A stretch of DNA of 64,000 bases, taken from the IMG/VR virus record IMGVR_UViG_3300045999_008996, positions 124,001 to 188,000 of that record; one strand, 5' to 3'. Numbering within the stretch: the first letter of the stretch is position 1; each line of letters begins with the position of its first letter. This document shows positions 1-64,000 of the stretch, piece after piece. Both the position numbers and the translations under genes were made by a program. Below the pieces are notes generated by a model that saw nothing but the letters and a program-made list of their open reading frames with translations, made no database searches and was not told the DNA's origin.

Positions 1-3000
1 AACAGATCTAAAGATTTCTAAAGAATTTGAAGTAACTGCTTGCTTGATTCTAAAGATTTCATTATTAATTAACAGATAATCGCCAAGATTTAATCCAAGA
101 GAGACCGCATTTGGAACATTCAATGTAGTTGAATCCAAATCAGTTGCAAGAATTGAAGTTCCAAGAGTTGTTGTAATTCCAGCATACTGATAATCTAAAC
201 GACCTGAACTATTTTCAGTATCTTTATCTAAGTTACCACCATAAGAAGTTAACGTAGGACGATAAGCATATAGAGTTCCTGTAGGTGAGATAGAAGTTGT
301 TGCACCAATACCAATATTAATATCTACAAGTGAATTTCCAACAGGACTATAAAGTTTTTTAACAATAAAATCTCCATTAAATGCAGATTGGTTTGCACCT
401 CTAATAACAACTTTATTATCAACTCTAAATCCATGACTGGTTGTAAATCCAACAGTTGCAAGTCCGGTTACAGAGTTATAAACAAACGTAGACACTCCTA
501 CGGTTTTCCCCGTAAATACATATCCAGAAGAAGCAGTTACTGTTGATCCTAATCCTACAGTTGAAAATCCGGAAATTGTCTCACTAGAAATTACATTAAT
601 TTCTTTTGTTTTACCTGTAGAAATTCCAGAAACTCTGTAAATTGTGTTATATTCAGAGTTTGATGTAGAGGGAATTCCAAAAATTTTAAGAGTGTCCTCA
701 ACATTATTAGAAATAGATTCAACTCTTACAACACCTATGGTGTGACTTGCAGTAGTTGCGACACCAACAACCGTAAGAGTATTTCCAATACCATATGCAG
801 AACCACCATCAATAATCTGAACTCCAGTGATTGCACCTGCAGTAACAGAAATTCTTGCAGTTGCATTTGCTCCTGTAGTCGATCCAGCAAAACCTACCAA
901 TCTAGCATTATAAAGATTTCCAGTAAAACTACCAGTCGATCCATAATTGCTACCACTACTTACAATACTAACTGTGGTGATTCCAGAAAGTCCATGATCA
1001 ATTGCAGTATAAATTGTGTGGGCGGTTCCGCTAGATGATTGAATATTCGTAATACCATACCCAACAATATAGGATTCTAAAGTCTCTTTAGTAATACTTT
1101 TTCGTGGATCATTTACTACAACTTTTCCAATAATGTCCGGAAGAGCATGAGAATCTGAAGCATCTAAATCAGATTCTGGATTGTCATTATTCGATTGTGG
1201 ATAAAGATTATCAATTGGTTGAGCGAATGATTCATCCCTAAATGGAGTAACTGTTGGTTTGTTTGAATAGTTAATTAGAGTCAAATAGTAAACACCATCT
1301 TGCACATTGGCAATGTATGGTTGAACTACTTGGGTTCTATAGACTTGATAGGTTTTTGTATATCTCTTTCTTCTAAAGTATGGAAGACTTGAAGTTCTGC
1401 TAGAAGTATCGTTTACAAAAGAACCAAGAGATGTTGTCACCGTATAAGTGAATTCCTTTGCACTTGGAATTGATGTTACGGTATATGTACCATTGTACCC
1501 TGAAGGAGATACATTAACGACTTCAATTTCTTCACCAACTTTTAAATTATGCGGAATTTCTGCACGAATTGTAACAGTGCCTGAAGAGTAAGAAGCATTT
1601 GCAATAAACTTAGGATTTCTAAGTAAAGTTGAATTTGAAATTGCACCAGAACTATTATAAAGTTGTCCAATTTCAGTAGTACCAGTTCCTATGATGTTGT
1701 TAGATTCTTGAAGAATAAATCCATCAGTCGGTGGTTTTGCTGTAGTAGAAGAATTTTTTGGAAGAACATAACGAACTCGATAGAGAGTATCAACTAAACT
1801 TCTAGAGTCTGGTTTACGTGTTACATAAGATCTTGTAGTTGCATCACCAAGACCCGAAACTCCTGAAGAATTAATTATGTTATAAATTCCATTATCTGTA
1901 GTATCTACGTTTACATACCACTGATTATCAAATTGAACTGGATGACCAATATCTCCTGGATTCTTATCAGAAACTCTACTTACAATACTTAAAGTTCCCC
2001 CTTTATTATTGATACTAATTGCATTTGCTGAAACAGATCCATTGATTGCACTACTTAAGGTTTTTGCAATTCTAATTTCATCCGTTCCAATTCCAGTTGC
2101 AGATTCTTTTGTAATTGCATAATAAATCTGATTCGCCTCTAGTCCATCGGGAAGATGTCCATCATCAGCAATAATACGAATTGATTCTCCATTTGAGAAT
2201 GAATGAGGTTCTGTTAATCTAAGAGTATTAGAATTAATACTGTTGATTCCAACTGGAGTCCTTAAAACAGTAAATAATTTCTCTGAAGAAGATTGAGTTG
2301 AATTATAAGGACCAAACGGCATTACAACTCTTGAGGAATAAGATGTAAGTGCTCCACCAACAAAAGATTGAATATTCAATCTTTCATTTTGCTTTGCTCC
2401 AATATGATAACCTTCAATTAATACTTTTGGTTGTACATTTTGATTAGTCTCACCATAGAGATAAAGATGTGAAGTTGTGCCGGCACCTGCAGATTTTGAT
2501 GTGGTAACTCCAACATCAATTGCACCAAACTCCACACTAATTTCGACATCTTCAATTTCTTTTGGGGGAATTATGTGGGTAATATATCCGTAATCATCTT
2601 GAGAGAATGCCTCTCTCTTAAATCCACTAGCTACTAACGCTTTCGCACCGAAGTTTGAGTTAGAATTATTGATTGCAAGATCGCCACCATTTTCTGCTAC
2701 AAAGTGCTGAGCATATCCAATAGCAAAAACAGAAACTAATTGTAAAAATGAGTCGTTTGTTGCTTTAATATGGAAGTTTTCATATGTAGGTTTGAATCTG
2801 GATCTAGAATCTATATTAAGATTGCTTAGTTTTGTTGAGTCCTTATATTCTCCTGCGCTAGCATCATATTTTACAAATGCATTTTCGTCTTTTTGAAGTC
2901 CAATACCAGTGTATTGAGCAACGACCATAGATTTAAATCCTGTTGCTTTATCACCATCCGCAAGTAATCCACACATTCCGTAAACAGAACGTACAGAGAT

Positions 3001-4167
3001 GTTAAAAATGTATGGAGATGCTGAAGTAACTGTATCAACAACAAGATTTAAAGTTGCTCCTGTTGGAGTTGGAAGTGGATTTACTGGTGTATTTTGTGTT
3101 TTATATGTAATTCTTGTACTACTCAATACACTATTAATCACGTATTGCCCATTATAACCATCAACACTCATTCCACTGATTTGAATTGGACTATCAACAC
3201 TCAAACCTTCAATAGTGTTTGCAAGATCCACCGTGATTGTATTTGTCGCTGTTGGGACTGTCCCTCCCCCAGCACGAATACTTGTAATACCTACAGAAGC
3301 ACCTTTTGGACCTACAATACGATATTCATCAATAACTGGTTGAATGTCTACAGTTCCTGCACCATAATCTGGAGTAATTTCTCTTCCCGAAGAAGCACCA
3401 TAAACTGCAGCGACCTTCTCATAATACATGTCTAGATCAGTTCTGGCAGTCCAACCAGATGTTGTCTCATTATATGTAAGAAAATCATCGTTAATTTTTA
3501 CGATATTTACACCATCAGCATATTCAAATCCCGCAAGTTTATGATGAGAGAAATTAGGAACGAAAATATTGTCTGTATAGTCCTTATAGCAAGTTCCATT
3601 TGGATCAGCATCTAAAATAGTAAACTGCCAAAAATAACAAGCACCTGTTGTACGGAAAATAGAAGATCTTTCAATATTATCATTCTCTGGATTTGGAACA
3701 TACAAAGGACGAATCTTGGTCTTACGAAGATCCATACCAACAATTGATGTTCCCCTTGGAACTACAACGCCACCATGAACTGAATTGAGTTTATAAAGTG
3801 GATTATCTGGGTCTGTCAGATCAAACCGAGTATCTATGTCCCATTGACCTAAATTAGTAAGATTTGTTAAACCACTTCTTGCAGAATAAGTTCCTGTGCC
3901 TGTAGGAATATATCCAGGACGGTTATCTATAAGGTGGTCGCCTGGATATAATACAATTGTTGTTTTATTAAATCTATCGTTATTTAATCCACGCTGATAT
4001 GAAAATCTTGCTGCTTCAATCAGTGCTCTTTGAATAGTCTTAAACGGTCTTGTTAAACTATTTCCTGAGTTTTCAATACTGTCCGTCGAATCAAGACTAT
4101 TTGGATCAACATAAAGAATTGTTCCTCTTGCCGACTTCAGAAAATTATCGAGGCGTGAAAGACCCAT
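1..4167 (-). CDS. Large virion structural / tail-fibre-like protein (3' end outside window; missing from ORF track)
   Basis: ATG at 4167 gives MGLSRLDNFLKSARGTILYVDPNSLDSTDSIENSGNSLTRPFKTIQRALIEAARF, an N-terminus typical of cyanomyovirus fibre-like proteins. The frame is still open at base 1 (..EIFRIKQAVTSNSLEIFRSV). Late-promoter-like GATAAATA lies upstream (~4197-4204). Confidence 0.8.
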   Translation of the reverse strand, partial: MGLSRLDNFLKSARGTILYVDPNSLDSTDSIENSGNSLTRPFKTIQRALIEAARFSYQRGLNNDRFNKTTIVLYPGDHLIDNRPGYIPTGTGTYSARSGLTNLTNLGQWDIDTRFDLTDPDNPLYKLNSVHGGVVVPRGTSIVGMDLRKTKIRPLYVPNPENDNIERSSIFRTTGACYFWQFTILDADPNGTCYKDYTDNIFVPNFSHHKLAGFEYADGVNIVKINDDFLTYNETTSGWTARTDLDMYYEKVAAVYGASSGREITPDYGAGTVDIQPVIDEYRIVGPKGASVGITSIRAGGGTVPTATNTITVDLANTIEGLSVDSPIQISGMSVDGYNGQYVINSVLSSTRITYKTQNTPVNPLPTPTGATLNLVVDTVTSASPYIFNISVRSVYGMCGLLADGDKATGFKSMVVAQYTGIGLQKDENAFVKYDASAGEYKDSTKLSNLNIDSRSRFKPTYENFHIKATNDSFLQLVSVFAIGYAQHFVAENGGDLAINNSNSNFGAKALVASGFKREAFSQDDYGYITHIIPPKEIEDVEISVEFGAIDVGVTTSKSAGAGTTSHLYLYGETNQNVQPKVLIEGYHIGAKQNERLNIQSFVGGALTSYSSRVVMPFGPYNSTQSSSEKLFTVLRTPVGINSINSNTLRLTEPHSFSNGESIRIIADDGHLPDGLEANQIYYAITKESATGIGTDEIRIAKTLSSAINGSVSANAISINNKGGTLSIVSRVSDKNPGDIGHPVQFDNQWYVNVDTTDNGIYNIINSSGVSGLGDATTRSYVTRKPDSRSLVDTLYRVRYVLPKNSSTTAKPPTDGFILQESNNIIGTGTTEIGQLYNSSGAISNSTLLRNPKFIANASYSSGTVTIRAEIPHNLKVGEEIEVVNVSPSGYNGTYTVTSIPSAKEFTYTVTTSLGSFVNDTSSRTSSLPYFRRKRYTKTYQVYRTQVVQPYIANVQDGVYYLTLINYSNKPTVTPFRDESFAQPIDNLYPQSNNDNPESDLDASDSHALPDIIGKVVVNDPRKSITKETLESYIVGYGITNIQSSSGTAHTIYTAIDHGLSGITTVSIVSSGSNYGSTGSFTGNLYNARLVGFAGSTTGANATARISVTAGAITGVQIIDGGSAYGIGNTLTVVGVATTASHTIGVVRVESISNNVEDTLKIFGIPSTSNSEYNTIYRVSGISTGKTKEINVISSETISGFSTVGLGSTVTASSGYVFTGKTVGVSTFVYNSVTGLATVGFTTSHGFRVDNKVVIRGANQSAFNGDFIVKKLYSPVGNSLVDINIGIGATTSISPTGTLYAYRPTLTSYGGNLDKDTENSSGRLDYQYAGITTTLGTSILATDLDSTTLNVPNAVSLGLNLGDYLLINNEIFRIKQAVTSNSLEIFRSV

Positions 4168-4211
4168 CTTATTAATACTTATAGTTCCGTTATGGATTAT
4201 TTATCATACAA

Positions 4212-4232
4212 CAAAACCCTCCGAAGAGGGTT
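4212..4232 (-). terminator. Rho-independent terminator with UUCG loop
   Basis: Minus strand ACCCTC-TTCG-GAGGGT-TTTTG. Confidence 0.75.
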
Positions 4233-4257
4233 CTGAAGTCACACGGAAGGGGTTTGG

Positions 4258-4887
4258 TTAAGTATCGCCTTGATTATTATACCACTTCTCTTCTTTCCAC
4301 GTCAACCTTTTTTGCAAGTCTTTATCAAATACCATCAAGTATCTATGCTTTCTACTTCTTTCTTTCCATTCACCCTCTATACCTTTAACAGAACCTCTGG
4401 AATGCTTGGTTCCATCAGCATAATAAAAGTCTTTTTTAGGGTCTGTTAAACCGTAGTAAGTAAAATTACAAGCTCTGTATATAACTCCAGTGTGGTGATT
4501 AGAGTCAGCGTAACTAAGAATAGCACGAACTGTGGCATCTTTTTTAAATCTCCTTATGCAACGACTGACGAACCAAGATGTGATATTATATTCCTCTTTT
4601 TGAACATCTGGATGAATACAGAGTCTTGATAACTCGTAGATTCCTTCCTGCTCGTGCCTTTGCAATCCAAATGCACCTACTGCAATTTCTGGAACTGGGA
4701 GACCAGTAAAAATGCAAGCACCAACAGACCCGCCAATATTAAGGATGTCTGTGAATGACTTTCTGTAAAGTGAGTAGTTATATCCACTTTTGAAATCTTT
4801 TGATTCGTCTTTAAGATAATGGTAGGTATAAAGAAGTTCTTTGATTTCTTCCTTACTTACTTTATCTAGGTAAAAATCAGATTTCAT
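4258..4887 (-). CDS. Mom-like (GNAT-fold) DNA adenine-modification protein
   Basis: Motifs ELSRLC and ILSYADSNHHTGVIYRACNFTYYG match the SYAD..H.G.IY.A.NF.Y.G pattern of Mu Mom homologues. Confidence 0.7.
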   Translation of the reverse strand: MKSDFYLDKVSKEEIKELLYTYHYLKDESKDFKSGYNYSLYRKSFTDILNIGGSVGACIFTGLPVPEIAVGAFGLQRHEQEGIYELSRLCIHPDVQKEEYNITSWFVSRCIRRFKKDATVRAILSYADSNHHTGVIYRACNFTYYGLTDPKKDFYYADGTKHSRGSVKGIEGEWKERSRKHRYLMVFDKDLQKRLTWKEEKWYNNQGDT

Positions 4888-4896
4888 TAAGTATTT

Positions 4897-5070
4897 TTAC
4901 TCACTTTGTTTGCATTCTAACATATATTCCACTGTATTTGCTACATCATTCATAGCATCACGAAGATGTGGTTGTTGTCCAGATTCTTGTTTTAGAATAG
5001 GTCTGGAATCATCAGTAAGAATCCAACGCCACTGCTTCATAGATTCACAATACCACAGATTAATTTTCAT
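4897..5070 (-). CDS. Hypothetical protein (57 aa, MKINLWYCESMKQWRW..)
   Basis: Start re-assigned to the ATG overlapping the upstream ORF stop. Confidence 0.6.
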   Translation of the reverse strand: MKINLWYCESMKQWRWILTDDSRPILKQESGQQPHLRDAMNDVANTVEYMLECKQSE

Positions 5071-5218
5071 GTTTGAAGTGCTCCAATTCGACCCAGTTAA
5101 GGAGGGTTTGGAATGCCCCGATAGAGGCAGGAGTGCAGTTATCTTCCTTAAGTTTTTGAACATAATATTCAAGTGCTTCAATGACCATTTGACGGTCTGT
5201 TTGCGAAATAAGTGACAT
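5060..5218 (-). CDS. Hypothetical protein (MSLISQTDRQMVIEALEYY..)
   Basis: The track extension runs through tRNA-Thr, so the real start is the ATG at 5218. Confidence 0.6.
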   Translation of the reverse strand: MSLISQTDRQMVIEALEYYVQKLKEDNCTPASIGAFQTLLNWVELEHFKHEN

Positions 5219-5235
5219 TGGAGTTATAGAACTCA

Positions 5236-5307
5236 AGCCCCCGACAAGATTTGAACTTGCGACATCGGCTTTACAAAAGCCGCGCTCTACCACTGAGCTA
5301 CAAGGGC
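5236..5307 (-). tRNA. trnT: tRNA-Thr(UGU)
   Basis: Cloverleaf GCCCTTG..CGGGGGC, anticodon loop TT-TGT-AA, T loop GTTCAAAT. Confidence 0.95.
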
Positions 5308-5308
5308 A

Positions 5309-5578
5309 TTAATCAACAGGTAACATTTCTGGATTTTCCAGTTCCAAATCATATAAGAGTGGATGACATTCTTCAAGCATTAAGTAGTATGATGCCTGAT
5401 AAAGGTCTTCTGGTTCAAAACGTCTTTCGTTATCTGCTAATTTGATCAGTTCCAAATCAAATAAAGATTCTTTTGGAAGATCGTCAAAAGTAAAAGGAAT
5501 TTGGTTTATGAAATACAGAAGGACAATTTCAGTTCCGCGATTATACCAAACGTATCTGGCATCTATTCTGTATTTCAT
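5309..5578 (-). CDS. Hypothetical cyanophage protein
   Basis: 89-aa ORF with GGA-containing RBS. Confidence 0.65.
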   Translation of the reverse strand: MKYRIDARYVWYNRGTEIVLLYFINQIPFTFDDLPKESLFDLELIKLADNERRFEPEDLYQASYYLMLEECHPLLYDLELENPEMLPVD

Positions 5579-5620
5579 AGAATAGTCCTTTACTTTTGTT
5601 TATTTAGAGGTAGAACCTCA

Positions 5621-5693
5621 TACCCGTGGCCAGATTCGAACTGGCACTGGAAGCATTTTAAGTGCTCTGTCTCTGCCGTTGGACTACACGGGC
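5621..5693 (-). tRNA. trnL: tRNA-Leu(UAA), short variable loop (73 nt)
   Basis: GCCCGTG..CACGGGT-A, anticodon arm GAGCA-CTTAAAA-TGCTT, 5-nt variable region. Confidence 0.9.
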
Positions 5694-5700
5694 AAAAAAC

Positions 5701-5904
5701 TTACGCTTTGTAAGTAATAGGATTATACTTGATGTACTCCCAGAATGTCAACTTCATTTCTTTTTGTGACATTCCGCAGTGCTTTGCTGCTTTGGGAAGA
5801 TTCCACTTTGCAGAAAAGAGTGCTTCATTTGCCTCTTTTACATTTTCAGGAGTGGTTTTAACAGTCTCTTCTTTGAGGTCTTTGTATGAGATTTTGTAAA
5901 CCAT
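5701..5904 (-). CDS. Hypothetical protein
   Basis: ORF MVYKISYKDLKEE..WNLPKAAKHCGMS (HTH-like segment). Confidence 0.6.
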   Translation of the reverse strand: MVYKISYKDLKEETVKTTPENVKEANEALFSAKWNLPKAAKHCGMSQKEMKLTFWEYIKYNPITYKA

Positions 5905-5984
5905 GTTTTTCAAAAAAGTAATAAGGGCAATTTTTACCGGGAGATTTTTTTCGACCTTTTTGGATTTAAAGGTCGATTTTGGTT

Positions 5985-6167
5985 TCAGAGTGGATTTGCG
6001 TATGAGAGAGTCTCTTCATCCACTGTAGCACGAACGAACTCTAGCACATTCATAAACTCATCTACCGTCTCACAGGTCACTTGTTTTTCTGACCCTTCAC
6101 TGGAGTACAGGTACACTGTACGCTTGATGGGGTCAACAACGCAGCGTGAGAGGTACTCGTCTTGCAT
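5985..6167 (-). CDS. Hypothetical protein
   Basis: 60-aa ORF behind a TTGACA-17-TATGAT promoter (~6193-6221). Confidence 0.65.
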   Translation of the reverse strand: MQDEYLSRCVVDPIKRTVYLYSSEGSEKQVTCETVDEFMNVLEFVRATVDEETLSYANPL

Positions 6168-6204
6168 TCGGTCGTCCGTTGATTACCCATGTATCATAGC
6201 ACGG

Positions 6205-6903
6205 TCAGTCCGCCCTGTCAAGCCCCTCCCATTGAGAATTTCTTCGATCATAGTCCCAACCACCAATTAAGAAGTTTTTATTACTGTCAGGGTAATCATT
6301 AGGTGTCTCCCCTTCATAAACAACATGAAGTTTCTCATCGTGATTCATTGGATTAACCCATCTTGCTGCCCAAACCTCGTAATAGCAATTGATATTTGCA
6401 CCAACTCCAGAACGAATAATAACTTTTCTACCCCATTCAATCCTATCAACTATTAAATCTTGAGAATATCCAATTTGAGTTAGAGTAACTGTGATTGTTT
6501 CTGGATCTATGAGACCATCCCAGTATTCTGGTAAGTCAATAGTATTTTCATCCTTAAGTTTTCCGCGAATATAAATTCCAGGTTCCGGTCCTTCCGCAAC
6601 AATGTGACGAATTCTTTTATTTTTATCTTTTACATGTGGAATATCGAATGCAGAAAGAACTTTATTTCCACTTGCAACTCCGTTCAGATTTCCATTAAAA
6701 ATTGGTGCTGTTGCTTGAGTATCAATTTGGAGATTTGCAAATCTTCCATTAACTTGAAGATATCTTGAGCAAGCATCAACAGGATAATCATCATCGCCTG
6801 TTGTAGATCTATGAATATAGTCATAACTTGGATGAGGAATTCCAACAACTGGTCCATCGCAGTTCTTGTTTCCAATATTTTTTGGTTCAAATCGATTTGC
6901 CAT
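6205..6903 (-). CDS. Tail-associated protein with FDIPH..RH..EGPE..Y.RG domain (paralogue of next gene)
   Basis: Shares its C-terminal domain with 6906..7685; lies in the baseplate module. Confidence 0.6.
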   Translation of the reverse strand: MANRFEPKNIGNKNCDGPVVGIPHPSYDYIHRSTTGDDDYPVDACSRYLQVNGRFANLQIDTQATAPIFNGNLNGVASGNKVLSAFDIPHVKDKNKRIRHIVAEGPEPGIYIRGKLKDENTIDLPEYWDGLIDPETITVTLTQIGYSQDLIVDRIEWGRKVIIRSGVGANINCYYEVWAARWVNPMNHDEKLHVVYEGETPNDYPDSNKNFLIGGWDYDRRNSQWEGLDRAD

Positions 6904-6905
6904 TC

Positions 6906-7685
6906 TTATTTCTCCTTAACGTCATAGTGATATCCGGAGATAGAATACTGATTATTATCTCCTGGATAATCTGCTGGACTTTCTCCGGGATATTCTGAAA
7001 TTAGTTTTTCACCATCTTTTCTTTCTGCCATAATGTAATAGAAACAATCTATTGGCATACCACCTTTTGCTTGAAGATATATTTTAGAGTCATCCCATCT
7101 TTTTATAATGACATCTTGATGAGAACCAATAGGGGTCAAATTAACAATGATTGTATTAATATCTACAAGATCTTTCCAATACTCTGGTAGGTGAATTTCT
7201 GTTTTATTTTTAACTCTTCCGCGAACATAAACATCATTTGAAGGTCCTTCTGGGCAAGTGTGTCTAAGTCTCCAACCTTCTTTTGTTGGATGAGGAATAT
7301 CAAAGTTTTTCTTTGCGGATAAGATATGCCCACCACAACGAGACATTACTTCTCCCTGAGCAACGATGTTATTTCCTGCAGCAATATTTTGAGAAACATC
7401 TAAATTGTCAAAGATTGCAGCATTTCCATCAATAGCAAGAGAATATGGGTTATTGACACCAGTGCATAACGTTCCAGGAACAATTGGCGGTATCGCTTCT
7501 TTATTTCTATTTGGTCCAACCATTAAGGTTGCATAGTTGAATGGAAACGATGAAGGTTCTCCAACAATTGCAGGTCCTTCAATATAAGCAGAACCTCTTG
7601 CTTCGAGAGGTCCTATACCTAAAGCAACAGGACTGCCCTCTCCAACAAATAATCTTTTTCCAACATATAAATCAGGTACTTTCAT
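6906..7685 (-). CDS. Tail-associated protein with FDIPHP..RLRH..EGP domain
   Basis: Short beta-helix-like N-terminal repeats plus the domain often found at the ends of phage tail proteins. Confidence 0.6.
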   Translation of the reverse strand: MKVPDLYVGKRLFVGEGSPVALGIGPLEARGSAYIEGPAIVGEPSSFPFNYATLMVGPNRNKEAIPPIVPGTLCTGVNNPYSLAIDGNAAIFDNLDVSQNIAAGNNIVAQGEVMSRCGGHILSAKKNFDIPHPTKEGWRLRHTCPEGPSNDVYVRGRVKNKTEIHLPEYWKDLVDINTIIVNLTPIGSHQDVIIKRWDDSKIYLQAKGGMPIDCFYYIMAERKDGEKLISEYPGESPADYPGDNNQYSISGYHYDVKEK

Positions 7686-7688
7686 ATT

Positions 7689-8276
7689 TTAAATCTTAAA
7701 TCTGTTTTCATTAGAAAAAATTCCACCTTTGGAACCTTTAATTTTAGTTGCGCCATCTGCACAATCAATCAAACCACCATAAATGTTGAGAATACCTTTA
7801 CCAATACACTCTACAGTTTTTTCTGAGAATATTTTGGTAGATACTTTACTATCTATATCGATTTGCTGAGACTTTAAAATAATTTTTTCATCGGAATCCA
7901 ATATTATGACACCTTTCTCATTCCCCGTCCCAGTTGCTCTTATGTCAACATTTTCAGCACAAATTCTTAATCTTCCCTTTGGAACATTAATTACAAAGTC
8001 ACCACTTTCTGCTTCAAAATAAACTCCAGGAACCTCTTTTGAAACATCAGCGGCAGCAATAACTTGATAAGTACCAGGACAACGATTTATTGTTCCCCCC
8101 TTTCTCCCTCCTTCGGCAGATCCATCAATATCCATTTGCATATAATGGCGTCCACCATCTGGACCAGTTCTGATCATAACTCCAGATTGAACATTATCAT
8201 CGTGGATATGTCCAAATCTTAATTCGCCGTGATGTGTTCCATATCTTATGGAATACCGATCTTTTTTCTGTGCCAT
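7689..8276 (-). CDS. Baseplate/spike-associated protein downstream of gp5
   Basis: Beta-rich 195-aa ORF translationally coupled to gp5. Confidence 0.5.
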   Translation of the reverse strand: MAQKKDRYSIRYGTHHGELRFGHIHDDNVQSGVMIRTGPDGGRHYMQMDIDGSAEGGRKGGTINRCPGTYQVIAAADVSKEVPGVYFEAESGDFVINVPKGRLRICAENVDIRATGTGNEKGVIILDSDEKIILKSQQIDIDSKVSTKIFSEKTVECIGKGILNIYGGLIDCADGATKIKGSKGGIFSNENRFKI

Positions 8277-10825
8277 TATGGTACTATGTCAAATTCCTGT
8301 TTTGGTAATATTTTACCTACACAATCAATCACAGAAATAACTTTCTGTCCTGCTTGTTGCTTTCTTTCAACTTCATCTGGAGTCAATCTACGAATTTCAA
8401 ATTTTGGAGCAAGTTTAGCATTAAATCCACTATTACTTCTCACATAAATCCTTGGATAATTTGCAAATGATGCTCCATTATTTCTAATTATAATAGTTTT
8501 TATGCCGCCATTATTATCAACATCACCAACTTCAGCATCAACTCCATTGCTAGGCGGGTTATACTCACCTATTTCATCGTCTGCTGGAACAAAAACAATT
8601 GGATCTCCTGGAGTATAGTTATACCCGGGGTTTAAAATAACGACATTTTCGATAACCAAATCAATTGGATAACTATCGTTATCAATTGGTGCAGGTGGAG
8701 AAAATGGATCTATGGTAGGAAATTGTGGGGGAGATTCTAGAGGATTTGAAGAATCATAAGTGCCACATTTCGGTGCAGTGACTGACTGACTACTCGTAAC
8801 TTGGACCGCAGCGGAATTTGGATATTTAATCCAATCACCTGCGTTTAAAATGATTGTTTCTCCAGAAAGATAAGGCAAATCATAACACCCACTTGCTCTT
8901 CTAACTATTGTTTCGCAATAGTTAGCAAAAGTTCTTCCTCCACCACCTTCACTTCCGTCGTAACCATAAAGATAATTTTTTCCAGGTTCTTCAATTACAA
9001 CAGCAACAACTCTACCATTCTTAAGACCACTTATAGGAACACATCCTTCTTTTCCACTTTCTCCACCAAAACTTGAATTATTGTCAAATGTTCCACCGCT
9101 TGAATTTTTTACATCAGGATCAAACTCAAGTATTGCTCTACCGACAGATCCAGTTCCTTTACCGCAATTATCTTTAAATTTAACAAATGGTGGTTCAGAA
9201 TATCCATTACCTTCAGTAATAATATCAACACCAAGAATTTCTCCAGTAAATCCTATAATTACATTTCCTGTTGCACTGCTTCCTTCTCCACCATAAAACT
9301 CAACAACCGGTGGTCCGCAACGATAAGGACCAACATTACAAGAACCTCCCAATGGACTAATATCAAACCCATTCGAGGCAGATTCAACTGCACCTTGAAT
9401 AGATAAAATTGCGCCAGTAACTGTATCCGCAGCACCTTCGATTTGATCTGTTATATTTTCAGCAAAATCAGTCACCTGATCTATAAGACTCTGAATGTCA
9501 AAAGTTGCTGTTTTTTCTACACCATCCCAAGGACTCCAAGAATCAATCTCTGGACAATTTGGTTGTGTATCGCAAGTTAACCAAGAAAAAATATCAGCAA
9601 TAAATCCAAGAATATTTCCAGCAATATCAATTGTTGTGCCAATAATACCACTAATAGTGCCAATAATTCCGGTTATTCCAGAGAGAATGTCATTAAGAAC
9701 ACCACCAAGAATAACACTTACAAACTGTTGAGCAAAACAAGCAGGAACATTAATTAGTTTATCAAATAAAGAAAGAAGTAATTTTGATACGAGACTGAAA
9801 AGATTTTTAATAATTTTTTTAAACAAACATGCAATCAGATCATTTACATTTTCTACAGCAGTCTTTAATTTTGGTCTATCATTTGGAAAGATTGTATAAT
9901 AAAAATCTTTCATTTTGTCATTAACAACCTTAATAACGTGTTTTTCAATTTCAGTAACAATCCACTCAATTCCTTGAGTAATTTTATCTGTTGCAAATTT
10001 TATTTTATCCTCAATCCATCTTTGAACATCTTCTATGTTAGTAGATACTTTCGTTTTCCAATCCGATAAAGTTTTTCTTGCCGTCTCGATATCTTTTACG
10101 AGTTCTAAGATATCAAGTTGTATTTGCCCAAGAGGTTGTTTTTCGCAAACTGAGGTAAGAGGAACACTATGCTTCTTTTGACCCTCTCTTCTTTGTTCTT
10201 CTGATGCAGCATCACGTAAAGCATTATCACCGACAACAGATTGATTGATTGCGTTATTTACATTACCAGTATTACCTTTGCGATTTAATGGATCCGTTTC
10301 GATCAGACTAGGACCACCACTCTGCGTACCTAATGGAGTTTCTTTCTCAGTCTTTAAAGAATATTTTGCTACAGTTTCTTCAGCAAATCTATATCCTTGA
10401 AAAGGAATGAATCCTGCATCAGGAATATTATTAAGAACTTGAGTATATTGATTATATCCAAGTACACCCATAATAATTGGTTGCTGTGCATCTTCTCCAT
10501 CCAAGAAGAAACCATACACAAACATACCTTGTTTAAGGTTTGGTGTTTGAGACAATCCACCAGTTCCTGCACCAGCAGTTACTGGATACATTACAGAAGC
10601 CCAAGGAAGATCATCGTCTTTGAGTTCAGAAGGAACTGCAGTATGGTATCCCATAATGCGAACCTTATAACGATATTCAAAACCTTTATGATCTCCAGTT
10701 GTTGGAGTTCTATAACCAGGAATATTTCCACTCCATTTGGTTTCGTCAACAATCTGACCTAACCACCAAATAAAGTTATCTCTTCCTACAAAATGTCTCT
10801 TAAATAAACCTTGTTCAATCGTCAT
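8276..10825 (-). CDS. gp5: Baseplate hub / spike protein gp5
   Basis: N-terminal OB domain motifs RYKVRIMGYH..LPWA.VMYP..G..V.GFFLDG..AQQPIIMG. Confidence 0.85.
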   Translation of the reverse strand: MTIEQGLFKRHFVGRDNFIWWLGQIVDETKWSGNIPGYRTPTTGDHKGFEYRYKVRIMGYHTAVPSELKDDDLPWASVMYPVTAGAGTGGLSQTPNLKQGMFVYGFFLDGEDAQQPIIMGVLGYNQYTQVLNNIPDAGFIPFQGYRFAEETVAKYSLKTEKETPLGTQSGGPSLIETDPLNRKGNTGNVNNAINQSVVGDNALRDAASEEQRREGQKKHSVPLTSVCEKQPLGQIQLDILELVKDIETARKTLSDWKTKVSTNIEDVQRWIEDKIKFATDKITQGIEWIVTEIEKHVIKVVNDKMKDFYYTIFPNDRPKLKTAVENVNDLIACLFKKIIKNLFSLVSKLLLSLFDKLINVPACFAQQFVSVILGGVLNDILSGITGIIGTISGIIGTTIDIAGNILGFIADIFSWLTCDTQPNCPEIDSWSPWDGVEKTATFDIQSLIDQVTDFAENITDQIEGAADTVTGAILSIQGAVESASNGFDISPLGGSCNVGPYRCGPPVVEFYGGEGSSATGNVIIGFTGEILGVDIITEGNGYSEPPFVKFKDNCGKGTGSVGRAILEFDPDVKNSSGGTFDNNSSFGGESGKEGCVPISGLKNGRVVAVVIEEPGKNYLYGYDGSEGGGGRTFANYCETIVRRASGCYDLPYLSGETIILNAGDWIKYPNSAAVQVTSSQSVTAPKCGTYDSSNPLESPPQFPTIDPFSPPAPIDNDSYPIDLVIENVVILNPGYNYTPGDPIVFVPADDEIGEYNPPSNGVDAEVGDVDNNGGIKTIIIRNNGASFANYPRIYVRSNSGFNAKLAPKFEIRRLTPDEVERKQQAGQKVISVIDCVGKILPKQEFDIVP

Positions 10826-11033
10826 AAATTCTACATTCTAATGCATCTGGATTTTCGTCACAATACATTTCAAACCCACTAGGATCATGATCAGTATCGG
10901 GATGATTTGCTTGATATTTCTCAAGATGTTCTACTTCATCTTCCAAATGGCGGCGACGTTGCCCACTGGTATTAGGATTATCGAGTTCATCCTTGTCGTC
11001 ATTAATATGTTGTTGGAGTGATCTGTCTGTCAT
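10815..11033 (-). CDS. cp12: CP12 Calvin-cycle inhibitor
   Basis: C-terminal FEMYCDENPDALECRIYDD CP12 signature. Confidence 0.9.
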   Translation of the reverse strand: MTDRSLQQHINDDKDELDNPNTSGQRRRHLEDEVEHLEKYQANHPDTDHDPSGFEMYCDENPDALECRIYDD

Positions 11034-11042
11034 TTTGGTTTC

Positions 11043-12386
11043 TTAGAAAGGTTTTCTACCAAAGCTGTCTCTTACGAGAGTCATACTTGTAAAAGTTTCT
11101 CTTGGTGTAATACGATGACATAAACTTGCTATCATATATATACCACCACTTTTCTTATTATATGTGGCATTCTTCTCAACAGTGAGTCCAGGAAAGTCAC
11201 AATGTACCAAATCACCTGCTCTTAAACTAAAATCACCAGGAATAACTACATTAATCTTAATCAAAAACATCTGGTTATATCTCATAATAGATTGAACCAT
11301 AGTTTTTGGTGCATCATAAATTGGACTAAATGGACTATTTTTCCAATTTTTAAGTTGCTCGTCAAGATTTTTTCCTTTCGGAAGAGTTCCTATATCTAAA
11401 ACGTGATTCATTAACCTTGACACAGGTTTTCTAAACTCTTCAGAAACTGATAGAAGTTCATCTAATCCACCATTTACAATTTTGTCTTTTTGATTTTCAT
11501 CTACAGAATATTCACGAACCTTATAATCCATAGCAAAAAAATCAAAGAAAATACTTCTATTTGCGTAAGTTCCAATAGTTAAATTATTTCCAAGATCAAT
11601 ATCTCTTTCGATATTATAAGATAAAACTTTAGCATCATATTCGCCAGGTTTTGCCTCTGTATTATTATAAATATATTTCTTTTTATATTTTTGATCGAAC
11701 AATGCATCAATAGATCTAAAATTATAACCATCATAATTTTCATAAAAAAGATATCCCGCAGCACCATCTGATTCCCCTACACTTTTTGGAACTGATTTTG
11801 ATGCTAACCAAGTGCAAACATAAAAAGGTTTTCTATCATTACCAATAAAATTATAGTCTATTAATGTGTCGTCCACTTTAACATTTTTTTCAGTTAAAAG
11901 TCCTTTGCCACCAGATAAAGATTCTGTGAGTATTGATTTTACATGATCAGAAATATTTCCTTCGTATCTTTTAACAACTCTACTTTGTTCATTTGCAAAA
12001 TATTCTCTTGGTGAAAAGTCAATGTTGTATAAATCTTTCTGAGTTCCTGGATCAATATCACGAACTCGATTTACATAAAGAGAATTATTTTTTTGAGTTT
12101 TAAATTCTAATTTGTTTGGTTGTACCTGATTATCTTCCAGAATAATATATGCTCTTTCTCCTCCACGAATTGGAAGACCATCAACGATACCATTATTTCC
12201 AATAGAACTATCGGTAAATCCGGTATCAATCACAGTCGTAGACATTGACATGGAGTTGGATAATATATTTTCATAATAACGTAACTCAACAATGCCAGGA
12301 GAAAGATCCACAGAATTCTTACCATCAGAAGACTGTAAAACAAATGCTCGTATATTACTGACTCTTGTTGCTTGATTATCTGACAT
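11043..12386 (-). CDS. Baseplate hub protein (gp27-like)
   Basis: 447 aa, C-terminal IPGDFSLRAGD..G.Y.I..L.H pattern of hub proteins; sits between gp5 and the tape-measure-like genes. Confidence 0.55.
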   Translation of the reverse strand: MSDNQATRVSNIRAFVLQSSDGKNSVDLSPGIVELRYYENILSNSMSMSTTVIDTGFTDSSIGNNGIVDGLPIRGGERAYIILEDNQVQPNKLEFKTQKNNSLYVNRVRDIDPGTQKDLYNIDFSPREYFANEQSRVVKRYEGNISDHVKSILTESLSGGKGLLTEKNVKVDDTLIDYNFIGNDRKPFYVCTWLASKSVPKSVGESDGAAGYLFYENYDGYNFRSIDALFDQKYKKKYIYNNTEAKPGEYDAKVLSYNIERDIDLGNNLTIGTYANRSIFFDFFAMDYKVREYSVDENQKDKIVNGGLDELLSVSEEFRKPVSRLMNHVLDIGTLPKGKNLDEQLKNWKNSPFSPIYDAPKTMVQSIMRYNQMFLIKINVVIPGDFSLRAGDLVHCDFPGLTVEKNATYNKKSGGIYMIASLCHRITPRETFTSMTLVRDSFGRKPF

Positions 12387-14137
12387 TATCCTTGTTTGTA
12401 TAAGAACCCAATAAGTTGAGTTTGATAGTAACTATTTAATAGTGCTTGTTTTGATACTCCAATAGGAAGCATCCTTGTTCCTCCTCCGCCCATTACTGGC
12501 GCAGAACCTCTGCCAATTGGTATCGGAAGAATTGTAGAAGACGGTGCTCCACCAACAATCTCATAGTCTGCCTGCTGCATAATCTGCGGAACACTTGCAG
12601 ATATTGGTGGTGGTGCTTGTTCTGGTGAGACTTGTGCCGGTGCTGGTGGTTGTAATGATGCTGCTGTTGCTGTTACTGCTGCTTGTTGTGGTGAAGGTAA
12701 TGCTGTTGCTGCTGTTGCTGTTGCTGCTGCTTGTTGTGGTGAAGGTAATGCTGGAGCAGGTGGTGCCTGAGTTTGTGTTGCTACTTCCACTGCTGCTTGT
12801 TGTGCTATACGATCTGCTTGTCTTTGTCTTTGTTGTGGTGTTGTTTGTAATTTAGAACCATAAACAGTTTTTGCTGCTCCAATTCTTCTGGACAATGATC
12901 CTTGTATTTCTGAAGCACTTGCTCTTTCCACTTCATAAGCAAACCCTTTTGTTTTTGATGCAACATCAGGACCATAAGACATTGCTTTCTGAAATTGTGC
13001 TGTTTCATAAGCATTGCCACCTTTCAATTCCCAAACAATATAATCTAATTGAAGATTTAAATCAGTAACTGGTTTTCCTTTTTGCTGTGCGAATTGAATT
13101 AATCTTGATTTTCTTCCATATGCCCACTGCATCAAACCAAAAGCACCACTTTTAGGATTTTCTGCTCCAGTTCTAAAACTAGATTCTGCTGCAATATTAC
13201 CTGTAATAGCAGCTGCTTCTTCTTTACTAAATCCTCTCTGAACTAATCCAGAATAAACTCTATTTGCACTTGTAGTTTCTCCTTCACCTAAAGGAGTTTC
13301 TGGTCCTGAATATCCACCTCCTCCTGGTTGAGGTTGCTCTCCACCACTACCACGAAGACTATTAATAGTATTGTTAATACCCTCAAAAAGATTTTTCAAA
13401 AATGGAATTTTTTTAGCAATCTCATCAATATTTTTTTTCAAATCTTTACTATCAAGATTCTCTGGAGGAACACCAAGTAATTGTCCTATCAACTTTGTTC
13501 CTTCTCCAGTAATCCATTTAAGACCCTCCCAAATAGGACTGAAAAACTTTCCTATTTTTTCAATAAAATCTTTGACAGTTTGAAAAACATTTTTTAAAGT
13601 CTCTATAATCTCTTCAAGATTTTTAAAAATTGCAAGAGCAAGAGATCCAAGCAAAACATTGCCAAAGAATCTCATAAGATTAAACTTATCTCCAGGTGCC
13701 TGTATATTTGGCATCTTGAAAGGTTTTTTCTTTGCTTCCTTTTTTAACTTGTCTTCTCTTTCTTTTTTATCTTCTAACTTAGTCTGCTCTTTTTTATTAG
13801 TCTCTTCTTCTTTCTGAGTTTGATTTCTATTATTCAATACATCAATAATACCTTGAAGTGTCTTACCAACTCTGTTAAAAATATCATCTAACCTACCAGT
13901 CTTTACATTTTTCTTAACCTCAGCAGCAGGTGGAAGTGCTTTTATTTCTGCTGGAGGAAGAAACAGATTAGTTGATATTGTTTTCTTTTTAATTACTGGT
14001 TCTTTTACAACAGCACCTTCATCATCAATCTTTTGAATAGATGATGCTTTCTTTTTCTCAAAGAACTTATCTTTGTCAACCTTTTTTTCTGATGGTAGTA
14101 GTGCCTTTGCGGCAAATCCTGCTAGTGCTGGTAACAT
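12386..14137 (-). CDS. Tape-measure-like tail protein with Phage_lysozyme2-type muramidase domain
   Basis: Charged coiled N-terminus; GFSKEEAAAITGNIAAES..GAFGLMQW..QLDYIVWEL lysozyme-2 motif; P/A/Q-rich linker. Confidence 0.7.
   Translation of the reverse strand: MLPALAGFAAKALLPSEKKVDKDKFFEKKKASSIQKIDDEGAVVKEPVIKKKTISTNLFLPPAEIKALPPAAEVKKNVKTGRLDDIFNRVGKTLQGIIDVLNNRNQTQKEEETNKKEQTKLEDKKEREDKLKKEAKKKPFKMPNIQAPGDKFNLMRFFGNVLLGSLALAIFKNLEEIIETLKNVFQTVKDFIEKIGKFFSPIWEGLKWITGEGTKLIGQLLGVPPENLDSKDLKKNIDEIAKKIPFLKNLFEGINNTINSLRGSGGEQPQPGGGGYSGPETPLGEGETTSANRVYSGLVQRGFSKEEAAAITGNIAAESSFRTGAENPKSGAFGLMQWAYGRKSRLIQFAQQKGKPVTDLNLQLDYIVWELKGGNAYETAQFQKAMSYGPDVASKTKGFAYEVERASASEIQGSLSRRIGAAKTVYGSKLQTTPQQRQRQADRIAQQAAVEVATQTQAPPAPALPSPQQAAATATAATALPSPQQAAVTATAASLQPPAPAQVSPEQAPPPISASVPQIMQQADYEIVGGAPSSTILPIPIGRGSAPVMGGGGTRMLPIGVSKQALLNSYYQTQLIGFLYKQG
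12659..12754 (-). repeat. In-frame 48-bp tandem repeat (ALPSPQQAAATATAAT / ALPSPQQAAVTATAAS)
   Basis: GCTGCTTGTTGTGGTGAAGGTAATGCTG at 12678 and 12726. Confidence 0.9.
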
Positions 14138-16353
14138 TATCCTACAATGTTATAGATTGCTCTAACAACCATAGTGGTTGTGTTATTTGGATCCTCAGAA
14201 GAGAATCTTGGAACTGGTGCTTGATTTGGTGATGTTCCACTTGATACCTGTGGTGTTCCGCCACCAGTTGGTATAGGTATAGGTACAATATTACTTCTAC
14301 CAGTTGGTGAAGGTATTGATGGTGTTGTTGGTGGTGTTTGTGCTACTTGTGCAGTTTCTCCTACAGGTGTATGCATCATACCAGATTTAGATGTAGGTGC
14401 CAGATGCCCAACCCAAACTTTTCCGGATCCAGGAAGAATGCCAGTAACTCCACCTTTACCTCCAGTGTTTCTAACATCTGCTAAAGGAAAAGGAACTTTT
14501 GTTCCTTTTGGAACAAAAATATCAACAGATCTTCCGTCTCCACTATGACCATGCTGAGTTATTCCTATTCTTATTAATTTTTTTATTTCCTCCATAGACA
14601 TTCCAGGAGTAAACTTTTGCCCTTTACTTAATTCAGGTGTGACTCCAGAATCTAATAAACCCTTAACTATAGGAGCAGTATCATTTACAAGATCATTAGC
14701 AGTTCCCGTATCCGTTTGGAAATGACCATGCACAAATCCAGGAGCATTCGAAACATTTCCAGTTTCTCCAAATGTGGCACTGCCAGATCCAACTTGATTA
14801 CCAGCAGGCCCTGTTCCTGGTTGTGCGGCACTTGGAGGAAGTCCTGGCATTAATGAAGTTTGTGGTTGAACACCAGTATTTAAGTTTTCAACCATTTTTT
14901 GAGCATCTTTTACAAATTTGTTTATTTTATCAATGACATCACCTTGAGCACCTTCAGGGCCCATAATATCTTTCATTAACTTATCTTGTTCTTTTTGTGA
15001 TATAGGAATATTTTTTTCATTCTCTGCTATTATTTTTTTAGATATTTCTATATCTTTTAATTTTGCCTTATAGAATGGAGTACCTTCATACCCCCTTAAT
15101 TTTTTAAGTTCCTCTTCATCCTTTTTCAATTTTTGTTTTGTTTGCTCCAACTGCCTTTTCATACTTTGAGTTTTAGTCATTCTAGGCAAAAGTTCTTGCT
15201 CTATTCTATTAAGTTTCTTTTCGTCTTCTTGTATCTTTTTCAAAGATTGTTCTTTTTCTTTTCCGGACATTAACTGTGCTTGTCCTTTTCTGAGAACCAA
15301 ATCTTTTTTTAACTTATAAAGTTCACTCTCAACAGCAGGTGCATCTTCACCTCCGGCAAATTTCTGAATATTTTTGAATAACATTTGTCCACCAATAAAT
15401 GCCCCAAACAAACCAAAAGCAGGAAGTAAAGTGGTTAATCCACCAAGAGCAGTTCCAAGCATACCGATTCCACCAATAACTGCTGTGGTTAGACTAAGTA
15501 AAGTAGGAGCAAGTGGAAGAACAGCAATCGCAAGCAATCCACCAAGTATTAACCCAGCATTTTTTTGTAAGAAGTTAGAAAATCCATCAACTGCTTTTTG
15601 ATTTGCTGGATCTTTTAACCATTTAAACATTCCAAGAACAACAGAACCCAAAAGAACATTCGTAAAGAATCTTTTAATCGCACCAAAGAAATCATCAACA
15701 GGTTTTGTAAGTGCTTTAAGTATTGGTGAAGTTGGTTTTTTTGCTTCTAACTTAGATTCTCTTTCTTTTTTCTTTTTCTTTTGTATTTCTTTTCTATCTT
15801 CTTGTGCTGCTTTTTGTTCTGTTTTACCTTCACTTTGTAATAAACCTCTAATAGTAATCAGAGATTCTAAGATATTTCCTATACCTTTTGATAAGTCTTC
15901 TTGGTCAGTACCACCTGCAAGTTTTTTCTCTTGCTCTGGTGCTTCTTCTGCTACTGCTGGTATGAGTTTCTGTGCCTTTACAATTGCACCAGGAGGAGTT
16001 GGTTGTTTGCGATCTAATACCTTATTAATATTAACCTTCTTAGGTTTAACTTTAAATCTTCCAGTCTTATTCTTTACTCTCTTAAGTTCATTTGTAACTA
16101 ATTCAACACTCTCAGTTGTCATCTGAGAGCCTGGCATTCTTCCTTTAACTGCTGCTTCCTTTAAAAGAGAGGCATATTCTTCATAAGTTAAATCAAAAAC
16201 ATCTTCCAATCCCAAAATTGAAAGAATTTGAGAATCTATATCTTCCTCTACTAAATCCTCTGGTTTTTTAGCAGCAACAACAAGTGCAGAAGAAACTTTT
16301 GAATTATCCTCTGCAATATTAGTGTTGGTACTACTTGGAATTTTATCTTCCAT
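14137..16353 (-). CDS. Tape-measure-like (gp29-like) protein, possible C-terminal M23-like domain
   Basis: 738 aa with coiled-coil and hydrophobic helices; HGHSGDGRSVDIFVPKGTKV..VGHL resembles the M23 pattern. Confidence 0.55.
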   Translation of the reverse strand: MEDKIPSSTNTNIAEDNSKVSSALVVAAKKPEDLVEEDIDSQILSILGLEDVFDLTYEEYASLLKEAAVKGRMPGSQMTTESVELVTNELKRVKNKTGRFKVKPKKVNINKVLDRKQPTPPGAIVKAQKLIPAVAEEAPEQEKKLAGGTDQEDLSKGIGNILESLITIRGLLQSEGKTEQKAAQEDRKEIQKKKKKERESKLEAKKPTSPILKALTKPVDDFFGAIKRFFTNVLLGSVVLGMFKWLKDPANQKAVDGFSNFLQKNAGLILGGLLAIAVLPLAPTLLSLTTAVIGGIGMLGTALGGLTTLLPAFGLFGAFIGGQMLFKNIQKFAGGEDAPAVESELYKLKKDLVLRKGQAQLMSGKEKEQSLKKIQEDEKKLNRIEQELLPRMTKTQSMKRQLEQTKQKLKKDEEELKKLRGYEGTPFYKAKLKDIEISKKIIAENEKNIPISQKEQDKLMKDIMGPEGAQGDVIDKINKFVKDAQKMVENLNTGVQPQTSLMPGLPPSAAQPGTGPAGNQVGSGSATFGETGNVSNAPGFVHGHFQTDTGTANDLVNDTAPIVKGLLDSGVTPELSKGQKFTPGMSMEEIKKLIRIGITQHGHSGDGRSVDIFVPKGTKVPFPLADVRNTGGKGGVTGILPGSGKVWVGHLAPTSKSGMMHTPVGETAQVAQTPPTTPSIPSPTGRSNIVPIPIPTGGGTPQVSSGTSPNQAPVPRFSSEDPNNTTTMVVRAIYNIVG

Positions 16354-16510
16354 TTTGTTGCTGTCTTAGATTCTCTTCTTCAAGATGTTGCTGCAATAAT
16401 CCCACATACACATCTCTTTCCCAAGGAATTAGATTTTCAATCTCAGTTAATGAATATTTATGGAACTGTAGTAAGGCAAAATTTATTTTAAAGTAATTCT
16501 CTAGGTTCAT
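16343..16510 (-). CDS. gp51: gp51-like hub assembly protein (55 aa; missing from ORF track; possible -1 frameshift extension of gp26)
   Basis: MNLENYFKINFALLQFHKYSLTEIENLIPWERDVYVGLLQQHLEEE, containing the characteristic W(E)RD.Y motif. Confidence 0.8.
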   Translation of the reverse strand: MNLENYFKINFALLQFHKYSLTEIENLIPWERDVYVGLLQQHLEEENLRQQQNGR

Positions 16511-16521
16511 ATGAACCAGTC

Positions 16522-17241
16522 CTATGCGAAAAAACTTGTCAGACCCTCCAATGCGACAGTGCTCTCAACCTCAGTTTTTGGATTTATAAAAGTAATTTCG
16601 TGAGATAGTTTAGGCATTGTCTCAAAGAACTTTTCAATTTGTTTAAATTGAATACTATTCATTTGCTCTAAGAATTCAATCAATTCTTTTTTAGTCACAT
16701 CAGCAGAAACCCAAACCTCTTCTTCATTATAAATTTTATCAACGCAAGAGGCAATCAATTCAAATGATTGTTCAATTCCTGCACTAGCACCAAAATCAAA
16801 GTTATTTTTGATGAATTGATCAAGCGATGGATACTTCATCTCCATCATCAAGTTATCATCAAGTTTTATTTTATTTGTATGATCTTTTGACTTTTGTACT
16901 TTTATTTCATCAATATCGATTGTCACGGGGACTGAAGTAGTTCCATCATCAGGTGCGATTAGATTAACTTCAATTTTTTCACCAACTGACTTTCCACGAA
17001 TATTTAAAAACAAATATTCAATATCAAAAGTAGGAAGAGACTCTACTTTAATTCCTTTTGTCTGAATACAATTTCTTAAAACTAGTTTAATAGCATTTGA
17101 AATCTCTTTGATATCTTCAGATTCTAGTGCTAAAACTAAAAGTTTTTCTTCTTTTACTAAAAAAGGTCTATATTTTATTTCTTTTCCAGTTGACGGCAAT
17201 TCAAGAGTATAAACAGGAGTTGCAATTGTCGGTAAAGGCAT
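16522..17241 (-). CDS. gp26: Baseplate hub subunit gp26
   Basis: MPLPTIATPVYTLELPSTGKEIKYRPFLVKEEKLL N-terminus. Confidence 0.9.
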   Translation of the reverse strand: MPLPTIATPVYTLELPSTGKEIKYRPFLVKEEKLLVLALESEDIKEISNAIKLVLRNCIQTKGIKVESLPTFDIEYLFLNIRGKSVGEKIEVNLIAPDDGTTSVPVTIDIDEIKVQKSKDHTNKIKLDDNLMMEMKYPSLDQFIKNNFDFGASAGIEQSFELIASCVDKIYNEEEVWVSADVTKKELIEFLEQMNSIQFKQIEKFFETMPKLSHEITFINPKTEVESTVALEGLTSFFA

Positions 17242-17276
17242 GATGTCCTATAGAAATTTCAGTATGTTGTTATTTA

Positions 17277-18140
17277 TCAAGCAAAATCACGACTGAAATT
17301 GGTTGCATCTTGAGATCTTTGTCCAGGGCCTTGTCTTTGAGTTCCTGGAGTAACTCCACGAATAATACCATTATTATAATACTCGTTTGTAATTGTTCTT
17401 GTGAGTTTATTGACATCAAAGAATGGAGAGTTATCAAATAAGTTTGGATTTTTGTATAGATCAATATTAGGTTGAAGCGTTTGTATGTTTTGTACAGAAG
17501 ATGTTAATGTGGAAGATCTATTTCTTTTCATAACATATCTAATGAATGAAAAAGAAACATTACATTTTAAAAGTTGACTTTGTTCATATGAAACTGCCAT
17601 TGAATTAATACTAATTGGAAATCCATAAACAAAAGTATAATCTAAAGTTGTTTGATTTTTTGGAACGTGATGATCTCTTTCAAATTTTGTTAGATAAAAA
17701 TTTACTTTATAGTCATTTGCATATGCCATTCTGTGATGAACATATGGACTTTCAAACTGAGTCCTTGTAAAAACATCACCTACTCCAGTAATATAATCAA
17801 TCCAAGTTTCAAAAAATTCAACAACTTTATAATTTCTATCTACATAAAAAGTCATATCAGCAGTCTCATCATATAATCTCCTATAAACCATTTTTTCACT
17901 CACACCATGATAGTCATTTGTTGCCTCGTGAGTTGCGAGTGCAGATCCAGGTAAATTTGCTTCTGAGCATAGTAAAGAAATATTGTCTACATCAAAAGAA
18001 GTAATTCCTCTTTGAGAAGCAAAAGATGATACGTCCGGAGGAACAGGTATTGTTAATCGATATAATGACGTTTGTGCAATAGTCAGTAATCTAGATTTAA
18101 CGTCACTTACTGTAATTCTATCTGGACGGATACCTGCCAT
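17277..18140 (-). CDS. Tail-tube-fold baseplate protein (gp54/gp19-like)
   Basis: LLCSEANLPG..MTFYVD..FFETW..Y.M tube-protein pattern. Confidence 0.7.
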   Translation of the reverse strand: MAGIRPDRITVSDVKSRLLTIAQTSLYRLTIPVPPDVSSFASQRGITSFDVDNISLLCSEANLPGSALATHEATNDYHGVSEKMVYRRLYDETADMTFYVDRNYKVVEFFETWIDYITGVGDVFTRTQFESPYVHHRMAYANDYKVNFYLTKFERDHHVPKNQTTLDYTFVYGFPISINSMAVSYEQSQLLKCNVSFSFIRYVMKRNRSSTLTSSVQNIQTLQPNIDLYKNPNLFDNSPFFDVNKLTRTITNEYYNNGIIRGVTPGTQRQGPGQRSQDATNFSRDFA

Positions 18141-18141
18141 C

Positions 18142-18149
18142 TATAAATA
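18142..18149 (+). promoter_or_regulatory. T4-type late promoter TATAAATA for the gp4 operon
   Basis: Exact consensus 30 nt upstream of the gp4 ATG. Confidence 0.8.
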
Positions 18150-18179
18150 CTTTTACTGATATATTATGTATGCTGGAAA

Positions 18180-18626
18180 ATGGCGGAAAGTATTAAGAGT
18201 ATCTACAAACCATCCTATCCAGAAAAATACAAAGGAGATGCAAATAATATAATTTGCAGAAGCAGTTGGGAACGCAAGTTTTGCTATTATTGCGATCATA
18301 ATCCTAGTATTATATCCTGGGCTTCAGAAGAATTTTGTATTGGTTATATATCTCCTGTAGACGGTAAAATGCATCGTTATTTTCCAGATTACCTCATTAA
18401 GGTCCAGGAATCATCAGGAAAGATTAAAACTTATGTGATTGAAGTAAAACCAAAGAAACAAACAGTTCCACCAAAACAAAAATCAAGAGTGACTAAATCA
18501 TACCTACACGAATGTAGAACTTATGCAGTCAATCAAGCAAAGTGGAAAGCAGCACAGGAATGGTGTGCGGATAGAATGTTAGAATTTAAAGTCATTACAG
18601 AAGAAGAACTTTTTAACTCACGATAA
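18180..18626 (+). CDS. gp4: Head completion protein gp4
   Basis: KYKGD..NI..RSSWER..CD..W.SEE..Y.PD..EVKP..Q..KW.AA..F..ITE. Confidence 0.92.
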   Translation: MAESIKSIYKPSYPEKYKGDANNIICRSSWERKFCYYCDHNPSIISWASEEFCIGYISPVDGKMHRYFPDYLIKVQESSGKIKTYVIEVKPKKQTVPPKQKSRVTKSYLHECRTYAVNQAKWKAAQEWCADRMLEFKVITEEELFNSR

Positions 18627-19012
18627 TGGCACAAGGTTTCGGTCAGTATGCTAATGTTCCTCCACGAATGAGAGAACTTAAAAAGAAAATTGATGAGGCT
18701 GGAACTAATGATCCAGAAGATCTAATGTTAATCATTATGGATACACTCAAAGAAGAAGTGTTATATCCAGAACCAGGAAAGTTTTATACCTTCATTTATA
18801 ATCCAAAAACACCGGAGATTGAGTATGATCAACATCCATTGATTGCTTGTACTTCATTGGAAAGATGGGGATTTAAAGCAATCAATTTTCATTGGAGAGA
18901 AGGAAGACAATATACTTGGGAAGAAGTTGCAGGAAAACTTCACGTTATAAAGTATGATGAACTTGATGAAATGTTATCTATACCTTATGCAAAATTCCGT
19001 CTAAATAAATAA
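18626..19012 (+). CDS. Short gp2-like DNA end protector
   Basis: PGKFYTFIYNPK..YDQHPLI resembles the gp2 core; position beside gp4. Confidence 0.5.
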   Translation: MAQGFGQYANVPPRMRELKKKIDEAGTNDPEDLMLIIMDTLKEEVLYPEPGKFYTFIYNPKTPEIEYDQHPLIACTSLERWGFKAINFHWREGRQYTWEEVAGKLHVIKYDELDEMLSIPYAKFRLNK

Positions 19013-19023
19013 AAACTCTTTAA

Positions 19024-20256
19024 ATGCCAACGAGTCCATCATATAGTTTATTTGATAAAGTTTATGGTCTCGGAACTTACGAGACGGTCACTAACGGAGA
19101 TTTTTATACTGTGAAAAAAACTCCGACTCTTGATATTCGTCAAGCAGAAATAAACACTGCCGCAACATCCGGTAATTTAAATACTGATGGATCGATCACT
19201 TATGCCAATATATTTTCGAAAGGAAATTATGAACAATTAGGTGCTCCAAGCTCTTGGATGGGATCATTGGCAAACGATCCTACTTATTGGGGTACTATTA
19301 ATCAATCAATCGGTTACTTATCAGATAATACAAATAATTTTGCATTTGCTGCAGACTTGAACGATTCTGTACTAGGTGCAGCACCTGACCCAACTCAAAA
19401 TTCTTTATCTGGAGATGGTAGTCAATTAAGATATCCTTTATCTAATGATGGTAAGTATGACTATCTAAAAATATCAACTCACGAATTAATAAGGAATGCT
19501 GACCTTTTAAGTGGTAGCGGTCTAACTGTTGCTGGTCCAGAAGAACAACTTAGTAGTGCTATAGGACCAACCATTGCTCTTCCAATGCAACCAGGAATTT
19601 CTGATAACAATTCTGTTGACTGGGGAGCAGATCAATTAAATCCACTTCAATTACTTGGAGCAAGGGCGGCCGCGACTGGAATAGAAAACTTTGCTCAACT
19701 AAAAGTTGGTGAAGGATTTAGCGCCATGGTAAATCAAGTTTTAACAGGAATTAGGCAGGCTGGAGGAGATATAAATGAAAGCGATATCGTGTCTTACTTT
19801 GCAGGACAAGCAGTTGGTGCAAATATCTTTACAAGATCTACAGGAAAGGTAATCAATCCAAATCTCGAATTACTCTTTAGAGGACCTCAACTCAGATCTT
19901 TTAATTATGCATTTAGATTTACTCCAAGAGATCCCGAAGAAGCAAAAACCGTCAAAACAATAATTAAACATTTTAAAAAACATATGGCAGTAAAAAGGAG
20001 TGGTGCTGGATTATTTCTAAAAACTCCAGATGTTTTTAAATTACAATATGTTTATTTAAATGGAGATCAACATCCATTTTTAAATAAAATTAAACCATGT
20101 GCGTTAACTAACTTTAATGTTGATTATACTCCCGATGGAAGTTATATGACATATAAAGATGGGTCTATGACTTCTTATAGTGTCACAATGCAGTTTTCAG
20201 AATTGGCTCCAATCTATGACATTGATTATAACGATTCCGACGACATGGGTTACTAA
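19024..20256 (+). CDS. gp48: Baseplate tail-tube cap gp48
   Basis: NPNLELLF.GP.LRSF.Y.F.FTPR..EA..IIK.FK..CALTN..VDYTP. Confidence 0.88.
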   Translation: MPTSPSYSLFDKVYGLGTYETVTNGDFYTVKKTPTLDIRQAEINTAATSGNLNTDGSITYANIFSKGNYEQLGAPSSWMGSLANDPTYWGTINQSIGYLSDNTNNFAFAADLNDSVLGAAPDPTQNSLSGDGSQLRYPLSNDGKYDYLKISTHELIRNADLLSGSGLTVAGPEEQLSSAIGPTIALPMQPGISDNNSVDWGADQLNPLQLLGARAAATGIENFAQLKVGEGFSAMVNQVLTGIRQAGGDINESDIVSYFAGQAVGANIFTRSTGKVINPNLELLFRGPQLRSFNYAFRFTPRDPEEAKTVKTIIKHFKKHMAVKRSGAGLFLKTPDVFKLQYVYLNGDQHPFLNKIKPCALTNFNVDYTPDGSYMTYKDGSMTSYSVTMQFSELAPIYDIDYNDSDDMGY

Positions 20257-20258
20257 AA

Positions 20259-21362
20259 ATGACTAAACCATACTTTAGACAAGTTCCCAACTTCGATTAT
20301 GTCTCCAGAAATCCAGGAGAAAAATATATCTCAGAATATATTCCAGTCAAGAATCTATTCAAGCGTGGAAAACTTCGTGAATATATTTTTGGTAATCTTA
20401 CATTCTTTGAAAAATATGCAGTCATAGGTGACGAAAGACCTGACAATGTTGCTAATAAGTTTTATGGAGATTCAACTTTAGACTGGGTGGTGCTTCTCTC
20501 AAACAACATTCTGAATATTCAATCGGAATGGCCATTGACTCAAAGAACTTTTGATAAGGCGATGTTGCAAAAGTATGGAACAATGAAAGCGGCGGTAGAA
20601 TATTATAAAGAACGTGGAATATCTATTGACGAGTTCTCAATTGCACTTACAGATGAACTTGCTTATGAAATTTTATACAATGGAATTCATCATTATGAAA
20701 CTGAAGAAATTAAAAACTCATTAGGAATTACTGTACTTCAAGGTGGTTTAAGAATTTCTCCAACCTGGAAAACTAGTGGAAATTTTATAGAAACAATCAA
20801 CTCAACAATTACAAATATTTCTGCTTACACAACTGATGAAAACGGTTTTGTTATTCCAAGTAAAACAGTAAGTGTTTTTATGCAAGATAATGTCCCAGCA
20901 AGTATTGGAGATCAAGTTACCATTGACGGAGTTTCTGAAATAGAATATAACGGAAAGCACGTAATCACATCAATATCTGAGAATAAATTTACTTATGAAC
21001 TTCCAGAAATACCAAATGTTATTATCCCAACAGTATCAACATCTGGTCAAGAACAAGTCATTTACACAATCATAGAAAATTCAGAAAATAGTAATACAAC
21101 CAATCCACGTTATTATGAATATTGGGATGCAGGTCTTGGTTATTCCGTTTTAGTTCCTTCAACTTCTTTTGTAAAGGTGGTTACTAATTATGAGTATGAA
21201 TTAAATATAGAAGAAGCAAAAAGAAACATTTATATTCTCAAACCAAGATATCTAAATGTAATCTTTAATGATATGGATGATATTATGCCATATAAAAAAG
21301 GTTCTCAGCAATATGTTACTGAGAACCTTAAGCGTGGTGATAATATCAGACTCTATGAATAA
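20259..21362 (+). CDS. gp53: Baseplate wedge subunit gp53
   Basis: YFRQVPNFDY..Y...GDERPD.VA..YGD..LDWVVLL.N..WP. Confidence 0.88.
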   Translation: MTKPYFRQVPNFDYVSRNPGEKYISEYIPVKNLFKRGKLREYIFGNLTFFEKYAVIGDERPDNVANKFYGDSTLDWVVLLSNNILNIQSEWPLTQRTFDKAMLQKYGTMKAAVEYYKERGISIDEFSIALTDELAYEILYNGIHHYETEEIKNSLGITVLQGGLRISPTWKTSGNFIETINSTITNISAYTTDENGFVIPSKTVSVFMQDNVPASIGDQVTIDGVSEIEYNGKHVITSISENKFTYELPEIPNVIIPTVSTSGQEQVIYTIIENSENSNTTNPRYYEYWDAGLGYSVLVPSTSFVKVVTNYEYELNIEEAKRNIYILKPRYLNVIFNDMDDIMPYKKGSQQYVTENLKRGDNIRLYE

Positions 21363-22316
21363 TCAATCTTCAGCAAGACGTTGGAAGTAACTCAGAGCAT
21401 CATCTTCATCCTCATCGTCTGAAGTAACTTTAGGAAGTGAAGGAGACTTACTACGATTGTACGAATCTTCTAGTTCTTCCATTACTTTACTTTCACGACT
21501 TACAGGAGCACTGTAAGATTCGTATTCATCCTCTTGTTCCACTACAGCACGAGACTGAGTAGGAGTGTTAGTTCCACCAACACCAAGAACATAATTCATA
21601 CGCTTTTCAAGATCTTCATATGACTTGAACTGGTCTGGAGCAGTGATTGCAGAGAGAGAATATTCTTTCTTCCAGATTGCTTCAAGTGCATCGTCATCAT
21701 CAAGGAGAGGAGCAACACGATCAAACTCAGACTTATCGTAGTTCCAATAACCATCCTTCTTCACAATCTTGATTTTGAAATTTGCACCTTGCCAGAAATC
21801 AAAAGGATTGATTGGATCTTCATCATCAAACTCGGGTTGCATAGCATTCAGAATCTTATCAAAGATCTTTTTACCATACTTGAAGAGAAATACTTTACCT
21901 TCGTTTTGTGGATTTGCGGGGTCCCTTACAACGTAAATATTGGAGTAATAAGACAGTTTACGTTTTTGCTTACGAACAGTGTCCTTATCCTTTTCGCTAC
22001 CACTGTTCCACAGACCACGATTATATTCACTCACAGGGTCCTTCTGACCAATAGTAGTCAGACTGTTTTCAATATACCAACCACCAGGACCTTGGAAAGC
22101 ATGGGTATACATCTTTACCCAAGGAACATCTTCACCATCAGGAGCGGGCAGGAAGCGAATTACTGCAGAACCTACACCTGTTTTATCCATTTCTGGTTTC
22201 CAGAGACGTTCATCAGCACCACCAGAAGTGGTATTCATCTTCTCTACTTGCTTCACCAGTTTCTCAGTCAGTGAACCAAGAGAAGATTGCTTTTTCAGAT
22301 TTGCAAAATTAGACAT
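21363..22316 (-). CDS. gp32: Single-stranded DNA-binding protein gp32
   Basis: VIRFLPAP..WYIEN..G..DPV..YG.KI.DK..NF..K..GY.NYD.S.F; acidic tail. Confidence 0.95.
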   Translation of the reverse strand: MSNFANLKKQSSLGSLTEKLVKQVEKMNTTSGGADERLWKPEMDKTGVGSAVIRFLPAPDGEDVPWVKMYTHAFQGPGGWYIENSLTTIGQKDPVSEYNRGLWNSGSEKDKDTVRKQKRKLSYYSNIYVVRDPANPQNEGKVFLFKYGKKIFDKILNAMQPEFDDEDPINPFDFWQGANFKIKIVKKDGYWNYDKSEFDRVAPLLDDDDALEAIWKKEYSLSAITAPDQFKSYEDLEKRMNYVLGVGGTNTPTQSRAVVEQEDEYESYSAPVSRESKVMEELEDSYNRSKSPSLPKVTSDDEDEDDALSYFQRLAED

Positions 22317-22363
22317 TTGTACCTCGTATTTGTTGAGATTTGGCCTTTGTGTACTTCGTTATT

Positions 22364-22708
22364 CTACAGGTCAGAACCTGTTTTGTCAATCTGTTTTTTC
22401 ATCGTCTCAAGCATCTTGGACATGTTAGTAAGAATGATATTCATATCTACATTGGGAGGCAGACCCATCATCACAGCAGATTCTGCAATACGCTTCTTCA
22501 TTTCCTGTGCTTCGGGGTCATCAGAAAGACTCAGACGTGTATAGAGAATTTGTTGTTTGCTCAAAAGTTTTTCAAGAAGATTAACATGATGAATCTTATC
22601 CTCTTTTGTCATTAATGGAAACTTAAAAACGCTTCCATAAATTTCTTCTTGCAGTTCAGAAATTTCAGACATCTCTGCGCGAACGACTTCAGAATCAAAA
22701 AAATTCAT
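22364..22708 (-). CDS. Conserved cyanophage protein (DUF1825-like)
   Basis: FFDSEVVRAEM.EI.ELQE..KQ.ILYTRLSLSDDPEA. Confidence 0.75.
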   Translation of the reverse strand: MNFFDSEVVRAEMSEISELQEEIYGSVFKFPLMTKEDKIHHVNLLEKLLSKQQILYTRLSLSDDPEAQEMKKRIAESAVMMGLPPNVDMNIILTNMSKMLETMKKQIDKTGSDL

Positions 22709-22744
22709 TTTTCTCCTAAGATTACTTCTTTCAAACTAAGTACT

Positions 22745-23152
22745 TTAATATTTATTTTTGTTTTTTTCGTAATATTCATTATGCATTTTTTTGAGTTTTT
22801 CTTTATTTTCTTTTCTATATTTTTCCTGTGCTTCTTTTATTTTTTCCTTATTCTTTTGTCTGTACAATTTATCAATTTCTCTTTTTCTTTCTCTATTTTC
22901 TTCTCTCCATTTTCTTTGTTGTTCTAATCTTTTTTCTTTACTTCTCTCTCTACTTTCTTTCCACTTTTGCAATTTTTCTTCTGGAGTATATTTTGTATTT
23001 GCTTTAGAGATTGCCTCTTTTGCTTCATCTGTATGGTTCCATCCTTTCTTTCCCCATCCAGTATTAGAATATATTGGAGTGTCATCAACATCCAAATATT
23101 CTGGTCCATCGACACAAAACAACTCATTTAAAGAGCGACAGTCGAAATTCAT
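22745..23152 (-). CDS. NUMOD3-containing basic protein with no nuclease domain (homing-endonuclease-related)
   Basis: GWNHTDEAKEAISKA motif followed by K/R/E-rich helical repeats; own TATAAATA at 23175-23182. Confidence 0.6.
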   Translation of the reverse strand: MNFDCRSLNELFCVDGPEYLDVDDTPIYSNTGWGKKGWNHTDEAKEAISKANTKYTPEEKLQKWKESRERSKEKRLEQQRKWREENRERKREIDKLYRQKNKEKIKEAQEKYRKENKEKLKKMHNEYYEKNKNKY

Positions 23153-23240
23153 ATTCTTTTAGTAGGGGTAATATTATTTATATTATAAATGCGGGACTTA
23201 CACAAGTCAAATACCCCTACCCGACTTTGCTGCCCGCAAA

Positions 23241-23840
23241 TTATAAAATTATTTCTTTGAGAATTTTTTTGAATTTAAAAATATTTATCTGAAGAAATGG
23301 ATTATATTTTTTAATCCGACGACTGACGGTTTGCCACACCGGATCTTGAAGTTTTTTATCAAAGTTGTTTGAATATGCAAAAATTTTATCTAAGAGAACC
23401 ATTGTCTCTAGAGAAATCTTACCACTCAAATACTTCTTTAAAAGAACAGGATGTCCTTTTGAACACTTAAAGACATCCTCAAATTTATTTTCTTCAAACA
23501 GAGATTGACTCTCTTCCTTGAAGACATATGAAAGTGATTGTACTTTTTTCTGCCAGTTTTGGTATCTTGTTTCACCCTCTTTAATCATTTCACCGATCCA
23601 AAGAGATTCTGGATCATTACAAGATACAAAATTAGCAACAAAAAAATCTAGAATTTCCTGATCTGTTTTTTGTCTTGATATCTTTTCAAACCACATCCTA
23701 TCTTTTCGTTTATAAAAAGACTGAATAGTTGCCCTCGATTTTCCACAGTACTTATGATAGTCATAACTATCTTTCGTAAAATGATTTTTCAAAGACAAGT
23801 AGCATTTGTATGCATCAAAGGGGACCACTTTAGGTATCAT
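23241..23840 (-). CDS. gp59: Helicase loader gp59
   Basis: Y..YL.LKNHF..YDY.KY.G..F.KR.D..F.K.S..FFVANF. Confidence 0.9.
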   Translation of the reverse strand: MIPKVVPFDAYKCYLSLKNHFTKDSYDYHKYCGKSRATIQSFYKRKDRMWFEKISRQKTDQEILDFFVANFVSCNDPESLWIGEMIKEGETRYQNWQKKVQSLSYVFKEESQSLFEENKFEDVFKCSKGHPVLLKKYLSGKISLETMVLLDKIFAYSNNFDKKLQDPVWQTVSRRIKKYNPFLQINIFKFKKILKEIIL

Positions 23841-24097
23841 TAAAAAATTAATTTTGCACGGGAAGTTTTCTTGAGAAAATTAAGTTCCATTGCTTCATAC
23901 TTAATCTTCTCTTTCAAAGGTTTTGAAATGAGTTTAGGAACTGACTCCAGATCTATATTATTCTGCTCACAAAAGTAAATGATTGCATCAATATAGTTCA
24001 TTTCAACATTAACTTGTACAAGATTTTCGATTTCTTGTGCAAATCGTGATGGGCAGAAGAACTTGCTTTCGAGTACCTTTTCTAATTCATTCTCCAT
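23840..24097 (-). CDS. gp33: Late-transcription coactivator gp33
   Basis: F..EIE..V..YIDAI..CE...I..E...KLISKPLKEK...EA..LN.L; start set at MENELEK. Confidence 0.88.
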   Translation of the reverse strand: MENELEKVLESKFFCPSRFAQEIENLVQVNVEMNYIDAIIYFCEQNNIDLESVPKLISKPLKEKIKYEAMELNFLKKTSRAKLIF

Positions 24098-24767
24098 CTG
24101 ACCTAATATTGTGATGTACAAATTCTTTAATATAACGAACTAGTAGTCTAATATAGTCTGCTTTGTTCCTTTTGTCAAATACTTTAACCTCACCACCAGG
24201 AGTTACCATCAAAGTAATTAATTTAACAGGAGGAATGTCGGTGAGTTCATAGTAAGCAGCGGCATAAAAAGTTTCTTGAACGAAGTAATTTTCAATCCAC
24301 TCTTCTGGTTTGATTTTTTCTGAAGTCTTAAAGTCAATAACTGCCAACTCCCCCTCATATTCAGCAATACAATCAACTCGTCCAGCAAGTCCCAAATATT
24401 TTGAATAGAGAGTTCTTTCAATCGCGTGAATATTATTTATCTTATCAAGATAAGGTTTCGCGTGGTGAAACATAAACTTTGTCAGGGGTTGATAATCATC
24501 CCAGTTTAGTTCTTTGTTTTCAAGATAATCCTGACAGACTTGGTGAAAATCAGTTCCTCTTGCTGTTGCCTTCTTAGTGATTGCGTTTGCTTTTTCTACA
24601 CCAACTCTCTTTCTCCATTCAACAAAAATTTGCCTATTGTAAAAAGAAGTTACTGAAGTAATTGAAGGCACCCATTGACCATCAGGAAGATGGTACAGAC
24701 GGATGCCATTCGTTTCTTTCTTTTCTAATTCAAGATCACCCAAGTAATTATGATGAATAAAACTCAT
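24087..24767 (-). CDS. PD-(D/E)xK exonuclease (exonuclease A-like)
   Basis: PSITSV..RGT.FH..AGRVDCIAE..IDFKTS..Q..Y. Confidence 0.85.
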   Translation of the reverse strand: MSFIHHNYLGDLELEKKETNGIRLYHLPDGQWVPSITSVTSFYNRQIFVEWRKRVGVEKANAITKKATARGTDFHQVCQDYLENKELNWDDYQPLTKFMFHHAKPYLDKINNIHAIERTLYSKYLGLAGRVDCIAEYEGELAVIDFKTSEKIKPEEWIENYFVQETFYAAAYYELTDIPPVKLITLMVTPGGEVKVFDKRNKADYIRLLVRYIKEFVHHNIRSDGE

Positions 24768-25519
24768 ACACCAACTTCCATTTTAGCAAGGATATATTCC
24801 TTCACGAATCCAGAACGAACAATATCGTCAACTTCAAATTCAATAATATCAATTGAAGGCATCACACGAAGAATTTTCATAAAATCAACAATTCCATTCT
24901 TTTCATTCGTTTTAATAAGATCACTTTGAGTAGCATCGCCACAGAAACAAATCTTACTATTTTCACCAACTCGGGTAATTATACTATCAAGTTCGTGAAA
25001 GTTCAAGTTTTGGAATTCATCTACGATAATGATTGCATTATCAAGAGTAGTTCCACGAATAAATGAAGTGCTCCAAAAACTAATTGTTCCTTGAGTTTTA
25101 AGATTTCCATAGAGCATCTCAAAAGATGCATCATCTGGCATTTGGAACATATACTTTACCATATTCTTATAAGGAATTTGATAAAGAGAAGACTTATCTT
25201 CATGGTCTCCTGGAAGGAAACCAATTTCACGAGTAGCAACGAGAGACCTTACGATATAGATTTTTTCATAAGGACTTCTTTCATCTAAAACATCTTGAAG
25301 AGCATTATATAAAGTGATGAATGTTTTACCTGTTCCTGCACATCCATAAGCAACAATATTTTGATTTTTTTCGTATGATTTGTATAAAAGTTTTTGATTA
25401 TCCGTGAGAGGTTCAATATCTCTCATCAAATCAGCACCAATTGGTTTTTTGCGTTTCATTTGCTTTGCGGTCATTCCAACGCCAATTGGTTGATCTTCTG
25501 CCCTTCTTCTTCTTGCCAT
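24764..25519 (-). CDS. phoH: PhoH-family ATPase
   Basis: Walker A GCAGTGKT, SFIRGTTL, VDEFQN, GDATQSDL. Confidence 0.95.
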   Translation of the reverse strand: MARRRRAEDQPIGVGMTAKQMKRKKPIGADLMRDIEPLTDNQKLLYKSYEKNQNIVAYGCAGTGKTFITLYNALQDVLDERSPYEKIYIVRSLVATREIGFLPGDHEDKSSLYQIPYKNMVKYMFQMPDDASFEMLYGNLKTQGTISFWSTSFIRGTTLDNAIIIVDEFQNLNFHELDSIITRVGENSKICFCGDATQSDLIKTNEKNGIVDFMKILRVMPSIDIIEFEVDDIVRSGFVKEYILAKMEVGV

Positions 25520-25526
25520 AGAATAA

Positions 25527-25775
25527 TTAAATTGGTTTTACTTTTGAACCTGGTGCTTTTGATGCTTTACGAAGAACATCATTCCATCCTGGATGAGACT
25601 TTTTAAGTCGGTCATAAATTTCACCAACCTCTCCCGATGCTGGACAAGTTGATGGGTCCGACCAATCTCTATCCCAATCTGGGTTATCTTTTTTCCATTG
25701 CTCCCAATCATGAACACTGAGAACAACTTCTTTTTGTTCGCCAGTTTGTTTATTAATCACTGGATATGTTGCCAA
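25527..25775 (-). CDS. Conserved cyanophage hypothetical protein
   Basis: MATYPV.N..TGE.KEV..WK.DNPDW..GW..VL..K.PG. Confidence 0.75.
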   Translation of the reverse strand: MATYPVINKQTGEQKEVVLSVHDWEQWKKDNPDWDRDWSDPSTCPASGEVGEIYDRLKKSHPGWNDVLRKASKAPGSKVKPI

Positions 25776-25804
25776 TGTTACACCTCCATTGTATGTAAGG
25801 ATAT

Positions 25805-26536
25805 TTATTCAATAGTCACTGAAGGGGGATCAACACATTCTGCACATCCTTCACGAGTCCAACCAAGTGCCTCAGATACTGCAGGGAACTGACAGGTAAA
25901 GATACAACGGACCAATTCTGCGATTTCCATATGTTCCTTCTGTGTACCATGTGCAGAACGAAGATCGATATAATGAATCCATGACCTCACAGAACCGGTC
26001 ATATAGAGTCTTGTGGGAGTCGCCAAGGGCAGTACGAACCTTGCACACTCCTTTGCCACACCTTTGTCCAGAAGGCGGTTGTAGAGGCGTAGAGCACTCT
26101 CAAAATGAACACGGATGTCTTCGGTCAGGGTCAGTTTCAGATAATCAGGAATATCGTCAATTGAGTTCTGACGATTCTTAGTATCCTGACGACGAAGTTC
26201 AGGAAGAGGAATAGTCTTATTCAAGAGATTAGTATCAGCATACCGTTGTGAAAATTCTTGATATGTAAATGAACGGTGTCGAAGAATTTGAGCTGCAATA
26301 CCTCTTGTAGTATTAATCTCAACAGTCATTGAAGCTTGTTCAAAAATGCTCCAGTGTTGATGTTGGATACAATACTTAAGTAGTCCGGAGAACTTTTCAT
26401 TCTCTTGATTTGCAGGGTTACTTACGCGAGCACAATATGCCATGTGCTTTTCTGCGTCAGGAGTAACACTAATAAGTTTTACTTCTGGTTTCATAAACTC
26501 AAAGTCATCGAACATTGTATTCATCTTCCTCGTCAT
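25805..26536 (-). CDS. thyX: Flavin-dependent thymidylate synthase (true start may be 1-3 Met downstream)
   Basis: HWSIFE, QILRHRSFTYQEFSQRY, ECAR..LP, LR...TQ.EH. Confidence 0.95.
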   Translation of the reverse strand: MTRKMNTMFDDFEFMKPEVKLISVTPDAEKHMAYCARVSNPANQENEKFSGLLKYCIQHQHWSIFEQASMTVEINTTRGIAAQILRHRSFTYQEFSQRYADTNLLNKTIPLPELRRQDTKNRQNSIDDIPDYLKLTLTEDIRVHFESALRLYNRLLDKGVAKECARFVLPLATPTRLYMTGSVRSWIHYIDLRSAHGTQKEHMEIAELVRCIFTCQFPAVSEALGWTREGCAECVDPPSVTIE

Positions 26537-26678
26537 AAAATACTTCGTCGTAATCAGTTAAAAAGTTTTTAATCTCTTCATAGACAGGATCTTTAACTTC
26601 TGGTTCAATCTCTGCCTTTAAGCATTCTACCAGAGACTCAAGGTTTCTGACAATTAGCTTAAGCTTTTCTCTATCCAT
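26505..26678 (-). CDS. Hypothetical protein (MDREKLKLIVRNLESLVECLK..)
   Basis: Start re-assigned downstream of the promoter at 26701-26729. Confidence 0.65.
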   Translation of the reverse strand: MDREKLKLIVRNLESLVECLKAEIEPEVKDPVYEEIKNFLTDYDEVFYDEEDEYNVR

Positions 26679-26700
26679 TTTTATCAACCTCGACAAAGGT

Positions 26701-26740
26701 ATTATAGACAAAAAAAAGAGGAGTGTCAAGCACTCCTCTA
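26701..26740 (-). promoter_or_regulatory. Combined terminator hairpin and consensus sigma70 promoter
   Basis: GAGGAGTG-CTTGAC-ACTCCTC-T8 contains TTGACA-17-TATAAT. Confidence 0.8.
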
Positions 26741-26746
26741 AATCAT

Positions 26747-26833
26747 TTACTTATTCAGCAATAGAATTTCCAAATAAATTAAAAAAATGAACGCTATCGA
26801 TGCTCCACATATAGCAGCAATCGTAGAGATCAT
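26747..26833 (-). CDS. Small hydrophobic protein (28 aa)
   Basis: MISTIAAICGASIAFIFLIYLEILLNK; coupled ATGA overlap. Confidence 0.5.
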   Translation of the reverse strand: MISTIAAICGASIAFIFLIYLEILLLNK

Positions 26834-26928
26834 TTTCCAGCACCTACGTTTACAAGTAGTGCTTGATAACGACGTTGTTCTTTTTGCTTTTGCTCTTTAA
26901 TGAGTTGAAGGACATTAAGTTTTTTCAT
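26830..26928 (-). CDS. Small protein (32 aa, MKKLNVLQLIKEQKQKEQRRYQA..)
   Basis: TGATG coupling to the DUF4278 gene. Confidence 0.55.
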   Translation of the reverse strand: MKKLNVLQLIKEQKQKEQRRYQALLVNVGAGK

Positions 26929-27065
26929 CACTTATGCCCCTCTTTTACGAACTTAACACCACGATAGGTTTCGTTGTATTGTTGAGGTTGTTGCATCATT
27001 TGTTGCTGATACTCAAGGCGTTTTTGAGTATCATATTCGATGCCACGATAAACTACTTTTGACAT
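26928..27065 (-). CDS. DUF4278-family small protein (45 aa)
   Basis: MSKVVYRGIEY..TYRGVKF: two YRG motifs; strong AAGGAG RBS. Confidence 0.8.
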   Translation of the reverse strand: MSKVVYRGIEYDTQKRLEYQQQMMQQPQQYNETYRGVKFVKEGHK

Positions 27066-27096
27066 TAGGGTTCTCCTTAGTTTTTTAGGTTAAAGA

Positions 27097-27192
27097 GCGT
27101 TCCTTCAGTCGGCGTTTGCGTTCGCTATTTACAAATAGCGAATGAACGATCCGTTCCGCGTCGGCTTACTTCCGTCTGTTTCCAGATGAACG
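27097..27192 (-). ncRNA. Tandem glnA-type glutamine riboswitch aptamers
   Basis: CGTTCA-[TCTG GAAA CAGA]-CGGAAGTAAG..GGAACG followed by CGTTCA-[TTCGCTATTT GTA AATAGCGAA]-CGC..GAAGGAACG; sigma70 promoter TTGTAT-17-TATAAT at 27200-27228. Confidence 0.75.
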
Positions 27193-27246
27193 TAAGGTCA
27201 TTATAGACCTGTTAGTATAGTTATACAAAAACTTTTGTAACTTTTG

Positions 27247-27573
27247 TTACCGTTCAATATAACTTAACGTATGGTTTTGGGCATATAATTGTTCTATGAT
27301 AATATCACACCCAATTTTTGGATTGCAGTCTCCGCATGTATAAACGTCCACTGCTGCCTTACCTTCCTCAGGCCATGTATGGATACTAATATGACTTTCA
27401 GATAGTAAACAAATTACAGTAACTCCCTGGGGTTCAAACTTTTTTGAAATAGTTTGTACTACAGTTGCTCCGCTTGCTGCTGCTGCGTTTTCCAATAAGT
27501 CTATAAGACAACGCTCGTCATCCAAAAGGACAAACGAGCATCCATACAAGTTAAGTAGATAATGCTTTCCCAT
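27247..27573 (-). CDS. speD: S-adenosylmethionine decarboxylase proenzyme
   Basis: F.PQGVT...LL.ESHISIHTWPE...AVDVYTCG (self-cleavage site ES). Confidence 0.95.
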   Translation of the reverse strand: MGKHYLLNLYGCSFVLLDDERCLIDLLENAAAASGATVVQTISKKFEPQGVTVICLLSESHISIHTWPEEGKAAVDVYTCGDCNPKIGCDIIIEQLYAQNHTLSYIER

Positions 27574-27574
27574 T

Positions 27575-27787
27575 TTACAGTGGATTCTCCTCCGCTTCCT
27601 TAATTAATGAACTCACAATATCTTCTGTGCCGTCCATCGTTTTGATAGCATACAGAGATGATTTTTGATATTTTTTAATTTTTTTATATTGTTTAATAAC
27701 TTGATCAATATTATCCAAATCAATTTGGATATTTAGATCCTTACCAGTTCTTCCTTGGTTTGGATCTCCACCAAATCCTGCACTCAT
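27575..27787 (-). CDS. Hypothetical protein
   Basis: 70-aa coupled ORF. Confidence 0.6.
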   Translation of the reverse strand: MSAGFGGDPNQGRTGKDLNIQIDLDNIDQVIKQYKKIKKYQKSSLYAIKTMDGTEDIVSSLIKEAEENPL

Positions 27788-28122
27788 TTTCTTTTCTTTT
27801 TTTCAGGTTGTTTATATCCCCAAAGTTTTGGATTAGTTCTACCATATCCAAAATCAATCTTTTGAACTGCACCTGGACCATACTTGTCATAATACATATC
27901 AAAAAGATTGACTCGCTTGGAGCAACGAGTTAGATCAACATGTTCTTCACCATCTACTACATACCAAATTAAATATGCATCATTAGGAAGTGAAGAATCT
28001 TTTGCTTTTTCTACAGTAGTTTTTTCAAAAAGAATTTCACATCCATACTCATGTGGCAGAACTTTATTGATTTTAGATTTATTTTCCGCCATTTTCTTTT
28101 TTTCTCCTACTACTGCTGTCAT
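27784..28122 (-). CDS. Conserved cyanophage hypothetical protein
   Basis: LP.DAYL..Y..D..FD.YYD.YG...I..GYG..NPKLWG. Confidence 0.65.
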   Translation of the reverse strand: MTAVVGEKKKMAENKSKINKVLPHEYGCEILFEKTTVEKAKDSSLPNDAYLIWYVVDGEEHVDLTRCSKRVNLFDMYYDKYGPGAVQKIDFGYGRTNPKLWGYKQPEKKKRK

Positions 28123-28688
28123 GAACGACCTCCCCATTGAATGTCAGGATAAGACTCTTTGACATTTTCAAAAGATATTTTGTATTTATCTGCAAGTTTT
28201 TTATCTTTTGTGAGAATTAATACTTCTGCTTCTTTTGGATGAAGACCTCTTAGAAGATTAATAAACATCATTTCTCTGCGAATAGATGTAAGAGAATCGT
28301 TACCACCTTTCACATAATGATAAAGATTCTGCCACTCTTTGCGAAGAGATGTTCTTCCTCTTCCATCAAGATCTTGACCGGTTGCTAGTTCTCCACCATA
28401 TGCTTCCTTCTTCAAATTCTCCGAAAGAGTCCCAGAATATACAGATTGTTCGTCAGCATTTCCATAAGGAACTTCTCCATCAGGAAGAAGAGAAACTACA
28501 CTCTCATCAAAGTTCCAAATAAAAACTGCTTTTAGAGAGTCGTGTTCATATGTCTTAAGAACTTCTACCTTCTTTGCATTGCTTCTTTGCTTTGATGCAA
28601 GTTCTAGAATTTCGAATACAAAAGGATTCGTTGGAAGAGTTTCAATCGGTTTTTCAGTCGTTGTCCTCTTCGTCTTCGTCGTAGTCAT
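28119..28688 (-). CDS. Conserved T4-like hypothetical protein
   Basis: LP.GEVPY..SLRKEW..LY.YV.GGN..RE.MFI.LL.GLHP.EA..L...KDK. Confidence 0.7.
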   Translation of the reverse strand: MTTTKTKRTTTEKPIETLPTNPFVFEILELASKQRSNAKKVEVLKTYEHDSLKAVFIWNFDESVVSLLPDGEVPYGNADEQSVYSGTLSENLKKEAYGGELATGQDLDGRGRTSLRKEWQNLYHYVKGGNDSLTSIRREMMFINLLRGLHPKEAEVLILTKDKKLADKYKISFENVKESYPDIQWGGRS

Positions 28689-28887
28689 AATCGTAATCGT
28701 TTTCAAATCGTACAGATACTATTTCGTCAGGAATAACCTGCCCATTTTCATCAAAGAACTCTGGATGCAAATATGGAGGTCTTGATTCCAGAAGATGCCT
28801 ATAAGTTAACCAACCTATTATACCTCCTACCATAAAAAAGAGCAAGGTGAACATTGTGACAAATGTTACTACATATGCTGTTTCCAT
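28654..28887 (-). CDS. Small membrane protein
   Basis: N-terminal TM helix, HPEFFDENG motif, acidic tail. Confidence 0.65.
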   Translation of the reverse strand: METAYVVTFVTMFTLLFFMVGGIIGWLTYRHLLESRPPYLHPEFFDENGQVIPDEIVSVRFENDYDYDYDEDEEDND

Positions 28888-28905
28888 CTGTTTTCTCCAG
28901 AGAGT

Positions 28906-29130
28906 TTATTTTTTCCTAATATCAAAGTGAAATTCTATAAAAAAGTGAAACTCTCTACGGAAGAGAGAAATCATCTTACCAAACTTCACTTGAAAAGTTT
29001 TTGGTTTTGATTCTCTCCTCCTCTTATTCCTAAGTAATAACTCAACACCCCGATTGATTTGGGGTTCTGACTTATTTAGTTTTCTTTTTCCGCCTTCCTG
29101 GTCGTTTATCATGACTATACTTCCAGGCAT
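28906..29130 (-). CDS. Hypothetical basic protein (start uncertain)
   Basis: ORF from track; contains RGVELLLRN..FQVKFGK. Confidence 0.45.
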   Translation of the reverse strand: MPGSIVMINDQEGGKRKLNKSEPQINRGVELLLRNKRRRESKPKTFQVKFGKMISLFRREFHFFIEFHFDIRKK

Positions 29131-29431
29131 CTTCTAAGATACCATACAGATAATTTCTTATTTTTCTTGCTTGTGGTTTTGGAATATGTCCATAACCTTC
29201 GCGAAGTTGTTTGTGAATTTCATCATTCCCACCTTCAAGATAATCATCTAAATCCATTACAAGATTATTGAGTTCACTGGCAGTAGCACTTTCAATAAAC
29301 TCTTCAACTTCAACTCTTTTCGTTCCACGAACTTTTAGATAATCATAAAACTTCAAAACAAACTGTCCATTAAAAGCATAATCAATTGCTTTTTCAACAT
29401 CAGTATAAACTTCGCGAATGGTGTTTTCCAT
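29072..29431 (-). CDS. Conserved cyanophage hypothetical protein
   Basis: Y.EGG.D..HKQLRE.YGH.PKP.ARKI..YL. Confidence 0.7.
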   Translation of the reverse strand: MENTIREVYTDVEKAIDYAFNGQFVLKFYDYLKVRGTKRVEVEEFIESATASELNNLVMDLDDYLEGGNDEIHKQLREGYGHIPKPQARKIRNYLYGILEDAWKYSHDKRPGRRKKKTK

Positions 29432-29667
29432 TAAACTAGATTTTGCTCCTTAAGGTATTGAACAGTATCGGTGCATCCACCAATATGTTGGTCATTTACA
29501 ATCACTTGAGGAAAAGTTGAACCTTCTCCAAACTCAGCATAAAACTCATCGCGAGTAAAATCAGCATTCAATTTGTAAACTACATGCTGAAGTTGCGCCA
29601 ACTCTAACACTTGTTGGACCTTTGTGCAATATGGGCAACCGTCTTTTGAATAAACTGTAAATTTCAT
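29431..29667 (-). CDS. nrdC: Glutaredoxin
   Basis: CPYC active site, TFPQV, IGGC.D. Confidence 0.92.
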   Translation of the reverse strand: MKFTVYSKDGCPYCTKVQQVLELAQLQHVVYKLNADFTRDEFYAEFGEGSTFPQVIVNDQHIGGCTDTVQYLKEQNLV

Positions 29668-29687
29668 AAGTGTTATAAAACTGAAAG

Positions 29688-29972
29688 TTATTTAGCGTTA
29701 ACTGGAATTCCTTGTCCTTGCGGTAACCACACCTGCTGCTGAAGTTCAATTGGTGGAAGTTCTTCTTTTGCTGCAGGTAAACCTTGTTGTCCAGGAAGTT
29801 GTTTGTCTTGCGTCGCTGTAATTGTAATAATTTGATCCATAATGAACTTTTGCTTTCTATAAGTTCTTTTGTCTGGGTCAAAACCAATTAACATGAGAGC
29901 ATCGTTTTCTTCTCCACAATGTGCAATCACTTTACCTGTGGTCTTATCTGTCACCACCCAATAATCATACAT
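29688..29972 (-). CDS. Hypothetical protein
   Basis: 94-aa ORF, overlap-coupled. Confidence 0.6.
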   Translation of the reverse strand: MYDYWVVTDKTTGKVIAHCGEENDALMLIGFDPDKRTYRKQKFIMDQIITITATQDKQLPGQQGLPAAKEELPPIELQQQVWLPQGQGIPVNAK

Positions 29973-30084
29973 TCTTTTTATTCTTACTTTTAGTAGTATA
30001 GGTTTCTTTTGCTGGTTTGTAAAGTCCAGGCCAAGTATCTCTAATAATTTCTGCGAGTTTGTAAGGTGTTTCTGAAGTTATCAT
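29965..30084 (-). CDS. Small protein (MITSETPYKLAEIIRDTWPGLY..)
   Basis: Manually translated 39-aa ORF in a tightly packed operon. Confidence 0.6.
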   Translation of the reverse strand: MITSETPYKLAEIIRDTWPGLYKPAKETYTTKSKNKKNV

Positions 30085-30085
30085 T

Positions 30086-30247
30086 TCAAGATCTGTTGGG
30101 AACATAATCCATATCTCCTAAGAGTTCTTCTAACATTGCTCCATATTCTTTAAATTTTCTATCTCCTGCAACAAAACATCTTTGACGCATCCAAACAGCA
30201 TCTGCAAGAAGTTTAATCTGGTCTTCTGAAAGTAATAGGTTTTTCAT
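30086..30247 (-). CDS. Small protein (MKNLLLSEDQIKLLADAVWMRQRCF..)
   Basis: Manually translated 53-aa ORF. Confidence 0.55.
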   Translation of the reverse strand: MKNLLLSEDQIKLLADAVWMRQRCFVAGDRKFKEYGAMLEELLGDMDYVPNRS

Positions 30248-30252
30248 AACTG

Positions 30253-30333
30253 TTAGTAATGATAGTGGTCTGTGAGTGATATTAGAACCATAAAGATTCC
30301 AAATGCTATGAATGAGAAGAGGATGAGTAACAT
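30253..30333 (-). CDS. Small hydrophobic peptide (26 aa)
   Basis: MLLILFSFIAFGIFMVLISLTDHYHY. Confidence 0.4.
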   Translation of the reverse strand: MLLILFSFIAFGIFMVLISLTDHYHY

Positions 30334-30800
30334 TTTAGATTTTCTACTAGGAGTTCTAGTTCTTGTAATGATGCATCATTTTTAAGAGTGTTTGCTCTAT
30401 TACTTATGACCCATACATTACCTTTTATGTATCCTTTTGTTGAGTCTATACGGTCTAATGAAGGAGATTTCATAGGAGTTCCTAACAAAGGACAAATATC
30501 TGGAATAACAATATCTTCTTTTGTGATATTAAAATCTAATCCTCTTTGTTTTGCTCTATACTTTGCTCTTGATAACATAGAAGAACGGGCATCCCAACCC
30601 CTCCTTCTATCCCACTTATTTTTCCAACATCCACAAGATTTAACATCTTTCTTTTTTATTACAGATGAATGCCTTACCCATTTTTCTGTTCCACATTCAC
30701 ATCTCACATATAACATTAATTGCTTTCCTTGAGTTTCTTGCTTCAAGACAGAAAGTTTATAAAAAGTTTCTCCAACAACAGATGGTGTTTTTCTTCCCAT
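30306..30800 (-). CDS. Free-standing HNH (His-Me finger) endonuclease
   Basis: N-terminal C.C..C.C module; CPLLG..SLDRIDS.KGY..GNV.VIS..AN..K. Confidence 0.8.
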   Translation of the reverse strand: MGRKTPSVVGETFYKLSVLKQETQGKQLMLYVRCECGTEKWVRHSSVIKKKDVKSCGCWKNKWDRRRGWDARSSMLSRAKYRAKQRGLDFNITKEDIVIPDICPLLGTPMKSPSLDRIDSTKGYIKGNVWVISNRANTLKNDASLQELELLVENLKCYSSSSHS

Positions 30801-30863
30801 TATTTTACCGCAGGTTATAACTATTTATATATTTTAACATTTACAAGAGGCAAAGTCAATAAA

Positions 30864-30884
30864 AAAGACCCTTTCGGGTCTTTG
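30864..30884 (-). terminator. Terminator after psbD
   Basis: AAGACCC-GAAA-GGGTCTT-TTTT, followed by TTGACT-17-TAAAAT and TATAAATA for the HNH gene. Confidence 0.8.
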
Positions 30885-30910
30885 CGTTTCCACAGGGTAT
30901 TATATTTTTA

Positions 30911-31972
30911 TCACAAGGCGTTCCCACGAGGCAACACCTCTTCTGGAAATTCAAATCGTTCGTGAATCTGATCTACAGGTGCCATCCAAGCTCTTAATCC
31001 CTCATTAAGAAGTATATTTTTTGTGTAAAATGTCTCAAATTCCGGGTCTTCTGCTGCACGAATCTCCTGACTTACAAAGTCGTAAGCACGTAGATTAAGA
31101 GCAAGACCGATAATACCAATACTGGAAGTCCAAAGACCCATAACAGGGACGAAAAGCATAAAGAAATGAAGCCAACGCTTATTACTGAAAGCAATACCAA
31201 AGATCTGAGACCAGAATCGGTTTGCAGTAACCATTGAATAGGTTTCTTCTTCTTGAGTAGGTTCAAAAGCCTTGAAAGTGTTTGATTGATCACTGTCTTC
31301 ATAAAGTGTATTCTCTACAGTTGCTCCGTGAATTGCACAGAGCAGTGCTCCTCCCAGTATACCAGCAACTCCCATCATATGGAAGGGGTTGAGAGTCCAG
31401 TTGTGGAAACCCTGAAGGAACAGAAGGAACCTGAAGATTGCTGCCACTCCAAACGAGGGTGCGAAGAACCAACTGGATTGTCCTAGTGGATACATCAGGA
31501 AAACGCTGACGAACACAGCGATAGGACCAGAGAAGGCAATAGCGTTATAAGGACGAATACCAACCAGTCGTGAAATCTCAAACTGACGAAGCATGAATCC
31601 AATCAGGCTGAAAGCCCCGTGGAGCGCCACAAAAGTCCAGAGTCCCCCAAGTTGGCACCACCTGATGAAATCCCCTTGAGACTCAGGACCCCAAAGTAGA
31701 AGAAGAGAATGACCCATAGAATCTGCAGGCGTTGACACAGCTGCCGTAAGGAAATTAGCACCCTCAAGGTAACTAGACGCCAACCCGTGGGTGTACCAGC
31801 TTGTAACAAACGTTGTGCCAGTAAGCCAGCCACCAAGGGCAAGATAAGCAGTGGGAAAAAGTAGTAGTCCAGACCAACCCACAAATACAAAGCGATCTCG
31901 TTTAAGCCAGTCATCCAAGACATCGAACCAACCTCTCTGTGAAATGGGCGGTGAAAGTGTAGAAGAAGTCAT
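30911..31972 (-). CDS. psbD: Photosystem II D2 protein
   Basis: Full-length D2 ([25 protein letters not shown]), no intron. Confidence 0.99.
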
Positions 31973-32040
31973 AGCCTCCTATGTGATTTCTCATATTTAT
32001 CTTAACATTGCTTAACAAAAGAGTCAATGAGTGTTTGTGC

Positions 32041-32163
32041 TTATCCCCAATAAATTACTGAAAGAGTGAAGGCGACAAACACAATAACTGTGAAACCCAT
32101 CATACCTACACCTGCCCAGATAATCCAGGATTCCATAGGATGATGTTGATTATTATGAGACAT
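32041..32163 (-). CDS. Small membrane protein (40 aa)
   Basis: MSHNNQHHPMESWIIWAGVGMMGFTVIVFVAFTLSVIYWG. Confidence 0.55.
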   Translation of the reverse strand: MSHNNQHHPMESWIIWAGVGMMGFTVIVFVAFTLSVIYWG

Positions 32164-32167
32164 AATT

Positions 32168-32389
32168 CTACTTACCTTTTAAAGAATCTAACCAAATTTT
32201 TTCTGTAGTGGGTTCACCATCAGAATATGTTTTAACAAATTTTCTACCCAAGAAAAACATCTTTGGACTTCTTCCTGCAACTGGTCCAACATCATCAGCA
32301 GATGAACTAAATCCAGGTTTATCAACAGTGCTTTGTGTTGTCATTCCTTCCTTTAAACATTCCGAAATAAACTGTTTGAAAGTTTTCAT
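32168..32389 (-). CDS. Candidate internal head protein (starts MKTFKQFISE)
   Basis: N-terminus resembles the T4 capsid-targeting sequence; late promoter CTAAATA at 32407-32413. Confidence 0.55.
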   Translation of the reverse strand: MKTFKQFISECLKEGMTTQSTVDKPGFSSSADDVGPVAGRSPKMFFLGRKFVKTYSDGEPTTEKIWLDSLKGK

Positions 32390-32422
32390 TTGTGGTGGTT
32401 TTTAGATATTTAGATTTTTCAC

Positions 32423-32450
32423 AAAAAAAAAGACCTCCAAAGGAGGTCTT
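32423..32450 (-). terminator. Terminator after psbA
   Basis: AAGACCTCC-TTT-GGAGGTCTT followed by a T run. Confidence 0.8.
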
Positions 32451-32469
32451 AAAAACTATTGAGTTTTTA

Positions 32470-33549
32470 TCAACCGATTGCTGGAGCAGTGAGAGCAACA
32501 GGAGTTGCTTCGGCAGCAGCCAGGTCCAGTGGGAAATTATGAGCATTACGCTCGTGCATTACCTCCATTCCCAGTCCAGCACGATTAAGGACATCAGCCC
32601 AGGTGTTAACTACACGACCCTGACTATCAAGCAGAGACTGATTAAAGTTGAAGCCATTCAAATTGAATGCCATCGTGGAAACACCAAGAGCAGTGAACCA
32701 GATGCCGACCACGGGCCAGGCAGCAAGGAAGAAGTGAAGTGAACGAGAGTTGTTGAACGAAGCGTATTGGAAGATTAGACGACCAAAGTAACCGTGAGCA
32801 GCAACAATGTTATAAGTCTCTTCTTCTTGACCAAACTTGTAACCATAGTTCTGTGACTCATTCTCAGTGGTTTCACGAACCAGTGAGGAAGTAACCAGAG
32901 AACCGTGCATCGCACTGAACAGAGAACCACCGAAGACACCAGCAACTCCAAGCATGTGGAAGGGGTGCATCAGGATATTATGTTCTGCCTGAAACACAAG
33001 CATGTAATTGAACGTACCAGAGATACCCAGGGGCATTGCGTCTGAGAAAGAACCTTGACCGAAAGGATAGACTAGGAATACGGCGCTTGCAGCAGCAACA
33101 GGTGCAGAGTAAGCAACGCAAATCCAGGGACGCATACCTAGGCGGTAAGAAAGTTCCCATTCACGACCCATGTAAGCATAGATGCCAATTAGAAAGTGGA
33201 ATACGACCAGTTGGAAAGGTCCTCCGTTATATAGCCACTCATCAAGTGAAGCGGCTTCCCAGATGGGGTAAAAGTGCAGTCCAATTGCGTTGGAAGAAGG
33301 AATCACAGCACCAGAGATGATGTTGTTTCCATACATGAGTGAACCAGCAACAGGTTCACGAATACCATCAATGTCCACGGGGGGAGCACCGATGAATGCG
33401 ATGATGAAGCAAGTGGTTGCTGCGAGCAATGTTGGAATCATCAAGGTTCCAAAATTGCCGATGTATATACGATTATCGGTAGAAGTAACCCAGTTGAGAT
33501 ACTTTTCCCAAAGATTTTCTTGTTGTTTTACTGAAATTGTAGCAGTCAT
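32470..33549 (-). CDS. psbA: Photosystem II D1 protein
   Basis: Full D1 from MTATIS to HNFPLDLA plus C-terminal extension; no intron; start re-assigned to 33549. Confidence 0.99.
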
Positions 33550-33570
33550 TTTTTTAAGAGAGTTAGTTAA

Positions 33571-33670
33571 GAGTTCGGGGGAACGAACTGATACAATTAT
33601 GCTCTGCGACACCCTCCATCGCAGATATGAAGGACGGATTTTACTTGCCCATTAGTCCTGGTGGGGCAAG
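33571..33670 (-). ncRNA. Structured psbA leader of PhotoRC-II type
   Basis: TTGCCC..AGGACT..GGGCAA hairpin whose loop is complementary to downstream GTCCT (pseudoknot), then TCTGCGA..TCGCAGA and GTTCG..CGAAC hairpins. Confidence 0.6.
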
Positions 33671-33713
33671 GTGTTTATGAGATTTGTTTATAAAACTTAA
33701 CAAACCTCATTAC

Positions 33714-33748
33714 CTATTTAGTATAGGGCATCACTCAATTTTCGTCAA
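33714..33748 (-). promoter_or_regulatory. psbA sigma70 promoter plus adjacent late promoter
   Basis: TTGACG-17-TATACT immediately followed by TAAATA; the -35 box lies in the last codons of the HNH gene. Confidence 0.75.
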
Positions 33749-34370
33749 GTCCTTCTGGGGTCTTTTTTCTGGACCACTTGTGAAACTGGCAGTGCTTCTT
33801 CATACTCTCACTTCTTTTCTTATTACTTTCTTCACTAAAAACTTGTTGTGCTCTTTTATCTCTTATTTTCTGTTTACTCTCTTCACTATGATTTTTATTT
33901 TCACACCCTTTCTTTGGTCCTGGTTTGAGGTGTAGTTCATACCCAAATTTTGAACACTCCCGAATAGCCCTTTTAATTTGATGTTCTTTTAGTCCCAGCA
34001 AATCAGCAACTTCTTTTCTACTCATACCAGATTGTCTATATTTAAGAATAGAAAGTTCTTGCTGTGTTGGTTCTGTTTTTTTAGGTGGTCCTCCACCAAC
34101 TCTTACACCTTTCTTATTTTCAGTTCCATTTTTCTTTCTTGTTTCATATCCTTTTCTTGCCCACAAGACACTTTCATTTTCGTGGACTTCTGCGTGAAGT
34201 GCTGGATGATAAACATATAAGTGCTCTGGAATGTTTCTACCACCTTCACATCTTGGTGGATTATGGTGAACATCCATATCTTTCATTTGCTCATCAGTAA
34301 GTCCATAGTGCTGTTGAGCAACTTTACGATAGTTATGTTTATCAGTAGAGAGAACAATAGCAGAGCACAT
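33735..34370 (-). CDS. HNH homing endonuclease with HTH and NUMOD3 DNA-binding modules
   Basis: DVHHNPPRCEGGRNIPEHL..LHAEVH nuclease motif; MSRKEVADLLGL HTH; HSEESKQKIR NUMOD3. Confidence 0.8.
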   Translation of the reverse strand: MCSAIVLSTDKHNYRKVAQQHYGLTDEQMKDMDVHHNPPRCEGGRNIPEHLYVYHPALHAEVHENESVLWARKGYETRKKNGTENKKGVRVGGGPPKKTEPTQQELSILKYRQSGMSRKEVADLLGLKEHQIKRAIRECSKFGYELHLKPGPKKGCENKNHSEESKQKIRDKRAQQVFSEESNKKRSESMKKHCQFHKWSRKKTPEGLDEN

Positions 34371-34374
34371 AAAA

Positions 34375-34412
34375 AACTCCAAACCTACTATTATTTAGGT
34401 AGGTTTGGAGTT
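34375..34412 (-). promoter_or_regulatory. RBS-sequestering hairpin enclosing a late promoter
   Basis: 14-bp perfect inverted repeat AACTCCAAACCTAC/GTAGGTTTGGAGTT; loop CTAAATAATA; GGAG in the 3' arm. Confidence 0.85.
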
Positions 34413-34444
34413 GTAATGAAGTTTATGTTAGTATTTCGTAATAA

Positions 34445-34804
34445 TCAACCAATAATACTATCTCTCCACTCTTCACTCATATTCACCATAATTGCTTCTG
34501 CTGCTTCTGTTGTTTCAGCATATCCTTCGTCAAGAAGATGTGAGAGGATGATGTCGTAAATATCTACTTGTTCTTTTTGAGTTCCTTTTTTGCGTGGATG
34601 CTTTTTAAGAAACTCTTGTGCTTGGGATGCTTTTTTTCGTTTTTGAGAAGCACTTCTAAACCTTTCTAGGTTCGCATCAATATCTCTATTAAATTTGTTT
34701 ACCCTTTCTTCATAATCATCTTGTTTTTTAAAACCACCCAAACCCTCATTCATAACAACTTCCATATATGCTTCTTGAAGACTACGAAAATTTTGTGCGT
34801 CCAT
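34445..34804 (-). CDS. Late hypothetical protein (MDAQNFRSLQEAY..; candidate internal head protein)
   Basis: Start re-assigned to 34804 downstream of TATAAATA (34824-34831); C-terminal YDIILSHLLDEGYA..A.AIM.NMSEEW module. Confidence 0.65.
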   Translation of the reverse strand: MDAQNFRSLQEAYMEVVMNEGLGGFKKQDDYEERVNKFNRDIDANLERFRSASQKRKKASQAQEFLKKHPRKKGTQKEQVDIYDIILSHLLDEGYAETTEAAEAIMVNMSEEWRDSIIG

Positions 34805-34870
34805 TCTACTAATACTTTTTAGATATTTATATTTTTTCATAAATATCATTGTATCATTTGGGACAGTGCA

Positions 34871-34984
34871 GTGGCAAAGTCTGCAAACAAAGGCAAGAAG
34901 GGTTCCGCTGGCGGTAAGCAATCTAAACAAAATCAAGGTAATGCGACTGCGAAAAAGGCAAAGAACGGCGGCAAGAAGAAGTGA
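34871..34984 (+). CDS. Small Lys/Gly-rich basic protein (37 aa, GTG start)
   Basis: MAKSANKGKKGSAGGKQSKQNQGNATAKKAKNGGKKK; late promoter CATAAATA at 34838-34845. Confidence 0.6.
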   Translation: MAKSANKGKKGSAGGKQSKQNQGNATAKKAKNGGKKK

Positions 34985-34987
34985 TAT

Positions 34988-35179
34988 ATGCCACGCGAAT
35001 GGAATACTCCCAAGCGTGAGCGATGGAACGCACCAATACATAATATTCTAAAAGCAATTGATAATCACACTCAAGAATACTTCAAGAGTGGTGATGTTTG
35101 GCATCTAGAAAAAGCAGATATGTTAAGGAAATATCTTCACGAACTTAAGACCTGGATACATAAACAAGAAGGAAGATGA
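34988..35179 (+). CDS. Hypothetical protein
   Basis: 63-aa ORF in the + strand late operon. Confidence 0.65.
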   Translation: MPREWNTPKRERWNAPIHNILKAIDNHTQEYFKSGDVWHLEKADMLRKYLHELKTWIHKQEGR

Positions 35180-35295
35180 ATGAAATAGTTTGGTCAGTGA
35201 ATATTATGCTCGCTATTGGAATGATTGGAGTTGCTTGGATAATTTATAAAATTTTACTTTTTGCAAATCAAGAAAATGAAAGCGATCATAGTTGA
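35176..35295 (+). CDS. Small membrane protein (39 aa)
   Basis: MNEIVWSVNIMLAIGMIGVAWIIYKILLF..; ATGA coupling. Confidence 0.5.
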   Translation: MNEIVWSVNIMLAIGMIGVAWIIYKILLFANQENESDHS

Positions 35296-35431
35296 GTTTT
35301 TAATTCTTGCTCGTCTTTTAACTCATGATTGGATAATGCTTGAGAATAGAAGACCTATTCCTAAAAGACAACCACCAGAAATAATTCGTTTTATTCGTAG
35401 ACCTGCTAAAAGAGGTAGAAAACTAAAATGA
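35276..35431 (+). CDS. Small basic protein (51 aa)
   Basis: MKAIIVEFLILARLL..RRPAKRGRKLK; coupled to the next gene. Confidence 0.45.
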   Translation: MKAIIVEFLILARLLTHDWIMLENRRPIPKRQPPEIIRFIRRPAKRGRKLK

Positions 35432-35688
35432 AAAATATCAGTTCATTCACAGCAATTAGGTTAATAATTCTTGGATGGTCTGCTACTTTATTGACACTAA
35501 ACTATATGGATTACTTAAAAAAAATGGATGCTACTTTCATAGCATCCGTATTTACTTCTGCACTAGCAACTTTTGGAGTTGATGCAGCTAACAAAAAATC
35601 AAAGACCAGCCTTGATAAATCTGTAGATTGTGATGCCTGCAGATCCAAGAGTAGCAAAGAGAGCACCCAAACTACTGAAGAAACCTGA
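35428..35688 (+). CDS. Two-helix membrane protein (holin candidate)
   Basis: Two hydrophobic segments and a charged C-tail; converges on the lysozyme operon. Confidence 0.5.
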   Translation: MKNISSFTAIRLIILGWSATLLTLNYMDYLKKMDATFIASVFTSALATFGVDAANKKSKTSLDKSVDCDACRSKSSKESTQTTEET

Positions 35689-36378
35689 TATCTTTTCTTC
35701 CAAAGGTTTTCTTTCTACGTGAAATAACTCTCTATTATCATATATCCATTGCCACATAGATATTCTCATATCTTCTGGAACTAATGGATCAATCCAGGAA
35801 CTAATTTCACTTTCTCTATCTCCAACAAGGATTCCGCTTTTATTGTAAGTGCGTATTCTTGTAATATTGTATTCACCAGTATAATCTACTTGTTTGTCAG
35901 CAATTTCATCAGCAACCTAAAAGTCAATATCTGCTTGAACACGCTCATAATGAGTTTTCATAAAAGTAACATCCAATTCAACATCACCGTTTTCTGGTCT
36001 ATAAGGATGTGAAACACCATTCACACAAACTTCAAGTGTTCCTGGATGTAGTTTATTTTGAGTTGGGAATACTTGGCAGATTAATGGTTTAGGAATCAAC
36101 CAGGATGTTTTCGTTAAAGCAAAGTATGGAATTCCAATAGAGAGAGTAATTGGTATTCCAAAAGCAAGTATTCTTTTTCGGTGACTGTTAATTATCGTCT
36201 GGGCAGCTTCACCAAGATCTTTTGTTCTAGCAGCGTGGATTACCAAAAGATTACGAAACGATTGTAGTCTTTTACGAAATCCAAGTTCATATTGCGATTC
36301 TTCAGCAACAAGTATCATATTATCCAGCTTCTGTAACAAGACCACATGATCTGTGTTGTTACATTGCTCGGCGGGCAT
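35599..36378 (-). pseudogene. 259-codon membrane-protein gene interrupted by one in-frame TAG at 35917-35919 (nonsense allele or readthrough)
   Basis: After ..QADIDF-TAG the same frame stays open for 105 codons (VADEIADKQVDY..LGSAGITIYRFIKAGL-TGA) and has no start codon near the TAG. Confidence 0.7.
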
Positions 36379-36422
36379 TTATTTAATACTAGACGATATG
36401 ACTATTTATTGATTGTAACAAA

Positions 36423-36881
36423 TTATGAAAACCAAAGTTTACCTTCTGCAACTCTTCTTCTCTTCAATCCCGCTTCCACACTTGTTCCTGGGTTATGATA
36501 AAGATATAAAGCATCAGGTACCTTAGTCCATTCTTTATTTTTAAGAACTCTGGTTATGGTATTAAAATTGGAAGACCCGTAAAAACCAGCACCAAGATTA
36601 TAAGCAAAAGAAAGAAGTGCTCCTTTTTGATTTTCATTCATTTCACTCCAGTAAGGTATTCTTTGTAGTGATGGCAAAAATCTATTCTTTAAATCAAATT
36701 CAAGTAGAGTGTCTGCATACTTTTGAGTAATCACTCTACCTATTTTGAAGGGTGTCCCATCAAAGTCTTTAGTGCTTCCCCAACCAATTGTAATCGGCGG
36801 TCCTTTTGTTAAAGGATCTGGATAAGCATTTAAATGACATCCTTCAAACTCTTTGATTAAATTAATGCCAACCAACGGCAC
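36423..36881 (-). CDS. GH24 phage lysozyme domain (GTG start; probably reached by -1 frameshift from the upstream gene)
   Basis: IKEFEG..AY.D..TIGWGST..ALLSFAYNLG..GL.RRR..E. Confidence 0.9.
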   Translation of the reverse strand: MPLVGINLIKEFEGCHLNAYPDPLTKGPPITIGWGSTKDFDGTPFKIGRVITQKYADTLLEFDLKNRFLPSLQRIPYWSEMNENQKGALLSFAYNLGAGFYGSSNFNTITRVLKNKEWTKVPDALYLYHNPGTSVEAGLKRRRVAEGKLWFS

Positions 36882-36923
36882 TTCATTGGCATTATTAATG
36901 TTAGTTGGCGCTTCTACTTTTTT
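36867..36923 (-). promoter_or_regulatory. -1 programmed ribosomal frameshift signal
   Basis: A AAA AAG (36923-36917) directly before TAG, 7-nt spacer, 10-bp stem GCCAACTAAC/GTTGGTTGGC; the -1 frame is the lysozyme frame. Confidence 0.8.
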
Positions 36924-37609
36924 GCATCAAAAATACGACCCCAACCAGTCTTATCTCTTCCTTTTTCTAACCAACGATAAGTAAGGTCTGACTTTTTATA
37001 GACTGAACCTTTACCATTCGTAACTGGTCCAGTGTAACCATCGTTTAGAGAACCATAAGGATCGTTAACAACGTAGTCCTCACCTTTCTTTCCAATCACT
37101 ACAACCATGTGCCCGCCAGTAGGATTAGATAAAGAGCCGCGGTGCAGGATACCAATAACGACAGGTCTCCCAGCAGATAACTCACGATCAAGATCAACAA
37201 ACCCAAGATTGTAACTAAAGCGTGACTTAATTCCATAATTTTCCAGAACTTTTGTCTGGACGGTGTGATCAGTTGAATCACCAATCGCAAAAACTTTTTG
37301 GACATAGGCATCATCGCCTTTTGCTCCTTGAAGCGTACCTGGTTTGAAATACTCTAGGCACATCGCACAAGCAGATGAGTTGCAAGTTCTTTGTGCATCT
37401 CTATAATTATCTGTTTGTGGATAAAAAGGAACAGGAAGAACTCCAGGAACAGTTGGTTTTGTTCTATAAATTCTAACCCAATTAGAAGTGTCTTCAAGCA
37501 AATCTGGGTTCTTACTTACAAGATCAACCTCAAATTGTTCTACAGCAGCAACATGCTTTGGATTGTTCTCATCATAATGTTTAAAAAAGTTATGAAGATC
37601 TACTCTCAT
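36914..37609 (-). CDS. Peptidase C39-like protein (putative endolysin N-terminal part)
   Basis: VPFYPQ..TCNSSACAM (Cys), GGHMVVVIG (His), VNDPYG (Asp); late promoter AATAAATA upstream. Confidence 0.85.
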   Translation of the reverse strand: MRVDLHNFFKHYDENNPKHVAAVEQFEVDLVSKNPDLLEDTSNWVRIYRTKPTVPGVLPVPFYPQTDNYRDAQRTCNSSACAMCLEYFKPGTLQGAKGDDAYVQKVFAIGDSTDHTVQTKVLENYGIKSRFSYNLGFVDLDRELSAGRPVVIGILHRGSLSNPTGGHMVVVIGKKGEDYVVNDPYGSLNDGYTGPVTNGKGSVYKKSDLTYRWLEKGRDKTGWGRIFDAKK

Positions 37610-37640
37610 TGTCTCTATTAATTAGATATTTTATTTATTA

Positions 37641-37664
37641 AAAAAGCGTCCTTTCGGACGCTTT
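37641..37664 (-). terminator. Terminator after peroxiredoxin
   Basis: AAGCGTCC-GAAA-GGACGCTT-TTTT. Confidence 0.8.
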
Positions 37665-37673
37665 TGAGTATCT

Positions 37674-38201
37674 TCAAACAGTTGCAGTTTCTCGAACTGT
37701 AGATTTTACATAATCCAGAACATTCTCTGGAGTAGTTGCTTCGTAAGGGTCACTGTCTGCATTGTCTCGCTGACCTGCCTCAACGAATAGTTTTTCGATG
37801 ATTCCGTTATCCACGACTGCAGCATAACGCCAAGAGCGGTCGCCGAAACCAAGGTTAGACTTATTGACGAGCATACCCATAGAGCGTGTGAAGTAAGCAT
37901 TTCCGTCTGGGATAAGTTTTACGTTCTTGATGTTCTGATCTTGTCCCCAAGCATTCATTACAAACCCATCATTAACAGAGATGCAGTAAATAGCGTCGAT
38001 GCCACTACCAATAAAGTCTTCGTATTTCTCTTCGAATCCAGGAAGCTGATAGGAACTGCAAGTAGGAGTGAAAGCACCAGGCAGACTAAACAAGACCACA
38101 CGCTTTCCATCGAAAAGTTCTGCAGTTGTGCAATTTACAAACTCTCCATTCTCGCGGAATACAAATTCAACTTGAGGAACTTGGTATTGTTCTTTACGCA
38201 T
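37674..38201 (-). CDS. prx: Type II peroxiredoxin (Prx5-like)
   Basis: FSLPGAFTPTCSSYQLPG, SVNDGFVMNAW, DRSWRYA; GGAGG RBS before MRKEQY. Confidence 0.92.
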   Translation of the reverse strand: MRKEQYQVPQVEFVFRENGEFVNCTTAELFDGKRVVLFSLPGAFTPTCSSYQLPGFEEKYEDFIGSGIDAIYCISVNDGFVMNAWGQDQNIKNVKLIPDGNAYFTRSMGMLVNKSNLGFGDRSWRYAAVVDNGIIEKLFVEAGQRDNADSDPYEATTPENVLDYVKSTVRETATV

Positions 38202-38250
38202 TTTAACCTCCATAGTATTTTCTTTTTTCTTAAAAATATTAAACATTAAT

Positions 38251-38358
38251 TCACCAGATTCCTGGAATGATTTGTCCAGTAAGGGCATAAGAACCCATTG
38301 CGGCAACAATACCAATCATTGCTGCCCAACCATTAATACGTTCTGCGCGTTCGTTCAT
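38251..38358 (-). CDS. hli: High-light-inducible protein (35 aa; missing from ORF track)
   Basis: AERINGWAAMIG chlorophyll-binding motif and TGQIIPGIW. Confidence 0.9.
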   Translation of the reverse strand: MNERAERINGWAAMIGIVAAMGSYALTGQIIPGIW

Positions 38359-38370
38359 TGTTTTTCTCCT

Positions 38371-38556
38371 TTAGTTTACTTTAGAATAGATAGAAGTTTC
38401 ACCATAATCACGGTGAATTTTGTAACCAACAACTGCACCCTTAGTATTCATAAGTGCAGGCATAAAGACAATTGTGAAGAATACTGCTGGTGCTCCAATA
38501 AACAGAGCAGCAACAATCACATAATAAGTCAGCAGTTCAATTAGAGAGTGTTCCAT
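38371..38556 (-). CDS. Small membrane protein
   Basis: MEHSLIELLTYYVIVAALFIGAPAVFF.. Confidence 0.6.
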   Translation of the reverse strand: MEHSLIELLTYYVIVAALFIGAPAVFFTIVFMPALMNTKGAVVGYKIHRDYGETSIYSKVN

Positions 38557-38815
38557 TATAAGGGTGTTGTTGTTTGAGTTCAGGATTTGGTTGTGAAGGA
38601 ACAACTGGGTTCCTTGATTTGTTTTTAATTACGATGAAAGCATCGTTTTGATAAGATACAGTTCCAAATGGTTTTGCCCATTTTGGGTTTGCGTTTGGAC
38701 TAGTAGCAGTTCCTGTGACTGCTACTCCACCAATTTCAACTGAGATGTCATCATCTTTATCCCATCCAAGTGTTTGAAGTGCAATTGCAAATTGCCCTAG
38801 CATATCAGCACTCAT
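38537..38815 (-). CDS. Conserved cyanophage hypothetical protein
   Basis: 92-aa coupled ORF. Confidence 0.6.
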   Translation of the reverse strand: MSADMLGQFAIALQTLGWDKDDDISVEIGGVAVTGTATSPNANPKWAKPFGTVSYQNDAFIVIKNKSRNPVVPSQPNPELKQQHPYNGTLSN

Positions 38816-39246
38816 CAGAATGCCTTTCCGAGAACATCACGAACTTCTGTTACAGAGTCATAATTATCTCCAGCAACAGAGATGATTGCTTGAGTATCAC
38901 GGCACCAGACAAGCACTTTCATATTACCAACTGTTGCCCATTGTGAATTACTATTGCTATCAGACATATCACGAGCACCAAGTTCAAAAAACTTAGAGCG
39001 AGCAGTATTCCGACAAGCAATGTTATTTGGAGTGGAACGAACACCAAGAGACATTGAAGGGGGAGTAGATCCTCCAGAACTAAGAGCACCAAACGTAGCA
39101 GCAGTGCGACCACCAACTTCAGATTTAACTGGTGCAGATGCCATTACAACTGGTTTTGGTGAAGTAACTTCTTCAGCAAGAATTGGAGCACAAAAAGGAG
39201 TAACAGGAATTGCTACGGCAGCAGCAAGAAGAATATTATTAATCAT
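38815..39246 (-). CDS. Putative secreted hypothetical protein
   Basis: Signal-like [15 protein letters not shown]; GGAGG/AGAG-rich RBS. Confidence 0.55.
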   Translation of the reverse strand: MINNILLAAAVAIPVTPFCAPILAEEVTSPKPVVMASAPVKSEVGGRTAATFGALSSGGSTPPSMSLGVRSTPNNIACRNTARSKFFELGARDMSDSNSNSQWATVGNMKVLVWCRDTQAIISVAGDNYDSVTEVRDVLGKAF

Positions 39247-39539
39247 CACAGATTCTCTTCCTGTTCGGCGAGAATTACACAATCACTTGTGGGATAAGCA
39301 ACGCAAGTGAGAACCCAACCTTCTGCTTGTTGGTCATCATCAAGAAACGATTGTTCTTCGTTGTCAACTGTGCCGCTAATGAGTTTCCCAGCACAGGCAG
39401 AGCAAGCACCTGCCTTACATGATGAAGGGAGGTCAACACCTGCCTCTTCTGCTGCTTCAAGGATATATTGGTCATCAGCACATTGGATAGTAGTTTCAGT
39501 GCCATCAGGAGATTGGAGAGTGACGTTAAAAGTAGCCAT
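39246..39539 (-). CDS. petF: Plant-type [2Fe-2S] ferredoxin
   Basis: [24 protein letters not shown]. Confidence 0.96.
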
Positions 39540-39625
39540 TAGTAAGTCTCACAAAGTTTTTCTACGGATGCTGCCAACAGAACGAAGAAGGCAACGGATG
39601 TCATTGTAAACAAGAGTGAAGTCAT
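39539..39625 (-). CDS. Small hydrophobic peptide (28 aa)
   Basis: [28 protein letters not shown]; TAATG coupling to petF. Confidence 0.5.
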
Positions 39626-39634
39626 TGTCAAGTC

Positions 39635-39856
39635 TCAAATTACTCCAAAGAAGAGGTGCCCAGTGAGAGCATAAGAAATAAAACCAGCAATAATCCCGAG
39701 CATTGCAGTGCGTCCATTCATTTTCTCCGCTTTTTCTGCATAGGGTTCGATGCCATAACGCTCAAGGTCTTCCTTGGTCATATACATCGCGGGTTCTTTG
39801 GCAAACATATTCATTTGCCCAAATTCGTTTTTTGTTACAGTCATTGTTACATTCAT
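39635..39856 (-). CDS. hli: High-light-inducible protein
   Basis: AEKMNGRTAMLG motif; TTGACA-17-TATAAT promoter at 39873-39901. Confidence 0.9.
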   Translation of the reverse strand: MNVTMTVTKNEFGQMNMFAKEPAMYMTKEDLERYGIEPYAEKAEKMNGRTAMLGIIAGFISYALTGHLFFGVI

Positions 39857-39939
39857 TAAGAATTGTTACACAATTATATAGGAAAAATAAAGGGATGTCA
39901 AGCACCCCCTGTATCATATGATACTTATTTTGTTAAGGT

Positions 39940-40902
39940 TTACTGACCAATACGGTTCACAGCAATCCTTGCACGGTTCAAAATAGAACCAGACAGAGGA
40001 ACATAACCCAAATCATCAGCAATACTTTGTGCCTTAGAGCTCAGAGCATAGTTCAGAGCAGCACGAATATTACTTGTCTTTGCACCATTACCAGTGCGAT
40101 ATGCAAGAACCCAAGTCAGAGTAGAAATAGGATATGCATTTGCACCAGCAGGATTTGGGTTTTCGCCAGCAAGGTTTGCGTCCAGTTTGATGTTGTTCAG
40201 AGCAGCGGCACCAGTTGCAGCGGTGGGAAGAACAAACTTACCTGCCTTGTTTTGAATTGCTGCTGCTTGAATGCGATTTGCTTTTACAAATCCAGTGTTC
40301 ACATAACCGATAGAACCAGGGGTCTGACGGATGCGACCAGAAACACCTTCATTACCCTTTGCACCAACACCAGTAGGCCATTTAACTGCCTTACCTACAC
40401 CTGGACCCCATCCACCAAAAGCAGCAAGAGAGTTAGTGAATGCATAAGTGGTTCCAGAACCATCAGAACGATACACAGGAGTGATAGGACCAGCAGAACA
40501 ACCAAGTGCTTTCCAATCCCTAATACGACCAGCAAAAATATCTACAGTCTGCTTCTGGGTGAGTTTCAGATTGCATCCTTTCTTGTTATAAGCAACAGCA
40601 ATCGTTCCACCAACCATAGGAATCTGAACGACACCACGCTTTACTTTGGCGACATCTGCTGCGGAGATTGGTTCGTCACTTGCTCCAAAGTCAATTGTGC
40701 CCGCAATGAATTGACGAACACCAGCACCAGAACCAACGGACTGATAATTAACCCTACTCCCAGAAGTTCGTGCATAATCTTGGAACCATCGTTGATAAAT
40801 GGGTGCGGGGAAGGTGGCACCAGCACTGTTCAGAGCAGGTCCAGCGAAAGCAGCAACAGGAGCAGCAACCAGACCAACAGCAATAAAGTTTTTGAGTTTC
40901 AT
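39940..40902 (-). CDS. pstS: Phosphate ABC transporter substrate-binding protein
   Basis: AGATFP, YQSVGSGAG, DFGASD, RSDGSGTT, GAKGNEGV, YPIST.TW. Confidence 0.96.
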   Translation of the reverse strand: MKLKNFIAVGLVAAPVAAFAGPALNSAGATFPAPIYQRWFQDYARTSGSRVNYQSVGSGAGVRQFIAGTIDFGASDEPISAADVAKVKRGVVQIPMVGGTIAVAYNKKGCNLKLTQKQTVDIFAGRIRDWKALGCSAGPITPVYRSDGSGTTYAFTNSLAAFGGWGPGVGKAVKWPTGVGAKGNEGVSGRIRQTPGSIGYVNTGFVKANRIQAAAIQNKAGKFVLPTAATGAAALNNIKLDANLAGENPNPAGANAYPISTLTWVLAYRTGNGAKTSNIRAALNYALSSKAQSIADDLGYVPLSGSILNRARIAVNRIGQ

Positions 40903-40944
40903 AAAAAGTGAATAACTTCGTAAGTAATAATACTAGAAGACAAT

Positions 40945-40971
40945 CTTAAAGTCCACTAAGATTTGGTTAAG
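40945..40971 (-). promoter_or_regulatory. Putative cyanobacterial Pho box upstream of pstS
   Basis: CTTAACC-AAAT-CTTAGTG-GAC-TTTAAG: TTAA-like half-sites about 11 bp apart. Confidence 0.45.
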
Positions 40972-41037
40972 GTTTTCATTACCTAACAAAAAAGTCACCC
41001 CATTTGGAGTGACCTAACTCAACTTATGAGTGGATTA

Positions 41038-42501
41038 TCAGAACTTGAAGGTAGTCTGGATTACACCACCCCAGTTAGAGGAGTTATTAGCAAGACGTTG
41101 GTTATCGCTACCATAGATAATAGCGGGAGTAACGCTGATGTTATCAGACACTTGATACTTGTAGAAGATTTCAAGCATCGTGGACTTCTCAAGGTTTTTG
41201 CCAGTAGGTGCTTGACCGATAGCAACACCAGCAGAGTTACCATCAACAAACACATCGTCCCAGGTCAGACCAGCAAACCAAGATTGACTGTTAGTGGCAT
41301 CACTTTGAGTGCCACTAACAGTATTCCAACCATAACCGCCAGAGATAGAGGGAACCCAACCAGATTGAGTAGGTTGCCAATATGCGTTTACAGCGTAACC
41401 ATTGGAGGTTTGACCAGGAACCAGAGTGCCAGAAGCACCGTTCAATCCGTTGTAGATGCGAACACGAGTACCTTCAGTGCCATAACGATAACCGAAAGCA
41501 GCACCCCAGTTAGTACCACGATATCCAATTTGTGCCAGGGTGTTGAGAGCACCAGACTTATCAAACTCACCAGTTGCACTATCAGCACCATTCTGTGCCA
41601 CATAGTTTACACCAGCAACCAGACCTTTAGTTCCATACTGAACACCGAAACCGGAACCAGTTGCTTTATTATAAACACCTGGAGCACCTGCTACTTGGAA
41701 GAAGTCAAGAATGTTTGACTTATATGCAGTAGGAATCCAAGAGATTTCAGTATTACGAACAAGAGCACCAGCAGTCAGAGTAGTGCTGCCATTGAATACG
41801 GGGAACTGATAATAGAGACGATCAATAACTACGTTATTACCAACTTCACTAGTGGTATTATCTGCTTTATCTAGTTTAAAGATTGAAGAACTAGAACCAA
41901 AAGGATCTCCACTGAAGTTAGAAGAACGCAGACGAGTACGAAGCAGATCCTGACCAGTGAATGAAGTGTCCAGATTCAAACGCAGATCATAGTTGAATGC
42001 AGTATGAGTTACATCACCACCTTTGGTCTGGTAGTCATCAACACCACCAAGAACGAAAGATGCTTCACCTCGAAGTTTTGTAGTGGTGGAAAACTGATGT
42101 GCTTCAAGAGCAGTAACCTGTGCTTCCAGTTTGTCTACGCGACCACGAAGAACAGCAAGTTCTTGAGCAAACTCTGCTTGAAGACGCTTGAGTTCATCAG
42201 TAACCTCAGTCACACGATCGAGACAAGCATTCAAAAGTGCTGCTGCCTCGTATCGGGTCATTGCACGACCACCACCAAAGGTTCCATTGGGATATCCAGC
42301 AACGCAACCATAACGCTCTACAAGGTTGCTGAGTGCCTGATATGCCCAATCGGTAGGGCGAACATCAGAAAATTGAGTGACGCTTGTGACCTGTTCCGAA
42401 GAATATTGGTTGACTCCATTCATATCAAGATCTGCTGCAATCGCAGCAGGAGCAACCATTCCCAGAGCAACAGGTGCAAGCATCAGTTGTTTGAGTTTCA
42501 T
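41038..42501 (-). CDS. som: Som-type outer-membrane porin (SLH domain plus beta-barrel)
   Basis: FSDVRPTDWAYQAL..LVERYGCVAGYP..TRYE.AA.LNACL SLH region, QFSTTTKL.GE, terminal TTFKF. Confidence 0.92.
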   Translation of the reverse strand: MKLKQLMLAPVALGMVAPAAIAADLDMNGVNQYSSEQVTSVTQFSDVRPTDWAYQALSNLVERYGCVAGYPNGTFGGGRAMTRYEAAALLNACLDRVTEVTDELKRLQAEFAQELAVLRGRVDKLEAQVTALEAHQFSTTTKLRGEASFVLGGVDDYQTKGGDVTHTAFNYDLRLNLDTSFTGQDLLRTRLRSSNFSGDPFGSSSSIFKLDKADNTTSEVGNNVVIDRLYYQFPVFNGSTTLTAGALVRNTEISWIPTAYKSNILDFFQVAGAPGVYNKATGSGFGVQYGTKGLVAGVNYVAQNGADSATGEFDKSGALNTLAQIGYRGTNWGAAFGYRYGTEGTRVRIYNGLNGASGTLVPGQTSNGYAVNAYWQPTQSGWVPSISGGYGWNTVSGTQSDATNSQSWFAGLTWDDVFVDGNSAGVAIGQAPTGKNLEKSTMLEIFYKYQVSDNISVTPAIIYGSDNQRLANNSSNWGGVIQTTFKF

Positions 42502-42595
42502 AAAAGTGTTTTAGTACTAAACGACATTTAGATTGTTAAGAATTACTACAGAATTCTTAAGTACTTATTTAGTGTAGCAGTAAATTCTAGAGGTG

Positions 42596-43396
42596 TCAAG
42601 AGGTTTGTTGTGCTGCAGTATTTTCGGTTATCCTACCCAAATAAGGGTTATAATCTGTAATTTGTTCTGCAGTTAGGTCACTTCCTTGGGTTTTCCAGAA
42701 ATTGAGTATTCCATCATGACTATTACGGTGAAAAACATCGATGTGTTCCGGATGAATAGTTGATCCCAATTCTAATCTGTAAAGTAACAAGGGAGTTGCA
42801 TAAGTTACACCAGAATTATAGATCAAATCATCAGCAACTGCTCTGGGTTTAACTCCATTATCAAGTTTATACTTATCACCACGAATATGATTATTAATTA
42901 ATTTTTGAGCATGATGACGAGTAATTACATAACAGGCAGTGGAAAAATCATTTACGAATCTATTATGAATAGGGACTACAATGTCTCCCGTACAAATGAT
43001 TGCAAGTTGAATTACATCCCAAGCATAAGGAGCACGAGCAATAAAATCTTGCCAGGTAAAATTCCAATACTTGACTAAATCTAAATTACAATCATCTTCC
43101 ATGATAATTGCATATGGACTATCAGAGGTTTCCATCCAATACTTAATTGCCTTCAAATGAGAAGTTGTACATCCAATCTCACCAGAGGTCATCATATCTG
43201 GATACTTACCTTTAATGATATCACTCAAATCATCTTCACGACCATCATATGCAGAGATGCGAGTATAATTTTCTATTTCCCAATACTTAAATTGGTCCTC
43301 CATATATTTTTGTCTTTCTGGTTGACCATCAAGATTCAAATAATAAATTGGACCAAAATTTTTGAGTTTATAAGTAGATTTATTTTTGTCCATCAA
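42596..43396 (-). CDS. Glycosyltransferase family 25-like
   Basis: YYLNLD...ER..RISAYDG..GEIGC..SH..W..I.EDD. Confidence 0.8.
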   Translation of the reverse strand: MMDKNKSTYKLKNFGPIYYLNLDGQPERQKYMEDQFKYWEIENYTRISAYDGREDDLSDIIKGKYPDMMTSGEIGCTTSHLKAIKYWMETSDSPYAIIMEDDCNLDLVKYWNFTWQDFIARAPYAWDVIQLAIICTGDIVVPIHNRFVNDFSTACYVITRHHAQKLINNHIRGDKYKLDNGVKPRAVADDLIYNSGVTYATPLLLYRLELGSTIHPEHIDVFHRNSHDGILNFWKTQGSDLTAEQITDYNPYLGRITENTAAQQTS

Positions 43397-44276
43397 TCCA
43401 TTCCTTCAAATTTACTTTTGGTTCCCACCCAAATACTTTTTTAATTTTGAAATTATCTGCAAGAGTAACTTTTGTTTCTCCAATTCTAGGAGGAATGCAC
43501 TCCACATTATCGGAAATAAATGAAGCAACTTCTTTGATTGAATAATTTTTTCCAGTTCCTACATTGTAAACCTGCCCATAATGCACGTCTTTAACATTTG
43601 AAGTTGTAACAATAATATTAGCATTTACAACATCACTAACATGAGTAAAATCTCTTCTTTGTTCCCCTTCTCCTATAATAGTTAATGCTTTTCCATCTCT
43701 TCTTTGTCTTAAAAAAATTCCAACTACAGGCGCATATTGTCCTCGAAGAGGTTGATGTTCTCCATAAACGTTAAAATATCTAAAGATAATAGTTTTTAAT
43801 CCATACAAATCATTATACATTTTACAAAGTTTCTCACCACTAACTTTGGAAATAGAGTATGCATTTAAACAATCATCTAACTGAGTTTCTACATTTGGAA
43901 CACTATTCATTCCATAAGCAGAAGATGTTGAAGAGTATATCACGCACTTAACACCTGCCTCCCTAGAACACTGCAGTACCGTACAAGTGCCCACAGAATT
44001 AATGCTTACTGCCTCAATTGGATTCAGGATTGCAGGCTGAATACGTGCCTCTGCTGCAAGGTGAAACACATAATCTACGCCATCATAAAGAGAGCGTGTG
44101 TTTTCATAGTCACGAATATCATACTTATAATTCTGTGCATTATCGTTCCAATAGAACTGATCATGGGTGTCAGAAAACTCATTATCAATTACAATGACCT
44201 CATGTCCTATACTGATTAATTTATCTACAAGATTTGAACCAATAAATCCTGCTCCGCCAGTTACTAAACTTTTCAT
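43380..44276 (-). CDS. NAD-dependent epimerase/dehydratase (extended SDR)
   Basis: TGGAGFIGS, SSTSSAYG, YSISK, RYFNVYG, RDFTHVSD. Confidence 0.92.
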   Translation of the reverse strand: MKSLVTGGAGFIGSNLVDKLISIGHEVIVIDNEFSDTHDQFYWNDNAQNYKYDIRDYENTRSLYDGVDYVFHLAAEARIQPAILNPIEAVSINSVGTCTVLQCSREAGVKCVIYSSTSSAYGMNSVPNVETQLDDCLNAYSISKVSGEKLCKMYNDLYGLKTIIFRYFNVYGEHQPLRGQYAPVVGIFLRQRRDGKALTIIGEGEQRRDFTHVSDVVNANIIVTTSNVKDVHYGQVYNVGTGKNYSIKEVASFISDNVECIPPRIGETKVTLADNFKIKKVFGWEPKVNLKEWIDGQK

Positions 44277-45079
44277 AAAGTATTATTCCTAATAGATTTT
44301 ATCCACCAACTAACTTTAAGTTTATCCATATTAAAAGTTTTATTAGAAAATTCTTCAAGTTTTTTATTCAAAAAATCTTCAGTTATTTCTTTAAATGATT
44401 TAACTATTACCACAGGAAGATCTGTTAAACATTTACAATGAATAGTGTTTTCTACAATTGGTATTATACCATGATACATAGATTCCCACAAACGATGCGT
44501 ATCAATTCCATTCCCACTTGGGCAAAGAATAAATTTATGATTATCTAACTGCGTTTTATATTCTTCCAATAATAAGTTTGGATGTTCAACAGAGCACCAT
44601 TCATTTGTTTGAAAGTAATCATATATCCATTTTCTACATTTAGAATTAGTTTCTATTCTATGATTTACATAAAGCAATTTTTTTGGAGATCCACTTTTTA
44701 TTAACTTATCATATTTTAATGTAATTGGGCAATAATCATTTGCAATACCAATAGGAATAGGAATCAAATCATTGTGATCATAATCTACATTTTGAGCATA
44801 CCATTTTGAGATGCATTTTGGTTTAGTAAAAAATAACTCTTCATCTACCGCATAATCTCCTTCATGAGTTATCAACTTTATATCTTTAATGTCATCTTCA
44901 TCTTTAAGAGTATCAAAAAGTAGAGGAACTAAGTCAATTTTGCAAAAAAGAATATTACCATCATCTAGTTCAAAGTTTTCATTCACATAAGTCTTGTGAG
45001 TTCCATTTTCAGGAATGGTTTCGGAAAAAATAACATCAGACTGTCTAGCAAAATTATATCCACTTAAAAAGTCATTCAT
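44273..45079 (-). CDS. Putative glycosyltransferase (exostosin/GT47-like C-terminus)
   Basis: F.LCP.GNG.DTHRLWE..IPI. Confidence 0.6.
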   Translation of the reverse strand: MNDFLSGYNFARQSDVIFSETIPENGTHKTYVNENFELDDGNILFCKIDLVPLLFDTLKDEDDIKDIKLITHEGDYAVDEELFFTKPKCISKWYAQNVDYDHNDLIPIPIGIANDYCPITLKYDKLIKSGSPKKLLYVNHRIETNSKCRKWIYDYFQTNEWCSVEHPNLLLEEYKTQLDNHKFILCPSGNGIDTHRLWESMYHGIIPIVENTIHCKCLTDLPVVIVKSFKEITEDFLNKKLEEFSNKTFNMDKLKVSWWIKSIRNNTL

Positions 45080-45729
45080 CGTATTCTTTCTCCCGTTTTT
45101 TCTCCACTATAAAGTGGTTCATCATTTTCATTGTATCCTTGTCCAATAAAATGATTTTTATCTCTAGTTTTCATCATCCAATCTACTTCCAGAAATCCAT
45201 GAATCATACAATCTTTTTCTGCATCTTTCCATATAATATCTTTTAAGAAAATTTGATCGGACGTGTAAAAATGATACTTAGCATAATTCTCCATAGTAGA
45301 GAGAATAGTATCATCTATCTTACCTTTCATTCCCCACATGCCAGCAAGCATTGGCCAATCATAATGTGGGTAATGATCTCTAATAATAGAAAACTTTTTA
45401 TCGCTTTTTAACCACTCATTGACACATCTTACTTCTCTTTCAGAAAGTCGAGAATCACTGTCTCTAGACAACACAATATCATCATCATTTTGAAACATAG
45501 AATAAAATCTCCAAAATGCCCCAAATATAGACTCATCTTCAACTTGTGCTAATTCAACATTGGGAAGTTTCAACATATCTTCAACATAATGTGTTGGAAC
45601 TGTGTCATTAATAAAAATTCTACAAGTCCAATCAGGAAACAATTCTTGTGCTATTTGAGCATTTTTAATTGCACCAATGGAATACGCGGGATTATTTCCC
45701 CACACGCTAATTGATATAATCTTTGCCAT
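45076..45729 (-). CDS. Putative glycosyltransferase-like protein
   Basis: ISISVWG...Y..GA..N..WRF..RD.DSR..RE..W..HIIRDH..MLAGMWG..DQ.FL. Confidence 0.55.
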   Translation of the reverse strand: MAKIISISVWGNNPAYSIGAIKNAQIAQELFPDWTCRIFINDTVPTHYVEDMLKLPNVELAQVEDESIFGAFWRFYSMFQNDDDIVLSRDSDSRLSEREVRCVNEWLKSDKKFSIIRDHYPHYDWPMLAGMWGMKGKIDDTILSTMENYAKYHFYTSDQIFLKDIIWKDAEKDCMIHGFLEVDWMMKTRDKNHFIGQGYNENDEPLYSGEKTGERIR

Positions 45730-47108
45730 TATTGAAAATATCCAGATAGTTTTTCTCTATCGTATTTACTGCCTTTGATAAGTGCAAATGCAGTTTTCAA
45801 TTCGTCATCAAGAGTTCTCCAGACTTCTTGCATTTCCTTTCCAGCAACATCCTTATTATAATTTGTTCCTGGGGGATGATCTATTGTATGATTATAATCA
45901 CGAATTACTGGACGACCATTAACAAAACAAATGGAAGCAAGAACAAGATCCCAACCCCAACCCATTTTGTTATTTGAGAAATCTACATTTTTTGTAGTCA
46001 TTTCCTGAATAATTTCTTTGCGAATAAACCAAACAGTTTCATCCGTACAAGCGACCATTTTTATATTTTCATGATCCGCTTGAATAGAATCAATATCAGT
46101 ATTTTCGGAAGAATACCAAGTGTAGTCAATATTTGGTGCATAAATTCCTGCATCATAATAATCAAAATATGTCCTTGCATCTTCTACAAGTTTTTCCCAA
46201 TTATCATAAGAAACATCTCCCTGAACGTGCATCAGAATATCACCATCAAATAATTCAAGTGCTTTTCTGAATTGATCACTGAAATATGCATCATCACCAA
46301 GATCAACCCAACCATCTCTAGTATTATTGTCATCACTATTGATAACAGTTACTTTATCAAAAATCTTAGAAAGAGAATCTTCAACTGCACAAGTTTTATC
46401 GAATTGATTATTCCAATTAAAAATAAAAGGTTGAATGTTCATATAATTTAGTTTAATTAAAGATTTCAGTTGATCAATTTCTTCTTTGTGTTTTGAATAT
46501 GGTCTAGGACAGTGTGCATCAATATAAGATATATCTCGCATTGTCCAATAGACTCTATCTAGTCTATTTTTTGCCATTCCATATTCCCATTCTCTATTAT
46601 ACTTTACTTTATCAAAAGAACAATTATCAATTCTTTCAGTAATGTATAACTCATCTGTATTCCATCCCAATCCTAGAGAATTAAGACGTAAAACAAATTC
46701 TTCCCAAGTTTCATTTTCATTCTCTAATGCAATGGAAGAAAGAACTTTCCCATATGCAGAAAGATAACACATTGGATATCTTTTACCTTCGTGTGCATCA
46801 GAAGAATAGATTATAATTTGATTATCAGACTTTGGAAGTTTTGACCAATAATAATTTTGATCAAATGGAAGCATATCAATATCTGTAGTCAAAACTATTC
46901 TATCTGGAAATGATTTTGCTACATATAATCTAACAATTTGAGATTGTAAAGAAGACTCTACTCCAGGAATAAGTGGAAATTGTTCGGTTCCTATCCGTGC
47001 GTAAAATGGTTCGAATCCCAAAGTTTCCCACATTTCGGAAACTAAGGGAGAAAACTCAGAATAATCTGGATTACTGTCACTAGAAAATATTGCTATTGGT
47101 TTTTGCAT
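45729..47108 (-). CDS. Two-domain putative glycosyltransferase
   Basis: TDIDM DxD motif in the first domain; second domain begins MNIQPF. Confidence 0.5.
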   Translation of the reverse strand: MQKPIAIFSSDSNPDYSEFSPLVSEMWETLGFEPFYARIGTEQFPLIPGVESSLQSQIVRLYVAKSFPDRIVLTTDIDMLPFDQNYYWSKLPKSDNQIIIYSSDAHEGKRYPMCYLSAYGKVLSSIALENENETWEEFVLRLNSLGLGWNTDELYITERIDNCSFDKVKYNREWEYGMAKNRLDRVYWTMRDISYIDAHCPRPYSKHKEEIDQLKSLIKLNYMNIQPFIFNWNNQFDKTCAVEDSLSKIFDKVTVINSDDNNTRDGWVDLGDDAYFSDQFRKALELFDGDILMHVQGDVSYDNWEKLVEDARTYFDYYDAGIYAPNIDYTWYSSENTDIDSIQADHENIKMVACTDETVWFIRKEIIQEMTTKNVDFSNNKMGWGWDLVLASICFVNGRPVIRDYNHTIDHPPGTNYNKDVAGKEMQEVWRTLDDELKTAFALIKGSKYDREKLSGYFQ

Positions 47109-47755
47109 TTTAATTCATGAATACGATATATGGAATTTACATCCCCTTTGTTTAAAATTCGGTAATGATAATAAGAAATATCCAAATCATCGGATATTTC
47201 TCCTGGATTTAGATCAATTCGTTTCGCTGACGGATCAATTTGAACTCCCAAAACTTGAGTTACAAATTTTCCTATCATCACATCATCACACCAACCGGGC
47301 ATTCCATAATTATACAATACCTCTTTATTTTTAACAATTTCTTTTACCAGATCCTTTGAAAGAAAATATCCACTACCTGAAGCAAAATCTACTCTATTCA
47401 ATTCTCCGTGACATCCGCAATAAAATTTTTCTAGAGGTTTATCTTCAACAAATTCACTAACAAGATTCAAATCAAAATATCCTGTTGAATTGCATCTAAA
47501 AATATAATCAAAATCTGATTCCAAAAATGTTTCATAAGCAGAGAGAGTTTTATATAGGCAAATATCCAAAGACTCTCTTCTATTTACATAAAAAGAATCG
47601 TTTTCGTCCCAAAAAATACTTTCACCACCACCATACATAAAAATTGTCTTTACATTTTCTGGAGATCTAGAAGCCCAGGTTTCTTTAGCAGCAGTATCTA
47701 TAGGACCATAATGACCTTCTTTACAAGCAAGAACTAAATTTAAAATACTTTTCAT
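47093..47755 (-). CDS. Putative galactosyltransferase-like (GT31-type) protein
   Basis: KT..A..DYIFR.N..FASGSGY.LS.DLV..DDV.IG. Confidence 0.6.
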   Translation of the reverse strand: MKSILNLVLACKEGHYGPIDTAAKETWASRSPENVKTIFMYGGGESIFWDENDSFYVNRRESLDICLYKTLSAYETFLESDFDYIFRCNSTGYFDLNLVSEFVEDKPLEKFYCGCHGELNRVDFASGSGYFLSKDLVKEIVKNKEVLYNYGMPGWCDDVMIGKFVTQVLGVQIDPSAKRIDLNPGEISDDLDISYYHYRILNKGDVNSIYRIHELKCKNQ

Positions 47756-48459
47756 CTCGATAAAAACCTCTTTCTCATATACTCTAAATTATCTGTTTGT
47801 ATGTCATCCCATTTCATAAGTGCATCACCATCAATACTATTTGAAATATCGATACCTTCGCATTTACAAATATAACCAATTACTCTTTCAGAAAATTGTC
47901 CATGATTAAATGTTTCGGATTTTATGTTTTCCAATACTTTTTTATTATCTAAAAGTTTTACAAAATCGTTTGAATATATTCCCATTGTTCCAAATATTGC
48001 ATAAAAGTCATTAGAAAAATATCCATTAATATCATTATCATAATCAATTTTTTCAAAAATATCATTCATCCATTGTATATACTCTTTCTTAATATCAGAA
48101 TCTACATCATTTAAAGTTTCTAATGGGGAACTAAAATGCATAAAAACTTTAATTCTATCAAGAGAATCAATAAAACTCTGAATTGATTTTTTTAATGATA
48201 CGGAGTCATGCATCAAAACATAATATCCTTCATCTGGATATTTTTCGTATGCACATTTCAATGCTCCAATTAATCTATATGGATTTGATACATCTAGTAT
48301 TTCTACGTTATTATATTCTTCTATATCTTTATAGTAAGATTTATCATTGGATCCAGAATCAACCAAAACAATTTTTTCCGTTGGGTGAATCTGTGTTATC
48401 GACTTTATAGAATCTAAAATTGGAGATCGAGAATCGTATTTGCAAGGAATTACAAACAT
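47752..48459 (-). CDS. Putative GT-A fold glycosyltransferase
   Basis: IVLVDSGS..MHDS..ER. Confidence 0.5.
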   Translation of the reverse strand: MFVIPCKYDSRSPILDSIKSITQIHPTEKIVLVDSGSNDKSYYKDIEEYNNVEILDVSNPYRLIGALKCAYEKYPDEGYYVLMHDSVSLKKSIQSFIDSLDRIKVFMHFSSPLETLNDVDSDIKKEYIQWMNDIFEKIDYDNDINGYFSNDFYAIFGTMGIYSNDFVKLLDNKKVLENIKSETFNHGQFSERVIGYICKCEGIDISNSIDGDALMKWDDIQTDNLEYMRKRFLSR

Positions 48460-48473
48460 AAAAACTTAATATA

Positions 48474-49277
48474 CTAATTTTCATACCAAATAACATTCCA
48501 GTTATCTAGTTTTGGTTTTAACAACATATTTAGATATGGATTATTGCAGTCTGGACCATCACACTTTCTATGCCATTCGGTTCTTGCATATGCATGAAGA
48601 TTAATTTTAACATTCTTCATCAGATTTTTTGATTGTAAATGATATACAAAAAGAGCAACCGAATTTTCAATTAAATGAACTTCTTTTGCATTCTCAATAA
48701 CTTTTACTGTATCTACAAAATTTGAAGATAGACGATGCAAATTTACAATAGATTTATTATTAACGTATTTTCTGTTTATATTAAATGGATTGTAATCACA
48801 AATAGCAGCATAATCAGATTCAAGTTTTAACGAATTAAATAATTCATTTTCATCATCGACCAGTCGTTCAAAATAAAAATTATCAATTCTCATTGAACGA
48901 GGAAATCCCATATGAACGTAAAACTGAGATGCATTATCTGTTATTTTTTGGTCTCCAACATTTATGTTAAGTGCTATTCCAATCTTCCTAAGTTTATTAT
49001 AATAGTTTCTATCATAATTTCCTTCGTGATAATAAAGTTCTCCGACTCTAGTATCAATAATATCAAAAGAATCTTCACTTAAGCATCTATCGTGATATTC
49101 TATAAATCCCAGAGGAATTACATTTTTATTATCATGAAATAAAGATCGAACAAAAGAAGCGCAAATATCAGTTACAACATATACCTTATCATATTTTTCC
49201 AAAAGGAATCTAATCATTCCATTATTAGAAATATAATCTCCAATAGCATCATAACCAATAAAAAATATATCTTTCAT
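48474..49277 (-). CDS. Hypothetical protein (glycan-island, GT-B-like N-terminus)
   Basis: IGD.I..NGMIR motif; island context. Confidence 0.45.
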   Translation of the reverse strand: MKDIFFIGYDAIGDYISNNGMIRFLLEKYDKVYVVTDICASFVRSLFHDNKNVIPLGFIEYHDRCLSEDSFDIIDTRVGELYYHEGNYDRNYYNKLRKIGIALNINVGDQKITDNASQFYVHMGFPRSMRIDNFYFERLVDDENELFNSLKLESDYAAICDYNPFNINRKYVNNKSIVNLHRLSSNFVDTVKVIENAKEVHLIENSVALFVYHLQSKNLMKNVKINLHAYARTEWHRKCDGPDCNNPYLNMLLKPKLDNWNVIWYEN

Positions 49278-49720
49278 ATAAAAGCGGGATAATCAGTACA
49301 AACAGCAAAAGCACCATCAAAACAAGTAGTATCAGTCAATCCAACAATATCATCTTTACCAATCAAAGGTATAATAACATTATTATCAATCTTCATAGAA
49401 AGATCATGTAACCAAATCTTTCCAGTTGTAGTATAAGTAAAAGGATCGTTGGTATGACAAAATGAATGGTATGTCCAGCATTCAACTGCTGCTTCTGAAT
49501 TTTTACAATGGATCCAAAGATAGTTTCTACGTTTATCTATCCAATTATGATCAATTTTATATTGTGGTTCATCATGACCTAACCACAATTCCCCATTAAT
49601 AGATCTAACATCAATTTCTACATCATACCCATTTCCAATGGCACAATCAATATAAGTGGGTCTATTTTCTTTATCGGGAACTGGACCACGAATGTTCCCC
49701 CTATGAGAAATAATTTTCAC
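49274..49720 (-). CDS. Glycerophosphodiester-phosphodiesterase-like protein
   Basis: IISHRGN..EN..GYDVEIDV..HD..W.HCKN..CTDY. Confidence 0.7.
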   Translation of the reverse strand: MKIISHRGNIRGPVPDKENRPTYIDCAIGNGYDVEIDVRSINGELWLGHDEPQYKIDHNWIDKRRNYLWIHCKNSEAAVECWTYHSFCHTNDPFTYTTTGKIWLHDLSMKIDNNVIIPLIGKDDIVGLTDTTCFDGAFAVCTDYPAFI

Positions 49721-50028
49721 AGTTCTTCAATCCTCAATGCTTTATCTTCTATAAACAAATCGTAAAATGGTTTATCGACTTTTAGTTCATGATATTTTGC
49801 TCCCCATTCAGCAAGTTGATTACGTGTCAAATCTTTCCAATCAATTTGCTTTCTGGATCCACGAGCAGTCCAATAAACTATTGTGTGACCTTCATCATAT
49901 AGTTTATTGATTTTTTCTATATTTTCTACTATAGGTTTTGCTTTTGTATAATCATGGGTTGTTCCAAAGTCAACAGAAGTTTCCCGATGACAAATGGTTT
50001 CATCAATATCAACATAAATGACTTTCAT
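49717..50028 (-). CDS. HAD-family phosphatase (capsule-biosynthesis type)
   Basis: DIDETIC, WTARG, KP.YD.FIEDK. Confidence 0.8.
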   Translation of the reverse strand: MKVIYVDIDETICHRETSVDFGTTHDYTKAKPIVENIEKINKLYDEGHTIVYWTARGSRKQIDWKDLTRNQLAEWGAKYHELKVDKPFYDLFIEDKALRIEEL

Positions 50029-50690
50029 TGATACATATTTCTCCTGTAGTTTTCATTTGGGCAAGTATCAACATCAGCAACTTCTTGTTTGGTAAGGAAC
50101 TTAACTCCACCTAGAAGTTTTGCTCCAACAAAAATATCAGCAGATTTTTCACACATTAATGTTGCGGCGGCACAATCTTTTTTAGATGCAGATGCTGTGA
50201 TTATACCATGGTTTTGTAGAAGTATCAACTTAGGAAAAAATCCTTCACAATCGATAAATCTAGAAACATGTTCCTCAACTAATTTTAAAATTGCTTCTCC
50301 CGGAGGAGCATAAGGAATGACACAAGATTTGGTCCCGTTTCTAACAATTTGATCAGGAAACCATCTATTATTTGCAAATTGATATAATTGATTTGAACAA
50401 AGAATCTTTGTAGTATTAGGTGGATGTGTATGAGCAATAAAATTTATTTCTGGGTAAGTTCTCATAATCCAAGCGTGAAAAGAAGTTTCAATGCTTGGTT
50501 TTTTTTGTAAAAGTTCTATTTGAACTCCACGAATATTACACAAAGTCAAGTCTTCTTCTGATAAAGTATGAAGACTTGTTCCACTTGCTTTAATTACAAA
50601 AGTATTTTCACTTTTTCGCATTGAAACATTTCCTTCACCGCAAATAGTATAATCACTAATTTCGTGTGCTAAATCTAGTATTTCAGACAT
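50025..50690 (-). CDS. Class II aldolase/adducin-family protein
   Basis: GNVS.R..ASG..PSIE..H..IAHTHP..LLQNHG. Confidence 0.85.
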   Translation of the reverse strand: MSEILDLAHEISDYTICGEGNVSMRKSENTFVIKASGTSLHTLSEEDLTLCNIRGVQIELLQKKPSIETSFHAWIMRTYPEINFIAHTHPPNTTKILCSNQLYQFANNRWFPDQIVRNGTKSCVIPYAPPGEAILKLVEEHVSRFIDCEGFFPKLILLQNHGIITASASKKDCAAATLMCEKSADIFVGAKLLGGVKFLTKQEVADVDTCPNENYRRNMYQ

Positions 50691-51810
50691 CTTTAATAAA
50701 AGTTTCTATGGTATTTAGATTTACTCTCCAAGGTGAATTTAAACCACCAGAAATAGAAAGAGCACCATCACTATCAATAGTTTCTTCAATTTTTTCAACA
50801 AACTCAGTATCATTAAAATGATGAAGTTGAGTGTGCATCATCGAATACTCAAAGCGAGTATTAACATCAAAGAACAGAGGACTATTAATTGAAATAACTT
50901 TTGTTTCTGGTGGAGAAAAAATTACATTACACATACCACCACCAATAGGACCAGCAACATACTTTGCAGAATTGAAGAGTCCAATCTTTTCTTTCATCGT
51001 CATATTTTCACAAAAGACTTCTTCATATCCTAAAGACTTGAAGAGTTCTGCTACTTCATCTTCATTCACACAACGACGACGTTCTGTGTAATTAGTGCCG
51101 ATGTTTTCGAAGTTATTATGCAACCAAGTTCTACGTGAAATATAAATTTTTTCTGGTCCTTTATACTCTCCTTTCATACGGTTGATAATATCAAATACTC
51201 CTGAGTGTGGTGGAGTGTTTGATAGTCCATTGTGAGTCAAAGAAGACCCAACTACAACTGTGTTGTATAAGGTATCGGGATTCAAGAATATAACATCTTT
51301 CTTTCTTATTCCCAGAAGTTCTAGACATTCCCAAACAAATGGATATAAATCGTCTTTTCCCTCTGGGGGACTTATAAGAAGTTTTAGTTCTGGATGAATC
51401 TGCTTCTCATTAAAATATGAATAAAGATAAGGTAACGTATCGTATATAAAGTGGAAATAATTTGCAGTATTATAAACAAAATAAAATACTGGAAGAGAGC
51501 AAAAATTTTTAAAGTAAAATGGATGATTTATTTCATATGCCATTGTCTCTTCATAAACTGTGCCACGACCAAGAGACATAAACATCTCTTTTGTTGGAAG
51601 AATCAATTTATGAGTTTGATGTGAATAAATCAGTGGTTGTGGATAATGTTTTGACAATCCAGTAAATTGGCAGGAAAAGAAATATGCAACTTCAATATCC
51701 CTACCATTTTCATCTTTTTCTTTTATCAGTCTAGTTCTTCCAGAATTCCAATATTCAATTGGTAAAATAGTCTTTTGAATACTCATAAGGATGCCAATCA
51801 ACTTTATCAA
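50683..51810 (-). CDS. Glycosyltransferase family 61 (DUF563)-like
   Basis: NYFHF..D.LP..YISRR..R...NE.E..E.M...E.I.LF..A..V.G..GGGM.N..F. Confidence 0.75.
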   Translation of the reverse strand: MIKLIGILMSIQKTILPIEYWNSGRTRLIKEKDENGRDIEVAYFFSCQFTGLSKHYPQPLIYSHQTHKLILPTKEMFMSLGRGTVYEETMAYEINHPFYFKNFCSLPVFYFVYNTANYFHFIYDTLPYLYSYFNEKQIHPELKLLISPPEGKDDLYPFVWECLELLGIRKKDVIFLNPDTLYNTVVVGSSLTHNGLSNTPPHSGVFDIINRMKGEYKGPEKIYISRRTWLHNNFENIGTNYTERRRCVNEDEVAELFKSLGYEEVFCENMTMKEKIGLFNSAKYVAGPIGGGMCNVIFSPPETKVISINSPLFFDVNTRFEYSMMHTQLHHFNDTEFVEKIEETIDSDGALSISGGLNSPWRVNLNTIETFIKDV

Positions 51811-53317
51811 AAAATCTTTGCCAATATTCGTAAGTCTTTAAATCGTTAGGAGTTCCCCAACAAATGTATTCATCAACGGTAAAGTTTTTAACTTTATATC
51901 CCATTTCAATAGCAGAATTGATTAGATTATCTACGTAATATTCACCATTTGTTTTGGTATTAGTAAAATAAAGATTCTTTAGAGGTTCAATAAATTTCTC
52001 TTTATTTCTAAAGAACATTGTTCCAACAATGGCATTTCCTTTAAGAGGATCATCTCCTTTAAATTCTTTTACATTTACTTTCGTAATGTTATCATCACCA
52101 TCAATATCTAACCAAGAATACATATTCGGATTATGCTTACTAGCATAATTTCTGGTATAACTCCAAACTATAATATCATTAGATTCGTCATTTACCAAAT
52201 CAACAAATTCATATGGATCATAAAAAACTCCATTATCGCAGGCGGAAATTAAAACTGCAAGTTTGGGATCAACATTTTCCAAAATCTTTTCGCAAGTGCA
52301 AGCTTGACCTTGAAGAACATTATCGATCCAAACTATTTCACCATTTAAATCAACAAACTCTTGATGATCTTTTAAACATCCATATATTACTTTATCTGTT
52401 CTTGGTAAGCATCTTACTGCTTGATCTACCATTCTTTTTTCATTAATAGGAATAAAAGGTTTTGGTAAATCATATCCTTCAGACTTAAATCTACTTCCTT
52501 CTCCAGCCATTGGAAGCACTGTTACAGAATCGACTAAAACTGCTTTTGGTATTTGGAATAATGATTTAATATTATATGAAGACCATTTTCTATAAAAGTC
52601 TAAATCGGAAGGTGTTCCCCACTGCAGCATATGAGGAACTTCAAAAACAAAAGAATTTAATTCATCTTCATTCAATAAATTGTAAATTAAACTCACATAA
52701 TATTCACCATTAATATTAACATCTTCATCCATTAACTGCTGGAAGTATTTTTTAACATAATAACCTTTTCTAAAATAATAAGTTCCAGTAGATGCAAATT
52801 CAGACATTTTATTGTCTGTAAATGGTTGCTTTTCTCTGATTTCTAATATTCTATTATTATCTTCTACTTTACAGAATGCATAATTATCGCTACCCAGCAT
52901 ATGTGGATGGAATCCAGTATAACAAACCACTGCTCCATCACACCGAGTATCATTTACAAACTGTTCAAATTCATTGTAATTCCAATACATTGAAAAATCA
53001 CAGTAATTTACTATGACTTGCTCGTCATCTTTGATGATATCAAAAATCTTTGATACTGTATAAACTGGACCCAACTTATGAGATGGTATGCTTAAAATAG
53101 TCTTATTTTCAACTAAGTCATTCAAAACTTCTTGAATATTTGTAGTTTTAGAATGAATATCATTTACTATAAAAATAAATTCAGAATCTTTTGGAAAAAG
53201 ATCTACAATATGCTTTATTACAGTTTTTCCATCTACTTCAATTAAGTATTTTGGTTCATCATATCCAGCAGCAGAAAACCTGCTGCTCATACCAGACATT
53301 GGAATTATAATTTTCAT
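51755..53317 (-). CDS. Tandem sugar-nucleotidyltransferase-like protein
   Basis: Two NTP-transferase halves: IIPMSG.SSRF..GY..PK and LPMAG.GSRF..GY..PKP; WGTP.DL ends both. Confidence 0.8.
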   Translation of the reverse strand: MKIIIPMSGMSSRFSAAGYDEPKYLIEVDGKTVIKHIVDLFPKDSEFIFIVNDIHSKTTNIQEVLNDLVENKTILSIPSHKLGPVYTVSKIFDIIKDDEQVIVNYCDFSMYWNYNEFEQFVNDTRCDGAVVCYTGFHPHMLGSDNYAFCKVEDNNRILEIREKQPFTDNKMSEFASTGTYYFRKGYYVKKYFQQLMDEDVNINGEYYVSLIYNLLNEDELNSFVFEVPHMLQWGTPSDLDFYRKWSSYNIKSLFQIPKAVLVDSVTVLPMAGEGSRFKSEGYDLPKPFIPINEKRMVDQAVRCLPRTDKVIYGCLKDHQEFVDLNGEIVWIDNVLQGQACTCEKILENVDPKLAVLISACDNGVFYDPYEFVDLVNDESNDIIVWSYTRNYASKHNPNMYSWLDIDGDDNITKVNVKEFKGDDPLKGNAIVGTMFFRNKEKFIEPLKNLYFTNTKTNGEYYVDNLINSAIEMGYKVKNFTVDEYICWGTPNDLKTYEYWQRFFDKVDWHPYEYSKDYFTN

Positions 53318-53341
53318 ATATTCTTCAGTATTGAATTATAT

Positions 53342-54385
53342 TTATTTTTTCAATTGAGAGTTAATCCAATTATATGTTTTTTCAATACCTTCTTCTAAAG
53401 TCATACTGTAGTCCCAACCAAGTTTTTCGCGAATTAGATCATTATTTGAATTGCGACCACGAACACCAAGAGGACCGTCAATATGATTCTTTTCTACTAC
53501 TTTATTAGCAACTCTAGCAGCAGTATCAACAAGTTGATTGATTGTAACCATTTCTTCTGATCCAATATTAACTGGACCCATGAAATCACTATTCATCATT
53601 CTGCGGGTTGCTTCAATGCATTCATCAATATACAGGAAAGAACGAGTCTGTAAACCGTCTCCCCACACATCAATGGTTCCACCTTCCTCTGGAAGGTAGG
53701 CAACTTTACGGCAGATTGCTGCAGGAGATTTTTCCCTTCCTCCTTCCCAGGTTCCTTCAGGTCCAAAGATATTATGATACCTAGCAACCCTGACAGGAAT
53801 ACCGTAGTTCCTATGATAAGCGAAGTAAAGACGCTCTGAGAAGAGTTTTTCCCAACCATATTCTGAGTCTGGGTTTGCTGGATATGCGGACTCTTCACGA
53901 CAATCAGGATTGTCTGGATCTAATTGATTATGCTCTGGATACATGCAGGCAGATCCAGAGTAGAAAATCTTAGTTTTGTTTACTTCTTTGAAATCATTCA
54001 GTTGTCTTTGTGCTTCAAGAACATTCAAATTGATTGTTGCAGAGTTGTGCATGATATCAGCATCGTTCTCACCAGTGAAAACGAATCCCGCACCACCCAT
54101 ATCAGCAGCAAACTGATAAATTTCGTCAAAGGTTTCAATGTACCTACTAGGAACAAAATTATAAAAATTTCTATAAGGACCTTTATATTGAAGAACTCTC
54201 TCTACAAAATTTAAGTCTCGCAGATCTCCAATAACAAATTCATGTGCTTCGCTTTCAGAATATTCTGGTAGTTTAAGGTCTACACCACGTACCCAATAAC
54301 CTTCAGATCGTAGTCTTTTTACCATGTGACTTCCAATGAAACCACCAGCACCAAGAACAAGTGCTGTTTTCTTATATTCACTCAT
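53342..54385 (-). CDS. GDP-mannose 3,5-epimerase-like extended SDR
   Basis: GAGGFIG, FAADMGGAGF, YSGSACMYPE, YGWEK, RYHNI.GP.G.W.GGREK.PAA. Confidence 0.85.
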   Translation of the reverse strand: MSEYKKTALVLGAGGFIGSHMVKRLRSEGYWVRGVDLKLPEYSESEAHEFVIGDLRDLNFVERVLQYKGPYRNFYNFVPSRYIETFDEIYQFAADMGGAGFVFTGENDADIMHNSATINLNVLEAQRQLNDFKEVNKTKIFYSGSACMYPEHNQLDPDNPDCREESAYPANPDSEYGWEKLFSERLYFAYHRNYGIPVRVARYHNIFGPEGTWEGGREKSPAAICRKVAYLPEEGGTIDVWGDGLQTRSFLYIDECIEATRRMMNSDFMGPVNIGSEEMVTINQLVDTAARVANKVVEKNHIDGPLGVRGRNSNNDLIREKLGWDYSMTLEEGIEKTYNWINSQLKK

Positions 54386-54411
54386 AAACGAATAAATTAC
54401 TCCTAGTATAT

Positions 54412-54447
54412 ATTATACAAAAAAAGGAGGTTGTTGTCAACCTCCTC
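54412..54447 (-). promoter_or_regulatory. Terminator hairpin containing a consensus sigma70 promoter
   Basis: GGAGGTT-GACAAC-AACCTCC-T7 with TTGACA-17-TATAAT. Confidence 0.8.
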
Positions 54448-54454
54448 AAGTTAT

Positions 54455-54526
54455 TCAGGCTCGCCACCAATTCTTTGACTGGAAATTGGAAACCAGGCGG
54501 GAGAGAGTCCCATCCGCACCAGCAAG
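54455..54526 (-). ncRNA. wcaG-type structured RNA upstream of the epimerase
   Basis: GGTGCGGATGGGA-CTCTC-TCCCGCCTGG..CCAG..GGTGGCGAGCC; resembles the cyanophage wcaG motif (from memory) and sits in the expected context. Confidence 0.6.
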
Positions 54527-54531
54527 AATTT

Positions 54532-55095
54532 TTATTGTGCCTTATCTTGCGGGCACCAGGAAGACCATTTTTTAGATTTGCTATAAATTCTATTAGCAAC
54601 TTCCATTTTAGTCATATTATAGTGTTCCATAATAGATTGGATACCAACATACTCTTTACCATCAACTATAAAAATTTTTTTTGAGGGTTTAACAAAATTT
54701 AAAATTCTTTTATTTCTTTCTTCTTCAGAAAGAGAATCCCAATGCTTTTTTACAGAGTGTTTGATATTATCTTTATGTTCTTCAGTAATGACTTGTAAAG
54801 GTCTAACTTTTTTTAGTTTTTTGCTAATTTTTAGTTTATGTTCTTCACTTAATGGAGTTCTTCCTTTACTTCCACCACTTTTTCTGTTTAAAAGATTATC
54901 TAATATTGATATTAGATATTTTTCGTGTTTTAATGCATCCTCTTCAGAAAGGTTTTTCTTCAAAAATAATATTTTATCTTTGGTGGGTCTTGGAACATTA
55001 TGATTTTTATGAAATGCTCTACGACCAGTTCCCTTTCCTATGTAATATGGTGTTCCATTTTCACGAAGATATGCATATGTGTAATAGGTCTTCAT
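54532..55095 (-). CDS. GIY-YIG homing endonuclease with NUMOD3
   Basis: YYTYAY..YYIGKG..R..E..LI..N; LSEEHKLKISK. Confidence 0.85.
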   Translation of the reverse strand: MKTYYTYAYLRENGTPYYIGKGTGRRAFHKNHNVPRPTKDKILFLKKNLSEEDALKHEKYLISILDNLLNRKSGGSKGRTPLSEEHKLKISKKLKKVRPLQVITEEHKDNIKHSVKKHWDSLSEEERNKRILNFVKPSKKIFIVDGKEYVGIQSIMEHYNMTKMEVANRIYSKSKKWSSWCPQDKAQ

Positions 55096-55131
55096 ATAAA
55101 TTTTACTATTACATAGTATTATTTATATGAA
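55091..55131 (-). promoter_or_regulatory. Hairpin burying the GIY-YIG start codon, with TATAAATA in its 5' arm
   Basis: Perfect 11-bp inverted repeat TTCATATAAAT/ATTTATATGAA plus an inner 6-bp stem. Confidence 0.8.
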
Positions 55132-55143
55132 TGGCTCCACCAC

Positions 55144-55377
55144 TTAGTTTTGAGAAACTAAGAAAAGTTGGGTTAACTTTGATATCTCGGTAATACCAAA
55201 GAAAGCACATAAGAATAGTACATCCCAAAGTTTAAGTTTAATAGCAAAGGGAACTGTGAGTAATCCTCCAACAACCTTTATCATCAAACCGTATTTAAAT
55301 TCTCCCCATAACATAGTTTGATAACCAATTATGAGGAGAATGTTTCCAATCCACCGAAGTAAATCAGATTTAGACAT
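55144..55377 (-). CDS. Small membrane protein
   Basis: Three hydrophobic segments. Confidence 0.6.
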   Translation of the reverse strand: MSKSDLLRWIGNILLIIGYQTMLWGEFKYGLMIKVVGGLLTVPFAIKLKLWDVLFLCAFFGITEISKLTQLFLVSQN

Positions 55378-55425
55378 AAGGGGTTTTGCTCCCGACCAGT
55401 GCTTTTTAAGTCTCTCCGTGACTAT

Positions 55426-55674
55426 TTACTCACCATCGTCTCTCACATAACAAGGAACACGATCTGGATCTAACCATTTCGCATACTCAATATCCTCCAT
55501 TGCAGTAGAACATTGTAGCACATTATCAAAAAGATAAATGTCATTCCAGCGTTTTGTATACTCGTTTTGCTTTTGCATACGGTAATCGGGTTTGCCGTTA
55601 ATCTCAAGGATACCAACTTCTACGAAACGGTATCCTTCACGTTCCAAAAGAACTTTAGGAAGTCGTGTCATCAC
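55426..55674 (-). CDS. Conserved cyanophage hypothetical protein
   Basis: ING.PDYR.Q..W.D.YLFDN. Confidence 0.65.
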   Translation of the reverse strand: MMTRLPKVLLEREGYRFVEVGILEINGKPDYRMQKQNEYTKRWNDIYLFDNVLQCSTAMEDIEYAKWLDPDRVPCYVRDDGE

Positions 55675-55886
55675 GCCACTTCAACGGATTCAAGATCTGC
55701 AAGGACATACTCCATAAGCATTTCATAATCATCAAGAGGATCACCAGAGAATACTACACCTTCATTCTCATAGAAACGACGAACCTTTTTGTAGAGTTTC
55801 GGATTCTTTACATCAAGGTAGAAGTCACCGTTTGCTGCACCGCGAAGGGTTTGAACGTCTTTCTTGAATTTTGCTGTGAGAGTCAT
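55671..55886 (-). CDS. Conserved cyanophage hypothetical protein
   Basis: KFKKD..TL..AANG...LDVKNPKLYKKVRR.YE. Confidence 0.65.
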   Translation of the reverse strand: MTLTAKFKKDVQTLRGAANGDFYLDVKNPKLYKKVRRFYENEGVVFSGDPLDDYEMLMEYVLADLESVEVA

Positions 55887-55939
55887 TGTTTTGAATGTTG
55901 ACCTTAGTATTATAAGGGTTTGACAGGTAATCTGTCAAG

Positions 55940-56012
55940 TGCTCCTTGCGTGGATCGAACACGCCTCAGGCGAATTATGAGTTCGCTGCATTCACCAGAT
56001 TGCTAAAGGAGC
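55940..56012 (-). tRNA. trnI: tRNA(CAU), probably Ile2 (lysidine type)
   Basis: Anticodon arm GCGAA-CTCATAA-TTCGC resembles the cyanobacterial Ile2 arm and lacks the fMet GGG/CCC pairs. Confidence 0.8.
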
Positions 56013-56016
56013 AAGG

Positions 56017-56104
56017 TACGAGTGGGTGGATTCGAACCACCTCAAAGCCGCTAATCTGGCGGAAAGGCGTTATAAGTGCCCTCTGACTACCAAGTCTCAC
56101 TCGC
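56017..56104 (-). tRNA. trnI: Atypical tRNA-Ile(UAU) with long variable arm and 4-nt D loop
   Basis: GCGAGTG/CACTCGT acceptor, loop CT-TAT-AA, extra CCGC/GCGG arm, GGTGG-TTCGAAT-CCACC. Confidence 0.7.
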
Positions 56105-56142
56105 TTGAACCAGGTCTATTATAGAGGACCTGGAACTCTATG

Positions 56143-56373
56143 TCAAGAACCTTCTTCGTGGTCAGTGTGTATTCGTATCATATCATCATCCACTTTAGAT
56201 TCTACTGCAAACTTTATAGTTTCGTTATATGGAACAATCACTGCGTTTCTTTCTCCATCAGTAATAATAAATGATTCGCCGTTCTCTACTCTTTGTATTA
56301 GATTGTCAAAATCTACTTGAAACTCTTGAACTGTAAATTTTTGGAGATCTGAAAGTTCTGGATACATTTTCAT
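56143..56373 (-). CDS. Orphan Phd/YefM-fold antitoxin-like protein
   Basis: FTVQEFQVDFDNLIQRVENGESFIITDGERNAVIVPY follows the Phd pattern VE.GE...IT....AVIV. Confidence 0.55.
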   Translation of the reverse strand: MKMYPELSDLQKFTVQEFQVDFDNLIQRVENGESFIITDGERNAVIVPYNETIKFAVESKVDDDMIRIHTDHEEGS

Positions 56374-56389
56374 AAAGTGAAGTTTATGA

Positions 56390-56461
56390 TCGGGGTGAGA
56401 GGGATCGAACCTCTGTCTTCTTGCTCCCAAAGCAAGCCGTCTACCGCTGACTTACACCCCG
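56390..56461 (-). tRNA. trnP: tRNA-Pro(UGG)
   Basis: CGGGGTG..CACCCCG-A; TT-TGG-GA. Confidence 0.95.
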
Positions 56462-56578
56462 TTATTTGTTTCTGTGTATAAACATAATACCAGCAAATGG
56501 TACGATTGTCAACCCACATCCACAAAGAAAAAGAAAGAAGGGACTTGCTGCTAATGTTTCAACAAGATGAAAAATCAT
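56462..56578 (-). CDS. Small membrane protein (38 aa)
   Basis: MIFHLVETLAASPFFLFLCGCGLTIVPFAGIMFIHRNK. Confidence 0.5.
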   Translation of the reverse strand: MIFHLVETLAASPFFLFLCGCGLTIVPFAGIMFIHRNK

Positions 56579-56802
56579 CTTCCCCTCCAGTTCTTGTATT
56601 CATAATACATGTATTGGTCGGTTTCGTCAAGCCCCTGTAAAGGAGCATGAACGTCCCAGTGTGACCATTCAATACAGAACTGTTTAATATGTATATCATT
56701 AACAGCAGTCTTTACTCCATACATTCTAGAAAATGAAGACATTGCAAAATGATATTTTTGTCTAATGTGCGGTTCCATTTCCCTTATATTCTTTGGAGTC
56801 AT
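56575..56802 (-). CDS. Hypothetical protein
   Basis: 75-aa ORF with GAGGAGG RBS. Confidence 0.65.
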   Translation of the reverse strand: MTPKNIREMEPHIRQKYHFAMSSFSRMYGVKTAVNDIHIKQFCIEWSHWDVHAPLQGLDETDQYMYYEYKNWRGR

Positions 56803-56870
56803 AGTATCCTCCTCTTGTTCCGAAATAGAGTGTTGTTAAAACAAACGGAATAGAAATGAAAATAAGTGCT

Positions 56871-57893
56871 TTACCTAACATGATGTCCCCCAAACATATA
56901 ACGCATTCCGTTTAGGATTTTTGCTCCGAATGATCCGAGATTGCGTGAGTTAAATCTTTCAAATAGTGCTGTAGTAATAACAGGAGCGGGAACCCCCAGG
57001 TCCACAGCGGCAGAAACAGTCCAACGACCCTCACCACTATCGGATACTCCTCCAGAGAACTGTTTAAGGCTACCATCCCGGCGTAACACATCAGCAGTAA
57101 GATCAAGTAACCAAGACCCAACCACGCTACCGCGACGCCATAACTCAGCAACCTCAGCAACATCAATATCATAACAATAGGATTCGGGGTCTGCCATAGG
57201 GGCGACTTCTGCATCTCCTTCTCTAACATATTTGGCACCCACATTAGCGTTCTTCAGAATGTTGAAACCTTCTGCATATGCTTGCATTATTCCATACTCA
57301 ATACCGTTGTGAACCATCTTCACAAAATGTCCTGCACCTGGACCACCACAATGCAACCAACCAAACTCAGCAGAAGTTACATCCGAGTCATACTGAGTCC
57401 TGGGGGCAGCGTTGATTCCTGGAGCGAGGGCATCAAAAATGCTTGCACAAGTGGCGACCGCAGTATTTCCGCCACCAACCATAAGACAGTATCCACGATC
57501 CAAACCATAAACACCGCCGCTAGTACCACAATCAATATATTGGATACCAAGTTTTGCAAGACGCTCTGCTCTCTTCCGACTGTCTTTAAAATTGCTATTG
57601 CCATGATCAATAATAATATCTCCCTCACCACAATATCGTAGTAACTCATTGATTGTTTCCTCTACAGTTTCTGCTGGCACAACCATTTGAAATATTCCTG
57701 GATTGCCATTACCTTTTACTACTTGAACAAGGCTTTGTATAGTAGTCGTAACACCATTAACATATCCGTTTTCATATGCTTCTTGAGCCTTTTCATAGTT
57801 CCTTCGGTAACCCCAAACCTCAATACCCGCTTTCATCATGCGGCGAGACATTCCTTCACCCATTCTTCCCAAACCAATTAATCCTACTTTCAT
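56871..57893 (-). CDS. gnd: 6-phosphogluconate dehydrogenase (decarboxylating, short type)
   Basis: GLIGLGRMG, IDHGNS, DCGTSGG, GHFVKMVHNGIEYG, DSGEGRW, FGGH. Confidence 0.96.
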   Translation of the reverse strand: MKVGLIGLGRMGEGMSRRMMKAGIEVWGYRRNYEKAQEAYENGYVNGVTTTIQSLVQVVKGNGNPGIFQMVVPAETVEETINELLRYCGEGDIIIDHGNSNFKDSRKRAERLAKLGIQYIDCGTSGGVYGLDRGYCLMVGGGNTAVATCASIFDALAPGINAAPRTQYDSDVTSAEFGWLHCGGPGAGHFVKMVHNGIEYGIMQAYAEGFNILKNANVGAKYVREGDAEVAPMADPESYCYDIDVAEVAELWRRGSVVGSWLLDLTADVLRRDGSLKQFSGGVSDSGEGRWTVSAAVDLGVPAPVITTALFERFNSRNLGSFGAKILNGMRYMFGGHHVR

Positions 57894-57985
57894 AAAACCT
57901 CCGGATATGCGTGTGTAAGTCCCCAATGTATAAAAAGTCCAATAGACGAAAAAAGAAGAATTGTAGATATTATTGTTTTAATCAT
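57890..57985 (-). CDS. Small membrane peptide (31 aa)
   Basis: MIKTIISTILLFSSIGLFIHWGLTHAYPEVL, ATGA-coupled to gnd. Confidence 0.5.
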   Translation of the reverse strand: MIKTIISTILLFSSIGLFIHWGLTHAYPEVL

Positions 57986-58091
57986 CTTCTTCATCTTCGT
58001 AAGCAGATGGTTCTTCAAAGAGTTCTTCCATTTTTTGTTGAAGAACTCTTTTGTTTAGTTTTTGCAAATCTTCTTCTGTGATTGTTACCAT
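57978..58091 (-). CDS. Small acidic protein (37 aa)
   Basis: MVTITEEDLQKLNKRVLQQKMEELFEEPSAYEDEEDD. Confidence 0.55.
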   Translation of the reverse strand: MVTITEEDLQKLNKRVLQQKMEELFEEPSAYEDEEDD

Positions 58092-58294
58092 TAGTTTAAA
58101 GTAATTTTAAGAAATGGAAGTAACGGGGGAATAACTCCAACTAATCTCAAAAGTCCCTCAGCAAATAAAGCAAGAACCACCCAACCGACGCACATACTAA
58201 TGATAGAAGCATTACGGTTGTGTCTTCGGATAGCAGCATCAATCATCTCCTGAACTTCAGAACGTGTGATAAATTCTTCTTGTTCGTGCATCAT
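58091..58294 (-). CDS. Small membrane protein
   Basis: QEMIDAAIRRHNRNASIIS + TM helix. Confidence 0.65.
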   Translation of the reverse strand: MMHEQEEFITRSEVQEMIDAAIRRHNRNASIISMCVGWVVLALFAEGLLRLVGVIPPLLPFLKITLN

Positions 58295-58440
58295 TTTTCA
58301 TCGCCAAGAAATTTTGCAAGAGGGTCTCTTCGGGTTTTTACGATTTCAACTGCTCTTTTGTAGAACATATTATCCATGTTCCCAGAAGATTCAAAAGTTG
58401 CTTTGATCTTCACCCAATTATCGTAGGTGTGTTGATCCAT
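58291..58440 (-). CDS. Small protein (49 aa)
   Basis: MDQHTYDNWVKIKATFESSGNMDNMFYKRAVEIVKTRRDPL.. Confidence 0.6.
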   Translation of the reverse strand: MDQHTYDNWVKIKATFESSGNMDNMFYKRAVEIVKTRRDPLAKFLGDEK

Positions 58441-58555
58441 CGGTTCGTCCCCGTGATACTACTATATACTAATCACAGGTATTTCGATGTCAACTTTTTG
58501 TGTTCATATCGTAACACTGTTGAAAAAATTATTAAATTTGTAACTATTCTTAAAA

Positions 58556-58641
58556 CGGAAGCGGTAGGATTTGAACCCACGAACGCTATTAACGTTGGTT
58601 GTTTTCAAGACAACTGCCATAAACCACTCGGCCACGCTTCC
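58556..58641 (-). tRNA. trnS: tRNA-Ser(UGA)
   Basis: GGAAGCG..CGCTTCC-G; CT-TGA-AA; long variable arm. Confidence 0.95.
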
Positions 58642-58651
58642 AGTAGAAGGT

Positions 58652-58903
58652 TCAACGAACCTCAAAATCCAATCGTTTTACTTTACGTTGGCGTCTTGCT
58701 TCTTGAAAAGCAAGATCTTGCGAAGAAAGAACATTTGATTTTTGTTCTTTCTGGATAGAGTTTAACATAACAATGCGAGATAAGTCAAGTGCTGATATCT
58801 TATCTCCACGAATTGTTGCCATATTAGGACAACCACAGGTCACCGTTTTTGAATGATGTCCTGTTATTTCCTTATTACAATCTTTGCATCTTATTGAAAT
58901 CAT
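58652..58903 (-). CDS. Putative Zn-binding hypothetical protein
   Basis: CKDC..CGCPN. Confidence 0.65.
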   Translation of the reverse strand: MISIRCKDCNKEITGHHSKTVTCGCPNMATIRGDKISALDLSRIVMLNSIQKEQKSNVLSSQDLAFQEARRQRKVKRLDFEVR

Positions 58904-58918
58904 GATTCTTCATCCTAT

Positions 58919-59353
58919 TCATTGCAGGTGTGCTCTTAACTGCCAAACAAACTTACCATGAGATTCCATTAAATCTTGAACTAAATTTGCTGTAGCATAT
59001 GACTTTTGATTTTCAGATTCTTCCGAAATCTCTACCATTAAATCACAAAACTTGGTATTGTTATCAAGAAGCTCTTGAAGCATTTCTTTTGCTCCAGTTG
59101 AACTTGCTGCCTCTTTGATTTGAGTTACCTCAAGCATTCTAGAAAGAGAACTGAGAGGTTTTACATTCAAATAACGCATATGTTCCGAAAGACGATCAAT
59201 CTCTTCAAACATAGTTTCATACTGACCGCCAAAGAGTTGATGAAGTTGAGTGAAGTCTTCACCTACAACATTCCAATGAAATGCCCAAGTTTTATGGAAT
59301 AAAACAAAAAGCGATGACTGTGCATCACTCAAGAGTTTATAAAGTTTTTCCAT
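58919..59353 (-). CDS. dps: Dps ferritin-like DNA-protecting protein
   Basis: HWNVVG.DF..LH..F..QY..E.ID..SE..K..W.L; start re-assigned to MEKLY (track extension overlaps tRNAs). Confidence 0.9.
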   Translation of the reverse strand: MEKLYKLLSDAQSSLFVLFHKTWAFHWNVVGEDFTQLHQLFGGQYETMFEEIDRLSEHMRYLNVKPLSSLSRMLEVTQIKEAASSTGAKEMLQELLDNNTKFCDLMVEISEESENQKSYATANLVQDLMESHGKFVWQLRAHLQ

Positions 59354-59381
59354 TATACTCTTTTTATTTTTATTTATCAAG

Positions 59382-59454
59382 TGGGCAAAGAGGGATTCGA
59401 ACCCCCGACATCCTCCGTGTAAAGGAGACGCTACTACCGCTGAGCTATTTGCCC
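59382..59454 (-). tRNA. trnV: tRNA-Val(UAC)
   Basis: GGGCAAA..TTTGCCC-A; TT-TAC-AC. Confidence 0.95.
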
Positions 59455-59529
59455 TGGCTCCACAACCTGGATTCGAACCAGGGACCAAGTGATTAACAGT
59501 CACCGACTCTACCGCTGAGCTATTGTGGA
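59455..59529 (-). tRNA. trnN: tRNA-Asn(GUU), CCA encoded
   Basis: TCCACAA..TTGTGGA-G-CCA; CT-GTT-AA. Confidence 0.95.
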
Positions 59530-59533
59530 ATGA

Positions 59534-59603
59534 AGGAAGTTACTGGACTTACACCAGTTACGAGGGCATTGTCTGCTTGTCTTGATTCTTTGACTTAACT
59601 TCC
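59534..59603 (-). ncRNA. tRNA-like RNA with collapsed anticodon arm
   Basis: Perfect 7-bp acceptor GGAAGTT/AACTTCC, 5-bp T stem ACTGG/CCAGT with TGTAAGT loop, 3-bp D stem; no canonical anticodon stem. Confidence 0.55.
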
Positions 59604-59643
59604 TTTGGCGTCTTTCTATGCTATCTGCATAACGACTACCAAG

Positions 59644-59715
59644 AGCGAAAGACGAGATTCGAACTCGCAACAACCTGCTTGGAAGGCAGGGACTCTACCG
59701 TTGAGTTACTTTCGC
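59644..59715 (-). tRNA. trnG: tRNA-Gly(UCC)
   Basis: GCGAAAG..CTTTCGC-T; CT-TCC-AA. Confidence 0.95.
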
Positions 59716-59754
59716 AATGAGACAATCATAAACTATTTTAGTTTGATTGTCAAG

Positions 59755-59836
59755 TGTCGATGAGAGGACTTGAACCTCCACAGATTAATCTACTGGAACC
59801 TAAACCCAGCGCGTCTACCAATTCCGCCACATCGAC
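59755..59836 (-). tRNA. trnL: tRNA-Leu(UAG)
   Basis: GTCGATG..CATCGAC-A; TT-TAG-GT; variable arm present. Confidence 0.95.
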
Positions 59837-59930
59837 TTGATGGAGTAAGTATGATATACCTCATAAGGATATAACAGTGACTTACCCTCTATCATTTTAT
59901 ATATTAACAGACTCAAAAGAATCTGTCAAG

Positions 59931-60003
59931 CGTCCTTTGAGAGATTCGAACTCCCGCACATAGGTTCGTAGCCTACTGCTCTATTCCACTGAGCTAAAAG
60001 GAC
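59931..60003 (-). tRNA. trnR: tRNA-Arg(ACG)
   Basis: GTCCTTT..AAAGGAC-G; CT-ACG-AA. Confidence 0.95.
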
Positions 60004-60006
60004 AAG

Positions 60007-60078
60007 TTCTGAGGGTAGGATTCGAACCCACGAATGGCGGGACCAAAACCCGCTGCCTTACCGCTTGGCGACCTCAGA
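60007..60078 (-). tRNA. trnQ: tRNA-Gln(UUG)
   Basis: TCTGAGG..CCTCAGA-A; TT-TTG-GT. Confidence 0.95.
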
Positions 60079-60150
60079 AGCCCTCAATTGGATTTGAACC
60101 AACGACCTACTCATTACTAGTGAGTTGCTCTACCACTGAGCTATAAGGGC
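60079..60150 (-). tRNA. trnT: tRNA-Thr(AGU)
   Basis: GCCCTTA..TGAGGGC-T; ACTCA-CT-AGT-AA-TGAGT. Confidence 0.9.
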
Positions 60151-60152
60151 GG

Positions 60153-60223
60153 GGTGCCGTGAGGGAATCGAACCCTCATATAGAGAACCACAATCTCCTG
60201 TCTTACCATTAGACTAACGACAC
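60153..60223 (-). tRNA. trnH: tRNA-His(GUG)
   Basis: GTGTCGT..ACGGCAC-C; TT-GTG-GT. Confidence 0.9.
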
Positions 60224-60224
60224 A

Positions 60225-60298
60225 AGGCAGTAGATAGATTTGAACTATCGACCATAGGCATATGAGACCCGTGCTCTGCCAGACTGAGCTATACTGCC
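60225..60298 (-). tRNA. trnM: tRNA-Met(CAU), elongator type, weak anticodon stem
   Basis: GGCAGTA..TACTGCC-T; CT-CAT-AT. Confidence 0.8.
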
Positions 60299-60300
60299 AA

Positions 60301-60389
60301 CGGAAGTGGTTGGATTCGAACCAACGGATGCCTATAAAGACATCGGCGGATTAGCAATCCACTGCATTAGACCTCTCTGCCACACTTCC
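60301..60389 (-). tRNA. trnS: tRNA-Ser(GCU)
   Basis: GGAAGTG..CACTTCC-G; TT-GCT-AA; long arm. Confidence 0.95.
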
Positions 60390-60391
60390 AA

Positions 60392-60465
60392 TAGGAATGG
60401 TGAGATTCGAACTCACGACCACACGATTATCAGTCGTGTACTCTAACCAACTGAGCTACATTCCT
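60392..60465 (-). tRNA. trnI: tRNA-Ile(GAU)
   Basis: AGGAATG..CATTCCT-A; CT-GAT-AA. Confidence 0.95.
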
Positions 60466-60466
60466 G

Positions 60467-60541
60467 TGGTATTCCTAACGGGATTCGAACCCGTGCTGCC
60501 ACCTTGAAAGGGTGGTGACCTAACCGCTAGTCGATAGGAAC
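60467..60541 (-). tRNA. trnE: tRNA-Glu(UUC), CCA encoded
   Basis: GTTCCTA..TAGGAAT-A-CCA; CT-TTC-AA. Confidence 0.95.
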
Positions 60542-60589
60542 TTAATGCTGACGGCATTCTGGATTATCAGCTCCAGCGCAAATCAGCAA

Positions 60590-60661
60590 CGACTCTAACG
60601 GGATTTGAACCCGTGATACTACCGTGACAGGGTAGCGTGATAACCGCTTCACTATAGAGTC
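60590..60661 (-). tRNA. trnD: tRNA-Asp(GUC)
   Basis: GACTCTA..TAGAGTC-G; CT-GTC-AC. Confidence 0.95.
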
Positions 60662-60665
60662 AAGG

Positions 60666-60747
60666 TGGGAGGAGCAGGATTCGAACCTGCGAAGGTAGAA
60701 CCGTCTGATTTACAGTCAGATTCCTTTAGCCACTCGGAAATCCTCCC
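60666..60747 (-). tRNA. trnY: tRNA-Tyr(GUA)
   Basis: GGGAGGA..TCCTCCC-A; CT-GTA-AA; variable arm. Confidence 0.95.
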
Positions 60748-60750
60748 AGA

Positions 60751-60823
60751 TGGGTATGGTCGGGTTCGAACCGACGACTTACAGGTTAAAAGCCCGCTAC
60801 TCTACCAACTGAGTTACATACCC
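60751..60823 (-). tRNA. trnK: tRNA-Lys(UUU)
   Basis: GGGTATG..CATACCC-A; CT-TTT-AA. Confidence 0.95.
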
Positions 60824-60939
60824 TTAGAATTAAATTGTCAAGGTTCGGGGTGTGGTCTCTCTCGACCACTTGATTAGAATACCACCTTTTGGACTCTGGG
60901 GGGAGATTGGTGGACACTTAGGAAACTGGTCCAAGCAAC

Positions 60940-60977
60940 AAAAAAGGGGAGGAAACTTTTGGTTTCTCTCCCCTCTA
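60940..60977 (-). terminator. Terminator downstream of tRNA-Arg(UCU) and the long hairpin
   Basis: GGGGAGAGAAACC..TTTCCTCCCC followed by T5. Confidence 0.6.
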
Positions 60978-61004
60978 TTTGCTTTTATGGATTGCATATT
61001 ACAT

Positions 61005-61100
61005 ATGTCTTTCCATTTCAGCAAACAGGGGATTACCCTCAATATGCCAATCACGGCAATCGAGAGTACTAATCTGTTTGGTGGTGATTTGGAAAGACAT
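61005..61100 (-). ncRNA. Candidate rod-shaped ncRNA (~96 nt)
   Basis: Nested inverted repeats ATGTCTTTCCA/TGGAAAGACAT, CAAACAG/CTGTTTG, ATTA/TAAT, CTC/GAG, TGCC/GGCA. Confidence 0.5.
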
Positions 61101-61152
61101 TGTTTTCGACCTAAGTGTTTTTATTTATAAGACTTTTATTTAAAAAGTCTAA

Positions 61153-61226
61153 CGGGTTAGGAGGGACTCGAACCCCCGACCAATTCATTAGAAGTGAATT
61201 GCTCTATCCATCTGAGCTACTAACCC
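61153..61226 (-). tRNA. trnR: tRNA-Arg(UCU)
   Basis: GGGTTAG..CTAACCC-G; CT-TCT-AA. Confidence 0.95.
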
Positions 61227-61318
61227 AAGAGACCTCTCTGTTTGTGCTTCTATGAGAGGCATGAGAGGGGTGAGACTTATATGAGGTTTGGACCCTCACT
61301 GCTCATATGATTATTGTA

Positions 61319-61729
61319 CTACTCCTTTTTACAGGTGTCAAGCCATGGTGAACAGAGTCTCATTTCTCCTCCAAGTTTCTTACACTCTTCAGTATAACAC
61401 TTAGAAGTATCTAGAGGCCTCTCTATCAACCTCGACAAAGGTATTCTACTGTTGTTCGAAGCCCCTGTCAAGCGTTCATACTCACGAATAGCCTTATCAA
61501 CATCCCTCTCAACTCTCCTACCCACCACAGCAGGGTCCTGGAGCAGCACGTCGTTGATTACGGTGCCTGGGAACAGAGTCCTCTGAACCTCGTCTAAGAG
61601 GTCCCAGAGGCGCTCCTGGGGCGCTCCAGTGCATTGGGAGAGGGTCGCTACGATACCGCTGAGTATGGCGCTTATAAGGATTATCTGCTTCTTGTTCGGT
61701 CTCTTCTTTCCGAAGTTAAAATTGAACAT
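61319..61729 (-). CDS. Putative membrane-anchored/lipoprotein hypothetical protein
   Basis: Basic N-terminus, hydrophobic stretch ending ATLSQC, Cys-rich C-terminus. Confidence 0.55.
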   Translation of the reverse strand: MFNFNFGKKRPNKKQIILISAILSGIVATLSQCTGAPQERLWDLLDEVQRTLFPGTVINDVLLQDPAVVGRRVERDVDKAIREYERLTGASNNSRIPLSRLIERPLDTSKCYTEECKKLGGEMRLCSPWLDTCKKE

Positions 61730-61784
61730 AAAAAAAGAGGAGTAGCAACCGCTCTCCTCTATTTAGTATTAAACTTTTAGATCA

Positions 61785-62147
61785 TTATACCCGCGAGTAA
61801 CAAATCCTAGCAACACCTTGACTGGGTGAAGCAATAGTAGAGAATGCACCGTAAGACAAGTCAAGGTCTCTACCCGCGATATAAGGACCGCGATCATTAA
61901 CACGTACAATTACCGATTTACCATTGGATTGATTTGTAACTCTCAGCCTTGTTCCAAATGGCAACCATTTATGTGCTACAGAATTAGAATAAGCATTGTA
62001 TCTTTCGCCATTGGCAGTTGTCTGCCCGTGATATCCATCACCAACTCCATAATGTGATGCGAGGGAACATCCGCTCGCTGCCTTTGCTTGTAGGGGTGCT
62101 AATCCTGCAGTGACAATGGCAAAAATTGAAAGTGTTTTAAAAAGCAT
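61785..62147 (-). CDS. rlpA: RlpA-like (DPBB) lytic transglycosylase
   Basis: Signal peptide; ASHYG..G..TANGE.Y..AHK.LPFGT.LRVTN..SVIVRVNDRGPY..R.LDLS..AF. Confidence 0.92.
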   Translation of the reverse strand: MLFKTLSIFAIVTAGLAPLQAKAASGCSLASHYGVGDGYHGQTTANGERYNAYSNSVAHKWLPFGTRLRVTNQSNGKSVIVRVNDRGPYIAGRDLDLSYGAFSTIASPSQGVARICYSRV

Positions 62148-62314
62148 TAAATTTAACAGAACTCTACATCCGTATAGAAAGGGGGTACACCCTTTTCTCA
62201 AAGGGCACTTTCCACGGCTCTAAATCAAAATCAAAGTCTCATAATAAAAAACCCTGCTCATAACAGGGATTTTTACATAATAAGTTAATATTTAGAATTT
62301 GTCAAGAGTTTGGT

Positions 62315-62533
62315 TTACCGAACATCAACTTCTTGTTCATCAGTCCAGTCTTCATCTTCCAAACAAAGATAATCCAATTCTTGAGTTCCTTCTGGAATAT
62401 TAATCCACTCATCAAACTCTGCAAGAAGTGCCTGAGCATTCTTATGACGGTCTGCTTCGTGAAGGAGTTCAATTTTGTTAATTGCCCATTCACGAACAAA
62501 CGCTACAGGTTCGCTTTCAATCTGAGTTTCCAT
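62315..62533 (-). CDS. Acidic hypothetical protein (METQIESEP..)
   Basis: Start re-assigned; overlaps the stop of the upstream gene. Confidence 0.6.
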   Translation of the reverse strand: METQIESEPVAFVREWAINKIELLHEADRHKNAQALLAEFDEWINIPEGTQELDYLCLEDEDWTDEQEVDVR

Positions 62534-62960
62534 AGTAATCTTTTCGGAAGTACCTGTTGAGGATGTTGCTATTGTAGTAGGCAGGTGTTCCGTTGTCAAG
62601 TGATTCTGTGAGGACATTGTGTGCGAAGAGTTGTCGGGTTTCTTCGAAGTTAGTTTTGCCCTTTGTTTTATGTAATGATAAAATAGTGCGCGTAAAATTC
62701 TCCCTACCATACTTTTTTATGTCCTCCTTGAGTTCTGGGCATGATCCATAGTAATTCTTCCAGTCAGATTCTGCCTTAACTTTTCGAGACTTTCCTCTCG
62801 GAGTGCGGAAACTCCAGAAATATTTTCTACCAATATAGTCGCGATTAGTTGTGTTGCAATGAATATGATATACAAAACCATAATAATCCAGAATATCACT
62901 TGAACCAAATTCTTTTCCATTGTAGGTCCAAGGATTTTCATAGTCAATATCTGTACTCAT
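62517..62960 (-). CDS. GIY-YIG-domain protein conserved downstream of nrdB in T4-like phages
   Basis: GFVY.I..YIGRK..W..YYGS..F.R.IL..E..YN.NI. Confidence 0.75.
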   Translation of the reverse strand: MSTDIDYENPWTYNGKEFGSSDILDYYGFVYHIHCNTTNRDYIGRKYFWSFRTPRGKSRKVKAESDWKNYYGSCPELKEDIKKYGRENFTRTILSLHKTKGKTNFEETRQLFAHNVLTESLDNGTPAYYNSNILNRYFRKDYYGNSD

Positions 62961-63105
62961 CAATAATATCAAGAACTTCGTTCAGATATTTATGAGCGAG
63001 TCCTTTCATATCCATTTCTGGTCTAATATGATCTTTGTGCAATTTATCTTTTAATTTTAAAACACGAACTTTAATTTCATCTTTAGTCAGTTGATTTTTG
63101 GACAT
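62944..63105 (-). CDS. Small protein (53 aa, MSKNQLTKDEIKVRVLKLK..)
   Basis: Manually translated; GGAG-like RBS region upstream. Confidence 0.55.
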   Translation of the reverse strand: MSKNQLTKDEIKVRVLKLKDKLHKDHIRPEMDMKGLAHKYLNEVLDIIDEYRY

Positions 63106-63135
63106 AAAAAAGAGGAGTGTGACCTCCTCTATCTA

Positions 63136-63282
63136 TCAGATATCATTTAACCATTCTTTGCAATAGTCATAATCACCAAACATAAACTCATCACATTCTG
63201 CTGCTTCTCGGTATGCGTTTAGGATTTCCTGTTCGCACCATTCATCATAATTGGAATCCTGCGAAAGTATTTTTGGTAACAT
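63136..63282 (-). CDS. Small acidic protein overlapping the nrdB end (48 aa)
   Basis: MLPKILSQDSNYDEWCEQEILNAYREAAECDEFMFGDYDYCKEWLNDI. Confidence 0.5.
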   Translation of the reverse strand: MLPKILSQDSNYDEWCEQEILNAYREAAECDEFMFGDYDYCKEWLNDI

Positions 63283-64000
63283 CTTGTTTGATTCCCCCAA
63301 CTACATAACTTTCGACTTCCGTTTCTTGTGGGGCTACTTGGAGACCTTTAGAGGAAATCCAGTGTTGAGTCCATGGAAGAGGATTATTGTTTGCTGAAAT
63401 ATCGTATTGTGGTTTAAGACCGATTGCTTTTAATCTACGATTTGCAATCCATTCAACATACTGCTGAAGAAGTTTATCATTTAGCCCAATCATGCTTCCA
63501 TCTTTGAACAGATAATCTGCCCATTTCTTTTCTTCATTTACTGCACGATCAAACATCTTATAGACCCATTCTTCCTCTTCTTTAGCAATCTGCTTCATTT
63601 CAGGATCATCACCTTCCCTCCATTTATTCAGAATATTCTGAGTAAGTGCTAGGTGCTGGTTTTCGTCTCTTGCAATGAGACTAATGATTTTAGCGGATCC
63701 TTCCATAAGCTTAAGTTCACCAAAGGCGAAACTACAAGCAAAACTAACGTAAAAGCGAATACCTTCAAGAATATTAACGTTTGCGACTGCTCTGTACAGT
63801 TTTCGTTTAACGTCATTAATTGATTCCTTTGCGTATGATACTCCTTCAAGATTGTGCATCCAGGCATCGGATACACCATATTGTTGTGCGGATTGAATGA
63901 AGTCATCATAAGACTCTGTAACGCTCTTAGCACGTTCCAGAATACGCTCATCTCCAATGATAGTATCAAAGACCTCAGAAGGGTCTGGATAAATGTTTTT
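63245..64000 (-). CDS. nrdB: Ribonucleotide reductase class Ia beta subunit (5' part outside window)
   Basis: NILEGIRFYVSFACSF, IARDENQH iron-ligand motif, APQETEVESY; frame open to the window edge. Confidence 0.96.
   Translation of the reverse strand, partial: KNIYPDPSEVFDTIIGDERILERAKSVTESYDDFIQSAQQYGVSDAWMHNLEGVSYAKESINDVKRKLYRAVANVNILEGIRFYVSFACSFAFGELKLMEGSAKIISLIARDENQHLALTQNILNKWREGDDPEMKQIAKEEEEWVYKMFDRAVNEEKKWADYLFKDGSMIGLNDKLLQQYVEWIANRRLKAIGLKPQYDISANNNPLPWTQHWISSKGLQVAPQETEVESYVVGGIKQDVTKNTFAGFQL

What the first reader, a model, noticed from the sequence alone, without database searches (positions are those of the whole stretch)
16343..16540. Lambda G/GT-like -1 frameshift linking gp26 to gp51
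Seen: gp26 ends AGT TTT TTC GCA TAG, a U_UUU_UUC heptamer (16534-16528). The -1 frame reads TTT TTT CGC ATA GGA CTG GTT CAT ATG.. straight into the 55-aa gp51-like ORF. After an 8-nt spacer, a hairpin CTGGTTC-ATAT-GAACC(T)AG (16519-16501) also buries the gp51 ATG. The pair sits immediately upstream of the tape-measure-like genes. Known: tail-assembly chaperone pairs (lambda G/GT, P2 E/E') use a programmed frameshift at this position, and T4 itself is not a recognised example. Inference: the cyanomyovirus gp26 + gp51 pair is a frameshifted chaperone pair giving 239-aa and ~299-aa products.
Basis: partly seen in the sequence, partly recalled or inferred. Interest (0 to 1): 0.78.

Follow-up and report, generated by a model that had tools for sequence, protein, structure and literature searches.

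The report
Frameshifted tail chaperone in a cyanophage
The two small genes called gp26 and gp51 in this marine cyanophage are almost certainly one tail-assembly chaperone gene read in two ways through a programmed -1 ribosomal slip. This is a real, strongly conserved feature, but of a kind already described for T4-like phages, so it matters mainly as a correction to genome annotation.

Summary
On the minus strand, gp26 (16522-17241) ends AGT TTT TTC GCA TAG. The heptamer T_TTT_TTC (16534-16528) is in X_XXY_YYZ phase, and the 55-aa 'gp51' ORF (16343-16510) lies in the -1 frame, which is open across the gp26 stop.

In 161 related loci the heptamer T_TTT_TTN is present in phase in all of them, while neighbouring synonymous sites are saturated. 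Codon periodicity switches from the 0 frame to the -1 frame exactly at the heptamer. About 22% of unique relatives have no start codon before the conserved core of the C domain.

T4 gp51 is a contiguous gp26-like domain plus this C domain, and it is colinear with the predicted trans-frame product. T4-type phages that carry a full-length gp51 lack the slippery run (T4: TTC TTT).

Best explanation: a lambda G/GT-like -1 programmed frameshift makes a 239-aa short chaperone form (TAC-N) and a 299-aa long form (TAC-NC) upstream of a tape-measure-like gene. The window's own hairpin is weak; stronger hairpins in other registers occur in sister clades.

Vladimirov, Gautam and Davidson (Virology 2022) already identified gp26/gp51 as the chaperones of T4-like phages. 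Two citing papers say that work reports poly-T slip sites. I could not read it. I rate the novelty low.

The parts
16522..17241 (-). gp26-like ORF, 239 aa. This is the short chaperone form (TAC-N), the 0-frame product ending ...LTSFFA*.
   Evidence: ORF list. PF12322 T4_baseplate, E 1.6e-71, residues 9-239. phrog_150 profile positions 5-232 of 282.
16528..16534 (-). Slippery heptamer U_UUU_UUC in X_XXY_YYZ phase, 3 nt before the gp26 stop codon.
   Evidence: Sequence. T_TTT_TTN in phase in 161/161 related loci: 151 end in C, 7 in A, 3 in T. Entropy is 0 at six positions.
16343..16528 (-). -1-frame continuation: 61 codons, RIGLVHMNLENYFK...QQNGR, plus stop. This is the C domain of the long form (TAC-NC, 299 aa in all).
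   Evidence: Open -1 frame. phrog_634 E 1.5e-27 and phrog_150 positions 231-281, abutting the end of the gp26 match at 232. BLASTP to T4 gp51 residues 212-246, E 6e-5. -1-frame codon periodicity begins right after the heptamer.
16343..16510 (-). The conventionally called 55-aa 'gp51' ORF, starting from ATG 16510. It is a sub-part of the C domain and may or may not also be initiated independently.
   Evidence: ORF list. phrog_634 E 6.2e-25. AGGA lies 9 nt upstream of this ATG, but ATG/GTG/TTG is absent at this place in 26 of 120 unique relatives.
16501..16519 (-). Downstream hairpin. The core is GGTTC (16517-16513) / GAACC (16508-16504) with loop AUAU. The spacer is 8-10 nt after the heptamer.
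   Evidence: -7.1 kcal/mol, z -1.6. In the window's clade 85.6% of cells are paired, 2 of 5 pairs show double changes, and one pair is unpaired in 14 of 36 sequences. Hairpins starting 4-11 nt after the heptamer are enriched across the family, 71% against 32% at control positions.
16544..16549 (-). GGAGGG, a Shine-Dalgarno-like word 9-10 nt upstream of the heptamer. It may stimulate slipping in this genome, but it is not conserved.
   Evidence: Sequence. At this Glu codon GAG is used in 32% of relatives against 36% background, so there is no sign of selection.
17277..18140 (-). Upstream tail-tube-fold gene, 287 aa, in the position of gp54 (tube initiator).
   Evidence: PF23849 Phage_TTP_2, E 1.5e-15. 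phrog_45 tail tube, E 2.4e-34. The same position in relatives is annotated gp54 or tail tube.
14137..16353 (-). Downstream 738-aa gene, tape-measure-like by position. Its ATG overlaps the last 11 nt of the C-domain ORF.
   Evidence: ORF list. No Pfam hit. No BLASTP similarity to T4 gp29. Look-alike clusters carry Peptidase_M23, SLT and TMP_3, which is a lead only. A large ORF lies downstream of the pair in the eight GenBank relatives, directly in six and after one small ORF in two (Melnitz and phiM7).

Best explanation
gp26 and 'gp51' are one tail assembly chaperone locus decoded in two ways.

Most ribosomes translate gp26 in the 0 frame and stop at TAG, giving the 239-aa short form (TAC-N). 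A minority do something else. With tRNA-Phe on UUU in the P site and on UUC in the A site of U_UUU_UUC (16534-16528), they slip back one base. They then read CGC AUA GGA... through what is the 0-frame stop and continue for 61 codons. The result is a 299-aa long form (TAC-NC) whose C domain is the part homologous to the C-terminus of T4 gp51.

By analogy with lambda G/GT, the long form would bring the downstream tape-measure-like protein to the growing tube, and the short form would coat that protein.

Shown here:
- the sequence architecture;
- its conservation;
- the switch of coding constraint at the heptamer;
- homology and colinearity with T4 gp51.

Inferred, not shown:
- that the slip is ribosomal;
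- its efficiency;
- the chaperone function and the partner protein.
For: 1. The heptamer T_TTT_TTN is in 0-frame phase in 161/161 loci spanning cyanophages and Methylophilales, Sinorhizobium, Pseudomonas, Aeromonas, Stenotrophomonas and Vibrio phages. It lies 3 nt before the stop in 159 of them.
2. Entropy is 0 at heptamer positions 1-6, against 0.96-1.94 at the 14 neighbouring 0-frame third positions. The codon before the heptamer is AGT, TCT, GAT or AAT, so it always ends in T. Background use is TTT 66% of Phe codons and T-ending codons 61-81% for Ser, Asp and Asn.
3. Periodicity of variation is 0.76/0.67/1.54 by 0-frame codon position upstream. It becomes 0.81/0.57/1.32 by -1-frame codon position from the first base after the heptamer.
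4. The first -1 codon is CGN (Arg), while the overlapping last gp26 residue varies among A, G, E and V. Five of the seven TTTTTTA variants keep Arg as AGR and two read Ser (AGT), although the 0 frame changes Phe to Leu in all seven.
5. The -1 frame is open for a median of 182 nt past the stop. The +1 frame closes after a median of 22 nt.
6. 26 of 120 unique relatives have no ATG, GTG or TTG in the first 13 -1-frame codons. In 30 of 114 the first Met falls at or after alignment column 20 of the C domain.
7. T4 gp51 residues 1-201 match PF12322 (E 3.9e-52). Its tail matches phrog_634, and it covers phrog_150 positions 13-280. The window's gp26 ends at profile position 232 and the trans-frame part starts at 231.
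8. Natural control: T4, RB16, 44RR, Octan and RB49 have a separate full-length gp51, and their gp26 genes lack the T6 run. T4 encodes Phe-Phe as TTC TTT.
9. A hairpin starting 4-11 nt after the heptamer occurs in 71% of unique relatives against 32% of control positions. Strong ones occur in 43% against 7%. In the P-HM1 clade it reaches -12 kcal/mol, z -3.65.
10. Synteny is tube-like gene, gp26, C domain, large ORF in the cyanophage, Methylophilales, Sinorhizobium, Aeromonas and KVP40-like Vibrio relatives. The pf16 and Mendera records keep gp26, the C domain and the large ORF, but do not name the gene upstream.
11. Published context: Vladimirov et al. 2022, as summarised. Acinetobacter phage Octan annotates gp26 and gp51 as 'tape measure protein assembly chaperone'.
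Against: - There is no direct evidence of the 299-aa protein: no proteomics or ribosome profiling was available.
- The window's own hairpin is weak (z -1.6) and its covariation is modest.
- The upstream SD-like word is not conserved.
- In the window's clade an ATG with AGGA 9 nt upstream would allow independent initiation of a 55-aa product.
- I found no profile-level homology between the gp26 family and the Mu gp41 chaperone family: hhalign probability 0.1%.
- The tape-measure identity of the 738-aa ORF rests on position and weak leads.
- The related loci are not phylogenetically independent.
Confidence: 0.82

Rival explanations
1. Transcriptional slippage. RNA polymerase adds one extra U in the T6 run in a fraction of transcripts, so those mRNAs encode the same 299-aa fusion without any ribosomal slip.
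For: The site is a homopolymer run, with T6 in most loci and T7-T8 in Melnitz, phiM7 and pf16. The product would be identical. The title of Vladimirov et al. [quoted passage not shown] I could not read the paper, although describes that mechanism as separate short and fused genes.
Against: From general knowledge, six U is short for productive slippage by bacterial RNA polymerase. The base before the run is never T, so the run is never lengthened on its 5' side. Downstream hairpins at 4-11 nt are enriched, which is typical of ribosomal frameshift sites and not expected for slippage. RNA-seq contigs of a P-HM1-like phage span the site with no inserted or deleted letter. Contigs drop rare variants, however, so only majority-level slippage is excluded.
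Confidence: 0.07
2. Two ordinary, separately translated genes, as currently annotated in GenBank. gp26 ends at TAG and the 55-aa gp51 starts at its own ATG. The T run merely encodes a conserved Ser/Asp-Phe-Phe motif.
For: The window has ATG 16510 with AGGA 9 nt upstream. 93 of 120 unique relatives have an ATG within the first 13 -1-frame codons. All GenBank records inspected annotate two genes, or only gp26. T4 gp26 also ends ...EFFELL, so Phe-Phe is a protein-level motif.
Against: Protein-level conservation does not explain invariant synonymous positions. T4 encodes the same Phe-Phe as TTC TTT. Coding constraint in the -1 frame starts at the heptamer, upstream of any ATG. 22% of unique relatives have no start codon there. 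Profile matches extend upstream of the ATG to the heptamer. The homologous region is contiguous with the N domain in T4 gp51.
Confidence: 0.05
3. Both routes operate in this clade. The frameshift makes the 299-aa long form, and the ATG at 16510 also yields a free 55-aa C domain, giving three products.
For: An ATG with a plausible AGGA is present in the window and in most of its close clade. The hairpin overlaps this ATG and could modulate its use.
Against: The ATG is not conserved across the family. From general knowledge, neither lambda nor T4 is known to make a free C domain. Nothing here requires a third product.
Confidence: 0.15

Closest known systems
T4 gp26 / gp51, the tail (tape-measure) assembly chaperones of T4-like phages (Vladimirov, Gautam & Davidson, Virology 2022, doi 10.1016/j.virol.2021.11.003; known to me only through)
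   Same: The N domain belongs to the same family: PF12322 matches the window's gp26, T4 gp26 and T4 gp51 residues 1-201. The C domain is also the same family: phrog_634, and BLASTP E 6e-5 to T4 gp51 residues 212-246. The trans-frame product is colinear, without gaps, with T4 gp51 across the junction.
   Different: T4 and about 1,375 related records make the long form from a separate, contiguous gene 51. They have no slippery run at the end of gene 26. The window has a single N-domain gene and needs a -1 shift to reach the C domain.
Lambda G/GT, P2 E/E+E' and Mu gp41: the programmed -1 frameshift conserved in tail assembly genes (Xu, Hendrix & Duda, Mol Cell 2004; reference lists seen)
   Same: The locus sits between the tube gene and a tape-measure-like gene. 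A short upstream ORF and a -1 overlapping ORF are linked by an X_XXY_YYZ heptamer close to the upstream stop. The long form is expected to be the minor product.
   Different: The N domain is much larger, 239 aa against about 100-145. I found no detectable profile similarity to the Mu gp41 family (hhalign probability 0.1%). The heptamer is U_UUU_UUC rather than lambda's G_GGA_AAG (the latter from general knowledge).
The tail assembly chaperone frameshift proposed for Pakpunavirus, Vandenendeviridae and Andersonviridae myoviruses (phage Adele paper, PMC12846349)
   Same: The argument is the same kind of comparative one: a conserved poly-T motif at the 3' end of the short-form gene, and a -1 frame open through a 'hypothetical' downstream ORF just before the tape-measure gene.
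   Different: The motif there is GTTTTT and the protein family is different. Here the motif is a full U_UUU_UUY heptamer and the proteins are PF12322 members.

Membership tests
Frameshifted tail assembly chaperone pair (lambda G/GT type; criteria of Xu, Hendrix & Duda 2004) | The locus lies between the tail tube gene and the tape measure gene. | tested here: met
   Upstream is a 287-aa tail-tube-fold protein (PF23849 E 1.5e-15, phrog_45 E 2.4e-34). Downstream is a 738-aa ORF overlapping by 11 nt. Its tape-measure identity rests on position and look-alike leads only. The gp26, C domain and large ORF part is the same in all eight relatives; a tube-like gene upstream is annotated, or the gene is unnamed, in six of them, and not named in pf16 and Mendera.
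Frameshifted tail assembly chaperone pair (lambda G/GT type; criteria of Xu, Hendrix & Duda 2004) | The second ORF overlaps the end of the first in the -1 frame, and that frame is open across the first ORF's stop codon. | tested here: met
   In the window the -1 frame is open from 40 nt upstream of the first base of the gp26 stop down to 16343. In 160 of 161 loci it stays open, for a median of 182 nt past the stop. The +1 frame closes after a median of 22 nt.
Frameshifted tail assembly chaperone pair (lambda G/GT type; criteria of Xu, Hendrix & Duda 2004) | An X_XXY_YYZ slippery heptamer in 0-frame phase inside the overlap, conserved among relatives. | tested here: met
   U_UUU_UUC lies at 16534-16528. 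T_TTT_TTN is in phase in 161/161 loci. Two of the 0-frame synonymous positions inside the heptamer are invariant and the third is C in 93% of unique relatives (entropy 0.43-0.45), below every neighbouring third position.
Frameshifted tail assembly chaperone pair (lambda G/GT type; criteria of Xu, Hendrix & Duda 2004) | A stimulatory element: a downstream structure or an upstream SD-like sequence. | tested here: inconclusive
   The window's hairpin folds at -7.1 kcal/mol, z -1.6, with modest covariation. Hairpins are enriched family-wide and are strong in the P-HM1 clade, but they sit in three different registers. The SD-like word is not conserved.
Frameshifted tail assembly chaperone pair (lambda G/GT type; criteria of Xu, Hendrix & Duda 2004) | Both the short and the long protein are made, with the long form the minor one, and both are needed for tail assembly. 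| not testable with these tools
   No proteomic or ribosome-profiling data were reachable. RNA-seq contigs only show that the mRNA consensus keeps T6 and the stop codon.
Frameshifted tail assembly chaperone pair (lambda G/GT type; criteria of Xu, Hendrix & Duda 2004) | Sequence or fold relationship to established chaperones (HK97 gp13 spiral fold, Mu gp41, lambda G). | tested here: not met
   hhalign of the gp26 family (A4) against the Mu gp41 family (A3) gives probability 0.1%. No Pfam chaperone family hit at E <= 10. No solved relative. The language-model look-alike search gives 61 of 100 non-PF12322 hits in chaperone families, but at scores of 0.45-0.52, which is a lead only.
T4 gp26/gp51 chaperone family (PF12322 N domain plus gp51 C domain) | An N domain belonging to PF12322. 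| tested here: met
   E 1.6e-71, residues 9-239.
T4 gp26/gp51 chaperone family (PF12322 N domain plus gp51 C domain) | A C domain homologous to the C-terminal ~48 residues of T4 gp51 and colinear with it after the N domain. | tested here: met
   phrog_634 E 1.5e-27. phrog_150 positions 231-281 directly follow the end of the gp26 match at 232. BLASTP to T4 gp51 gives E 6e-5.
T4 gp26/gp51 chaperone family (PF12322 N domain plus gp51 C domain) | T4-type biogenesis: the long form is encoded by its own contiguous gene, with no recoding. | tested here: not met
   The window has one N-domain gene. The C domain is reachable only in the -1 frame.

The most novel reading that the evidence does not exclude
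If the 2022 paper did not analyse cyanomyoviruses in detail, three points shown here would be new.
1. The U_UUU_UUY frameshift is the ancestral and near-universal way of making the long chaperone form across the non-enterobacterial T4 superfamily: Kyanoviridae, KVP40-like, Angelvirus, phiM12-like, pf16-like and Menderavirus, with a variant CUUUUU-type site in Ackermannviridae.
2. The T4 two-gene solution arose by tandem duplication and frame fusion, with RB16 (gp54-gp51-gp26) as an intermediate arrangement.
3. The stimulatory hairpin has been replaced repeatedly in different registers while the heptamer stayed fixed.
Probability: 0.25. Interest if true: 0.45.

Novelty: already known. Interest (0 to 1): 0.3.

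Why it matters
Hundreds of cyanophage and other T4-like genome records annotate 'gp26 baseplate hub subunit' and 'gp51 baseplate hub assembly catalyst' as two independent genes, or miss the second one. If the frameshift reading is right, three things follow.
- The second ORF is not a gene of its own but the C-terminal domain of the long chaperone form.
- The correct annotation is a joined CDS with ribosomal slippage.
- The function is chaperoning of the tape-measure protein rather than forming part of the baseplate hub.

This affects gene counts, core-gene sets, proteomic databases (the junction peptides are missing from them) and ideas about how tail length is set in the most abundant marine myoviruses. 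It also gives a clean natural example of two interchangeable ways of making a short and a long protein form: recoding, or gene duplication with fusion.

Tried and rejected
- The primary paper (doi 10.1016/j.virol.2021.11.003, PubMed 34826709) is not in the library. I relied on two citing papers. Five other citing papers added nothing.
- Literature searches for gp26 / gp51 / frameshift / cyanophage returned only coincidental gene numbers.
- hhalign of the gp26 family against the Mu gp41 family found no relation.
- A Pfam scan at E <= 10 found no chaperone family. The PDB sequence search found nothing meaningful. NCBIfam found nothing.
- BLASTP of the 738-aa ORF against T4 gp29 found no similarity.
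- Rfam found no frameshift element. No promoter-like or terminator-like site falls in the junction between the two ORFs.
- No RNA runs were listed for the window itself. For the P-HM1 relative only assembled contigs were available, and these cannot show low-level U insertions.
- A scan of viral contigs with the KVP40-like gp26 found nothing. The scan with T4 gp26 found only 7 close loci.
- I considered an upstream SD-like stimulator, as in dnaX, and rejected it as a conserved feature.
- I considered a single homologous hairpin across the family and rejected it, because three different registers are used.


Full report
**What is in the sequence**

All features lie on the minus strand.
- The 239-aa ORF 16522-17241 ends ...GGT CTG ACA AGT TTT TTC GCA TAG.
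- The heptamer T TTT TTC occupies 16534-16528 and is in X_XXY_YYZ phase with that ORF.
- The stop TAG is at 16524-16522.
- The 55-aa ORF 16343-16510 starts at an ATG 14 nt after the first base of the stop, which puts it in the -1 frame.

Translating the -1 frame from 16564 down to 16343 gives no stop and reads ...DKFFRIGLVHMNLENYFKINFALLQF.... A -1 slip on the heptamer would therefore join 238 residues of gp26 to 61 further residues, giving a 299-aa protein.

**What the genes are**

The window is an uncultivated T4-like cyanomyovirus. It is 100% identical to IMG/VR contig UViG_3300045999_008996. Its nearest GenBank relatives are Synechococcus phages at 70-74% nucleotide identity.

- The 239-aa protein is a full-length member of PF12322 'T4_baseplate', the T4 gp26 family (E 1.6e-71).
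- The 55-aa ORF matches PHROG 634, 'baseplate hub assembly catalyst'. It also matches the last 40 positions of PHROG 150, the gp26 family profile, whose first 232 positions are covered by gp26 itself.
- When the -1 frame is translated from the heptamer rather than from the ATG, the PHROG 634 match extends upstream to profile position 56. The PHROG 150 match then covers 231-281, directly abutting the end of the gp26 match at 232.
- Upstream lies a tail-tube-fold protein (PF23849, phrog_45).
- Downstream, overlapping by 11 nt, lies a 738-aa ORF. It has no Pfam hit and no BLASTP similarity to T4 gp29. Its look-alike clusters carry Peptidase_M23, SLT and a tape-measure family, which is a lead only.

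The order tube-like gene, gp26, small ORF, large ORF recurs in relatives. I saw it in P-SSM2, P-HM1, Methylophilales phage Melnitz, Sinorhizobium phiM7, Aeromonas AsFcp_2 and a KVP40-like Vibrio phage. In Melnitz and phiM7 one further small ORF lies between the small ORF and the large one. Pseudomonas pf16 and Stenotrophomonas Mendera keep gp26, the small ORF and the large ORF, but their records do not name the gene upstream.

**Relation to T4**

T4 gp51 (249 aa) matches PF12322 over residues 1-201 (E 3.9e-52). It covers PHROG 150 positions 13-280 and matches PHROG 634 through its tail. T4 gp26 (208 aa) is the same N domain alone.

T4 gp51 residues 212-246 align with the window's -1-frame product (E 6e-5). 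Extending that alignment without gaps puts T4 V199-F200-K201 opposite the window's F-F-R at the shift site.

T4 therefore has a short form (gp26) and a contiguous long form (gp51) in two genes. The cyanophage has the short form plus a C domain that is reachable only by a -1 shift. The 'gp51' of cyanophage annotations is the C domain only.

**Conservation test**

I collected 161 loci with a complete gp26 3' end. Most came from IMG/VR searches with the window's gp26 and with P-HM1 gp26; the other eight are diverse GenBank phages.

- Every locus has T_TTT_TTN in 0-frame phase: 151 TTTTTTC, 7 TTTTTTA, 3 TTTTTTT. It lies 3 nt before the stop in 159.
- Among 135-141 unique sequences the first six heptamer positions have entropy 0 and the seventh 0.43-0.45. 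The 14 neighbouring 0-frame third positions range from 0.96 to 1.94.
- All sites share one tree, so a rank argument holds despite relatedness. The three third positions inside the heptamer are the three least variable of 17, which would happen by chance once in 680.
- The codon before the heptamer changes amino acid (Ser, Asp, Asn) and codon family (AGT, TCT, GAT, AAT) but always ends in T.
- Background usage would allow TTC (34% of Phe codons) and non-T endings (19-39%).

**Frame switch**

Upstream of the heptamer, variability follows the 0 frame: mean entropy by codon position is 0.76/0.67/1.54. From the first base after the heptamer it follows the -1 frame: 0.81/0.57/1.32.

The first -1 codon is CGN (Arg) in 93% of the unique relatives, while the overlapping last gp26 residue varies among A, G, E and V. 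Five of the seven TTTTTTA variants keep Arg as AGR and two read Ser, although the 0 frame changes Phe to Leu in all seven. Purifying selection on the -1 frame thus begins at the slip site, upstream of any start codon and across the 0-frame stop.

**Start codons**

In 26 of 120 unique relatives there is no ATG, GTG or TTG within the first 13 -1-frame codons. In 30 of 114 unique C-domain sequences the first Met lies at or beyond alignment column 20, inside the conserved core. In Aeromonas AsFcp_2 the ORF is not annotated at all. Independent initiation is therefore not a conserved way of making this domain. In the window's own clade an ATG with AGGA 9 nt upstream exists, so I cannot exclude it there.

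**Natural negative control**

Phages that carry a separate full-length gp51 number about 1,375 records, covering T4, RB49, RB16, 44RR and Acinetobacter phages. The five I examined do not keep the slippery run at the end of gene 26.

| Phage | End of gene 26 |
|---|---|
| T4 | GAG TTC TTT GAG (Phe-Phe kept, run broken) |
| RB16 | GCG TTT TTA |
| Octan | GAA TTT GTT |
| RB49 | AGT TTC CTT |
| 44RR | motif absent |

The run is thus conserved only where a shift is needed.

**Stimulators**

It folds at -7.1 kcal/mol with z -1.6, and 15 of 200 shuffles fold as well.

In 36 distinct sequences of the window's clade, 85.6% of cells pair and two of five pairs show double changes. One pair is unpaired in 14 sequences, and much of the stem is fixed by the Val-His-Met-Asp-Leu coding.

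Across the family, a perfect hairpin of at least 5 bp starting 4-11 nt after the heptamer occurs in 71% of unique sequences, against 32% of control positions inside gp26. Strong ones occur in 43% against 7%. In the P-HM1 clade the hairpin is a 6-7 bp G+C stem after a 4-5 nt spacer (-12 kcal/mol, z -3.65).

The hairpins sit in at least three different registers. The element has therefore been replaced rather than inherited.

The SD-like GGAGGG 9-10 nt upstream in the window is not conserved. GAG at that Glu codon is used in 32% of relatives, against 36% background.

**Ribosomal or transcriptional**

The product would be the same if RNA polymerase added a U in the run. Three observations argue against this.
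- The run is exactly six T in 132 of 135 unique sequences.
- It is never extended on the 5' side.
- The downstream hairpin enrichment fits a ribosomal site.

RNA-seq contigs of a cultured P-HM1-like phage span gp26 and gp51 with four substitutions and no inserted or deleted letter. This excludes majority-level editing only, because contigs drop rare variants. I give transcriptional slippage about 7%.

**Comparison with what is known**

The architecture meets the positional and sequence criteria of the conserved tail-assembly frameshift of lambda G/GT, P2 E/E+E' and Mu.

I could not show sequence homology to those chaperones. hhalign against a Mu gp41 family alignment gave probability 0.1%, and Pfam gave no chaperone family. 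A language-model look-alike search was dominated by chaperone families but at low scores. The fold test could not be run.

The closest known system is T4 gp26/gp51 itself. Vladimirov, Gautam and Davidson (Virology 2022) identified these as the tail assembly chaperones of T4-like phages. I could not read that paper, but two citing papers describe it.
- One says that some T4-like phages carry one short gene and one longer fused gene instead of frameshifting.

A GenBank record from the same period annotates both gp26 and gp51 as 'tape measure protein assembly chaperone'. No paper in the searchable library describes the cyanophage case explicitly. All cyanophage records I inspected still annotate two separate genes.

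**Verdict**

It rests on comparative evidence only and has not been shown at the protein level. The novelty is low, because it is the expected, and apparently published, mode of making the long chaperone form in T4-like phages outside the T4 group. The practical value is a correction of annotation in several hundred genome records, together with testable junction peptides.

Noticed in passing
L050:2217-2310 (IMG/VR contig UViG_3300024344_002245): A 20-nt tandem duplication (CATATGGACCTAGAGAATTA twice) just after the gp26 stop breaks the -1-frame C domain after 41 nt. It is either an assembly artefact or a defective variant. This is the only one of 161 loci with a closed -1 frame.
   Followed up: partly
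L061 and L074, about 2220-2260; also the clade L138-L153: These close and more distant relatives have no ATG at the start of the 'gp51' ORF (for example ...CGC ATA GGA CTT TGT TAT ATA GAT...). In the L138-L153 clade the first Met lies in the ENM motif, halfway through the domain.
   Followed up: yes
L180 (Escherichia phage RB16) 610-3187; L089 (T4) 3405-5229: RB16 has gp54, full-length gp51, gp26 and gp25 in tandem on one strand. T4 has genes 26-25 inverted next to gene 51. This looks like tandem duplication with frame fusion of one copy, followed by an inversion, as the route from the frameshift to the two-gene solution.
   Followed up: partly
L171 (Vibrio phage Kuja, Ackermannviridae) about 3200-3435; L170 (Vibrio phage D510) about 3060-3270: A gp26-like gene is followed by a -1-frame ORF that resembles the C domain in its spacing and PW motif (by eye; not run against a profile). 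The site is C_CUU_UUU or CUU_UUC, not a canonical X_XXY_YYZ heptamer. The next large gene is annotated baseplate hub/tail lysozyme rather than tape measure.
   Followed up: no
L159-L169 (seven loci): The U_UUU_UUA variant of the heptamer (the motif used by HIV-1, from general knowledge). The first -1 codon switches from CGN to AGR in five of the seven loci, keeping Arg, and to AGT (Ser) in two, while the 0 frame changes Phe to Leu. Two of the loci with near-identical hairpin coding (G-L-S-H-D/E-S-L) differ by two compensatory base-pair changes in an 8-bp stem (L163 against L168).
   Followed up: partly
window 14137-16353 (-) and 12386-14137 (-): The 738-aa tape-measure-like ORF has look-alike clusters with an M23 peptidase. 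The next ORF (583 aa) carries a Phage_lysozyme2 domain (E 7.7e-27) and matches the C-terminal part of a PHROG annotated as tape measure. Two consecutive large tail proteins thus carry cell-wall-hydrolase-like domains.
   Followed up: no
L089 (T4) 3803-3830 (-) against 4480-5229 (+): T4 gp26 ends ...GLKEFFELL, and the equivalent stretch of gp51 reads ...DVFKLLVN. gp26 thus runs three residues past the Phe-Phe, with a tail resembling the start of the C-domain linker. This hints that T4 gene 26 derives from a truncated fused copy.
   Followed up: no
L090:1201-2100 (P-HM1) with runs X1-X3 and X5: RNA-seq contigs of 1.4-2.1 kb from an infection transcriptome cover gp26 and the C-domain ORF as one piece, with no indel. 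Seawater metatranscriptome contigs of several related strains also cover the junction.
   Followed up: partly

What the first reader, a model, noticed from the sequence alone, without database searches (positions are those of the whole stretch)
26747..27230. Phage-encoded tandem glutamine riboswitch controlling a DUF4278 micro-operon
Seen: a sigma70 promoter, two consecutive CGTTCA..GGAACG aptamer-like units, then an AAGGAG RBS and three coupled small ORFs (45, 32 and 28 aa), the first with two YRG motifs. Known: glnA-class RNAs bind L-glutamine and in cyanobacteria precede gifB/DUF4278 genes tied to glutamine-synthetase control. Inference: the phage senses host nitrogen status and may modulate glutamine synthetase; the two downstream peptides are uncharacterised.
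Basis: partly seen in the sequence, partly recalled or inferred. Interest (0 to 1): 0.6.

Follow-up and report, generated by a model that had tools for sequence, protein, structure and literature searches.

The report
Cyanophage nested double glutamine riboswitch operon
A T4-like cyanophage carries a known kind of glutamine-sensing RNA switch in front of three tiny conserved genes, and comparison with about 140 related phage copies suggests its two sensor units fold one inside the other rather than side by side.

Summary
On the minus strand lie a sigma-70-type promoter, two CGUUCA...GGAACG units, an AAGGAG Shine-Dalgarno and three overlapping ORFs (45, 32, 28 aa), ending in a terminator. The genome is a 222.6-kb T4-like cyanophage.

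Rfam's Glutamine-I model passes its cut-off (36.5 vs 35 bits), but only when it aligns the whole 99-nt doublet as one aptamer with a 56-nt insert in the P3 loop. Each unit alone stays below it.

The class is already known. Glutamine riboswitches, doublets included, are described in cyanophages, and the S-CREM1 homologue is annotated. The ON-switch logic copies Synechocystis gifB.

Comparison with about 140 related doublets adds three points:
- A helix bridges the two units.
- The ligand-dependent "linchpin" pair joins unit 1 to the base after unit 2 in 144 of 144 loci.
- The two loop-E halves are split between the units.

I read this as a canonical Glutamine-I aptamer holding a circularly permuted second pocket at the tip of a shared P3.

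ORF1 belongs to DUF4278 at family level. That domain is the IF17 moiety that does not bind glutamine synthetase, so GS control remains speculation. ORF2 and ORF3 are conserved real genes of unknown function.

The parts
27237..27250 (-). NtcA-box-like palindrome GTA-N8-TAC (GTAAC-N4-GTTAC). Its centre lies about 51 nt upstream of the first aptamer base.
   Evidence: Sequence. A GTA-N8-TAC lies within 120 nt upstream in 67 of 89 distinct related loci, against a background of 0.045 per 120 nt. Its centre is 51-53 nt from CGUUCA in 49 of them. NtcA binding and the sign of regulation are inferred.
27200..27228 (-). Sigma-70-type promoter: TTGTAT (27228-27223), 17 nt, TATAAT (27205-27200). Predicted start at about 27193/27192, the first aptamer base.
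   Evidence: Sequence. The position is conserved in 77 of 89 relatives, mostly with TTGACT as -35. It was not listed by the scan because the -35 matches only 3 of 6. The start site is not mapped.
27188..27192 (-). CGUUC(1): 5' strand of the outer P1 (pocket helix). Pairs with 27102-27098.
   Evidence: RF01739 nested alignment; RNAalifold consensus. Invariant, so there is no covariation.
27175..27186 (-). Hairpin hp1 (UCUG-GAAA-CAGA) of the outer aptamer.
   Evidence: All 4 pairs show compensatory changes; 99.4% of cells are paired.
27167..27174 (-). CG, then G27172 (outer linchpin base x1), then AAGUA (5' half of loop E).
   Evidence: Matches the RF01739 consensus CGGAAGUA. x1 pairs with C27097: 40 of 40 Watson-Crick in alignment A1 (CG 24, GC 16), 89 of 89 and 55 of 55 in the two locus sets.
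27159..27166 (-). P3 5' arm (AGCCGACG). Pairs with 27114-27107.
   Evidence: Pair 42:89 of A1 is GC 13 / UA 9 / AU 5. Pair 35:97 is AU 32 / GU 4 / GC 3. A correlated 3-nt deletion occurs in both arms (AGUCG with CGACU).
27149..27158 (-). C, then GGAACG(1) (3' strand of the inner pocket helix), then G27151 (inner linchpin base y1), then AU cap.
   Evidence: Conservation of this part is partly forced by the search key. With an independent key, y1 is G in nearly all doublets and the cap varies (GAG, GAAT, GGTT and others; two loci carry a hairpin insertion here).
27143..27148 (-). CGUUCA(2): 5' strand of the inner pocket helix. Pairs with 27156-27152.
   Evidence: RNAalifold predicts this 5-bp hairpin. 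Invariant.
27121..27142 (-). Hairpin hp2, a 9-bp stem with a UGUA loop. Its sequence is a recurrent conserved module.
   Evidence: 4 of 5 tested pairs have compensatory changes. The same GCUAUU...AAUAGC hairpin recurs as hp2 in 20 of 45 short doublets and as hp1 in 12 of 44 insertion-type doublets, never in both.
27115..27120 (-). CG, then C27118 (inner linchpin base x2, pairs with G27151), then an AAA linker.
   Evidence: CGC is invariant in A1 although it was not part of the search key. x2:y1 is C:G in 40 of 40. One relative has the swap to G:C.
27107..27114 (-). P3 3' arm (CGCCGACU).
   Evidence: See the P3 5' arm entry.
27098..27106 (-). GAAG (3' half of loop E) overlapping GGAACG(2), the 3' strand of the outer P1.
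   Evidence: RF01739 nested alignment. Cyanobacterial singlets have the same AAGUA-P3-GAAGGAACGC layout.
27091..27097 (-). C27097 (outer linchpin base y2), which is also the first base of the anti-Shine-Dalgarno CUCUUUA.
   Evidence: The MFE fold pairs it with 27079-27073. The hairpin is -4.4 kcal/mol with C27097 and -1.5 without it. The layout matches C68 plus anti-RBS in Synechocystis gifB (PMC6212724) and CGCCUC with GAGGCG in singlets.
27073..27079 (-). Shine-Dalgarno UAAGGAG, 7 nt before the ATG.
   Evidence: Sequence; conserved in the clade.
26928..27065 (-). ORF1, 45 aa, a DUF4278-like peptide with two YRG motifs.
   Evidence: PF14105 at 19.3 bits (below the cut-off); 40 of 45 relatives hit it. 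phrog_5049 at E 1.6e-10. Found in 98 of 129 loci. 242 unnamed metagenomic protein clusters match.
26830..26928 (-). ORF2, 32 aa, a basic amphipathic helix. Its ATG overlaps the ORF1 stop (TGATG).
   Evidence: Found directly after ORF1 in 37 loci; 56-88% identity in the 24-sequence alignment A3. The motif occurs fused to the YRG peptide, or alone behind the riboswitch, in other loci.
26747..26833 (-). ORF3, 28 aa, a single hydrophobic (membrane-type) helix. Its ATG overlaps the ORF2 stop (ATGA).
   Evidence: Found directly after ORF2 in 11 loci at 44-71% identity.
26709..26739 (-). Intrinsic terminator (9-bp stem, T run). Its loop and tail carry the next promoter.

Best explanation
This is a translational ON switch for glutamine in the 127-nt leader of a phage early-type transcript.

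Transcription (inferred): host RNA polymerase starts at about 27193, at the first aptamer base. An NtcA-type box sits about 51 nt upstream.

Fold (from covariation): the leader forms one nested, two-pocket sensor rather than two beads on a string.
- The outer part is a complete Glutamine-I aptamer. P1 is 27192-27188 with 27102-27098. It has hairpin hp1 and a loop E made of AGUA and GAA. P3 is 27166-27159 with 27114-27107.
- In place of the P3 loop sits a second, circularly permuted pocket. GAACG 27156-27152 pairs with CGUUC 27148-27144, capped by GAU, with hairpin hp2 and a CGC strand. The same P3 helix serves this inner pocket.

Switching (by analogy with gifB): without glutamine, C27097 and the following UCUUUA pair with the Shine-Dalgarno at 27079-27073. 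Glutamine binding closes the outer pocket with the long-range pair G27172:C27097. That removes the closing C-G pair of an already marginal anti-SD hairpin and frees the ribosome site. ORF1 is then translated, and ORF2 and ORF3 follow through overlapping stop-start codons.

Role of the inner pocket (inferred): filling it should stiffen P3 and so tune the affinity or steepness of the response.

Products: a DUF4278 peptide, a basic helix and a membrane peptide, all of unknown function. The likeliest target is host nitrogen metabolism.

My sub-confidences: glutamine riboswitch controlling ORF1, 0.9. Nested fold, 0.7. ON switch through the anti-SD, 0.65. GS as the target, 0.2.
For: Class:
- RF01739 scores 36.5 bits (cut-off 35) for the whole doublet, with a 56-nt insert in the P3 loop.
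- The S-CREM1 homologue is annotated as a 99-nt glnA riboswitch at 44.0 bits (PMC9964418).

Nested fold:
- P3 bridges the two units, with compensatory changes at both ends and a correlated 3-nt deletion.
- The linchpin pair, defined in the solved Glutamine-II structure as C19:G41 (PMC6698751), is Watson-Crick between x1 and y2 in 40 of 40, 89 of 89 and 55 of 55 loci. The side-by-side pairings x1:y1 and x2:y2 hold in only 24 of 40, and both fail in the window (G.G and C.C).
- On a tree built from the sequence between the two bases, the state changes at least 9 times. All 6 independent pairs on supported branches switch both bases together (sign test p = 0.031).
- AGUA occurs only in unit 1 and GAAG only in unit 2, so loop E is complete only in the nested reading.
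- RNAalifold on its own predicts the nested topology.

Expression platform:
- The MFE fold sequesters the SD.
- The anti-SD hairpin is -4.4 kcal/mol with C27097 and -1.5 without it.
- The layout is the same in 12 cyanobacterial singlets and in the experimentally studied gifB ON switch (PMC6212724).

Operon: overlapping TGATG and ATGA, conserved ORF2 and ORF3, and a terminator.
Against: - No experiment exists on this RNA, and no RNA reads could be obtained.
- The P1 strands are invariant, so the choice between nested and side-by-side folds rests on the linchpins, loop E and P3 alone.
- About 60% of doublets (the C:G type) satisfy both models.
- Nearest-neighbour energies do not discriminate: -26.1 kcal/mol nested against -27.4 side by side. 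The unconstrained MFE (-33.1) uses other pairings.
- P3 holds two conserved C.A / A.C mismatches in the long form, including the window.
- The inner pocket needs a 2-nt bridge from G27151 to C27148 while G27151 pairs with C27118. I could not test this in 3D.
- Ruff et al. (PMC5066625) report that tandem glutamine RNAs showed no cooperative binding in vitro.
- My first locus set was fished with the junction 16-mer, which forces conservation there.
- ORF2 and ORF3 also have SD-like sequences of their own, so coupling is not proven.
Confidence: 0.6

Rival explanations
1. Conventional reading: two independent Glutamine aptamers side by side (P1 of unit 1 is 27192-27188 with 27156-27152; P1 of unit 2 is 27148-27144 with 27102-27098). 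They would act pseudo-cooperatively or redundantly on one ribosome site.
For: - This is how tandem glutamine riboswitches are described: 157 doublets and 4 triplets are classed as pseudo-cooperative (PMC9481103; also PMC2864571).
- Each unit alone gets a sub-threshold RF01739 hit (34.2 and 22.6-31.7 bits).
- The nearest-neighbour energy is slightly better (-27.4 against -26.1 kcal/mol).
- Doublets of the C:G type satisfy both linchpins in this fold too.
Against: - In the window and 36 other G:C-type loci both linchpins would be mismatches (G.G and C.C), while the swapped partners are Watson-Crick in 144 of 144.
- Neither unit would have a complete loop E.
- The covarying P3 would have to form as a pseudoknot between the units.
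- Neither unit alone reaches Rfam's cut-off, whereas the nested alignment does.
Confidence: 0.2
2. The RNA binds glutamine but lowers expression (an OFF switch), or acts mainly on mRNA stability or processing rather than on ribosome access.
For: - The direction of control is unknown for glutamine riboswitches upstream of glnA in metagenomes (PMC6212724).
- The ligand-dependent pair removes only one pair of the anti-SD hairpin.
- Expression platforms differ between doublet clades.
Against: - The layout 'linchpin C followed by anti-SD' is the same as in gifB, which is an ON switch by reporter assay (PMC6212724), and as in 12 cyanobacterial singlets.
- There is no terminator-like element between the aptamer and ORF1.
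Confidence: 0.1
3. The conserved leader is not ligand-responsive in the phage. It would be a relic copied from the host, or a protein-binding element.
For: - No binding data exist for any phage copy.
- The conserved hp2 sequence module could be a protein site.
Against: - All pocket nucleotides of both units are kept across about 140 diverged phage loci.
- Structure-preserving covariation is seen in hp1, hp2, P3 and the linchpin.
Confidence: 0.04

Closest known systems
Glutamine-I (glnA) riboswitch of Synechocystis gifB (Klahn et al. 2018, PMC6212724) and cyanobacterial singlets
   Same: - CGUUCA-hairpin-CGG-AAGUA-P3-GAAG-GAACG-C core.
- The linchpin C is followed by an anti-SD that pairs with the ribosome site.
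- A downstream ORF starting M..YRG (DUF4278 / IF17).
- An NtcA motif in the promoter region.

   Different: - The P3 loop is replaced by a second pocket.
- The gene product is a 45-aa DUF4278-only peptide without the IF7-like GS-binding C-terminus.
- Two further coupled peptides follow.
- The context is a phage, between speD and thyX.
Tandem glutamine riboswitches (Ames and Breaker 2011, as cited in PMC5066625; Weinberg 2010, PMC2864571; Sherlock 2022, PMC9481103)
   Same: Two aptamer sequences a few nucleotides apart in one leader, common in marine and phage sequence. This element is almost certainly one of that population.
   Different: The papers I could read treat them as consecutive units (pseudo-cooperative, no benefit identified). 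My counts favour a nested fold with a shared P3. The original 2011 paper was not available, so I cannot exclude that it noted this.
Annotated phage homologues: Synechococcus phage S-CREM1 glnA riboswitch (OP535465, PMC9964418); S-PM2 speD - p190 - p191 - p192 - td locus
   Same: - 87.5% identity over the riboswitch with S-CREM1.
- The same doublet.
- The same synteny (speD, doublet, small ORFs, thymidylate synthase) in S-PM2, S-SRM01, P-TIM68 and Bellamy.

   Different: - The downstream peptide sets differ: S-CREM1 has a single 48-aa fusion-type ORF.
- The window's genome is only about 77% identical to its nearest sequenced phage, over part of a 7-kb stretch around the locus.
Glutamine-II (Downstream-peptide) riboswitch with PMM1846-type DUF4278 genes of Prochlorococcus
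   Same: - The inner unit has the Glutamine-II type linchpin (C:G) and no loop E.
- Small DUF4278 proteins lie downstream.
- An NtcA motif is present (PMC6316151, PMC6698751).
   Different: - RF01704 does not hit (15.8 bits against 33).
- No P2 helix encloses GGAACG.
- The strand order is permuted.
Tandem glycine riboswitch
   Same: Two homologous aptamers for one amino acid with a single expression platform and inter-aptamer contacts.
   Different: Unrelated fold. The glycine aptamers are consecutive and dock by tertiary contacts, whereas here one unit is inserted into a helix of the other.

Membership tests
Glutamine-I riboswitch (Rfam RF01739, glnA RNA) | Covariance-model score at or above the gathering score (35 bits) | tested here: met
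   36.5 bits, E 4.7e-7, for 27192-27094 aligned as one aptamer with a 56-nt insert in P3. Not met by either unit alone (34.2 and 22.6-31.7 bits), and missed by the default whole-window scan.
Glutamine-I riboswitch (Rfam RF01739, glnA RNA) | P1 / pocket helix CGUUC with GAACG, plus a hairpin closed by A and CG | tested here: met
   Present twice. The hairpins covary.
Glutamine-I riboswitch (Rfam RF01739, glnA RNA) | Loop E (AGUA opposite GAA) flanking P3 in a three-way junction | tested here: met
   Met only in the nested reading: AAGUA at 27171-27167 and GAA at 27106-27104, flanking the covarying P3. In the side-by-side reading neither unit has both halves.
Glutamine-I riboswitch (Rfam RF01739, glnA RNA) | Long-range linchpin Watson-Crick pair closing the pocket | tested here: met
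   G27172:C27097. 144 of 144 related loci are Watson-Crick in two states, with at least 6 independent co-switches.
Glutamine-I riboswitch (Rfam RF01739, glnA RNA) | Selective binding of L-glutamine and ligand-dependent gene control | not testable with these tools
   Needs in-line probing or ITC, and reporter assays.
Glutamine-II riboswitch (Rfam RF01704, Downstream-peptide) | Covariance-model score at or above 33 bits, with a P2 helix enclosing GGAACGG | tested here: not met
   15.8 and 10.1 bits. There is no complementary strand after either GGAACG in the window.
DUF4278 (Pfam PF14105) | Profile score at or above 25.3 bits | tested here: not met
   ORF1 scores 19.3 bits, E 0.0015, covering profile positions 2-32 of 57. 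At family level, 40 of 45 phage relatives hit at E <= 0.01 (best 1.7e-7). Bacterial neighbours score 43-85 bits. I file ORF1 as a short, divergent DUF4278-like member.
DUF4278 (Pfam PF14105) | Repeated YRG-x-x-Y motifs, and location behind a glutamine riboswitch | tested here: met
   Y6 R7 G8 are invariant; Y11 and Y34 R35 G36 are conserved in at least 90%. Bacterial singlets precede M-K-L-T-YRG ORFs.
GS-inactivating factors IF7 / IF17 | IF7-like C-terminal region with the GS-binding basic residues | tested here: not met
   ORF1 has only 45 aa, all of it DUF4278-like. None of the three ORFs has any other Pfam hit. The ORF2 profile against an IF7-like profile built from 8 cyanobacterial proteins gives hhalign probability 13%, E 0.0021, over 21 columns, matching 2 of 5 invariant residues. 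That is a weak lead only.
Dual-aptamer riboswitch with one expression platform | Two ligand pockets, one platform, inter-aptamer structure | tested here: inconclusive
   The anatomy fits: both pocket nucleotide sets are present, P3 is shared, and there is a single anti-SD. Stoichiometry and cooperativity are not testable here. The literature reports no cooperativity in vitro (PMC5066625).

The most novel reading that the evidence does not exclude
The 'tandem' glutamine riboswitches of cyanophages, this one included, are single nested two-site sensors. A canonical Glutamine-I aptamer shares its P3 helix with a circularly permuted second glutamine pocket inserted at the P3 tip, and a single anti-SD platform serves both.

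This architecture may be undescribed. It would also explain why isolated units score below Rfam's cut-off.

A further, weaker extension: ORF1 (DUF4278) and ORF2 (basic helix) may together form a split miniature of IF17. They occur fused in some phages.
Probability: 0.4. Interest if true: 0.65.

Novelty: new member of a known kind. Interest (0 to 1): 0.45.

Why it matters
As first described, this is one more copy of a known phage riboswitch cassette. It confirms that T4-like cyanophages read host glutamine, and probably 2-oxoglutarate through NtcA, to time a small gene set placed among nucleotide-metabolism genes.

The wider value is structural. If the nested reading holds, it covers a large population of sequences: Sherlock et al. 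counted 157 doublets, and I found at least 200 viral contigs. Those would then be natural examples of an aptamer inserted into a helix of its own homologue, with a circular permutation. That is a design principle so far known mainly from engineered RNAs.

It would also give a testable reason for the doublet, whose benefit is stated as unknown in the literature I could read.

The three peptides are abundant, conserved and unnamed. They are cheap to synthesise and to test against glutamine synthetase.

Tried and rejected
- Whole-window Rfam scan at gathering thresholds: no glutamine hit. The hit appears only with permissive filters or a short input.
- Glutamine-II model: no hit.
- Genome contigs pattern scan with a 14-base gapped key: only chance matches in unrelated bacteria. 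The one cyanobacterial hit lay in unrelated sequence lacking the aptamer motifs.
- Own nested covariance model R1 on 151 sampled cyanobacterial genomes: only singlets of 58-90 nt, no doublet. This means 'not found in those searched', not absent.
- Complex prediction for ORF1 with ORF2: no verdict. This is not evidence either way.
- AlphaFold2 of ORF1 with 45 relatives: two beta-hairpins around a helix, mean pLDDT 69.8, pTM 0.29. This is too weak for a fold search, so none was run.
- PDB profile search: only chance hits to uS19 (E 0.59).
- ORF2 against IF7-like profile: probability 13%.
- Nearest-neighbour energies cannot separate the nested fold from the side-by-side fold.
- Ames and Breaker 2011 and Ren et al. 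2015 are not held in the library. Prior description of the nested fold therefore cannot be excluded.
- Plus-strand ORFs across the locus (37, 34 and 42 aa) were set aside. The minus-strand ORFs are the ones conserved as protein across loci.
- Only genetic code 11 was used.
Full report
CONTEXT. The window is bases 124001-188000 of a 222,563-bp IMG/VR virus record with direct terminal repeats. It carries 20 tRNA genes, a wcaG RNA, a PhotoRC-II RNA and an abiF-like RNA. Around the finding lie speD (27573-27247; AdoMet_dc, 121.7 bits) and a flavin-type thymidylate synthase gene (26536-25805), all on the minus strand. The nearest sequenced phages are Kyanoviridae, at about 77% identity over parts of a 7-kb stretch. 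So it is a T4-like cyanophage with no close cultured relative.

OBSERVATION. Read on the minus strand, the locus holds in order:
- TTGTAT, 17 nt, TATAAT (27228-27200).
- Seven bases later, CGUUCA (27192).
- Two CGUUCA...GGAACG units, joined by GAU.
- UAAGGAG (27079-27073) and ATG 27065.
- ORF1 (45 aa), ORF2 (32 aa from ATG 26928, overlap TGATG) and ORF3 (28 aa, overlap ATGA).
- A 9-bp terminator at 26739-26717.

The -35 is weak (3 of 6). Relatives carry TTGACT or TTGCAT at the same place in 77 of 89 distinct loci. The description is therefore correct, and only the terminator lies outside the given coordinates.

IS IT A GLUTAMINE RIBOSWITCH? The default scan of the whole window reported nothing here. 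With permissive filters, RF01739 gives 34.2 bits for unit 2 and 22.6 bits for unit 1 (31.7 in the whole-genome search), against a cut-off of 35. Given only the doublet, the same Rfam model returns one alignment across 27192-27094 at 36.5 bits (E 4.7e-7). In that alignment the first CGUUC pairs with the last GAACG, hp1 is followed by CGGAAGUA, a 56-nt insertion fills the P3 loop, and then comes GAAGGAACGC. The published S-CREM1 annotation is likewise a single 99-nt glnA hit at 44.0 bits (PMC9964418, Table 4). The Glutamine-II model does not hit (15.8 bits).

RELATIVES. blastn found the element in 15 phage records, among them S-CREM1, S-PM2, S-SRM01, DSL-LC02/03, P-TIM68, Bellamy and S-T4. Several share the synteny speD, doublet, small ORFs, thymidylate synthase. 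The junction 16-mer occurs in at least 120 IMG/VR stretches. An independent key (P3 3' arm, loop-E strand and P1 strand) also occurs in at least 120.

ARCHITECTURE. Listing the tails of both units showed three things.

1. The stretch after AAGUA in unit 1 and the stretch before GAAG in unit 2 are complementary and covary.
 - The innermost pair is G:C, U:A or A:U (27 of 27 Watson-Crick).
 - The outermost pair is A-U, G-C, C-G or G.U.
 - A 3-nt deletion in one arm always comes with a 3-nt deletion in the other (AGUCG with CGACU).
 - One locus has a wholly different but still complementary pair of arms.
 - Two positions are conserved C.A / A.C mismatches in the long form, and become Watson-Crick in other forms.

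2. The linchpin joins the two units.
 - In the solved Glutamine-II structure the pocket is closed by a long-range pair. It joins the base after the 'CG' that follows the hairpin to the base after GGAACG (C19:G41; PMC6698751). In the Glutamine-I consensus this pair is G:C.
 - In the doublets, the base after hp1 (x1) is complementary to the base after the second GGAACG (y2). This holds in 40 of 40 aligned sequences (CG 24, GC 16), 89 of 89 loci of the first set and 55 of 55 loci of the second set.
 - The base after hp2 (x2, C) matches the base after the first GGAACG (y1, G).
 - In the side-by-side reading, x1:y1 and x2:y2 pair in only 24 of 40. Both are mismatches in the window.
 - On a tree built only from the sequence between x1 and y2, the joint state changes at least 9 times. 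All 6 independent pairs on supported branches changed both bases together (p = 0.031). A tree of the downstream region gives 7 changes and 4 of 4 pairs.

3. Loop E is split. AGUA is present only in unit 1 and GAAG (or AAAG) only in unit 2. Loop E is a defining feature of Glutamine-I, and it is complete only if the two units form one aptamer.

RNAalifold, with no guidance, also returns the nested topology. Cyanobacterial singlets found with my model R1 show the plain form CGG-AAGUA-GGG...CCC-GAAG-GAACG-C. The phage element is that form with the P3 loop replaced.

The inserted part reads: C-GGAACG-G-AU-CGUUCA-hp2-CGC-AAA. It holds every pocket nucleotide again, in the order expected for a circular permutation whose ends lie in P3 and whose P1 is capped. 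P3 is thus shared by both pockets.

Caveats:
- The P1 strands never vary.
- Doublets of the C:G type fit both models.
- Nearest-neighbour energies are equal within error (-26.1 against -27.4 kcal/mol).
- The 2-nt bridge in the inner cap was not tested in 3D.
- In the papers I could read, tandem glutamine riboswitches are treated as consecutive units. They are called 'pseudo-cooperative' (PMC9481103) or of unknown benefit and non-cooperative in vitro (PMC5066625).
- The original paper by Ames and Breaker is not held.

EXPRESSION PLATFORM. C27097 is both the linchpin partner of G27172 and the first base of CUCUUUA, which pairs with UAAGGAG. The hairpin is worth -4.4 kcal/mol with C27097 and -1.5 without it. 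The same arrangement (linchpin C, then anti-RBS) is described for Synechocystis gifB, where glutamine raises expression (PMC6212724). It recurs as CGCCUC with GAGGCG in the 12 singlets I fetched. No terminator-like element lies between the aptamer and ORF1. I therefore take it as a translational ON switch. This is inferred, not shown.

UPSTREAM BOX. GTAAC-N4-GTTAC (27250-27237) fits the NtcA consensus GTA-N8-TAC used for marine cyanobacteria and cyanophages (PMC3037559). Such a box lies within 120 nt upstream in 67 of 89 distinct relatives, where about 4 would be expected. In 49 of them its centre is 51-53 nt before the aptamer. The window holds 17 such boxes, against 9.4 +/- 3.1 in shuffles. 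Host gifB and Prochlorococcus PMM1846 combine an NtcA motif, a glutamine riboswitch and DUF4278 in the same way (PMC6212724, PMC6316151). The position, at about -51 next to a full sigma-70 promoter, is neither the classic activating site (-41.5) nor an overlapping repressing one. I leave the sign of regulation open.

PROTEINS.
- ORF1 has invariant Y6 R7 G8, and Y34 R35 G36 conserved in at least 90%. It hits PF14105 below the cut-off (19.3 bits), whereas 40 of 45 relatives hit it at E <= 0.01. It also matches phrog_5049. 242 unnamed metagenomic clusters match it.
- DUF4278 is the N-terminal moiety of IF17. It promotes stability and is dispensable for GS inactivation. The GS contacts lie in the IF7-like C-terminus (PMC6316151).
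- Behind cyanobacterial singlets I found full IF17 proteins (143-150 aa), IF7-like peptides (49-56 aa) and DUF4278-only peptides.
- ORF2 is a conserved basic helix, found in 37 loci. Its motif is fused C-terminally to a single-YRG peptide in some phages, N-terminally in others, and in a few stands alone behind the riboswitch. ORF1 and ORF2 are therefore functionally linked. Its resemblance to the IF7 core is weak (hhalign probability 13%).
- ORF3 is a conserved hydrophobic 28-mer, found in 11 loci.

No function can be assigned. Action on host nitrogen assimilation is the best guess (about 0.2 for GS itself).

VERDICT. The finding is real and correctly classed, but it is a new member of a known kind. 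The part that may be new, and that applies to the whole population of phage doublets, is the nested two-pocket fold.

Noticed in passing
Related loci, e.g. L002:1538-1690, L005:1262-1429, L023, L074 (not in the window): In 44 of 89 related doublets, hairpin hp2 is replaced by a 150-230-nt insert holding a conserved 50-60-aa ORF.
- Its AUG sits in the 5' arm of the stem (CGUUCAUCUAUGG).
- Its stop is usually the UGA or UAA of the loop-E strand.
- Its C-terminus (..C.(I/W)DAKAD) is encoded by conserved aptamer nucleotides.
It is a gene inside a riboswitch helix, so translating it and folding the aptamer should exclude each other.
   Followed up: partly
window 27121-27142 (-) and relatives: The hp2 sequence itself (UUCGCUAUU-loop-AAUAGCGAA) recurs nearly unchanged. 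It is hp2 in 20 of 45 short doublets and hp1 in 12 of 44 insertion-type doublets, and never both. This may be a tertiary-contact or protein-binding module needed once per doublet.
   Followed up: partly
window 26701-26739 (-): The terminator of the micro-operon carries, in its loop and tail, a perfect 12 of 12 sigma-70 promoter (TTGACA, 17 nt, TATAAT). It serves the next gene (ATG 26678, a 57-aa acidic protein, phrog_878), which is conserved in 84 of 129 loci upstream of thyX.
   Followed up: partly
L294 and L327 (IMG/VR loci): The 3-nt cap between GGAACG(1) and CGUUC(2) is replaced by a stem-loop of about 40 nt. One other doublet has the inner linchpin swapped to G:C, with a CAUUAU linker.
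   Followed up: no
window 54453-54558 (-), 33589-33682 (-), 61232-61268 (-): wcaG RNA (83.1 bits), PhotoRC-II RNA (60 bits) and an abiF-like RNA (41.3 bits) are present. The last lies next to a cluster of 16 tRNA genes at 59.4-61.2 kb; the window holds 20 in all.
   Followed up: no
window, 17 sites (e.g. 4456, 39911, 50711): GTA-N8-TAC boxes occur 17 times, against 9.4 +/- 3.1 in shuffles (1 of 100 shuffles reaches 17). This is in line with reports of multiple NtcA sites in T4-like cyanophages (PMC3037559).
   Followed up: no
Protein clusters P0001-P0005 and others: Many public gene calls for ORF1 homologues are 62-78 aa long and share 89-98% identity with the 45-aa ORF1 over its whole length. 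The extra 17-33 residues probably come from calling an upstream start inside the riboswitch, which I did not verify.
   Followed up: no

What the first reader, a model, noticed from the sequence alone, without database searches (positions are those of the whole stretch)
35599..36378. Single in-frame amber codon in the membrane gene beside the lysozyme
Seen: ..GAC TTT TAG GTT GCT GAT.. followed by 105 further open codons ending in an amphipathic/TM helix, with no start near the stop. TAG is one transition away from CAG (Gln), and the distal part overlaps the holin candidate antisense for 90 bp. Known: stop-codon recoding in lysis-related genes has been described in other phage groups. No CUA-anticodon tRNA occurs in this window. 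Inference: either a recent nonsense or assembly variant, or regulated readthrough giving 153-aa and 259-aa forms, the longer with a second membrane anchor.
Basis: partly seen in the sequence, partly recalled or inferred. Interest (0 to 1): 0.62.

Follow-up and report, generated by a model that had tools for sequence, protein, structure and literature searches.

The report
Natural amber mutation in cyanophage membrane gene
The in-frame TAG is a real, recent Trp-to-stop mutation carried by some natural strains of a freshwater T4-like cyanophage. It cuts short a conserved but uncharacterised membrane protein beside the lysozyme, and nothing suggests it is read through.

Summary
On the minus strand, 153 codons (36378-35920) end at TAG (35917-35919). 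A further 105 open codons run to TAA at 35599-35601.

About 110 relatives from freshwater viral and metagenome contigs are uninterrupted proteins of roughly 259 aa, and every one has TGG (Trp) at this codon. The ancestral codon is therefore TGG, not CAG.

Public assemblies show both alleles in near-identical strains:
- TAG is found in two 2025 lake-water runs, one of which may be the source of this DNA.
- TGG is found in a 2017 and a 2021 run.

So the TAG is a real polymorphism, not an assembly error.

Nothing points to recoding:
- The complete 222.5-kb genome encodes 22 tRNAs, none with a CUA anticodon.
- TAG ends other genes normally, including the peptidase two genes upstream.
- This is the only interrupted long frame in the genome.

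The stop falls at the end of strand 4 of a six-stranded periplasmic beta domain. It removes the rest of that domain and the second membrane helix, so the allele most likely loses function.

The more interesting result is a by-product. This unnamed family is almost always paired tail-to-tail with a two-helix DUF6450 gene, overlapping it by 57-90 nt, in at least two phage types. That pair is probably a lysis-related membrane module, but this is inference.

The parts
35920..36378 (-). Codons 1-153 of the interrupted gene. They encode an N-terminal cytoplasmic helical hairpin, TM1 (residues 69-89, 36112-36174) and the first four beta strands of the periplasmic domain.
   Evidence: ORF. (aligns to residues 1-153 of 259-aa relatives). 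(AF2 secondary structure). (hydropathy).
35917..35919 (-). Amber codon TAG at codon 154. Relatives have TGG (Trp). The changed base is 35918: plus-strand T here, C in the Trp allele.
   Evidence: codons in homologous loci. (T in runs X1 and X2, C in X3 and X4). (Trp in all relatives).
35602..35916 (-). Codons 155-259, still open. They encode beta strands 5-6, two short helices and the C-terminal transmembrane helix (residues 233-255, 35614-35682).
   Evidence: (only about 3 residues differ from the closest relative). (dN/dS about 0.03-0.17 against relatives)..
35599..35601 (-). Normal TAA stop of the 259-codon gene.
   Evidence: same gene length, 780 nt, in relatives.
35428..35688 (+). Convergent DUF6450 gene. 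It encodes 86 aa with two hydrophobic helices and a hydrophilic Ser/Thr/Lys-rich tail. It is the constant partner of the interrupted gene.
   Evidence: PF20048, E 8.5e-19. (PHROGs of unknown function). (partner in about 80 loci). (hydropathy).
35599..35688 (.). A 90-nt 3'-to-3' antisense overlap. One strand encodes the C-terminal membrane helix of the 259-aa protein, the other the tail of DUF6450.
   Evidence: Overlap of 57-90 nt conserved. Synonymous divergence is lowered here.
36423..36881 (-). Phage lysozyme, 152 aa, with no N-terminal signal-anchor. It lies directly upstream in the same minus-strand gene row.
   Evidence: PF00959, E 4.5e-22. (matches cyanophage lysins).
36914..37609 (-). 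C39-like cysteine peptidase with an endolysin-type PHROG match, 231 aa. The gene ends in TAG (36914-36916), which shows TAG acts as a stop in this operon.
   Evidence: (TAG stop, 18 open codons after it). (relatives also 231 aa).
35526..35547 (.). Terminator-like hairpin with T runs on both strands. It lies about 50 nt beyond the 259-codon gene's stop, inside the DUF6450 ORF. This is a pattern match only.
   Evidence: 3 sites found against 2.0 expected in shuffles, so weak.

Best explanation
A single G-to-A transition changed the invariant Trp154 codon (TGG) of a conserved 259-aa inner-membrane protein into amber (TAG) in one lineage of a freshwater T4-like cyanophage. The allele segregates in nature beside the intact one. 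It is translated by the ordinary code, so the product stops at residue 153.

The truncated protein keeps the cytoplasmic hairpin, the first membrane helix and four of the six strands of the periplasmic beta domain. It lacks the rest of that domain and the second membrane helix. It is therefore most likely misfolded or inactive, making this a very young loss-of-function allele (incipient pseudogene).

Shown here: the ancestral codon, the polymorphism, the absence of a suppressor tRNA, normal use of TAG as a stop, and the position of the stop in the predicted fold.

Inferred: loss of function, and that the gene together with its DUF6450 partner serves lysis or envelope control.
For: - Ancestral codon: 31 full-length relatives have an invariant Trp at column 154. 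The codon is TGG in all five loci read at the DNA level. 38 of 38 IMG/VR loci that span the codon, and all metagenome loci that cover it, have Trp and no stop there.
- Polymorphism: position 35918 is T in X1 (possible source) and in X2, a run from another study (contig 35520-36040, no differences, depth about 278). It is C in X3 (2017, depth 105) and X4 (2021, four contigs, depth 139). These strains otherwise differ at only two or three sites in 1.7 kb.
- Assemblies: the 153-aa product is also called on a 222,522-bp JGI contig that is identical over 6.4 kb.
- No recoding: 22 tRNAs and no CUA anticodon in a genome rated 100% complete with terminal repeats. 7 of 45 ORFs of at least 150 aa in the window end in TAG. 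Among them is the C39 peptidase, whose relatives have the same 231-aa length. This is the only interrupted long frame in the genome.
- Recent origin: the distal part has no further lesions and is about 97% identical to the closest relative. dN/dS is about 0.1 on both sides of the stop.
- Structure: the periplasmic domain model has pLDDT 91, and Trp154 ends strand 4 of 6. The unit TM, beta domain, TM is the conserved core even in distant and tandem family members.
Against: - Only assembled contigs could be laid, not raw reads, so minor alleles within X1 and X2 are invisible.
- X1 may be the source sample. X1 and X2 are both 2025 lake-water runs and may not be fully independent.
- The family is under purifying selection and nearly always intact. 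A null allele that dominates two samples is therefore somewhat unexpected, which leaves room for hitch-hiking or for selection of the truncation.
- No RNA or protein data exist, so low-level readthrough cannot be excluded.
- The host is unknown, so a host suppressor tRNA cannot be excluded.
Confidence: 0.85

Rival explanations
1. Adaptive truncation. The amber allele is favoured by selection. It removes or alters a non-essential regulator of lysis timing or superinfection, comparable in logic to rapid-lysis mutants of T4, and so rose to dominance in some lake populations.
For: - The TAG allele is the only allele seen in the contigs of two 2025 runs, one at depth about 278.
- The same haplotype carries a second non-synonymous change in this gene, N20 where relatives have K/R.
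- Other possibly broken alleles of the family exist. These are a 185-aa internally truncated form and frameshifted loci L055 and L094.
- The gene sits beside two cell-wall hydrolases.
Against: - About 95% of assembled copies are intact, and dN/dS is about 0.1.
- The other broken copies may be assembly errors. One is a deletion in a short T run.
- Dominance in two possibly related samples is equally explained by clonal hitch-hiking.
- The function is unknown.
Confidence: 0.1
2. Regulated or programmed readthrough of the amber codon yields both a 153-aa and a 259-aa form. The longer form has a second membrane anchor.
For: - The distal frame is intact.
- Stop-codon recoding linked to late and lysis genes exists in other phage groups (PMC9523058, PMC10607447).
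Against: - None of the roughly 110 relatives has the stop. All have TGG.
- Near-identical strains have TGG.
- No suppressor tRNA is present in the complete genome.
- TAG ends the neighbouring gene and six other long ORFs in the window.
- There is only one such site in the genome.
- An intact distal frame is expected anyway for a very recent mutation.
Confidence: 0.03
3. Sequencing or assembly error. The true sequence is TGG.
For: - The difference is a single base.
- The window genome derives from a metagenome.
- Contig-level data hide minor variants.
Against: - The same base stands in contigs of a second run from another study at depth about 278, and in the possible source run.
- It also stands in a separately filed 222,522-bp contig.
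- It is a substitution, not a homopolymer indel.
Confidence: 0.02

Closest known systems
Ordinary nonsense (amber) alleles of phage genes, such as classical T4 or lambda amber mutants and young pseudogenes
   Same: A single transition turns a sense codon into TAG. The ancestral codon is kept in relatives. There is no dedicated decoding machinery, and the downstream frame is still intact because the change is recent.
   Different: It is seen here as a natural polymorphism that dominates environmental samples of an uncultured cyanophage, not as a laboratory mutant kept on a suppressor host.
TAG-recoded phages (code-15-like crAss-like and related gut phages; PMC9523058, PMC10607447)
   Same: There is an in-frame TAG in a phage gene that lies near lysis genes.
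   Different: Those genomes carry TAG in many ORFs (41 in phAss-1 according to the abstract of PMC10607447) and use suppressor tRNAs. Here there is one TAG, no suppressor tRNA, TAG is used as a normal stop, and relatives have Trp rather than a shared TAG or Gln.
Phage lysis-module membrane proteins: T4 holin T with antiholin RI, and unimolecular spanins of the T1 gp11 type (comparison from general knowledge)
   Same: The gene lies next to an endolysin. The protein is membrane-anchored with a sizeable periplasmic domain. A C-terminal membrane helix and a beta-rich periplasmic part recall unimolecular spanins, and a small two-helix partner gene recalls class II holins.
   Different: There is no Pfam or PHROG holin, T-holin or spanin match. 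No lipobox is present before the conserved Cys101. The first helix follows a 68-residue cytoplasmic domain. The periplasmic fold did not match T4 T or RI structures in the PDB searches.
Haemophilus influenzae Protein E (PDB 3ZH5, 6GUT), the best structural neighbour of the periplasmic domain
   Same: A six-stranded antiparallel sheet is packed against a C-terminal helix (Z 6.7-6.9, about 100 residues aligned, rmsd 4.0-4.4).
   Different: The score is in the range the tool calls common for unrelated folds. Sequence identity is 9-10%. Protein E is an outer-membrane lipoprotein adhesin. No function can be transferred.

Membership tests
Stop-codon (TAG) recoding phage | Phage-encoded suppressor tRNA with a CUA anticodon | tested here: not met
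   ARAGORN finds 22 tRNAs in the complete 222,563-bp genome, none with CUA.
Stop-codon (TAG) recoding phage | Many conserved genes interrupted by in-frame TAG, and TAG not used as a terminator | tested here: not met
   Only one interrupted long frame exists in the genome. 7 of 45 long ORFs in the window end in TAG, with 4-42 open codons after the other six. The C39 peptidase ends in TAG at the same 231-aa length as its relatives.
Programmed translational readthrough | The stop codon and the open downstream extension are conserved among relatives | tested here: not met
   Trp (TGG) stands at this codon in all relatives. These comprise 31 proteins, 38 viral loci and about 44 metagenome loci. Near-identical strains also have TGG.
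Programmed translational readthrough | Both short and long products are made | not testable with these tools
   No proteomic or ribosome data are available.
Recent nonsense polymorphism (incipient pseudogene) | A sense codon in relatives lies one substitution away from the stop | tested here: met
   TGG in relatives against TAG here.
Recent nonsense polymorphism (incipient pseudogene) | Both alleles are present in natural samples of the same strain, and the allele is not an assembly artefact | tested here: met
   T in X1 and X2, C in X3 and X4 at position 35918, with 0-3 other differences in 1.7 kb. This is contig-level evidence only.
Recent nonsense polymorphism (incipient pseudogene) | No secondary decay downstream of the stop | tested here: met
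   There are 105 open codons after the stop, with about 3 residue differences from the closest relative. dN/dS against relatives is 0.03-0.17.
Holin, T4 T-holin or spanin families (for the 259-aa protein) | Sequence match to a curated holin or spanin family | tested here: not met
   No Pfam hit except a sub-threshold CBM_26 match, and no PHROG. No PDB sequence hit.
Unimolecular spanin | N-terminal lipoprotein signal with a lipobox Cys, plus a C-terminal membrane helix | tested here: not met
   The C-terminal helix is present. However, the first helix follows a 68-residue cytoplasmic domain. The residue before the conserved Cys101 varies (A, I, T, L, G, Y, F or M), which does not fit a lipobox.
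DUF6450 (PF20048), for the partner gene | Score above the Pfam gathering threshold | tested here: met
   67.6 bits against a cut-off of 25. The family has no known function, and no paper in the library mentions it.

The most novel reading that the evidence does not exclude
The amber allele is not a passive defect. It is a selected knockout or shortening of a lysis-timing or superinfection-control protein that works with the overlapping DUF6450 two-helix protein. On this reading, a natural lake population of a T4-like cyanophage has swept to a 'rapid-lysis-like' genotype, and the conserved tail-to-tail overlapping gene pair is a new kind of phage lysis-control module.
Probability: 0.1. Interest if true: 0.6.

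Novelty: new member of a known kind. Interest (0 to 1): 0.3.

Why it matters
The amber codon itself is ordinary. It warns against reading single in-frame stops in metagenome-derived phage genomes as recoding.

Two by-products are of modest value:
- The data show a loss-of-function allele of a conserved phage gene dominating some environmental samples while intact alleles dominate others. That gives a natural handle on whether the gene is dispensable.
- The work defines an unnamed family of about 259 aa (TM, beta domain, TM) that is almost always locked in a 57-90-nt antisense overlap with DUF6450, next to the endolysins of freshwater T4-like cyanophages. Holins and spanins of cyanophages are still poorly known, so this pair is a reasonable candidate to test.

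Tried and rejected
- Cultured phages: tblastn of either half against 50,697 phage records found nothing. The family is absent from cultured phages in that collection.
- Family scans: Pfam, PHROGs and the PDB sequence search gave no family for the protein. The ESM-Atlas feature search gave no usable hit.
- Fold searches with the whole model were swamped by helical-hairpin matches. The domain alone gave only middling matches, best Z 6.9 to Protein E. The atlas shape search gave TM 0.40 at best. No function was transferred from any of these.
- Complex prediction of the 259-aa protein with its DUF6450 partner returned 'no answer', score 0.00. This is not evidence either way.
- T4 holin T and spanin identity were considered and not adopted (see the membership tests).
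- S-ShM2 gene 161, a 256-aa protein after DUF6450 in marine cyanophages, was inspected. It shows no obvious similarity.
- RNA folding of the overlap region is no more stable than shuffles, z +1.6.
- The literature search on cyanophage holins gave nothing specific, and no paper mentions DUF6450.
It was re-run by reference.
- TAG=X was used only as a placeholder for the search. No alternative genetic code is claimed.
The stretch laid was 1,701 letters.

Full report
**Setting**

The window is bases 124001-188000 of a 222,563-bp virus record. The record has direct terminal repeats and is rated 100% complete. It carries a T4-type major capsid gene, psbA and 22 tRNAs, and is 36% G+C. Runs that hold the stretch are lake, freshwater, wetland and aquaculture metagenomes. 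The nearest cultured relatives of the neighbouring lysozyme are Synechococcus myoviruses, at 69-74% nucleotide identity. It is therefore an uncultured freshwater T4-like cyanophage.

**Checking the observation**

On the minus strand an ATG at 36378 opens 153 codons that end in TAG at 35917-35919. The same frame then stays open for 105 codons to TAA at 35599-35601. The first possible start after the TAG is 50 codons on.

The last 90 nt (35599-35688) are antisense to the end of a plus-strand 86-codon ORF that matches Pfam DUF6450. No tRNA with a CUA anticodon lies in the window or anywhere in the genome.

The pattern is not chance. Only 1.1% of stop-to-stop intervals in this genome reach 105 codons. 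Among 163 stops that close an open stretch of at least 150 codons, this is the only one followed by a long open frame without a start within 13 codons.

**Both halves are one gene**

The frame was read through with X at the stop and used as a query. The word search found 35 relatives, about 30 of them uninterrupted proteins of 256-263 aa at 40-91% identity. In the alignment Trp is invariant at column 154. At the DNA level the codon is TGG in all five fetched loci, followed by the same GTT GC(T/A) GAT context.

A scan of IMG/VR gave 39 loci. All 38 that span the codon have Trp, and none has an internal stop. A scan of JGI metagenome contigs gave 47 more loci, and every one that covers the codon has Trp there. 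The change is therefore TGG to TAG, a G-to-A transition, and not CAG to TAG.

**Is the TAG real?**

Contigs of four public runs were laid on 35300-37000.
- At 35918 the plus-strand letter is T (TAG) in X1. This is a 2025 lake-water run that may be the source of this DNA, at depth 17.
- It is also T in X2, a 2025 lake-water run of another study. A 521-nt contig spans the site with no differences, at depth about 278.
- It is C (TGG) in X3, a 2017 crustacean-associated metagenome, at depth 105.
- It is C in X4, a 2021 freshwater metagenome, in four contigs at depth 139.

X3 and X4 share two further differences from the window. These are 36319 A>C, which gives K20 instead of N20 in the same protein, and 36430 A>G near the lysozyme's C-terminus.

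The 153-aa product is also called on a 222,522-bp JGI contig that is identical to the window over 6.4 kb. That contig may be the same population.

Taken together, the amber allele is a natural variant of a strain whose close kin carry the intact gene. The caveats are that only contigs could be laid, not raw reads, and that X1 and X2 may not be fully independent.

**Is it decoded as a stop?**

Everything points to yes.
- No suppressor tRNA is encoded.
- In the window, 7 of 45 ORFs of at least 150 aa end in TAG.
- After the other six TAG stops only 4-42 open codons follow.
- One of the six is the C39-type peptidase two genes upstream in the same gene row. Its relatives have the same 231-aa length.
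- Recoded phages in the literature carry TAG in many ORFs and use suppressor tRNAs (PMC10607447 and PMC9523058, found). Neither feature is present here.
- Programmed readthrough would predict a conserved stop, and no relative has one.

**Age of the mutation**

The distal 105 codons differ from the closest relative at about three residues. Against 13 relatives, dN/dS is about 0.1 both before and after the stop. Such comparisons mostly reflect history before the mutation. They show that the distal part has not started to decay, so the mutation is very recent.

**What the protein looks like**

Hydropathy and charge give the following layout:
- an N-terminal cytoplasmic part, residues 1-68;
- a membrane helix at 69-89, preceded by basic residues;
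- an acidic stretch at 96-229;
- a second hydrophobic helix at 233-255, followed by basic residues.

This means both ends are inside the cell and the middle lies in the periplasm.

AlphaFold2 with the family alignment predicts a long helical hairpin that runs into TM1. It then predicts six antiparallel strands, two short helices and a final long helix. The periplasmic domain folded alone has pLDDT 91 and pTM 0.85. Cys101 and Cys118 are invariant and lie on neighbouring strands.

Trp154 is the last residue of strand 4. The amber product therefore lacks strands 5-6, the helices and TM2, and is most likely unable to fold. This last point is inference.

Fold searches gave only middling neighbours. 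Haemophilus Protein E scored best, at Z 6.7-6.9. A muramidase-associated chain (9M3L) recurred weakly. No function is transferred from these.

**The family**

An exhaustive profile search of 1.84 billion representative proteins found only 27 clusters. They include the following forms:
- forms of about 200 aa that lack the cytoplasmic hairpin;
- forms of about 450 aa that repeat the unit TM, beta domain, TM twice;
- no form with any Pfam domain.

One tandem form lies beside a glutathione S-transferase gene on a short contig. The conserved core is therefore exactly the unit that the amber codon cuts in half.

**The conserved partner**

In all 39 IMG/VR loci a DUF6450 ORF lies convergent to the gene and overlaps its 3' end by 57-90 nt. 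The same holds in about 41 of 45 metagenome loci that include the 3' end.

The pair occurs in two settings. One is T4-like, with the C39 peptidase and lysozyme directly upstream. The other is phage contigs with a family-A DNA polymerase and no adjacent lysozyme. The pair therefore travels as a unit.

DUF6450 has two strongly conserved hydrophobic helices and a variable hydrophilic tail encoded by the overlap. Synonymous divergence in the overlap (dS mostly 0.15-0.4) is well below that in the rest of the gene (0.5-1.8). This fits a constraint on both strands.

A small two-helix protein with a charged tail next to endolysins has the general look of a holin, but this rests on general knowledge rather than a test. 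My working model, at about 0.35 confidence, is that the two proteins form a lysis or envelope-control module. The complex prediction gave no verdict.

**Other broken copies**

- One relative, P0020, is called as a 185-aa product that ends inside its contig.
- L055 has a one-base deletion in a short T run.
- L094 has a frameshift.
- L068 looks chimeric.

These may be errors. At most they hint that the gene is lost now and then.

**Verdict**

The explanation is the plain one: a young natural Trp154-to-amber allele that truncates a conserved membrane protein. There is no evidence for recoding or programmed readthrough (confidence 0.85). Whether the allele is neutral, mildly harmful or favoured cannot be decided from contigs.

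The finding itself is of low to moderate interest. The conserved overlapping pair of the 259-aa family and DUF6450 is the part worth an experiment.

Noticed in passing
window 35599-35688; also L001, L004, L007-L045 and L050-L096: The 3'-to-3' antisense overlap (57-90 nt) between the 259-aa family gene and DUF6450 is conserved in about 80 loci from at least two phage types. Synonymous divergence drops inside the overlap (dS mostly 0.15-0.4 against 0.5-1.8 elsewhere), which suggests dual coding or another constraint on both strands.
   Followed up: partly
window 35526-35547: A terminator-like hairpin with T runs on both strands lies inside the DUF6450 ORF, about 50 nt past the stop of the convergent gene. 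If it is used, the two transcripts would overlap by more than 150 nt. This is a pattern match only (3 sites against 2.0 expected).
   Followed up: no
P0057-P0059, P0036 (about 200 aa); P0064-P0076 (427-477 aa); L099: The family also has short forms without the N-terminal cytoplasmic hairpin, and tandem-duplicated forms (TM, beta domain, TM, twice). One tandem form lies beside a GST gene and has no DUF6450 partner, so it is possibly cellular rather than viral.
   Followed up: partly
P0020 (contig without DNA); L055:148-923; L094:73-833; L068:110-643: There are other possibly broken copies of the same gene. These are a 185-aa product ending inside its contig, a 1-nt deletion in a short T run, a frameshift, and a chimeric 5' end. 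They may be assembly errors.
   Followed up: partly
window 36319 and 36430: The TAG haplotype differs from the TGG haplotype of runs X3 and X4 at two more sites, both non-synonymous. One gives N20 instead of K20 in the same protein, and the other gives F151 instead of S151 at the lysozyme's C-terminal end.
   Followed up: no
L001:8765-9469 and L002:5217-9232, compared with window 32470-34382: Related contigs carry an extra 234-aa Photo_RC ORF plus Endonuclease_7, Tad3 and NUMOD3 genes near psbA. The window has a single psbA followed by one 215-aa ORF. The psbA neighbourhood seems to be a hotspot for homing-endonuclease-type insertions.
   Followed up: no
window 55939-61227: A dense array of 19 tRNA genes lies on the minus strand. 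There are 21 tRNAs in the window and 22 in the genome, and none is a suppressor.
   Followed up: yes
L006 (S-ShM2 137654-139482): In marine cyanomyoviruses the DUF6450 gene lies after regA. It is followed on the same strand by an unrelated 256-aa protein with a C-terminal membrane helix, and that gene in turn overlaps a convergent gene by about 218 nt. This may be an analogous arrangement.
   Followed up: no
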